Assembly: GCA_010015585.1 (NCBI GenBank)
Contig: ML975152.1
Source: Eremomyces bilateralis CBS 781.70
Taxonomy: Eukaryota
Strand: one strand, 5' to 3'
Length of the DNA: 33,430 nucleotides
Made by a program: the position numbers and the translations under genes. This document shows, in pieces, positions 1 through 33,430 of the stretch. The notes under the pieces are model-generated. The model did no database searches and had not been told where the DNA came from. It was given only the letters and a program-made list of their open reading frames with translations. Every line of letters starts with the position of its first letter. Position 1 is the stretch's first letter.

Positions 1-385
1 TATATGGGGGATATGTTGGGCGCGTGGCGTGACTACCCAGGATTACGTAAGGTACAGAAAAAGGAAAGAAATCTTGTATAATGACTAAGTGATAACCTCT
101 GATCTTTGATAAAAAGCAAGCCTTTTATGATGCTTCTGTGAATATGATTCACGCACTCTTTTTAGGGAGATTTGAAGACAGCGAACTCTAGCTTCGTTCC
201 TCCAGGCTCTCTTTCAGCGAAACCCGCTTGCGGGTTCGCATCTCTTGTCTATGGTTAGGTTGATTGCTTTGTCATTGATCATGCACGTGATGATGTGAAT
301 GAAGAAAGGATGTCTCGCGCATGCCTCAGCCTCATGTATCAGGCAATAAGGCTCAATCAGCAGATACACGACAGCACGTGACTCT

Positions 386-436
386 CGGAACTGTATCGTC
401 CGACTGGGAGAATATCGAATCACCCAAGCGTGATTC
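386..436. promoter_or_regulatory. Candidate cyp51 promoter elements: CGG-N11-CCG (386-402) and GAATCAC-N6-GTGATTC inverted repeat (417-436)
   Basis: Both motifs are read directly, about 270-320 bp upstream of the ATG. CGG...CCG is a Zn2Cys6-type site and ATCAC half-sites resemble SREBP/SrbA elements. Function is inferred. Confidence 0.35.
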
Positions 437-704
437 CCCTATACTAACTCTATCTCCGGTACATTCAACGGGAAGTACCTGCAGAGTGTAGTCAAACAGA
501 GAGTCTGAGCCTCAATGGATGCGCAGTCTCCGATCCTTTCCTTTAGCCTATCACCGTAATCCCAACGGAAAGCCATCTTCCCGTTCGAAGGGATCAACGG
601 CAGTCTATCATTTTTGAGTTTGTTCCCTCCCCTCCATCCTTCAACTTCTCCTCCTCTCCACGAAACAACCAAACCCCAGTTCTTGTAGTCTTTAACTGTC
701 CAAG

Positions 705-2480
<1,776 letters not shown>

Positions 2481-3064
2481 GATTGAGCAAGGCGCGGATA
2501 AGGGTAATATAGAATTGGTGTTTGCTAGCATCGGAATATGTACTAGCAGATTAATGCCGCATAATACTGTGATTGAGCGCGCTGACGATCGTAACGCGAG
2601 ATGATCGTTAGCATAAGTAGGTTGTGTAGCTTACTACCAATATTAATTTATCCTTTCCATAGGTCCTATTGTACTACTAGTGACATTTGATATTATCAGA
2701 AAGGGTGAATAGAGAGACTATTAAGGTTGCCTGCAATATGCGGACAATGGTGCGCCGTCCACAGTGGAGTCTCACGGAACCGAGATGCGAAGCCTTATGG
2801 AAAAGTCACCTGAGATGCATATGCTGGTTGCAGAGAGGTGAGCGGCGAAGCGGAAATTTTCTTATTACAAGGGTCAAACAATAGGTTGTGCCAGAATCGC
2901 AAGTATGGACTTGCATGGACAAGGTGACGAAGACGAGATGAGATTTATAACAAGGCGATATATGCCTTCCCAAATTCATTCCGTCCCTCAGACCAATCGC
3001 GAGGATTTTCATGACGATCAGCACTCGGTAAGGAGAAGCACACTCTTCCCGAGCCCGCTTCCGC

Positions 3065-4718
3065 TCACATCTTGATCTCCCATCTCTTTCGGATTGTTTC
3101 CCCATATCGGAAGAAGAGTACAGGAACTGGCATTAACGCCAGACCGATAAATGCCAACACCGAATTTCCCCATCCCAGCCCTAAACGCTGATACAACGAA
3201 GGTCCGGCGAGTGGAAGAAAGGCTCCAAACACACACCGAACGACAATCGAAGCTGCTAAACTGGAAGCGGCATATGGGCCAAATGCGTCGATTAGATACA
3301 ATTGAGCGGGCATCTGGTCAGTTGTTAGCGACTGTCGTTGGATGGTTGCGAAAGACGTCTCACAAAAATGGCAAGTGATCCTATCCCAATGACACTTGTC
3401 CCGATAATAGGGACGATCCAATGCACCTGGGCGTGAGCACTCCAACCGTACCAAAAAAACCCAATAGGCATCGCTGGAGACAAATATACCATCAGAGGTA
3501 ATCGGTACTCTGGCTTCAGCTCTCCTCCCTTCGCTAACCTTTTGAGTAACCTGTCCGATGTTGAACTAAACAGAAACAGACCGAATCCCAAGCCGAGGCC
3601 GAGCCCGAGATATGAAAGTCCAGATACTCCCGTCGAAAAGTGGTATGCCTCCCCAAAGACAGCTGGGAACGTTGTGAATAACAAAAACATGAGACCGAAC
3701 GCAAAAGACATATATAAACTTATCAGAGATACAATGGGGGACAGGAACAGCATACGCAAGGGACGGATAATACTACGCTTGAAGGTTCCCGACACAGAAA
3801 GACCGCTGTCGAATTTGGACCGTAGCTTTTCGTTGCCTGTTTCTTTCCTCAACTGGGCTGCTTTCCGGGCGAGCAAGACATGCCCGAATGTCTCTCGCAT
3901 GATGATTACCATCGGAATGGCGACCAATCCCATGCTGATGGTGAGCAACCAAAAGACCCATCTCCATCCAATGTTTTGGGATACGAAACCCCCTATGATT
4001 GGCCCAATCACCGGGCCGAGGAGTGGACCTATGGCGAACATTGACATCGCCTGTCCTCTTTTCTCCTGTGGCATAACATCGGCGATGGTGCCTCCTCCGA
4101 TAGTTAAAGCGGACGAACCAGCACATCCGGAGATGAAGCGGAAGACCAGAAACATTCCCGTGTTTCTAGACAACGCGCAGCCAAGGGTGAAGGCGATATA
4201 TCCGAGGGTGGAACCATAGTATATTGGCAGTCGGCCGTACAGTTCAGACAATGGCGCAAGGAATAGAGGTCCAAAAGCAAAGCCTAGAAGGTAAATCGTC
4301 ACGGTGAGGGATCCAACCACGCTGGAGGTGATACCGAATTCGGTCACCAGTAGACTTGATCCAGGTGCAAACATCGTTGCTGAGATATTTCTCGAAAGTC
4401 CGTTAGCTTGCTAGAAATATACAGATGCCGGAGAACTCACGAGATCAGTGTCAGGATGCTGACCAGCACGACATGTCCGATCCGCAATGATCTTGACCAG
4501 TTGAGTGGATTTGCTGGATCGTCAGGGCCGTCCCAATCGACCACATTGGGATCGATATCTTCCGCTACTTTGACCAGCTCTTGCGGTGTAGGATCAGGTA
4601 CCACTCCCATATATTCATCCTCGCTCTTCTCTAGTGCAGCCTTCTCGACGTCGATAGCCACCGCTGTTGACGAATCCGCCGTCTCACTCGATGCTCGATT
4701 TGGCTTTGTTGTCTCCAT
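3065..4718 (-). CDS. MFS multidrug transporter, DHA1 family; exons 4718-4441, 4390-3364, 3313-3065 (~517 aa)
   Basis: N-terminal VDWDGPDDPANPLNW, APLSELYGRLP, GPVIGPIIGGF, WRWVFW, MRETF, PEYRL, YLIDAF..YAAS and GLGWGNS motifs. About 12 hydrophobic segments. Canonical introns. Confidence 0.95.
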
Positions 4719-5025
4719 GTTGCCGTGATGTTAGTGAATTAGATGGTTTCTTCAGGCAGCCCAGGGGATTTATATACAGCCCCTAAAGTGCATTTGAGTC
4801 ACTTCAATTGAGGTGCATCATACAAAGGGGCCTCCTAAAGTCCCGTCACGGACGATACCCGGATCCCCACATGTAGTAGGTCTTACACTGAGCTACACAC
4901 AATTTTGATGCGCATGGGGAGATAGCATCGAGTCTTCCATGTTAGTTTCAACTTTCAAGTTGTGGTGATAGCTTAACCCCGGTGAATGTTACGAAAAAGG
5001 GAATGAGTCGTCGGGAGTGACGGCG

Positions 5026-5060
5026 CGGAGGATCGGAGGGTCGGAGGGTCGGATAGTCGG
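5026..5060. promoter_or_regulatory. Five CGG triplets at exact 8-bp period (consensus TCGGAGGG) in the MFS/TF divergent promoter
   Basis: CGG at 5026, 5034, 5042, 5050 and 5058. CGG triplets are the canonical Zn2Cys6 recognition unit. Confidence 0.55.
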
Positions 5061-5278
5061 GCCGTGTTTTCATTGGTAGGATGCTATGCCGGAACTTTAC
5101 TCACGTAGCATCAATCAGAACTCTGTAGGAGTCGCCAGAGAAACGCAACCTCTTCGCTTACAAACTGGGGACGAACACGGACGTACGTTCGGGCTTAGGA
5201 GATACAGTTGTTGCATGTCTTGATCTAACCGGAACGTTAATACGAAGTCCTCTCATTCGAAAGCACCGACGTACATGC

Positions 5279-7881
5279 ATGGCGACAACGTCAGCGCGGG
5301 CAACCCCCCCGAAATTGGTCCCCCCAAATAGACGAAGGGATAAACCCCAACTATCATGCAATCTTTGCAGAAGGAGAAAGTATATAGCCATGACCTAATG
5401 CCATTGCCTCAGTAGCTTACTCGTCTTCAGGTTGAGATGTGACCGAAGCGATCCATGCTGCAACTGCACGAAGCGTGGCTTGACGTGTACCTATGCTTGT
5501 TTGCCTAACCGGTCATCGAACTCCAAACAAGAAGAGAACCCCGACCGTGGGCTATTTGACAGGATCAGTCAACTTGAAGTTCTCGTAAATAAGCTCCAGC
5601 GCAAGCTTGATGCCTCTCAGGGTGCCGAAGCGGTCAAATCACCACGAAGTCCTAGGGGTCGTGCCTCTAATGGTATCCATGATGGCACAACTCTGGGCCC
5701 AGAATTGGCTGATGAACAACTTACCGATACATTTGGAAGGATGTGTCTCCGAGAAAAGACATCGAAGTATGTCAGCGAGTCTCATTGGGGATCGATGCTT
5801 GACGATGTAAGGTTTCCTGCGTTTGATGCTCGTCACCTCGCTGCTGATATCCACCTAGCTGGGTGAGTTGGAGGATTTAGAATCGAACAAGGGCGACGTC
5901 GAAATGAAAAATGAAGAAGGACCGGAGCTTTTGTACGGCAACAACCGGGCCAGCCGACAACAGATTCTATCCTCTCTCCCGCAAAGAGCAATCTGTGATT
6001 CAATGATCGACACATTTTTCATGAAACTCGGATTGGCATCAGGTCAGTACACGTCCCGAATGATACAGCCTCCAGCTCATGATATCAGGTGTCCTACACC
6101 AACCGACATTCGCAAAAGAGGTAAGATCTATGACAATGCTGAAGGACCAATATTTACAGTTGATAGTACGCAGCTTTCTGGGACAACCCAGCCGATACAC
6201 CTATAATGTGGATCGGTATATTGTACAGTGTGTTGTGCGTGGTAAAGATGTTCGAGGCGTTTATGGGTGGCGTAACCCCCGTGGGGATTGTGGAGCCAGC
6301 CCGTACATACGCCCTTGTCGCCATCGGACGAAACGGGAAAGATACGCAATGTTACCGCCAGCGGGCAGCGCAGTGTCTTGTGATGGGGAAATACCTGAAG
6401 GGGGATCCGTATACTGTAGAAGGGCTGCTTTTATACAGTTTGATTGAGTATCTCCTGTCTCCGGACTCGCCCGTTGGGGCCCATGTTCTATTCTCGATTC
6501 TAGCACGTGTTGCAATCAGAATGGGATACCATCGGGATCCGTCCCATTTTCCTAAGATATCAGCATTGCAGGGTGAAATCCGACGAAGGGTGTGGGCATT
6601 TGTTTGTGAAGGGGATCTTCTGGTGTCATTTGCGGTTGGATTACCAAGAAGCATCAAAGAGTCGATCTCCGATACGGGCCGGCCTTCAAATTTCCTCGAT
6701 GGGGATATCGATGAGTCGATGCATCAGCTCCCAGCCCCGCGACCTCTGACCGAGTATACCCCGGTCCTCTTCAACATTCATCGTCGACAGATTGGGCATC
6801 TGATGGGGGAAATTCTCGATTTGATGAATTCACCGACGCCGAAACCGTACTCGGAGATAATGCGCCTCGACAGTCTGCTCTGCGAGACGGTATCGGACTT
6901 TCCCGAATGCCTGCGATTCAAACCCGGAGATGAAGGCAAGGATTGTGGGTATGTCCACCTGTGTCGCATGTATCTTGATGAGGCTTTCAACAAGGCACGT
7001 TGTATTCTTCACCGGAAGCATCTTGTCGCAGGCCGTACTCTTCCTCAATATGCATTTTCCCGGAGCATGTGTCTGGAAGCTGCGCTGAACATCCTGAAGC
7101 TTCAGATCTCGAGCGCCGATATGACGGTTTCAGGAGTCGCGGTGCTAGGAATTGCACTCGAGCTTAAACGCTGGAAGCTTTACACTATCGTCAATCAGAA
7201 CCATCTGTTAGCAACAACGATTCTGTGTGTGGACTTATACCGAGAGCTCTTACAAGATCCCGATGTCCGCCAGCAGCCGCCAAGTTTAAATAATCCGACC
7301 GTGATAGGTGTATTGAAACACACCTATGGACTTTTGGAGGAGTATGGCCGCATGTACCAGGAACCTCAAAGGGTAATGCAGGCATTGGGCATGGTGTTGG
7401 AGAAGGCCGAGAAGATGAACTCCGATACCTATGGGCATTGTCCGTTATATATCCCCGACAACTTCGATACGGCAACCGCTGCTAGTGCGTCACATTGTAA
7501 GTCATATGTTCTTGTCAAAGAGTAGACCTGCCTGGTCATTAATATTTCTTAGCATCGAGTTCCGCCACGTATGTTCCAACTCCAGCATTGAATAGCGTGG
7601 GGTCAGTCACTTCGGTCCAAAATCCGACACTCGAGTCAATGGCGACGCCAAATATGTTTCCTGATCTCTGGTCTTTCGCAAACTTCCCAGTAGGGGCACC
7701 GTACGCGGTAGCAAACCATCCAGATCCATTACATTGGGTTAGTCACCGTTTCCTTTGAACTTCTGTATTGTGTTCGGATAAGACTGACTTTGGGTAGAGT
7801 GACTGGGGGGCGGCGGAAGACGAGCAACAACTCAATGCTTTATTGGATTTAGATAGCAATGTCTTGGGAAATTTGTGTTAG
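5279..7881 (+). CDS. Zn2Cys6 transcription factor with fungal TF middle-homology domain; exons 5279-5379, 5431-5806, 5859-6042, 6089-6120, 6167-7496, 7553-7737, 7798-7881 (~763 aa)
   Basis: Spliced binuclear cluster SCNLCRRRK|LRCDRSDPCCNCTKRGLTCTY and motif AIRMGYHRDP...GEIRRRVW. Six GT-AG introns keep the frame; the last two exons are less certain. Confidence 0.92.
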
Positions 7882-8810
7882 CGGTTCTTGGGTTTCGAAA
7901 CAGTCATTTGTAACCATCGGTTTCACGGTGTGGTCCGAATAGCACAGGACTCATCTTGATCAACTCCGATGGAACGATTAAAACAAGACAAAAATACTTG
8001 AGAGTAGGGGTAGAAACTGAAAAAGGGTATAGGAGGGATAATAGAGCCTGAGAGGACCTGAACTGTCAAACCGTACCTAGTCTATAAGTCTAGTATGAGT
8101 GCAGCCTGGATATGTGGGTGAGAGCTTATCATCAATGTCGAGACCACTATCTACCTCCGTTGTATCCTAGCAGTTAGCACAATTGAAGCGATGCGTTATA
8201 CATCTTTCCGAATAATAAAGTCATCTATGATTATTCGATGTTGTTGATGTTCAAGTCGAAGTCGAAGTTGGCGTTTCCGTGTGGAATAGGCAGGGATTCC
8301 CCACGGGTGTCACCGCGTTGTCAATGGCGTAAGTAACGTATTACTCCGAATGGGCGGCCAGCATCAGATTCAGCATACCGAACACCACTATTATCGAATC
8401 ATTGAATGACTAGGTACTCCCCCAGCCGTCTAGTCATCGATGCAGCGGTTGGCTTTAGACTCCGATCCTTTAGCACTGCCGTATATCAGTCAGGTTCCTT
8501 ATGATTCCACCTCGAGCTCTGCTGTGAGTCAATCGTCCGGTGTCATAATTACTGGCTGGTAGCCTATGTGGAAGCAACCAATGACTCCGTCAAGGTGAAG
8601 CTTCAGGTTCAACTGAAATACCGGTGCTGCGCCGGATTCACCTGCTCCATCCCGACTCATCCTCTCTTCCTAGAATCATTCCTCTAGTAAATGCATTGAT
8701 GCTACTAAAATCAATGTGCTCTCTCGCATATCGACACCGGGACATTATCTGGCCAGCACGAATACGCATACGAACCCTTCCAATAACTTGAAAAGTCCTG
8801 TCTCGGAAGA

Positions 8811-11042
8811 ATGACACGGAATCAAAGGGCGTCCGTATCGGATCGCCGAAAAGGCGAATCGGTATGTCTCCCAATGTGTGGTTGACACCGCTGCCCCGTC
8901 TTGACTGTGAAGACGAACCAATTCGAGACTTGGAGGCTAATGTCCCCTAGGCTTTGAGCGACTTCGCCGACTACGTCCAACGACAGCAATCCAGGCGCCA
9001 ACCTCAAGGTGCTTCAATACCAGGCACTTCAGCAAGGAATGGAGCGATTGAGGATCACGATGAACTTGCTATACTCGACACCCTGAACCTCTCCGACGAA
9101 TCCAAACGCGTCCGCCTAAAACAGCTCCTCCTCGACAACGATCCTGACACCATGGAACAGTCCATAAGGGACCTGGTGGAGTATGTCAAGGGAAGGATAG
9201 CTGAAGGACATGGCGAAGTGATTTTCGACCTCGGATTGGAGGACAATGGCGACACAATGGGCTTCAATGCGACCGAGTGGAGCTTTGCCCTCGATAGAGT
9301 CAAGGACGCCACTGAAAAGGCTGGCGCCGACATGCGGATAATCATGACTCGCAATATCAGCGACGCTGGCGACAAGAAAGGTGGGGTTGTCGAGGACAAG
9401 TGGGAAGGCGATGAGAAAGTTGAAGTGGGACCGTTCTCCGCCAAGGATACTTCGTGGACCGGAAAAGCGATGATTCGGCGGCGACCCAAAGACATGGACG
9501 ATGTCATAGAGCTTCGGGTCGCCGTGGTAGGGAATGGTAAGCCTCATGGTCACCTTCTGGGTTCGGCAGTAGCTGATTGCAGCCATGATATCCAGTCGAC
9601 GCAGGCAAAAGTACCATGTTGGGTGTGTTGGTGAAGGGTGGACTTGACGATGGCCGTGGAAAAGCACGAGTTAACCTCTTCCGGCACAAACACGAAATCG
9701 AGAGCGGTCGGACCTCTTCCGTCGGTATGGAAATCATGGGCTTCGATACGATGGGGAATGTCATCCAGTCCACTGTTCCAGGCAGGAAACTCTCCTGGGA
9801 AGAGATCGGAAAACGGTCCACGAAGGTGATCTCATTTACTGATCTTGCTGGTCACGAGCGGTACCTTCGAACTACGGTCTTTGGGCTTCTCAGCAGCGAG
9901 CCGAATTACTGCTTGCTGATGGTAGCGGCCAACAATGGTTTGATTGGCATGTCAAAGTACGTATCTGGAATTGGACAATGTTTTCGTGTTGGTTTTACTC
10001 ATCGTTTGTTGTACAGAGAACACCTGGGGATCGCCTTGGCCTTGAATGTCCCAGTCATGGTGGTAATCACCAAAATTGATATTTGCCCTCCACATATCTT
10101 GGAGCAGACCATCGCGCAACTCACGAAGATCCTCAAATCTCCCGGAGCCCGCAAAATCCCGATTTTCATCAAAACACGTGAGGAGTGTATCAACACAGCA
10201 GTAAGTCTAGCCGCTCTGAAAAAACTTGGATTCCACCTTATGTGCGATAGACCCAATTTGTCTCTCATCGGATATGTCCGATTTTCCAGGTCTCAAATGT
10301 CACCGGTGAGAATCTTCCGTTGATACGGCTTTTCTTGTCTCTACTACCGCACCATGGCAACTACAACCCGAACGCGCCACTGGAATATCATATCAACGAT
10401 ACTTTCTCTGTACCGTTCGTTGGCACCGTGGTGTCTGGGGTAGTGAAGTCCGGGGTTATCCATTCGGGCGACACCATCCTGGTCGGTCCGGATTCAACGG
10501 GTGCATTCGCAACCACGAAAGTGCGTTCCATCGAGCGAAAACGGATCCAAGCTGCTGTTTGCAGTGCCGGACAGAGCGCTTCATTGGCGCTTCGTGGGAT
10601 CAGGCGGAAAGATGTGCGTAAAGGCATGGTGGTGCTGCACAAGCCCGATCCGCAATCCACCCTCCCCCCTCCGAAGGTCTACCGCGAGTTCATCGCCGAG
10701 GTGCTCATCCTGAGCCACGCAACAACCATCAAAACCAAGTACCAGGCAATGCTCCACGTCGGTCCCGTGAGTCAGACTTGCGCGATCATCGACATTGACC
10801 GTGCGTATATTCGGACAGGCGATCGAGCCACCGTTGCCTTCCGGTTTGTCCAGCGTCCGGAGTATTTGAATGTGGGTGATCGGATACTGTTCCGTGAGGG
10901 GCGCACGAAAGGGCTGGGCATTGTCAAGGCGCTGGGATATGATCCGGCGAAGCCTTTGAACCCCGACCTGCCAAACGAGAACGCCTCTGCTCCCGCTGCG
11001 TCGGGGTCGGGAGGAACGCAGACTGTGCAGGTCAAGGGGTGA
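8811..11042 (+). CDS. GTPBP1: GTP-binding protein 1 family translational GTPase; exons 8811-8861, 8951-9536, 9596-9956, 10017-10200, 10251-11042 (~657 aa)
   Basis: Spliced P-loop VVGNVDAGKST, RHKHEIESGRTSS, DLAGHERY, TKID and C-terminal EF-Tu-like barrels ending FREGRTKGLG. Confidence 0.93.
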
Positions 11043-11790
11043 CCGGGTAGCCTAGACTTTTGAAAGTTGAATGAATGAAATGCACTAATGTCTCTTGTGT
11101 TATCTCCTTATGAACAAGGTGTATATATGGTGAAGCACTCCCGAATGCCTGCCAGATTATCCCATTCCCAATATATAATATTCGCTGATAGATGATCTGG
11201 GGTGGACAAATTTTGACGCACTTGACACGCCTTCCCGACCCTCAACACCAGTGCCCAAAGGGAGGAAACACGATATCAAACTATGTAAAGTAATATCAGA
11301 TGAATAGAATGCAGTTTCCGAAGCTCTGGGAGTATGCTTCATGGTTTTATGTGCTGCGGTTGTTTATCTCCGCCACGGAATGACGGGATCCAGGGGGTGG
11401 ACGATATTGAGACTTTTGCTACTACCACACCTGACTTCTGTCCATGAAAGTAATACGGTACAGATCAATACTTGTAACGTGCTCATTGGTGTCAAGAATT
11501 TACCAGCCTCCCTTTCAGTTTCTGGTATGTCGAGACATTACCATAAGAACCAAAAGAATAGGAAAAAAGTTTAGACATCACCAAACCACTTCATTAATTG
11601 TGGAATTTTGGTGAGGGTTAAACGTGACTGCTTAATAGTCAGTACAAAGGTGCTGCTCCCTCAGTCCTCACAGAAAATTATTAGCGCCATATCTCAGCCA
11701 AAAATGCCTCTATCACTACCAGACCAAGCTCAAATTGAATATCTTCACGAAACAACTTCGAAAATAATTTAAAGAAAAGGCAAAAAAGAA

Positions 11791-11904
11791 TGACAACGAT
11801 GGGATTCGAACCCATGCTCGTTTCCGAACCAGGAGACTGAATGCACAGACTTAGTATTAAGGTACACCTTAACCTGGCGCCATAACCAACTCGGCCACGT
11901 TGCC
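11791..11904 (-). tRNA. tRNA-Leu(AAG) with ~31-nt intron
   Basis: Minus strand reads GGCAACG-TGGCCGAGTTGGTTATGGCG-CCAGG-TTAAGG[intron]...CCTGG, a long variable arm, GGTTCGAATCC and CGTTGTCA, followed by an oligo-T terminator. The intron contains CCTTAA, complementary to the anticodon. Confidence 0.92.
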
Positions 11905-12837
11905 GTTATATTTGAAATAAGAATACATAAATAATATATAACCATGAGTACAATTTAGATAAAACTAGCAGGGAGTGTCTGAATCGGTGGAATCACCCAA
12001 TGTAAAAACTGCGAACCACCAGGTCCTTGGCTGGGGTCCCGACAAGCCAACCTGCCCAACGCCCCAACCAGGAGTTAACCCTACAAAACCCACATTTCCA
12101 GCCAAATCATCTCTGTTCTTCATGACGACTGGTTGACTAAATCCTCGTTTGCGATGATGACCCCCGAAATAGTTCAGAAAGTCTCGCATTATTTTCATTA
12201 GTGACTGTCAAACCGTTGCTCAGCGAGTATGCGAAAAATTCTATCCTTTCTCGAATCATTTTTCTTAATTGACTTTAAATCCTTCCAGTAGGCTCAGTGG
12301 GCCATCCGGGGGCGGAAGATTGATGGTTCTTCCACCTTTGGTGTCCTTGCCCCGCCTACTGAAATGATGAGTTGTATCTACCTACATAACCAAAAGATGC
12401 ACAAGATGGTAATTGTATGGCTAGAGAGATATTGTTAGGCGGGAAAACGGGTACTCCATAAAGATTATTTTCGACGACATAGGATATATGTTTCGGGACA
12501 ACAGTGCAACACCTTCGACCCCTAGATGTCGCATCAATTTATGAGGATGTCAAAGCATCCCGGAGCCCTCCAATTATTCTTAGCACAGAAAGTCAATGCA
12601 TCACTGGTCTCTCAAACCTCAATTATTTCCGTAATTGAGGTTTTGGTTGGCTCCCTGGTTTGGTTTAGCGCTGCCCGACTGGGTAGGTCTAATTATCCCC
12701 TTGGTGGCCGTCCCTGCAGACCCCCTCACACTGTCACACACTCTCTTTCTCACTCTCCAAAAGTCCAAATTTAGATTCAGGGTAGGGGCCAGTTGAACAC
12801 CGTTTTGGAAGATACTTCATATTGTTAAATGGCTAAC

Positions 12838-12972
12838 ATGGCGCCAAACCTTGGAACGTCTCAGCATAACCTTATCCGCTATACGCAGTATGGTCATCAG
12901 TAAGTCTCTAAAGACCGCTCAAATGGTTGAAGTGACTGGGTACAGTACTCGCTCTATCAGGTCAATCCGGTT
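12838..12972 (+). mobile_element. Relic N-terminus of a fungal Tc1/mariner (Ant1-like) transposase
   Basis: MAPNLGTSQHNLIR, then after a frameshift MVISKSLKTAQMVEVTGYSTRSIRSIR. This resembles the remembered MAPNL..SQH..IR.MI..KSL...QMA..AGCS.RSI start of these transposases. No DDE domain or TIRs were seen. Confidence 0.6.
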
Positions 12973-13291
12973 TGTAGATCCAAAGCGCCAATGAGTTGCA
13001 TGCTCTCTTGGTAGGGTCTTTGACTACAGCTGGGTGTCTGCCTGCGAGTTTGCCTGATGGGCGAGCAACTACGGCACCGCAAGACGCAAGGCTGGGATGC
13101 GATCGTGTCGATGCTACCTGCAAAGCATTTTTCCAGCCTTTAAATCTCTACAACCTTACCTGCTTCACCTCCTACGACTACGTCTTTAAGCTGGGCGAAG
13201 TGACTTTCTACGAGCATTGCTTTCCAGCTTATGGTTTCCTTTCTGCGCGTTTCGTGCTGGGTCTACCAAAGTTAATTTGAGAAGTTTGAGA

Positions 13292-16200
13292 ATGGCGACT
13301 TTAGTATGTCCGCCCTCTTCAGCCTCGAGCTGTACTGACAAGTCTCTATAAAGCCCACAGCCCTCGCAGAGGCTACGAGAATCGAGAATGAGCGCCTAGA
13401 CCGGATCAGAGTCGCCTTGAATAATAAGAAGCTCGTCGTTGTTATTGGGGCTGGAGTGACAATCAGTGCGACATCAACGGTATTAGGCGAATCGCTCTCT
13501 CGAATATCGTGGCGAGGCCTAATTCGAAATGGCTTGGACTATCTTGTTACGGATGGCCACGTTGAGGGAAACAATCGAAGATTGAAGCGTGCATGTGAGA
13601 TACTCGAACAGTCCAATCCTGATCTGGACGATCTGCTCGATGCGGCAGGTATTCTGAAATCTCTACTCGACAAGACCCGTCAACTGCCTACCTGGTTACA
13701 AGCAGTGTTTGGCGGTCTCTCTAAGGAAATTAGGCACCCGGCCGTGCTCGATGTTCTGAAATCCTTTCACGAGAAAGGAGCCATGCTGCTTACAACGAAC
13801 TACGACGATCTCCTCGAAGAAGGCCACTGCAACTTGCGCCGCATCAACCGGTCCAATCATGAAGAGGTCTTGAAGTTCCAAAATGGAGATTTGCGCGGGA
13901 TCCTCCATATACACGGCAGCTACTACGCACCCAATGATGTCATCCTGGACGCAACGGACTATTATGAGGTTAGACACTCAGATGATGTTCAGGATGTACT
14001 AAAAACGCTTTGGAATGCTTACACGATGATGTTTGTTGGCTGTGGATCCGGATTGGAAGACCCAAACTTCAGCGCACTGTTGAAATGGGCGTGTGAACAT
14101 CAGAGGAATATCCCAAATCGACATTATCTTTTGGCTCGCACCGGAGATTATCTCAATCTCCAGCCTCTGGTGCGATTACAGTTTGGGCCAAGCTATTCGG
14201 ATCTTGTCCCTTACCTGCAGCGACTGCTGGAAAACCCTGAGCAGCCAGCGGCAGTAGGATTGACCGGTCGATTTCGTAAGTGACCTTCGATATTGCATCG
14301 GCTAGGGATAGATCTATGCTAACCGCATAGTAAGATCGTGAATCTATGTCCGAGAGCCCAAACCCAAAGAGAAGGAGGCTAATAGTAGAGAAGGGCTCAG
14401 AGAACGAACTCGATCGCCTGCCATTCTCCGCTGAAGCACCTTTCAATTCATTTCAAAACCAACACGAGCCTACATGCCTCCCTAATACCCGCGTCAATAT
14501 TCTGGAAGAAATATTTAGCTGGGCTGATGGACAAGATAAACGGTTCATCTTCTGGTTGAACGGCCTTGCCGGGACGGGAAAGTCTACGATTGCTCGTACT
14601 GTTGCGCGCAGATGTTTCGATTCAGTCTGTCTTGGGGCCAGCTTCTTCTTCTCAAGCGGTGGTGGAGACGTTGGCCATGCTGGCAAATTCGTAACAAGCA
14701 TTGCAGTACAGCTTGCAAGAAACGTTTCTGCTCTCCATCAACACATTTGTGACGCTATTGCAGAGCGCAGCGATATTGCCGGCCAGTCCCTCCGCGATCA
14801 ATGGCATCATCTCGTCGTCCGTCCGCTTTTAAAGCTGGACGGCAAGGACTCCCGATCCTCATATGTTCTAGTTATTGATGCTCTCGATGAGTGTGCTAAG
14901 GATAGCAACATCCGAATCATTCTGCAACTTTTAGCCGAGATACGATCGCTAACGAAGGTCCGACTACGAATATTTTTAACGAGCAGACCTGAGATTCCGA
15001 TCCGATTTGGGTTCTGTCAAATACCAGATACGGAACACCAGGACTTTATCCTCCACAATATCTCACCATCAATTGTGGACCACGACATTGCTATTTTCCT
15101 AGAATACAATCTGACACTCATCGGGCAGGAACGCTCTCTAGGCGCTGACTGGCCCGGCGGAGATAACATTAAACGCCTGGTTCAGAATGCAAGTGGCCTA
15201 TTCATCTGGGCGGCAACAGCATGTCGGTTTATCCAAGATGGGAGACGATTTACAGTTAAGAGACTGAGTACAATACTTGACGGCAGTAGCAATGCTGCTA
15301 CGGCACCAGAGAAGCACCTCAACGAAATTTACATTACTGTTCTCAGGTATTCCATTTCCCCAGATTATTCGGATGAGGAGAAAGAGGAGTTGTACGGAAT
15401 GTTGAGACATACTCTTGGGAGTATAGTTCTGCTCCTCTCCCCTCTCTCTTCCTCTTCTCTAGGCAGGCTTATCCACCTTCAAACCGAGGACATTGACCAG
15501 ACGTTAGACGATCTTCATGCAATACTAGACATTCCAGAGGACCGACGTCGCCCGCTTCGTCTACACCACCCTTCATTTCGCGACTTCCTCCTTGACAAGA
15601 ATAGGTGCAGTAACTCAAATTTCTGGGTCAACGAGAAGCAAGCACATGGGGCATTAGCTACGAGCTGTATACAGCTAATGTCGACCTCTCTTAAGCAAGA
15701 CATCTGTGTAATGGAATCTCCAGGTGTGCTCGTGGCTAATATATCGAGCAATCGAGTGCAGCAATACTTCACTCCGGAGATTCAATACGCATGTCTCTAC
15801 TGGGTTCAGCATCTTCAGAAGAGCGATGCTCGGCTTTATGACAACGACTTAGTGCATCAGTTCTTGCAGATACACTTACTCCACTGGCTTGAGGCGCTAA
15901 GCTGGATGCGGAGGATCTCTGAAGGGATCTATGCAATTACTTCTTTAGAGGCCGTTGCCCTTGTAAGTAAGCTAACAGTATTACACCAGTCTTCCAGCTT
16001 AATTTAGTTCAGGAACATCACTGTCCCCGTCTCTCCGAGTTTATTCAAGATGCCAAACGATTTGTACTATTTAACCAGCCAGTGTTAGAGTGCGCTCCGC
16101 TACAGGTCTACTATAGTGCATTGATTTTTGCACCTGCTATGAGTATAGTTAGGAGGCAGTTTAACGACCGGATACCTCGATGGATACAAAGATTGCCTAA

Positions 16201-17180
16201 GGTCGAGAATGATTGGGGTGCTCTACTACAGACATTCGAGGGCCATGGGGGGGCGGTCTTGGCAGTGGCCTTCTCGCCGGACGGCAAGGTGGTAGCGTCG
16301 GCGTCGGNNNNNNNNNNNNNNNNNNNNNNNNNNNNNNNNNNNNNNNNNNNNNNNNNNNNNNNNNNNNNNNNNNNNNNNNNNNNNNNNNNNNNNNNNNNNN
16401 NNNNNNNNNNNNNNNNNNNNNNNNNNNNNNNNNNNNNNNNNNNNNNNNNNNNNNNNNNNNNNNNNNNNNNNNNNNNNNNNNNNNNNNNNNNNNNNNNNNN
16501 NNNNNNNNNNNNNNNNNNNNNNNNNNNNNNNNNNNNNNNNNNNNNNNNNNNNNNNNNNNNNNNNNNNNNNNNNNNNNNNNNNNNNNNNNNNNNNNNNNNN
16601 NNNNNNNNNNNNNNNNNNNNNNNNNNNNNNNNNNNNNNNNNNNNNNNNNNNNNNNNNNNNNNNNNNNNNNNNNNNNNNNNNNNNNNNNNNNNNNNNNNNN
16701 NNNNNNNNNNNNNNNNNNNNNNNNNNNNNNNNNNNNNNNNNNNNNNNNNNNNNNNNNNNNNNNNNNNNNNNNNNNNNNNNNNNNGCCGTGGCCTTCTCGC
16801 CGGACGGCAAGGTGGTAGCGTCGGCGTCGAGCGATAAGACGATCAAGCTGTGGGATGCCGGATCGGGAGCGGCCCTGCAAACGCTGCCTATAGACGCTGT
16901 TGTTCAGAGACTTTCGTTCTCCAATGATGGGACATCCCTCCGGACTGAAAGAGGACAGCTACACCACGCAATTCTCTCCCACGATTTAGCTGCTTCCGAA
17001 TCAAGCCGTTCATGGGCTATATTTGTGAAGCAGCAATGGATAAGCTGCGGCATGGACAATATGCTTTGGCTTCCTTCCGAATATCGGCACTGCTGCGTTG
17101 ATATTCACAGCAGCGTGGTTGCTTTTGGATGTAGATCTGGTCGCGTGACAGTCATGGCATTCGACTTTGAATCTTACTAG
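13292..17180 (+). CDS. NLR-like protein SIR2-like - NACHT - WD40; predicted exons 13292-13303, 13354-14275, 14335-15962, 16013-17180 (contains an N-gap)
   Basis: SIR2_2-type motifs VIGAGVT, TTNYD, HIHG and FVGCGSGLEDPNF. NACHT motifs CLPNTRV, Walker A GLAGTGKS (14562-14585), Walker B VIDALDEC, LTSRPE and GLFIWA. Then APLQVYYSALIFAP, HET-E-like WD40 repeats and a MLWLPSEYR tail. The fusion requires the AAG acceptor at 14332-14334. Confidence 0.85.
16228..16885 (+). repeat. High-identity WD40 repeat array collapsed into an assembly gap
   Basis: 42 identical nt at 16265-16306 and 16788-16829 (VAFSPDGKVVASAS) flank 477 N. Confidence 0.85.
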
Positions 17181-17764
17181 ACCTCCACCCCGCCCACCTC
17201 CGTCGCGGTCGACATTGCTTTATACTCTCTTGAAAGTGGCGAGAGTGGCAATGCTTATGTTGCTGCGCTCATTACCAAGCCCTGAATGGGTTTAGTTTCT
17301 CCGAACCTTGGGCACGTCTCACTTTATTTCGTCTCTGTGGCCATGTTCGGAAACTTAGTTCCACAGGGGGGGTTAGAGTATGGTACAGTACCGCAGATCG
17401 TGTACAATGAGTGGCAAAAATAGATAGTTATGGGAATACTATCCTCTAAGTTATCCTTCGTCAAACTAGCAACCCTTGAATTGTGTAGTTTCTAGACTGG
17501 CCACAGCGCTTGGATATTTGATGGATTGGATGAGACAGGTCTAATGAATAGGTCCCTTTATTAAAGTTGTACACTTGGCTTTCATTGAAATAGTTAAGTT
17601 CTTCTGGGTGATACAACTATTTACATGACATATTCCAATTTAGGAATGTGTCAATTGCACCACATAATGGTTGCTTCCAGCACCCATTCGGTCTCTTGCT
17701 AAGCCTCCCGGTTAAATAACCTGTGAAATACTCCCGAATTACCTGTGTTTTATAAGGTACGATA

Positions 17765-19128
17765 GCTGATCTCCGGTCTACGATCCAGATACAGGGACAC
17801 CAAGCTGAATTGGTTACATCCCTCCGGGTACTGGGAGTCTGGCTCGACCCTTCCCTCTCATAGAAGGACCACATCCTCCGAGCAACACAGAGGGGACTTA
17901 AGGCTTTCGATTCCCTGGCGAGGGTAACTTCGCCGGTATGGGGACCATCCGTCCGGAAATCGAGGCTGCTCTACACAGCGGTTACACGGCCCATTATGAC
18001 ATACGGCGCCCCAATCTGGGGAGTCCGCCAGCAGGGGGGGCCAATCTCTGAAGGCAAAATGAAAGACCTAGCCAAGGTACAGAACAAGTGCCTTCGAAAT
18101 ATCCTAGGGGCTTACAAACGGACACCAATCGCCGCGCTTGAGAGAGAGGCGGACGTTCCCCAATCGAACTCTACGTCATAGAACGGGCCGCTCAAAGAGC
18201 AGCATCGACGAACTTCCATAAGGTCGCTGCCCAGATTGAGGGAGCCCTGACGCAAGTCTGGGATGCTGCCTCCGCTCCCCCGAGACGAACTCGAGGCCGA
18301 CCCCGCCGTGTCAGGTCTAAACCTTCACCCATAATGTGTACTCTCTGGACCAAGTATGACAAACTTCTGTTCCCCCGGCCCGAACCAGCTAGAGGATATC
18401 AGACACAACAGCGAAAAGGCCCGCACCGGGTGATCCAGGATGAATATCGGGCGAAATGGAGGGAGAGATGGCAAGCCGAAGCGGCCAAACCAGGAAGGAG
18501 AGCAAGGACATGGAAGGACCCGTGGGAAAACCAGTGCCTTAACCGATTTCATGGCCTTCAGAAACACGAGGCCTCGGCGTTTATGGCACTATGGACTGAG
18601 GTAGTTGGAGTTAAAGGATGGCCCGCGAAAATTGGTGTCCCTGGAATCCACCCTGCGTGTGAATGCGGGGCCCCCCGACAGTCTCTCTACCATCTCCTTG
18701 CATTTTGCCCGCAGCGGACCGACCAGAGAATCGCGCTCCTCCAACGAGCTAGAACAACGAACTTCAAGAGGATATTCATGACAGGGACAAGGTGCGTCAC
18801 GCAGCAAGGTGGCTGATCGATGCGGGAGGTCTAGAGCAATACCGGGTGGCCAAGGAAGTTGAGAAGGAGGTAATAGAGGACTGGAAACCGTTCCAGCCCC
18901 TCCACGATGTGCCAGAATAAGCTCTCCGCGTAGGCGGAAACACCGACTCGTACGGAAAGATGATAAACGTTTGAGATAGTCTACTAAAGGGAGGAGGCGG
19001 GATTTTATGTACCCGCAGCCTCAGGGCTACGGGGAAACTTTTGCCCGCGGCAGACCAGATAGAATACCGTGCTCATAATTAGACCCGAAAGGGATCCAGA
19101 TAGTACGTTAAATTGATTCTTATTATTA
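17765..19128 (+). mobile_element. 5'-truncated, degenerate Tad1-like non-LTR retrotransposon (LINE)
   Basis: End of RT LRVLGVWLDPSLS*KDHI, thumb LLYTAVTRPIMTYGAPIW and ILGAYKRTP, zinc knuckle CECGAPRQSLYHLLAFC, C-terminal AARWLIDAGGLEQY and stop at 18918-18920. (TAT)n tail at ~19120-19130. 15-bp TSD at 17750-17764 and 19129-19143. Confidence 0.92.
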
Positions 19129-19467
19129 TTATAAGGTAGGATAACCAAAAACCATCTTTATCGTTGTAATAATTACCTTAGGATCTCGAATCCTGCCTTA
19201 TTAGAGGAAAAGGAAGATGCAGATCTTGCCTCCTTTTCATATATCCACACTTGCTTCCTACGATTTTCTTCCGCATTGCGTTATGTTGTTTCTTCGGACT
19301 GCCTCGCGAAATTCAATCTTGTCCTCAATGAGAACTTTATGGTCTGATGGCTTGGTGGTGTCTAACGCGACCAGTCATGCACGCACATTGAGAAAAACGA
19401 CGATCTCGCTCAGGGACTCCCAGGTTTGCAGAGTCCAATTCACCTCTCAAGCACAAGCTGGTGGTGA

Positions 19468-19590
19468 CACACCTTGACCACTGATAACGAGCCCGCTCTA
19501 TCACTAGTGCAAGACCACTGGATCAATGCACGATCCAAACATATCGCGATCCATTACCGCTTCGTTCGTGAGCGCTACCTTGAGGGGGAG
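19468..19590 (+). mobile_element. Ty1/copia RNase H fragment
   Basis: TDNEPALSLVQDHWINARSKHIAIHYRFVRERYLEGE matches the copia DN..A..L......H.RSKHI.I.YHFVRE motif. Confidence 0.8.
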
Positions 19591-20704
19591 TGTACGTAGT
19601 AGGAAATGAACCATCCACTTGGGATTGGGGATTACTTCCTGATGGGGACTAATTAGCTCCATCACGAAGTGATCACCAATATCCACAGATCCCACCTCCT
19701 AGATAGCTTTCTGATTAATCAATCATACACACACACACCTCTTCCAAAACCGAGATGTTCCTTTGGAGTACACTTTGAAGGGAACTATGCGTGCAATGAT
19801 GCGAACGTGTTGTTGAGACGCATCGTTGGCAGTCCGAAGCATATCCTCAGCAACCTAACAGAACTTCTCGAAGATCATTTCGTGCATGGGTGATGCGAAA
19901 TTCAGCCCCTGAATCTGGGATAACTATCGGTAGCTTGGGCGCTGTAAGAGCGGCGTCAATCCAAATTTCTTGAAAACCAACTCCGCTACCTTCGCGATGA
20001 CCAGTGTATCGAAAGATGTTGCATTGCGTGCCAGCCGGTAGTGACTGCAGTCCGGCGGATCATCTTGAAACTTCTCTAGGTGTAGGGCCACCGCATCGTC
20101 TACGAGTATACTTGTATACTTGGCAATGACATGGGGAAACTACCTGCGATGAGGAAAGCTGGGTGGATATAGAATATTGGCATTGCCTACGCGGAGTGCA
20201 TGCGACTCTATTAGGATGCTAGGAGGCAAACAGGGCCGGTATGGATAGGATGCCTATCATCTACTAGGAGGGAGTACTTTTGATAATATAAAAGATATTC
20301 GGATATGACAAAGCGAACTAGGTATGTATCCGAGGTCAGCCATATCTAGGAGGAGTGCCCACGACAAAACAAGAAGCGGACTGGACATGCAGGAGAGAGC
20401 TGGTGTTGGAAGAAGATGGAAAGATGGAGGAAGAGGACGGGCAATAGAATAGTGGAATTCTTTTTAAGGTGCGAAACCTGGAGAATGCTTGATTTCAGTA
20501 AGGACCCGTTTGCGAAATGGGCATGGGGAAATTGGGTTCTGTTTGCACCCGATGCGTGCTAGCCACGCCGTTTGCAAGACAGGCAGAAAGAGTTTGAAAA
20601 AGTTGTTTGGGAGCTACCGGATGGATAAGGGCAGGTAAAAATCGCCTGAGTGAAAGTACATTCTTGAATGAAGGACTTTCTTATCGAATCATGAGATTGG
20701 GGGG

Positions 20705-20878
20705 TGTATCAGTCAATTCAGTGTGAACGAAATGGATGCCACAATATCCTGGACGCCCCCCCCCAGCCTATGGAAAGTCGAAGAGACTTAACGGGTTGTA
20801 TCGGTCGATTCAGTGTGAACTAAATGGATGCTACAATAACCTGGACGTCCACCCCCAGCCCATGTAGAGGCGAAAACT
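20705..20878. repeat. Diverged tandem duplication, 92-bp period
   Basis: tgtatcagtcaattcagtgtgaacgaaatggatgccacaatatcctggacg... at 20705 versus tgtatcggtcgattcagtgtgaactaaatggatgctacaataacctggacg... at 20797. Confidence 0.85.
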
Positions 20879-21231
20879 GGACCATGATGGATGGTGACAA
20901 AGGACAGTGATCGTCGAAAGAACCAACTGGTGCGTTTAGTGGAAACATACCTCCAGGGCATGGATTTCATTATTTGAGTGTAATAGGGAGATGATTGCCA
21001 ACTTCGATTTCCCCCTTTGGCAGCGATCTATCAAGCACGCTTGCTAATGATACCGAGCAAATTGATAATGAAGTGCGTAGTTGCGCCAACAGCTGGCTTG
21101 GGAACATTGGTAACCCTACACGATGCCGAATCTCATAAGCTCATTCCCGTCACCGCTGTGGCATGTAAAACCAACCAACGCCAAACAATGCATGCCAATC
21201 GCTCTCATGACCATGACGTCTTTCATCAATC

Positions 21232-24038
21232 TCATTCATCCCCCGCCTCCATCACCAACCCTACCCGTCCCCTCCTCCCCGACCGCGCCTCCTTCCGCTT
21301 CCTCCGCCCAAAACTCACATTACTCGCTGAATCATCCGGCAAGATCTCACTCCGCTCCTCCCACCACCCCACCTCCGTCCCCCCGTCCCCCTCGCTCTCC
21401 CCCTCGCCCCACCCGCTCGCCGGCGTCCCACCGCGCACCTCGACGCCGCCGGACCCACCCCGGCGCGCCTGCGCCAACATCGCCAACCCGGCGCCGCGCT
21501 GGCGGAGCTTCTGCCGCACCGTCTCGGCGTGTGCGTGCAGCGCCTCGAAGGCGTCCTCGAGGACCTCCATGCCGGTGTAGATCTCGCGCTCGATCTCGGC
21601 GAGGACGGCGATTTCAGTGTCTTCGTCGAGAGNNNNNNNNNNNNNNNNNNNNNNNNNNNNNNNNNNNNNNNNNNNNNNNNNNNNNNNNNNNNNNNNNNNN
21701 NNNNNNNNNNNNNNNNNNNNNNNNNNNNNNNNNNNNNNNNNNGGATGGAGCGGAGGGGGGGTTGCGGGGAGAATGGGGTGGGGCCTCGGGATGCGGGGGC
21801 GAACGGCGTGGTGATACGAGAAATTCCAGGCCGTACGACGCTGGGAGATTGGGTGTTACGGCTGGATGGAGGGACCGGATAGATGCCTTCGGCGCCAGAC
21901 CACAGGAAGCCGTCGAATCGACCGGATACGAGGACATCCCATTCATGCTCACTGACCGCAGCCATGGTGGCGAGCACACTGTGGATGTGCGGATTCTTCA
22001 AAAGGTAGATGGTACACTCTGCGTCCCGTGGGGGTTTCTGTAGTCGGTAAAGCCGTTGGATCGCCGAGACGGTTTTTGCCAGCAATTCGGGTCGCGGACG
22101 ATCGATCGCGCTTGGGGGCCGGGAACCGGGTGTGGGTACCGACGGGAGATCCAGATGGAGTGCACTGAAGAGGGGACGAAGAGAGGGTTCCAGGTGGGTG
22201 AGAATCGCAAAGGTAAGCGTTTCATCGTCAATTTCTGCCGGGGGGCTCGATGGATCGGATGGCTGGCTGGCAAGCCAAGATTGAACGGCGTGTTGAGTTT
22301 TCTTGCTCTGTCGAATGTAATGAGATTGGTATTCTTCCGGGATATCGATATCCAATTTCTGCATAGGAGCCTCGCGTGTGCGGATGGAGATGCCCAAGCC
22401 CTGTGCGTTGGGGGAGATGGTGAACGGTGGCCATGGAGGGAGCTCACGTCTGCCAGCAACGTACTCAAGGATCTCACCCCAGCTGATTCCCGAGTCTTCC
22501 GAATTTGGAAGTTGACGGTCTGGGTTAGAACGGCACATGACGCAAGAGCACACCTCGGCGGAGATACTACGAGCAAAGACGGCTTCTAATCGATCGAGAA
22601 GGCGTCGAGCAACGGAGCGATATCCTGTGGCTACTGCAAGCGACCCATTTTTTGTCATCACCTGTTCGTAGTCTGACAGAAGCTTGTAGAACGGTCCAAA
22701 AATCGATTCGGAATGTGAACTTTGCGTAGCCGGAGGAACCGGAGACTGATATGTTTGGTAGTTCGGGATTGATTGAGATTTTGCCGCTGCAGTAAGCAGG
22801 GTTTTTGGGATCAATTGGGGTAAGCCACCGTTCTGCAACAAGTAGTCGACTCTGGGAACATCTGGTGGTGCCATCATAGGTGGAGGAGGCGGGGGAGGGG
22901 GAGCATTGGGGTTACTTTGAAACGAGGACTGTCCCTGATCCAACCCGTGAGGCGCTGCTGATGTCGTTCGAACGGGTGTTACATCGCTTTCGCCGGCAAA
23001 TATGTCGACTGAAATCGGTTGTTTTCCGGTTCCAAATGGCGAGATAGGCGGCTTGTGTTGAATAGGGGTCTTCGGGGATGAGTCTGTCGCAGACATTGGT
23101 GACGAATTTGACGTTGGCATGGTCCCTTGCTGCGACGGTTTTAATCTTCCGTTCAGAGTTGATGTCCCATCTGACTCTGTGACTGTTGTGGGTGCAGTAT
23201 GCGTGCCATCTCCTGTCGAAGAAACTTTCATTTTTGAACGGGAGTTCCGCAATGTACTTGGTGATGACCGTCCGGTCGACGCCGTCTCTTGCACAATTGA
23301 GTCGTCTTGTAATATCTCGCTTCTTCGTAGGCTCGAGGCTGACTTCACTGGCTTTGGCGCACTGGGTTTCATGCGCCTATACCCGTCATCCACGCTTCGT
23401 CTTCCTGCCGATGGGGACGCAGTTTTTGTTCTCTCTGGTATGTTCACCATGTTGGCACTCGCCGCCCTTCTTTGTCCAGCATCCGTTGCTGTAAGAGGAG
23501 GACTGGGAGGTGCTTGTGTTCCTCTGGCCGGCGTCGGGGGAGTTTTCGTAGCACCAGGACTCAGTTTCCATGCTCCGTCTTTGTCGTGTCCGAGATCGGT
23601 AGGGTCGGGGGTATAGAGAGACAACCGAGGGTTCGCAATTTTCTCACGACTGCCAATGGCTTCGCGACTGTGTGCTTTGGAAAATGAGGGGTATGACGAC
23701 ACGTTGGTGGAGGAGTTGCCGATCGAGGCGGCGGAGGCACGACGCTCCTTTTCAGGGACGGAGGTTGACATTTTCGTTGGCGTGGAAGTTCGCGAGGAGT
23801 GGTGGTGTCGTTCGCGGTCTCGATCTCGATCGCGGTCTCGGTCACGGTCTTTATCTTTGGACGCAGCTGAGGAGGTGGAAACTTTGCGGGAGGACTTCCG
23901 TCGATGCCGTTCTCGATCGTCTTTCACCTTCGGTTCTCGAGGCGAGTCGCGGTCGCGGTCACGGTCACGATCTTTCTCTCTGTCCTTGTCCTTGGTACGT
24001 TTGCTGGGACGGCGGATTTCCGCACCTCTGCTGGACAT
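21232..24038 (-). CDS. Conserved Pezizomycotina hypothetical protein with a low-complexity N-half; spans an N-gap
   Basis: Long ORF with RD repeats, a poly-Pro run and globular segments (PRVDYLLQNGGLP, SLAVATGYRSVARRLLDRLEAVF, GRFDGFLWSGA). Past the gap the coding frame is DEDTEIAVLAEIEREIYTGMEVLEDAFEALH...PDDSASNVS, stopping at 21232. Confidence 0.85.
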
Positions 24039-24771
24039 GTTGACGTACGATCAACATGCCGCAACGAAGGAGTACGTCTGGTACGGATGACCTCGAGAGC
24101 AAGCGTTGAGGTGCGACCAGGATTCCCAGAAGCTTGGGTAGCGAACGTTCAGATCGGGTTGGATTGTTGGAGACACAAGCGAAGGGCGGTTATGGGACGA
24201 GCCGCATTGGATGATGTGGATGTGCTCGAGCCTATCACAACGTTTGGGTGTTGGTGGTGATGATGGATGTAAGGATGGAGTGGAAGGATGAAGGATGGGG
24301 TTGAAAGCTGTGCTGTAGGAGGGTGGAGGGTTGGGAAATGCTGTGAGAGGGTCAAACGGACGAAGGATGGGGAGATATGTAAGAGTTGTACAGAAACGTC
24401 GGAGACATGGAGTCATTAGGTGGTGATTGATGTTATGATGTTGCACCTTTTGCGTTGTTTCACTTCCGATTGCTGTGTTGGCACATGAGAGGGGAGCCTG
24501 AGGCCATGAGGCCATGACGACAACCAAACAAACACGCCAGGTGTAGAATCCTTGAATCAATTGATGAGGCACCAAAATCCGGGGGTGGGGGCTAGGGGGA
24601 GACGCCGATTCAGGGTCTCGCCACACCAAGGTTCTATGTATCGTCGGGGTCGTCGGAAGGCCCAATTTCGGTCCCATGCCAGGATACATTTTTGAATACT
24701 CCGTTCGGAATACGGAATACCGGTATCGTATTATGATAATCGTATTATGATGTGATATCATCTAAGTCTGC

Positions 24772-25779
24772 CTATAGTCCATTGCTTCGCACATATTCAA
24801 GAATCGCCGCCGACACCTCCGCTGGCTTCTCCCATGGGGACCAGTGACCGCTCTCGATCGTCTTCGTCATGAGGTTTGGAAGCAATGGCTTTGTCGACTC
24901 GATCATTTCCAGACGACAAACCTGATCTTGCGTGCAGCCGATAAACAGCGTCGGCTTCGTAATCAGTAAGGTTTCCTGCGCAATCTTTTTCTCCCCCTCT
25001 ACATGCACCCCCTTCACCGATGCCCGATACCAGCACTGCGGCCCGGCGAATCCTGCTTCTTTCATCTGCTTCAGCCAACGCTCCCGTCGCTCCGTTCGCT
25101 CCGGTCCGGCATACGATTTCAACGGGTCCGTCTTGCCGTTGCCGATATACTCCGCCATCGCCCCGTACTTACACCAGTTCACCAGAAGCCAATTCTCGCC
25201 CTGTCCATGCGCCACGCACCAAACGCTTTCGGGATGTTGGTCCAGCAATTCGTGGCCCGTGTCGGAGGCGAACACCTCCCAATAGGCGAACCCAGGATAT
25301 CCGAACGCCTGTTGCGTCATCTCGTTCATCATCTCCATCGAATACGGCTCGCCTGATGGTGGCATGTAGGAGACGTTCACCATGCCCAACCCCGCGCAGT
25401 GCTCCGGTCCGAACAGATACACTCGTTGCGCGAGAAAGCTCCCCCAATCGTGGCCGATGGGGAGGATACTGTTGGGACCGGACACGCCGACGCTCGCCAA
25501 GACCTCCATGATGTCCTGAACCATGAGTTCCGATGCATAGGCGCTTGGATCGGTCGGTTTGGACGTGCCTCCATAGCCAAGGAGGTCGGGAATGACTAGG
25601 CGGTTGGGGAGGGAGAGAAGTTCCTTCGAGATGTCGTCCCAGAGTTCGGCGCTATCGGGCCAACCGTGGCAGAGAAGGATGGCAGGGTGACCGGCATTGG
25701 AGGGAGAGGCTGGAGATGTGTAGAAAGTGTAAGTGAAGCCGCGGGAGACCGTCAGCGTGTGCTTTTCGAGATGATCCAT
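24772..25779 (-). CDS. Soluble epoxide hydrolase-like alpha/beta hydrolase (335 aa, intronless)
   Basis: HGWP oxyanion motif, PDLLGYGGTSKP, nucleophile GHDWG, cap WYRA, acid QDQVC and SGHW catalytic His. Confidence 0.93.
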   Translation of the reverse strand: MDHLEKHTLTVSRGFTYTFYTSPASPSNAGHPAILLCHGWPDSAELWDDISKELLSLPNRLVIPDLLGYGGTSKPTDPSAYASELMVQDIMEVLASVGVSGPNSILPIGHDWGSFLAQRVYLFGPEHCAGLGMVNVSYMPPSGEPYSMEMMNEMTQQAFGYPGFAYWEVFASDTGHELLDQHPESVWCVAHGQGENWLLVNWCKYGAMAEYIGNGKTDPLKSYAGPERTERRERWLKQMKEAGFAGPQCWYRASVKGVHVEGEKKIAQETLLITKPTLFIGCTQDQVCRLEMIESTKPLLPNLMTKTIESGHWSPWEKPAEVSAAILEYVRSNGL

Positions 25780-28700
25780 TGTAGATGGTATATTCTGGAG
25801 TGAGGGGGTTTCAATTGACTTGATATCAAGCTATATATACTAGGGTGGACGTGTACGGTAGCTCTAACTTCAATTCAAGAGATGTACTTTGCGTGAAAAG
25901 CAATTATGAAGATAGACTGATATTAGATGAGGGGGAGCTCGGTTTAAGAAGAGTTGGAGAAGGGTTAGAAATCAAGGACCTAGCTACGGATGGTTAACGT
26001 AAGACTAAGATACCTACTCACTTGCCCCGTTGTCGGGGTTCGGAGTTTAGATACACCTTGTGGTCCATCTGGACTAGTATGCTCCAAGGTGGGGTGTTTC
26101 ACATGTAGGGGAAGGGCCCGTCAGTATGAATCGGTAAGCTGGATTTGGGGCCGAATCATGTCGAGGATGTCTCAATGGATGACCATTTTAGATATGGCCG
26201 TATTTTGGGAGATGGAAAGATCGTGCAAGGAGAAACGCGGAACAATCGGGAACGGCTCCACAAATCGTGACCAGAAAGTCCGCCGCAACGTCAAATATTT
26301 GTATTGCTGAGGACATCTAGTCAAAGTACCATGAGTATATTGCTGATGGCTCAAGCGGACTGACACCAGAAGACGAAGGCAAGAAGGCTCCCCGTCAGCC
26401 GTACATGTTCGCAAGGGGTGCCTTTCTCTGCTCACCTTTACATACAATCAGTCCGGACAAAGTCGTATGCTGCTCACTGTTCCGATCCTGTGCTGTAATT
26501 CATGGGTGAGTTTTCTCCTCCATGTCATCGCTGACGCTCGAGTTGGAGCTAATCGGCAAGGATCAGGTCTTGAGCCTAGTAGATAGGCTTATTTTAGGCC
26601 TCAATGAACGTCTATCGCTAACTTAAAGACATTGTGAATGTCTAATGCGCTGCCCGATGGGGTATAATAACCGCAGATTGATGGTGCTGACAGAATGTCA
26701 AGCAACGGCCGAATCATCCTCCATGTCGAGATCAGAGATCTCATTGTCTCGAAAGAGGGGATGGCGGGGCTGTGCAAGGCTGTGGAAGCTGCCAAAGTTC
26801 TTCCTTGACCGTAGAAATATTCATAAATATGCCCTGGTGTTTCACAGCAGTCAATCCCGACGGGGTTTCTCCCTCTAACAGGAACTTAGTATGGACTTGG
26901 GTATAGAGTCAAGCGATCAAGCTCTTGAAAGTTGAAACATGCAACAGAACAATGAGATCACCGACTTTGCAGAGGGCGAGGACCAGGCTGTGCAAAGAGC
27001 GACCACTTCTCGATACACGATCCCTCATCAAGCTCTTTCTTCATTCGCTATGGATCTTCGCGGAGGACTACGTAGTATGGTGGTTAGCCCAATCCGCAAA
27101 CGGTAGAGGGTCGGGACTTGGGGCCAAGAGCGATATCAATAGCAGATGCTAAGAATAGCCCACGTATCTATGGCTATACATGCCCAGTAATAATACCGAC
27201 CAGTCTGAGTTTCACGAGCCCGGGGCAATCGGCATGGTCAGACTCGGAACCCCAGCTGAGGCTTGATAATAACAGCATTGATAGTTATCCATACTTACGG
27301 TAATGTTGGCGAGAAGGGGTAATGATTCAGCGAATGGTTTGACCGGATGAGTCCACCACAGCATCGATCTCGCTACCCTCCATCAGCCACTTGCGCCCCC
27401 TCAGAAGTTTCAAGGAATCGGATGCGTCCGCCATATCATTCGTCACAGGTCTCCCAATCACACTCGGGATTTAGGTGCGGCGTAAATATCTGCGGCCAGG
27501 CACCAGAGAGACCAGACACAAAAGGTCAGCCTTCTGTGCCACACTACCCTGATGTGGGAGAGGATGCGACATGACCAATCGAAGCCGAAGGCTCAATTGT
27601 CGTCTTCCGTCCAGGGCCGAGTGAGTCGACATATTGATGATTCTTCAGCTTTGGGATGCCGTAGATGTTCTTCTATTTGGAGTAATTATTCCGATTCAGT
27701 GTCTGAGCAATATTGATCTCACGATCGTTGTTGGCGTCGTCTTCCTCGCGACGACACAGGAGTTTCATGTGTTGTTGATATTTCCACCTCACAGCTGGAG
27801 CAGTTCTTGGTTCATTAGATTCGGCTTGATGCAATTCAGCAGTCACGTGCAGGAGGCATCCCTCCTGCATGTGTTTCTTTTATTGAGGAGGCGTTGATCG
27901 TTCATCGCTCTGATCTTATCCATGAAAGTAATCCATCAGATTTACGCCTCACGAAGAGTCACTCGGTTCGTCTTTGTGTTGAATTCGCCCATGCATGTGG
28001 GATCTACTGGTTCTTCGCCACTTTGAGGCCACTATCCCGTGTGGCTGTTCAGCATACTGCGCCTTCAGTTCCTCCGTCTCCAAGGCTGCCTCGAGCTTTG
28101 CGACCGTCCAACCACCAATAAGCCTTTCTAACTTCCATTGCATGGGAAATTACGCCGTAAACAACGATTATCAGAAAGAACATTGAACGACGATTCTGGT
28201 TCCAACACTCGTCATTAATTACCTTACCAGTCTCGAGTTTAGAGGCTTGTATAGCTTTCGTGGCGCTGAATGCTCAGGGTTCCCCCGTCCAACAGGAACC
28301 AAAGCCATCGCTCAAGGGAGAGCGCTGAAGGGAGAACGCCGCCTCCGGTTCATTACTAGCCACCCGCAAAAGACGATTGAACTGACGGCACCTCTGCTCT
28401 TCCCTCCACTCCACCACACTGCCACCACCACAGCACACCTTGACGTTGCTTCCCTATCGTCACCACATCTTTTCAACTTGTGCGTCCCCTTCTAATCTTC
28501 TACTCTCCTTTTGAGTTCGCTTGGTTGATGTCTTGCAGGTTCATTGTGCAGGAACCCACCTCATTACTTCCACCAGCCGCAAGGTCCTCCGTGAACCGCA
28601 CCAGGTTGTAAGCTGCCAGGCACTTTGCGCGTCAACTGTGGCTTAGGGAACAACATTGTCGACACGAACAACGAAGTCGACAGCCTTGACGCGTTCAACG

Positions 28701-28978
28701 CTCGTGGTCAACAATCGATTCAACTGCGCCGAGAATTTCTAGCTCTCGACCCAATAATTTACCCCGTCCGGACGTCCATGGGCATCGCGTAGTGCAGAGG
28801 CGCGAACAGCTTCCGATTATACTCGATTCCCCTTGAGGAAACGAACCATTGAAACAAAGAAGGCATCCTCTATTCGCGCTCTAGGGCTCAAGCCGAGTAG
28901 CTTTACGTGCGAATGGTTGTGACTCTACTGTAGCTTCAACAGGTTGCCATTATCGCAGACTGTTACTCGGCCCATAAT

Positions 28979-29113
28979 GTGAGTACTTGATGACATTCCA
29001 CTATTCTGCGAGAGCGCCGCTAGTGCTCAATGTATTCGGAATCACAGCACTGGCAACTTCAATATAGTCGTGTTGATGTAGTTGCTTGAATCATAGCTAA
29101 CCCTTCTCCTTAG
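28979..29113 (+). other. Probable 5'-UTR intron of the C2H2 factor gene
   Basis: GTGAGT donor, GCTAAC branch, pyrimidine tract and TAG acceptor 45 nt upstream of the ATG. The upstream in-frame sequence reaches a stop without an ATG. Confidence 0.6.
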
Positions 29114-29158
29114 ATCGCGGGGCTTCTCCAGTGCGGTTTAAATTGCCGACATTTATTC

Positions 29159-31006
29159 ATGGCAGCAACGACGAGAGCAATTACACCAACTCATTCGGGC
29201 CATTTTACATCGACAAGTGCAGCTCCTTCCACACCAGACTCGATCATATCTGCTTCACATTTGCTTTCGAACGAGGCGAAACCAGCCTCCGATCCCCTGA
29301 ACTCGATCACAACCGGTTCTATCTCAACTTCGATTCAATCCACATTATCTCCGAAAACGGCTGGATTTAGTCGATTCTCCCCAATGCCTTTAACAGGCGC
29401 GCCAGCGATGGAGGACGAACATAGACGAGAGCAACAGGCTCAAGAGCGAGCGCGACAGAAAAGTCCCAACGCAAACCTTGAAGGCGTCAATGCTCTCATA
29501 GGACATAATGCGACGAAACCCTCGGATGTGTCGGATTCCGCGACGACTTCAATTGAGCCTCTCATTAAAGTGGCGATAGCTGCAGAGGGCGCTCAAAATG
29601 AGCAGGAGTCGCACCCGACGAACATAGAGGGACTCACAACCACTGCTCCGGCGACAACAGCGGGAGAGGCCATCTCTGTAGAGGCATCCGTCACCGATCC
29701 GGCCCTGGAGACTCCCCAGGGCAAGATCTCTGGAGACATGCTTCCGCCAAGTGCACAGACTGACCACTCTGCTCGCGCACACACATATCCCAGTCCATTC
29801 CCACCAGATTCAGAACAGCGGGGTCCTCCCCGGAATATGTCCCTTCCCGTGGCTGGGTATAATCCGAACAGCCCGAAATCCCCTTCAACCAAACGACACA
29901 AATGCCCCTACTGCTCGACCGACTTTACGCGGCATCACAACCTCAAGTCCCATCTTCTCACTCACAGCCAAGAAAAACCTTACGAATGTAGCACCTGTCA
30001 AGCTCGATTCCGTCGCCTTCATGATCTTAAGCGCCATACGAAACTTCACACGGGAGAGCGACCTCACACATGTCAGCGATGCGGACGCAAATTCGCTCGC
30101 GGGGATGCGCTTGCCCGACACAACAAAGGACCGGGTGGATGCGCAGGACGTCGCACGAGCTTCACAATTTCTGGTGAAGACGACAGCATCATGGAGGGAC
30201 TGGAATATCATCACCAGCAAACTGCCGAGCCGGACGGTATGGACGAAGATGAAGAAGGCGCACCCGACCGTCGCCTTTCCGAATCCGGTCCAAAGCACGT
30301 TCGCGCACCTTCCACGGATGAATTTGGTCGTCTACATCCAGGAAGCAGCTACCCACCTCCACCAAATGCTTTGGTCAGCAATGCTTCAATTTCTCCCGGC
30401 GGAAGCGGCATCTATCCAGCACGCCCACATGACCCCTCTTCCAACGCACGAGATCCTTCTATTCACCCTTCATTCCCACCAGGTCACCAATCATCGGTCT
30501 TCTCCCAAAGCATGATCGACTCTCCAAGACCCCTCTCTCCCGGCCAGGTTGCTGCTTCTCAAACCACGACGTCCACAGATCCGGCGCGAAACAATATGTA
30601 CGCGCGGTCGACCAACGGTAGCCAAGGCTTTCCACCCCCTTCTACCATCGCGGGGCCAAGTAGCGGCAATAAAGCCGCATCCGGACAACACCTTCCTTCG
30701 ATCTCATCCCTCGGCTCCACGTCCGGTCCAACCGACCCACGAATTCTTGCCGCTTCCACCGGTCCAGTGTCGAATCCATCCAGCATGTCAAGTCACGGTG
30801 CGGCGAGCAGTGGGGCCAGCCTTCGTGAGCTGATCGGCGCGACCAGAGACGATGCGGCGGTTCAAGGGATGATGAACGGGAAGATCCAAGAGTTGGAAAC
30901 GCGGATGGCGCGGATGCAGGAGGACTACGAAGGACGGATCAAGGGTCTCACACAAGAGATTGGGGAACTCAAGCGGCAGTTGAGTGAGAGGGATAGAGGT
31001 CGGTGA
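29159..31006 (+). CDS. C2H2 zinc-finger transcription factor, Crz1/Prz1-related paralog (615 aa)
   Basis: Three fingers: CPYC..FTRHHNLKSHLLTH, CSTC..FRRLHDLKRHTKLH and CQRCGRKFARGDALARH..GGC, with a TGERP linker. C-terminal coiled coil. Confidence 0.93.
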   Translation: MAATTRAITPTHSGHFTSTSAAPSTPDSIISASHLLSNEAKPASDPLNSITTGSISTSIQSTLSPKTAGFSRFSPMPLTGAPAMEDEHRREQQAQERARQKSPNANLEGVNALIGHNATKPSDVSDSATTSIEPLIKVAIAAEGAQNEQESHPTNIEGLTTTAPATTAGEAISVEASVTDPALETPQGKISGDMLPPSAQTDHSARAHTYPSPFPPDSEQRGPPRNMSLPVAGYNPNSPKSPSTKRHKCPYCSTDFTRHHNLKSHLLTHSQEKPYECSTCQARFRRLHDLKRHTKLHTGERPHTCQRCGRKFARGDALARHNKGPGGCAGRRTSFTISGEDDSIMEGLEYHHQQTAEPDGMDEDEEGAPDRRLSESGPKHVRAPSTDEFGRLHPGSSYPPPPNALVSNASISPGGSGIYPARPHDPSSNARDPSIHPSFPPGHQSSVFSQSMIDSPRPLSPGQVAASQTTTSTDPARNNMYARSTNGSQGFPPPSTIAGPSSGNKAASGQHLPSISSLGSTSGPTDPRILAASTGPVSNPSSMSSHGAASSGASLRELIGATRDDAAVQGMMNGKIQELETRMARMQEDYEGRIKGLTQEIGELKRQLSERDRGR

Positions 31007-31901
31007 TAGCGTTATTGCACAATATCTTTCCATTTATCCATCTACAGTTACTGGAGTCGGTCGGGACGGTTAAACGGACGAATCAGTACGATCCGGCGTC
31101 ACGAAAGGGTTTCTGGAGAGACTCCATGCACACGGTAGTGGCTCCTGTTAGCGAGTCCCTCACTTTCCTCGAGAGTCGGCTCGCGTTCGACATCTCGAGG
31201 ACATCTTATGACGGAATCCACCATTATGTCGGGCAAAAGCGAGCGGGGTATTGACGGTTGGGTATGGGGATGCTGGGGTTCATTGATCTGCTGCGGGATT
31301 TCTTTTCATTCCATCTCAGTCCAGTGCTCCGCCTCCTAACCCGGGGTTTCAAAATGGGTCTGGCTCAATGTTTAGAGAGTTCCAAGGCGGCGTCTTCGGG
31401 GGGAGACACCGGTGTATTCTCAGTTATCCTACCTTTCCCTATGATAGAGTTCGTTGCGAATCTTTTTCACTCCCAGCTCGAGTTTCGGTTCGGATGATGA
31501 TTGCAATGCTGCCTTCGACTTTGTTTCGTGTGAAAAGGGTGCTTGTAAGTTAAGGGATCCGAAAATATCAGTGAATCGAAGAACATGTCATCAATTTTTC
31601 AAGTCCTCTCGCATACATGTCACTTCCTTTGTCTGAGTGGAATGCATGGTTTTGGTCATCTGGGCTTGGTGTCTTGAAAGACATTCCACGACAGGACCGC
31701 CATTCCGACCCGATGCCCGGAAACGGACATTCAAACCGCGTTAAACGATGACTACTCAACCATTTTCCATATCAATATATGCTGGATGCCAAATCGTCCT
31801 CTCCATCTCCAAACTACCAACTCCGCAGCAACACCAATCAACGTCTCATTACCGATACCTCCTCCACAATTTGCATCAACTGAACGATACAGATCGCCCT
31901 G

Positions 31902-32787
31902 ATGATCGGAAAGGCACCCCACCGTCTGAGCGTCACGAACCGTCACGGCGTCTTCGGGGTTTTCCGCCGCGGGTATATCTATCTCCCACTCTGGACAATT
32001 CTCCCCCGCTTGCTGCAATTGCTCTGTGCCGCCGCTGTCATCGGGTTATGCGCCGCGGTGCTCGGACGAGATGAATACAACTACGTACGTGATCCCCCAA
32101 TCTAATGGAGCCCGTATCCCTCGCAAAGCGAAAGGCGAGAAGCGTCTGTATCGTGCCGTAATTCTGACTGGTCTCGCACTCATAGTTCAACCCCGTGGTG
32201 ATCCCCGGCATCGTCGCGGGAAGCGCGACGCTTCTACTCCTCCTCCCCCCCACGACCTTCGGCTCGCTGCCCTACTTCCGCGGCCGACTGTACGATCCCC
32301 GCGTCGGGCTGCTGGCGGACATGTTCGGCACCGCGCTGTAGCTGGTGACCGTGGCGGTGATCGGCGCGTATGTCTTCCAGTGGATGGAACGGAGGGGCGA
32401 CTACGTGAGCGGGACAGGGAGCTATTACGGAGAATCGGGTGAAGACTACCTATGAAGTGTATGACCGGAGGCGAGGGTTAAGGGTGCGGAGGGATGCGTA
32501 TGAGGGACATGATGGTTTCAAGGAGCAGAATTATATAGTCGCCGCGGCGTGGATTTCCGGCGGTGCTTTGTGAGTTTGGTCTTGGACGTCTGATTTCTGA
32601 AGCAATCGGTCGCTAACCCCCCGACCATAGCGGAGCGTTTTTCCTGACGCTTTTCATCTCTCTGTACTACTATGTCCGGTTCCTCACGACCAGCGCGGCT
32701 AGGAAGGCGTTGGATAAGCCAAGGCTAATCGACGATGAAGTTGGCCCGGCTCCGGGTGTACATGGGATGGAGACAACGCATCTTTAG
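31902..32787 (+). pseudogene. Disrupted 4-TM MARVEL-like membrane protein gene; exons 31902-32084, 32186-32569, 32631-32787
   Basis: RLLQLLCAAAVIGLCA first helix, further hydrophobic helices and intact splice sites. In-frame TAG at 32339-32341 (DMFGTAL*LVT, expected W) and a frameshift near 32440-32450. Confidence 0.65.
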
Positions 32788-33430
32788 CCGGGGGTGAATT
32801 GGGGGTTAGTGGAGAGGATATGATGGGTTGGAGGTGCATAGGGAAATACATCGAACTGATATCATTGTTGCCATAATTGGTTGTAACCATGAGGCCTTCG
32901 GAAGGGAGCTTTAGAACGGAGTTTTAGAACGGAGTTACGGATTACATCGAGCCAATACCGAGAATGTGACGATTGACAGCGACAACCACGATCTACATCT
33001 CCGATATGGTACTCCAGTAGATTTGATGCCAGCAGTAGAGAATGGATTGGATGTAGGAATAGGATACATAATAGTAAAAAGGATACCAAAAAGGATACCA
33101 ATGGCAAGCTTAATCTGGAGTGATTGCGTGTTTTTAAACCGCAGCTACACCAAGAAGGGCTGTGATACACTAGAGATCTTTAATCCAACTCACCCAGATA
33201 ACCACTGATCCTTATGAAAAGCAATTCAAGTTCAAAACATTTATAGAGCATTCCCTTATTGCCTCGTTGTTCCACATGCTACTAGTGTTACTAGAAACAC
33301 GCTAAGAACTACGCGACGCGTCAGGAAGTCGGGATGTAAGTTCGAACCCCTGCCTGTTGGCCAACCACCTACTTGGCCAGTATCACCATCTTCACCACCA
33401 TCACCAAACGCGTAATATCTCAACCACCAT

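Follow-up and report, generated by a model that had tools for sequence, protein, structure and literature searches.

Gene structure and transcription of the locus

The window, a 33,430-nt stretch of contig ML975152.1 from Eremomyces bilateralis CBS 781.70 (assembly GCA_010015585.1), carries at positions 13292 to 17180 a single gene of four exons that encodes a SIR2_2 domain, a NACHT/NPHP3_N NTPase and WD40 repeats; all elements of the gene described below lie on the plus strand. The ATG is at 13292 and the stop codon ends at 17180, limits that agree with those given in an earlier note on this DNA. That note made no mention of introns; three short introns are present, at 13304 to 13353, 14276 to 14334 and, by prediction, 15963 to 16012. 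Across its whole length the gene is collinear with an annotated SIR2_2-NACHT-WD40 protein of 1188 aa from E. bilateralis.

Transcription was assessed using contigs of one public run (X1). As the RNA label of this run is a guess, we take the locus to be transcribed because the contigs have introns 1 and 2 exactly excised at GT..AG joints, and not because of the label. Record 1 of the run (1290 letters) maps from its position 350 onward to 13100 to 13303, defining a transcribed leader 5' of the start codon (13100 to 13291); since the record aligns only from position 350, the transcript extends upstream of 13100. Exon 1 (13292 to 13303) comprises the start codon and three further codons, its 3' end being set by the joint 13303>13354 in a run X1 contig. 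This joint skips the 50 nt of intron 1 (13304 to 13353, GT..AG) at a depth of 176, and in the bin that contains the intron the depth drops from 176 to 115, which fits an intron without cover. Exon 2 (13354 to 14275) encodes the SIR2_2 (SIRim-type) domain. It is followed by intron 2 (14276 to 14334, 59 nt, GT..AG), which is defined by the joint 14275>14335 in run X1 and has its junction at the same place as in the Eremomyces homologue. The gene is transcribed, with introns 1 and 2 spliced.

Exon 3 (14335 to 15962) encodes the NACHT NTPase, then a winged-helix and helical region, and exon 4 (16013 to 17180) encodes the NACHT-WD linker, the WD40 array, degenerate C-terminal blades and the stop codon. 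The predicted intron between them (intron 3, 15963 to 16012, 50 nt) has a GTAAGT donor, a GCTAAC branch site and a CAG acceptor, and its removal creates a junction collinear with the 1188-aa homologue. No splice joint for intron 3 was found among the run X1 contigs, one of which begins inside it, at 15989. Retention of the intron would bring in an in-frame stop at 16005 to 16007, and the product would then end after the NACHT region.

The NACHT-WD40 body and a gap in the repeat array

Pfam analysis of the exon 3 product identified NPHP3_N (E 5.7e-31), NACHT (E 3.6e-7) and HTH_TANC1 (E 5e-5). Both nucleotide-binding motifs are intact, with Walker A read in translation as GxxGxGKST (14562 to 14588) and Walker B as hhhhDALDE (14865 to 14891). 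The NACHT is 60 to 70% identical to that of fungal proteins named HET-E-1 that bear HET or PNP_UDP heads, which bears out the HET-E-like body proposed in the earlier note. WD40 repeats were matched by Pfam on both sides of a gap in the array (E 4.5e-7 on the 5' side and 3.2e-9 on the 3' side), completing the SIR2-NACHT-WD40 architecture that had been read from the letters.

The gap is a run of 477 N at 16308 to 16784, a nominal size, on which the earlier note was silent. As it falls inside the array, only the first and last canonical WD40 repeats are readable. Its flanks (16262 to 16306 and 16785 to 16829), of 45 nt each, share 98% identity; the distance between them, 523 nt, is a multiple of neither 3 nor the 126-nt repeat unit, and the reading frames on either side of the N run differ by one. 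The depth of run X1 reaches 5690 at 16700 to 16843, over the WD40 repeat, but paralogues pile up there and this value is not interpretable.

These features could be read as a gene copy that is decaying or truncated, in which a broken sensor array or a retained intron 3 means that no full receptor is made. The frame shift across the N run, the 523-nt spacing, which fits no whole number of repeats, and the missing joint for intron 3, with a contig starting inside it, would all fit such a copy. However, the window contains another N run (21633 to 21742), so that the N run in the array is most simply read as an ordinary scaffold gap, nominal in size, and near-identical WD40 repeats have been described as a cause of assembly failure (PMC12222747). 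Withheld sequence was judged a less likely source of the N run than a scaffold gap, given the differing frames on its two sides and the other N run. The readable parts are all open and collinear with the 1188-aa homologue, and introns 1 and 2 are cleanly spliced. We therefore regard a decayed copy as very unlikely.

The N-terminal domain is of the immune SIR2 type

The head, the 307-residue N-terminal domain, matched SIR2_2 (PF13289) with E 3.2e-17 and 63.4 bits against a cut-off of 24.5; together with the NACHT match this confirms by profile search the two domains that the earlier note had named. The protein gave no Pfam match to the canonical SIR2 family (PF02146) at E up to 0.01, and no NCBIfam model matched the head. 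The motifs on which the first assignment had been based are all correctly placed: the GAG codons at 13447 to 13455, TTNYD at 13792 to 13806, HIHG at 13906 to 13917 and FVGCG..LEDPNF from 14038. The same note had stated that the zinc ribbon of deacetylase sirtuins is missing, and this holds, since none of the four cysteines of the head is part of a CxxC pair.

Searches against solved structures by sequence gave human FAM118B as the best match (E 1.3e-20, residues 25 to 291, spanning the full domain), with an E-value some 15 orders of magnitude below that of the next match, followed by ThsA-like (1.7e-5), DSR2 (2e-4) and KomC (0.015). Among solved structures the nearest relative is this eukaryotic protein and not, as the earlier note had implied, a bacterial defense protein. 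PADLOC profiles also matched the head (Dsr1, 2.5e-13; ThsA, 2e-11; LmuA, 1.5e-8). An AF2 model of the head was obtained with a pLDDT of 91.9 and a pTM of 0.89, and predicts a SIR2-type fold with confidence. Foldseek again placed FAM118B first (E 5.7e-12, TM 0.68/0.70), then EcThsA, DSR2, BcThsA and KomBC, and there were no canonical sirtuins among the matches listed. A complex prediction for two copies of the head, run without controls, scored 0.00 and speaks neither for nor against self-association.

Five residues are proposed for the NAD site of FAM118B: W65, N163, H206, D255 and Y307 (PMC12700824). All five are identical in the head, assuming a construct numbering offset of 20 that we inferred: Trp53 (13510 to 13512), Asn149 (13798 to 13800), His187 (13912 to 13914), Asp236 (14059 to 14061) and Tyr281 (14194 to 14196), all encoded in exon 2. 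Asn149 and His187, the pair singled out at the outset as catalytic, are invariant in 45 of 45 aligned family members, as are Gly32 and Gly34, and Trp53 and Asp236 are kept in at least 90%. These sequence and model comparisons support an immune-type (SIR2_2/SIRim) domain of putative NAD-cleaving type, as opposed to a deacetylase sirtuin. The latter assignment was considered and rejected on the lack of a family match, a zinc module and a fold match.

Fungal relatives and the origin of the fusion

Similarity to the 1188-aa homologue is uneven along the gene. The exon 3 product is 85% identical over all 542 residues, ungapped, and in exon 4 the identity is 69% on the 5' side of the gap and 67% on the 3' side. 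The SIR2 head reaches only 68% whereas the NACHT reaches 85%, and in a tree of 93 rows the two heads are not specific sisters, so strict whole-gene orthology is doubtful. This tree came from a fast LG+G4 search, was rooted at the midpoint and carries SH-aLRT support values only; its deep branches have a support of 10 and nothing is drawn from them.

In fungi the head is part of a large family whose members are free-standing or fused to NACHT, ankyrin, TPR, PNP_UDP, SH3 or HMG domains. Free-standing-size members account for 214 matches of 168 to 538 aa, and E. bilateralis has four free-standing SIR2_2 proteins beside two NLR-fused copies. Free and NLR-fused heads are intermixed in a 7-row clade with 99% support, and the head of the 1188-aa homologue is sister to a free-standing protein (P0147), also with 99% support. 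Such intermixing in one fungal lineage makes it possible to study, in a natural setting, the exchange of effector modules on receptors. A six-frame search of the window with a SIR2 profile returned no free-standing SIR2_2 copy besides the head itself.

The head falls in a fungal clade separate from the named bacterial sequences, in a tree that includes no named FAM118 or ThsA sequence; in this tree, bacterial SIR2 heads form clades apart from the fungal one. The NACHT shows no significant similarity to that of one bacterial SIR2-NACHT protein (E 0.071), and with those of two further SIR2-NACHT proteins it shares only 26% identity. Because the head is interchangeable on the NACHT-WD40 chassis and is also free-standing in related fungi, and the body carries other heads, we conclude from these sequence comparisons that the fusion was assembled within fungi by domain shuffling and was not inherited from a bacterial SIR2-STAND protein. 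Inheritance of the whole fusion from bacteria was rejected on the separate clades of the bacterial heads and the bacterial NACHT E-value. The protein is not a direct counterpart of bacterial SIR2-STAND: for the NACHT, the bacterial E-value of 0.071 stands against the 60 to 70% identity of fungal HET-E-like NACHTs with other heads. Judged from sequence, the likeness to bacterial SIR2-NACHT proteins is convergent assembly from shared parts.

A candidate NAD-cleaving receptor and its possible output

We consider it probable that the locus encodes an expressed fungal NLR of the HET-E/NWD type in which a SIR2_2 (SIRim) domain replaces the usual N-terminal death or effector domain. In this proposal, the WD40 propeller would bind a ligand and so release the NACHT NTPase, which would oligomerize. 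Oligomerization would gather the SIR2 heads and switch on NAD+ cleavage, a mode of activation that would parallel the oligomer- or filament-dependent ThsA, DSR2 and FAM118B/A. As the output, the affected hyphal compartment may die or stop growing, in the setting of allorecognition or of defense against a parasite. NAD depletion and cell death upon oligomerization are inferred by analogy with these systems. Human FAM118B alone is reported to be a very weak NADase that needs FAM118A (PMC12700824), so a conserved NAD site is no proof of strong NAD depletion.

The head might instead be a signaling or modifying enzyme, generating an ADP-ribose-derived signal or ADP-ribosylating a target in a non-lethal response, in place of an NAD-depleting killer. 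Against this possibility, close relatives of the NACHT-WD40 body carry in the N-terminal position HET and PNP_UDP domains, considered to be effectors that cause death or degrade nucleotides. Bacterial relatives of the same fold have also been described as depleting NAD. On the other hand, the human relative is described as a weaker NADase, non-killing and probably acting in signal transduction (bioRxiv 10.1101/2024.09.18.613514). Asp236 is also kept, and its equivalent in FAM118B, D255, is reported as absent from SIRT2 and ThsA (PMC12700824), which makes the site of the head FAM118-like in type and not ThsA-like. On balance we think a purely signaling role unlikely.

Another hypothesis is that the head of the receptor acts mainly as a seed or adaptor which, once the NACHT has oligomerized, nucleates head-to-tail polymers of free SIR2_2 paralogues, and that these polymers account for the bulk of NAD cleavage. 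Parallels would be the pairing of FAM118B with FAM118A, or other fungal NLRs that template separate effector proteins. The abundance of free-standing family members of about 300 aa speaks for it, as do the four free-standing E. bilateralis proteins, the nearest relatives of the fused heads in the tree. However, the window holds no free-standing copy, some of the apparently free proteins may be truncated gene models, and the surface patches of the FAM118B filament are reported to be vertebrate-specific (PMC12700824). A division of labor of this kind seems to us improbable. Its fuller form, in which NACHT oligomers formed upon ligand binding would start head-to-tail filaments, draw in the free paralogues and so amplify the receptor signal, we hold to be slightly more doubtful. 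If true, such enzyme-polymer amplification would add a third fungal NLR-to-effector relay to those by covalent fusion and by amyloid templating, and would provide a mechanistic link to the filaments of human FAM118B/FAM118A.

For the reading that we prefer, a SIR2-headed receptor that itself cleaves NAD, the gene is a clean candidate for testing, since the locus is transcribed, the NAD site is intact and a close homologue with good annotation exists. Work on it could address whether fungal NLRs, like bacterial ones, use SIR2-mediated NAD cleavage as an output, and could bear on whether the first role of the FAM118 lineage was that of a death effector or of a signaling enzyme. In the literature searched we found no enzymatic or genetic test of any fungal SIR2-headed NLR. 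The main text of the fungal NLR effector reviews and catalogues checked makes no mention of a SIR2 domain, and the domain was found in one supplementary table and one preprint paragraph only. The table, of fungal NLRs, has nine rows labeled "SIR2" (PMC9815663), and the preprint reports SIRim-NACHT/NB-ARC-repeat proteins in fungi (bioRxiv 10.1101/2024.09.18.613514); the novelty implied by the earlier note was overstated.

Comparison with known systems

Among the closest described systems are the clade A SIRim NLRs of fungi and animals, for which the repeats named are ankyrin and tetratricopeptide (bioRxiv 10.1101/2024.09.18.613514), whereas the present gene carries WD40 repeats of the HET-E type. 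FAM118B, the human member of this lineage, is the best match of the head in both sequence and fold. Judged only by its best matches of sequence and predicted structure, the head may belong to clade A/SIRanc. FAM118B and FAM118A (PDB ID: 9r0p, 9r3e) have the same non-canonical SIR2_2 fold without a zinc ribbon, with 24 to 26% identity between FAM118B and the head in the structural alignment, but they stand alone while the fungal domain is the head of an NLR. The FAM118 clade in the strict sense is described as vertebrate-specific with at least 41% identity (PMC12700824), and the head was not assigned to it, given its fungal source and its identity to FAM118B.

The Podospora HET-E/HET-D/NWD receptors share the NACHT-WD40 type with the present gene, whose WD40 repeats are likewise nearly identical in DNA sequence (98% across 45 nt), and repeat arrays are known to break assemblies of HET-E-type genes, as here (PMC12222747). 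They differ at the N terminus, where HET-E has a HET head and the present protein a SIR2_2 head, and the WD40 array of the latter is known only outside the gap. SIR2 is reported among the effector domains by which bacterial NACHT proteins target NAD, and bacterial SIR2-STAND/SIR2-NACHT proteins (bNACHT, Avs-type), DSR1/DSR2 and ThsA follow the same logic of a NADase-type SIR2_2 head, a STAND NTPase and a repeat sensor. These bacterial SIR2 defense proteins and the fungal head have in common their fold and the catalytic Asn/His pair.

Gene model and expression

The SIR2-NACHT-WD40 feature at 13292-17180 (+) reads as one gene in four open segments. Exon 1 (13292-13303, +) holds the start codon and three codons, exon 2 (13354-14275, +) the 307 residues of the SIR2 head (P0001), exon 3 (14335-15962, +) the 542 residues of the NACHT part (P0002), and exon 4 (16013-17180, +) the remaining protein, broken by 477 N at 16308-16784. 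All three introns were initially spotted on visual inspection, through their donor, branch and acceptor signals. An annotated "WD40 repeat-like protein" of 1188 residues from Eremomyces bilateralis (P0005) is collinear with every segment, with 68% identity in the head, 85% in the NACHT part (gap-free), and 69% and 67% in the two stretches of exon 4 that can be read; the gene and P0005 also agree at both exon junctions.

Contigs from a single public run containing the locus were placed on the window; the run label, "RNA?", is a guess. Two joints were found, 13303>13354 (GT..AG, 50 nt skipped, exactly intron 1) and 14275>14335 (GT..AG, 59 nt skipped, exactly intron 2). The intron 1 joint lies on a 1290-letter contig at depth 176, and the bin holding intron 1 drops in depth as expected for an uncovered intron. 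Since intron-free DNA of the locus is unlikely, these joints indicate transcription and splicing of the gene, with the caveat that the library type is off record. No joint for intron 3 (15963-16012, +) was present among those of the run contigs, one of which starts inside it at 15989; its removal is predicted, not confirmed, the support being splice signals and collinearity with the homologue. If kept, this intron would bring a frame stop at 16005-16007.

A spliced contig arrives at 13100 only at its 350th letter, and the transcript may have a leader of ∼540 nt or be joined to an upstream transcript. Alternative letters in run contigs at 14621-14675, 15156-15176 and 15837-15888 are a sign of expressed paralogues whose NACHT region is at least 95% identical. 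One contig fits the window from 14483 on and differs upstream, and one such expressed paralogue may have another 5' part.

The head is an immune-type SIR2_2 domain by sequence and predicted structure

Pfam assigned the head to SIR2_2 (E 3.2e-17; 63.4 bits, cut-off 24.5), the NACHT part to NPHP3_N (5.7e-31), NACHT (3.6e-7) and a TANC1-type winged helix (5e-5), and exon 4 to WD40 both before (4.5e-7) and after (3.2e-9) the gap, which bears out the architecture proposed in the earlier note. On sequence reading, both Walker motifs are intact (A, 14562-14588; B, 14865-14891), and GAG (13447), TTNYD (13792-13806) and HIHG (13906-13917) all lie where that note had placed them. The zinc ribbon was also rightly called missing: none of the four cysteines in the head falls in a CxxC pair, and the canonical SIR2 family is absent from the Pfam matches of the gene's segments.

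When compared with proteins of solved structure, the head matched human FAM118B best (E 1.3e-20, head residues 25-291), with a ThsA-like protein (1.7e-5), DSR2 (2e-4) and KomC (0.015) far behind. A model of the head built on 45 sequences (the head and 44 hand-picked homologues, all <500 residues) was confident (pLDDT 91.9, pTM 0.89). Foldseek against the PDB again ranked FAM118B first (E 5.7e-12, TM 0.68/0.70), followed by EcThsA, DSR2, BcThsA, KomBC and SeThsA, with no canonical sirtuin among the matches listed. The PADLOC models matching the head were Dsr1, ThsA and LmuA, and no NCBIfam model matched it. According to PMC12700824, NAD binding or catalysis in FAM118B probably involves W65, N163, H206, D255 and Y307; these align to identical head residues W53, N149, H187, D236 and Y281, the construct numbering being shifted by 20, as judged from four consistent positions. 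N149 and H187 are invariant across the 45 aligned sequences, at least 90% of which retain W53 and D236. Because of the FAM118B, ThsA and DSR2 matches, the fold ranking and the conserved NAD-site residues, we assign the head to the immune-type SIR2_2 domains, with an intact site; the domain type had thus been correctly named. Membership of the FAM118 clade itself was rejected, as head and FAM118B are 24-26% identical and the clade is defined in PMC12700824 as vertebrate with at least 41% identity.

The WD40 array and its gap

Two 45-nt stretches flank the N run and are 98% identical to each other, so the WD40 repeats differ very little in their DNA. The flanks lie 523 nt apart, which is a multiple of neither 3 nor the 126-nt repeat, and the frame differs by one between the two sides; the run is thus a nominal-size gap. 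Ordinary gaps do exist in this assembly, as a second run (110 N, 21633-21742) attests. In P0005, degenerate blades come after four canonical repeats; in the window's gene the first and last canonical repeats can be read. A decayed or truncated gene copy would fit the change of frame and the missing joint for intron 3; against it stand the second N run, which makes a scaffold gap the simplest reading, the open and P0005-collinear state of every readable part, and the clean splicing of introns 1 and 2. We consider decay improbable.

Relatives of the head and possible partners

A representative-protein search with the head returned 2145 clusters at E ≤0.001, 1483 at ≤1e-10 and 87 at ≤1e-30. Among longer proteins, 84 of 7999 scored candidates reached E ≤0.001, and those with the same head are 42-68% identical. 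The head is joined to NACHT and WD40 in P0005, to NACHT and ankyrin in P0015, P0019 and P0021, to NACHT alone or on truncated contigs in P0008, P0009, P0017 and P0026, to ankyrin alone in four proteins, to TPR in P0013, to SH3 in P0024 and to PNP_UDP in six (P0006, P0007, P0010, P0012, P0014 and P0016). The PNP_UDP proteins are fungal-type, of 613-714 aa, and fuse the head directly to the nucleoside phosphorylase domain without a NOD module, giving two nucleotide-targeting effector-type domains per protein. Bacterial SIR2_2 proteins, some with NACHT, come next at ∼25-33% identity. Five Pseudogymnoascus/Bisporella proteins of 385-413 aa (P0150, P0151, P0153, P0157 and P0159) combine an HMG box (PF00505/PF09011) with SIR2_2, which suggests a chromatin- or DNA-bound enzyme form.

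SIR2 parts were excised with a profile from one alignment (A1), which matched 351 of 472 proteins, 326 of them over at least 220 positions. From these a tree of 93 hand-selected rows was built (long hits P0006-P0040, 12 long proteins of which 10 are named bacterial, every 7th similar-length and every 5th cluster hit), with rows below 230 profile positions removed. In this tree (quick search, midpoint root, deep branches without support), all named fungal rows fall in one 54-row clade (support 99) separate from the bacterial-named rows. The window's head lies in a 7-row clade (99) with five Eremomyces sequences and one unnamed, and inside it the head of a second Eremomyces SIR2-NACHT protein is sister to two free-standing ones (99). 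The head of P0005 is likewise sister to a free-standing paralogue (99) and not to the window's head. Between P0005 and the window's gene the NACHT parts are 85% identical and the heads 68%; either a swapped or converted head or much faster head evolution could account for this. The free-standing P0089 and the SIR2-NACHT protein P0009, both from E. bilateralis, group closely in the tree, and each is recorded on a contig of 997570 nt; the two genes may lie next to each other or form a tandem pair.

Free-standing SIR2_2 proteins of ∼300 residues are abundant (49-67% identity), at least four being from E. bilateralis, among the best 120 listed of 214 similar-length matches. The receptor head might seed such paralogues rather than act by itself. 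No neighbour in the window resembles a partner gene, and a six-frame search with the SIR2 profile found no second copy there. We regard seeding as rather unlikely. The neighbours are a cytochrome P450, an MFS transporter, a fungal transcription factor, an EF-Tu-like GTPase, an alpha/beta hydrolase and a C2H2 zinc-finger gene. Directly downstream of the receptor gene lies a 224-codon open frame (18142-18813, +) with no Pfam match at E up to 1. The open frame at 21315-24050 (-), with no Pfam family, contains the 110-N run, and its length is therefore partly an artefact.

Origin of the fusion

With the NACHT part, 2588 of 7999 scored longer proteins reached E ≤0.001. Among the best 120 listed, P0005 (85%) is followed by NACHT-WD40 proteins of 57-71% identity, many named HET-E-1 by their source, and precomputed Pfam matches place HET, PNP_UDP, DUF676-type, RelA_SpoT and other heads on these related bodies; SIR2_2 occurs in at least two, P0005 and one protein of Zopfia rhizophila. 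Identity to the window's NACHT is only 26% for those of two further proteins carrying the same head, and the NACHT of a bacterial SIR2-NACHT protein showed no significant similarity to it (E 0.071). Since the body is shared with other heads and same-head and bacterial NACHTs are so distant, head and body have separate histories. Inheritance from a bacterial SIR2-STAND gene, and with it the direct bacterial counterpart of the earlier note, was rejected on these grounds; as judged from sequence comparison, the fusion was assembled in fungi through domain shuffling. Such shuffling in fungal NLRs was reportedly described by Dyrka et al. in 2014.

Proposed mechanism and comparison with known systems

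We think it probable, with real room for doubt, that the gene encodes an expressed HET-E-type NLR whose oligomerisation leads its SIR2 head to cleave NAD+. The data show an expressed gene in which the immune-type SIR2 site and the P-loop NTPase are both intact and a sensor of repeats follows. Binding of a ligand by the WD40 propeller would oligomerise the NACHT, the clustered heads would become active and cleave NAD+, and death or growth stop of the cell compartment would follow. This chain is proposed because relatives behave so: PDB entry titles describe ThsA, DSR2 and KomBC as oligomers or helical assemblies, FAM118B activity requires filaments and a paralogue (PMC12700824), and bacterial NACHT proteins are described as using SIR2 as one of their NAD-targeting heads. 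Points against a strong NADase are that FAM118B by itself is a very weak enzyme (PMC12700824) and that a signalling role is argued for humans (preprint 10.1101/2024.09.18.613514). We give a signalling-enzyme head a low probability, and favour oligomerisation followed by NAD+ cleavage.

That preprint interprets the fungal and animal clade A SIRim-repeat architecture as NLR-like and includes fungal SIRim-NLRs, and the supplementary fungal NLR table of PMC9815663 carries the annotation "SIR2" on at least nine rows, most of them also with NB-ARC and TPR; the design was thus wrongly considered uncatalogued. One such row, RDW58657.1, is our P0252, a relative of the head (33% identity in the part that matched, E 1.7e-35). 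The terms "SIR2" and "sirtuin" are absent from the main text of PMC9815663, from two reviews and from a 2026 fungal NLR evolution study, and no experimental work on a fungal member was found in the literature searched. The observation of a fungal SIR2-NACHT-WD40 gene itself is confirmed by Pfam domains, motif coordinates and spliced joints. The gene is a WD40-sensor member of an already described kind, and a good, if unsurprising, candidate for testing the function of a fungal SIR2-headed NLR for the first time.
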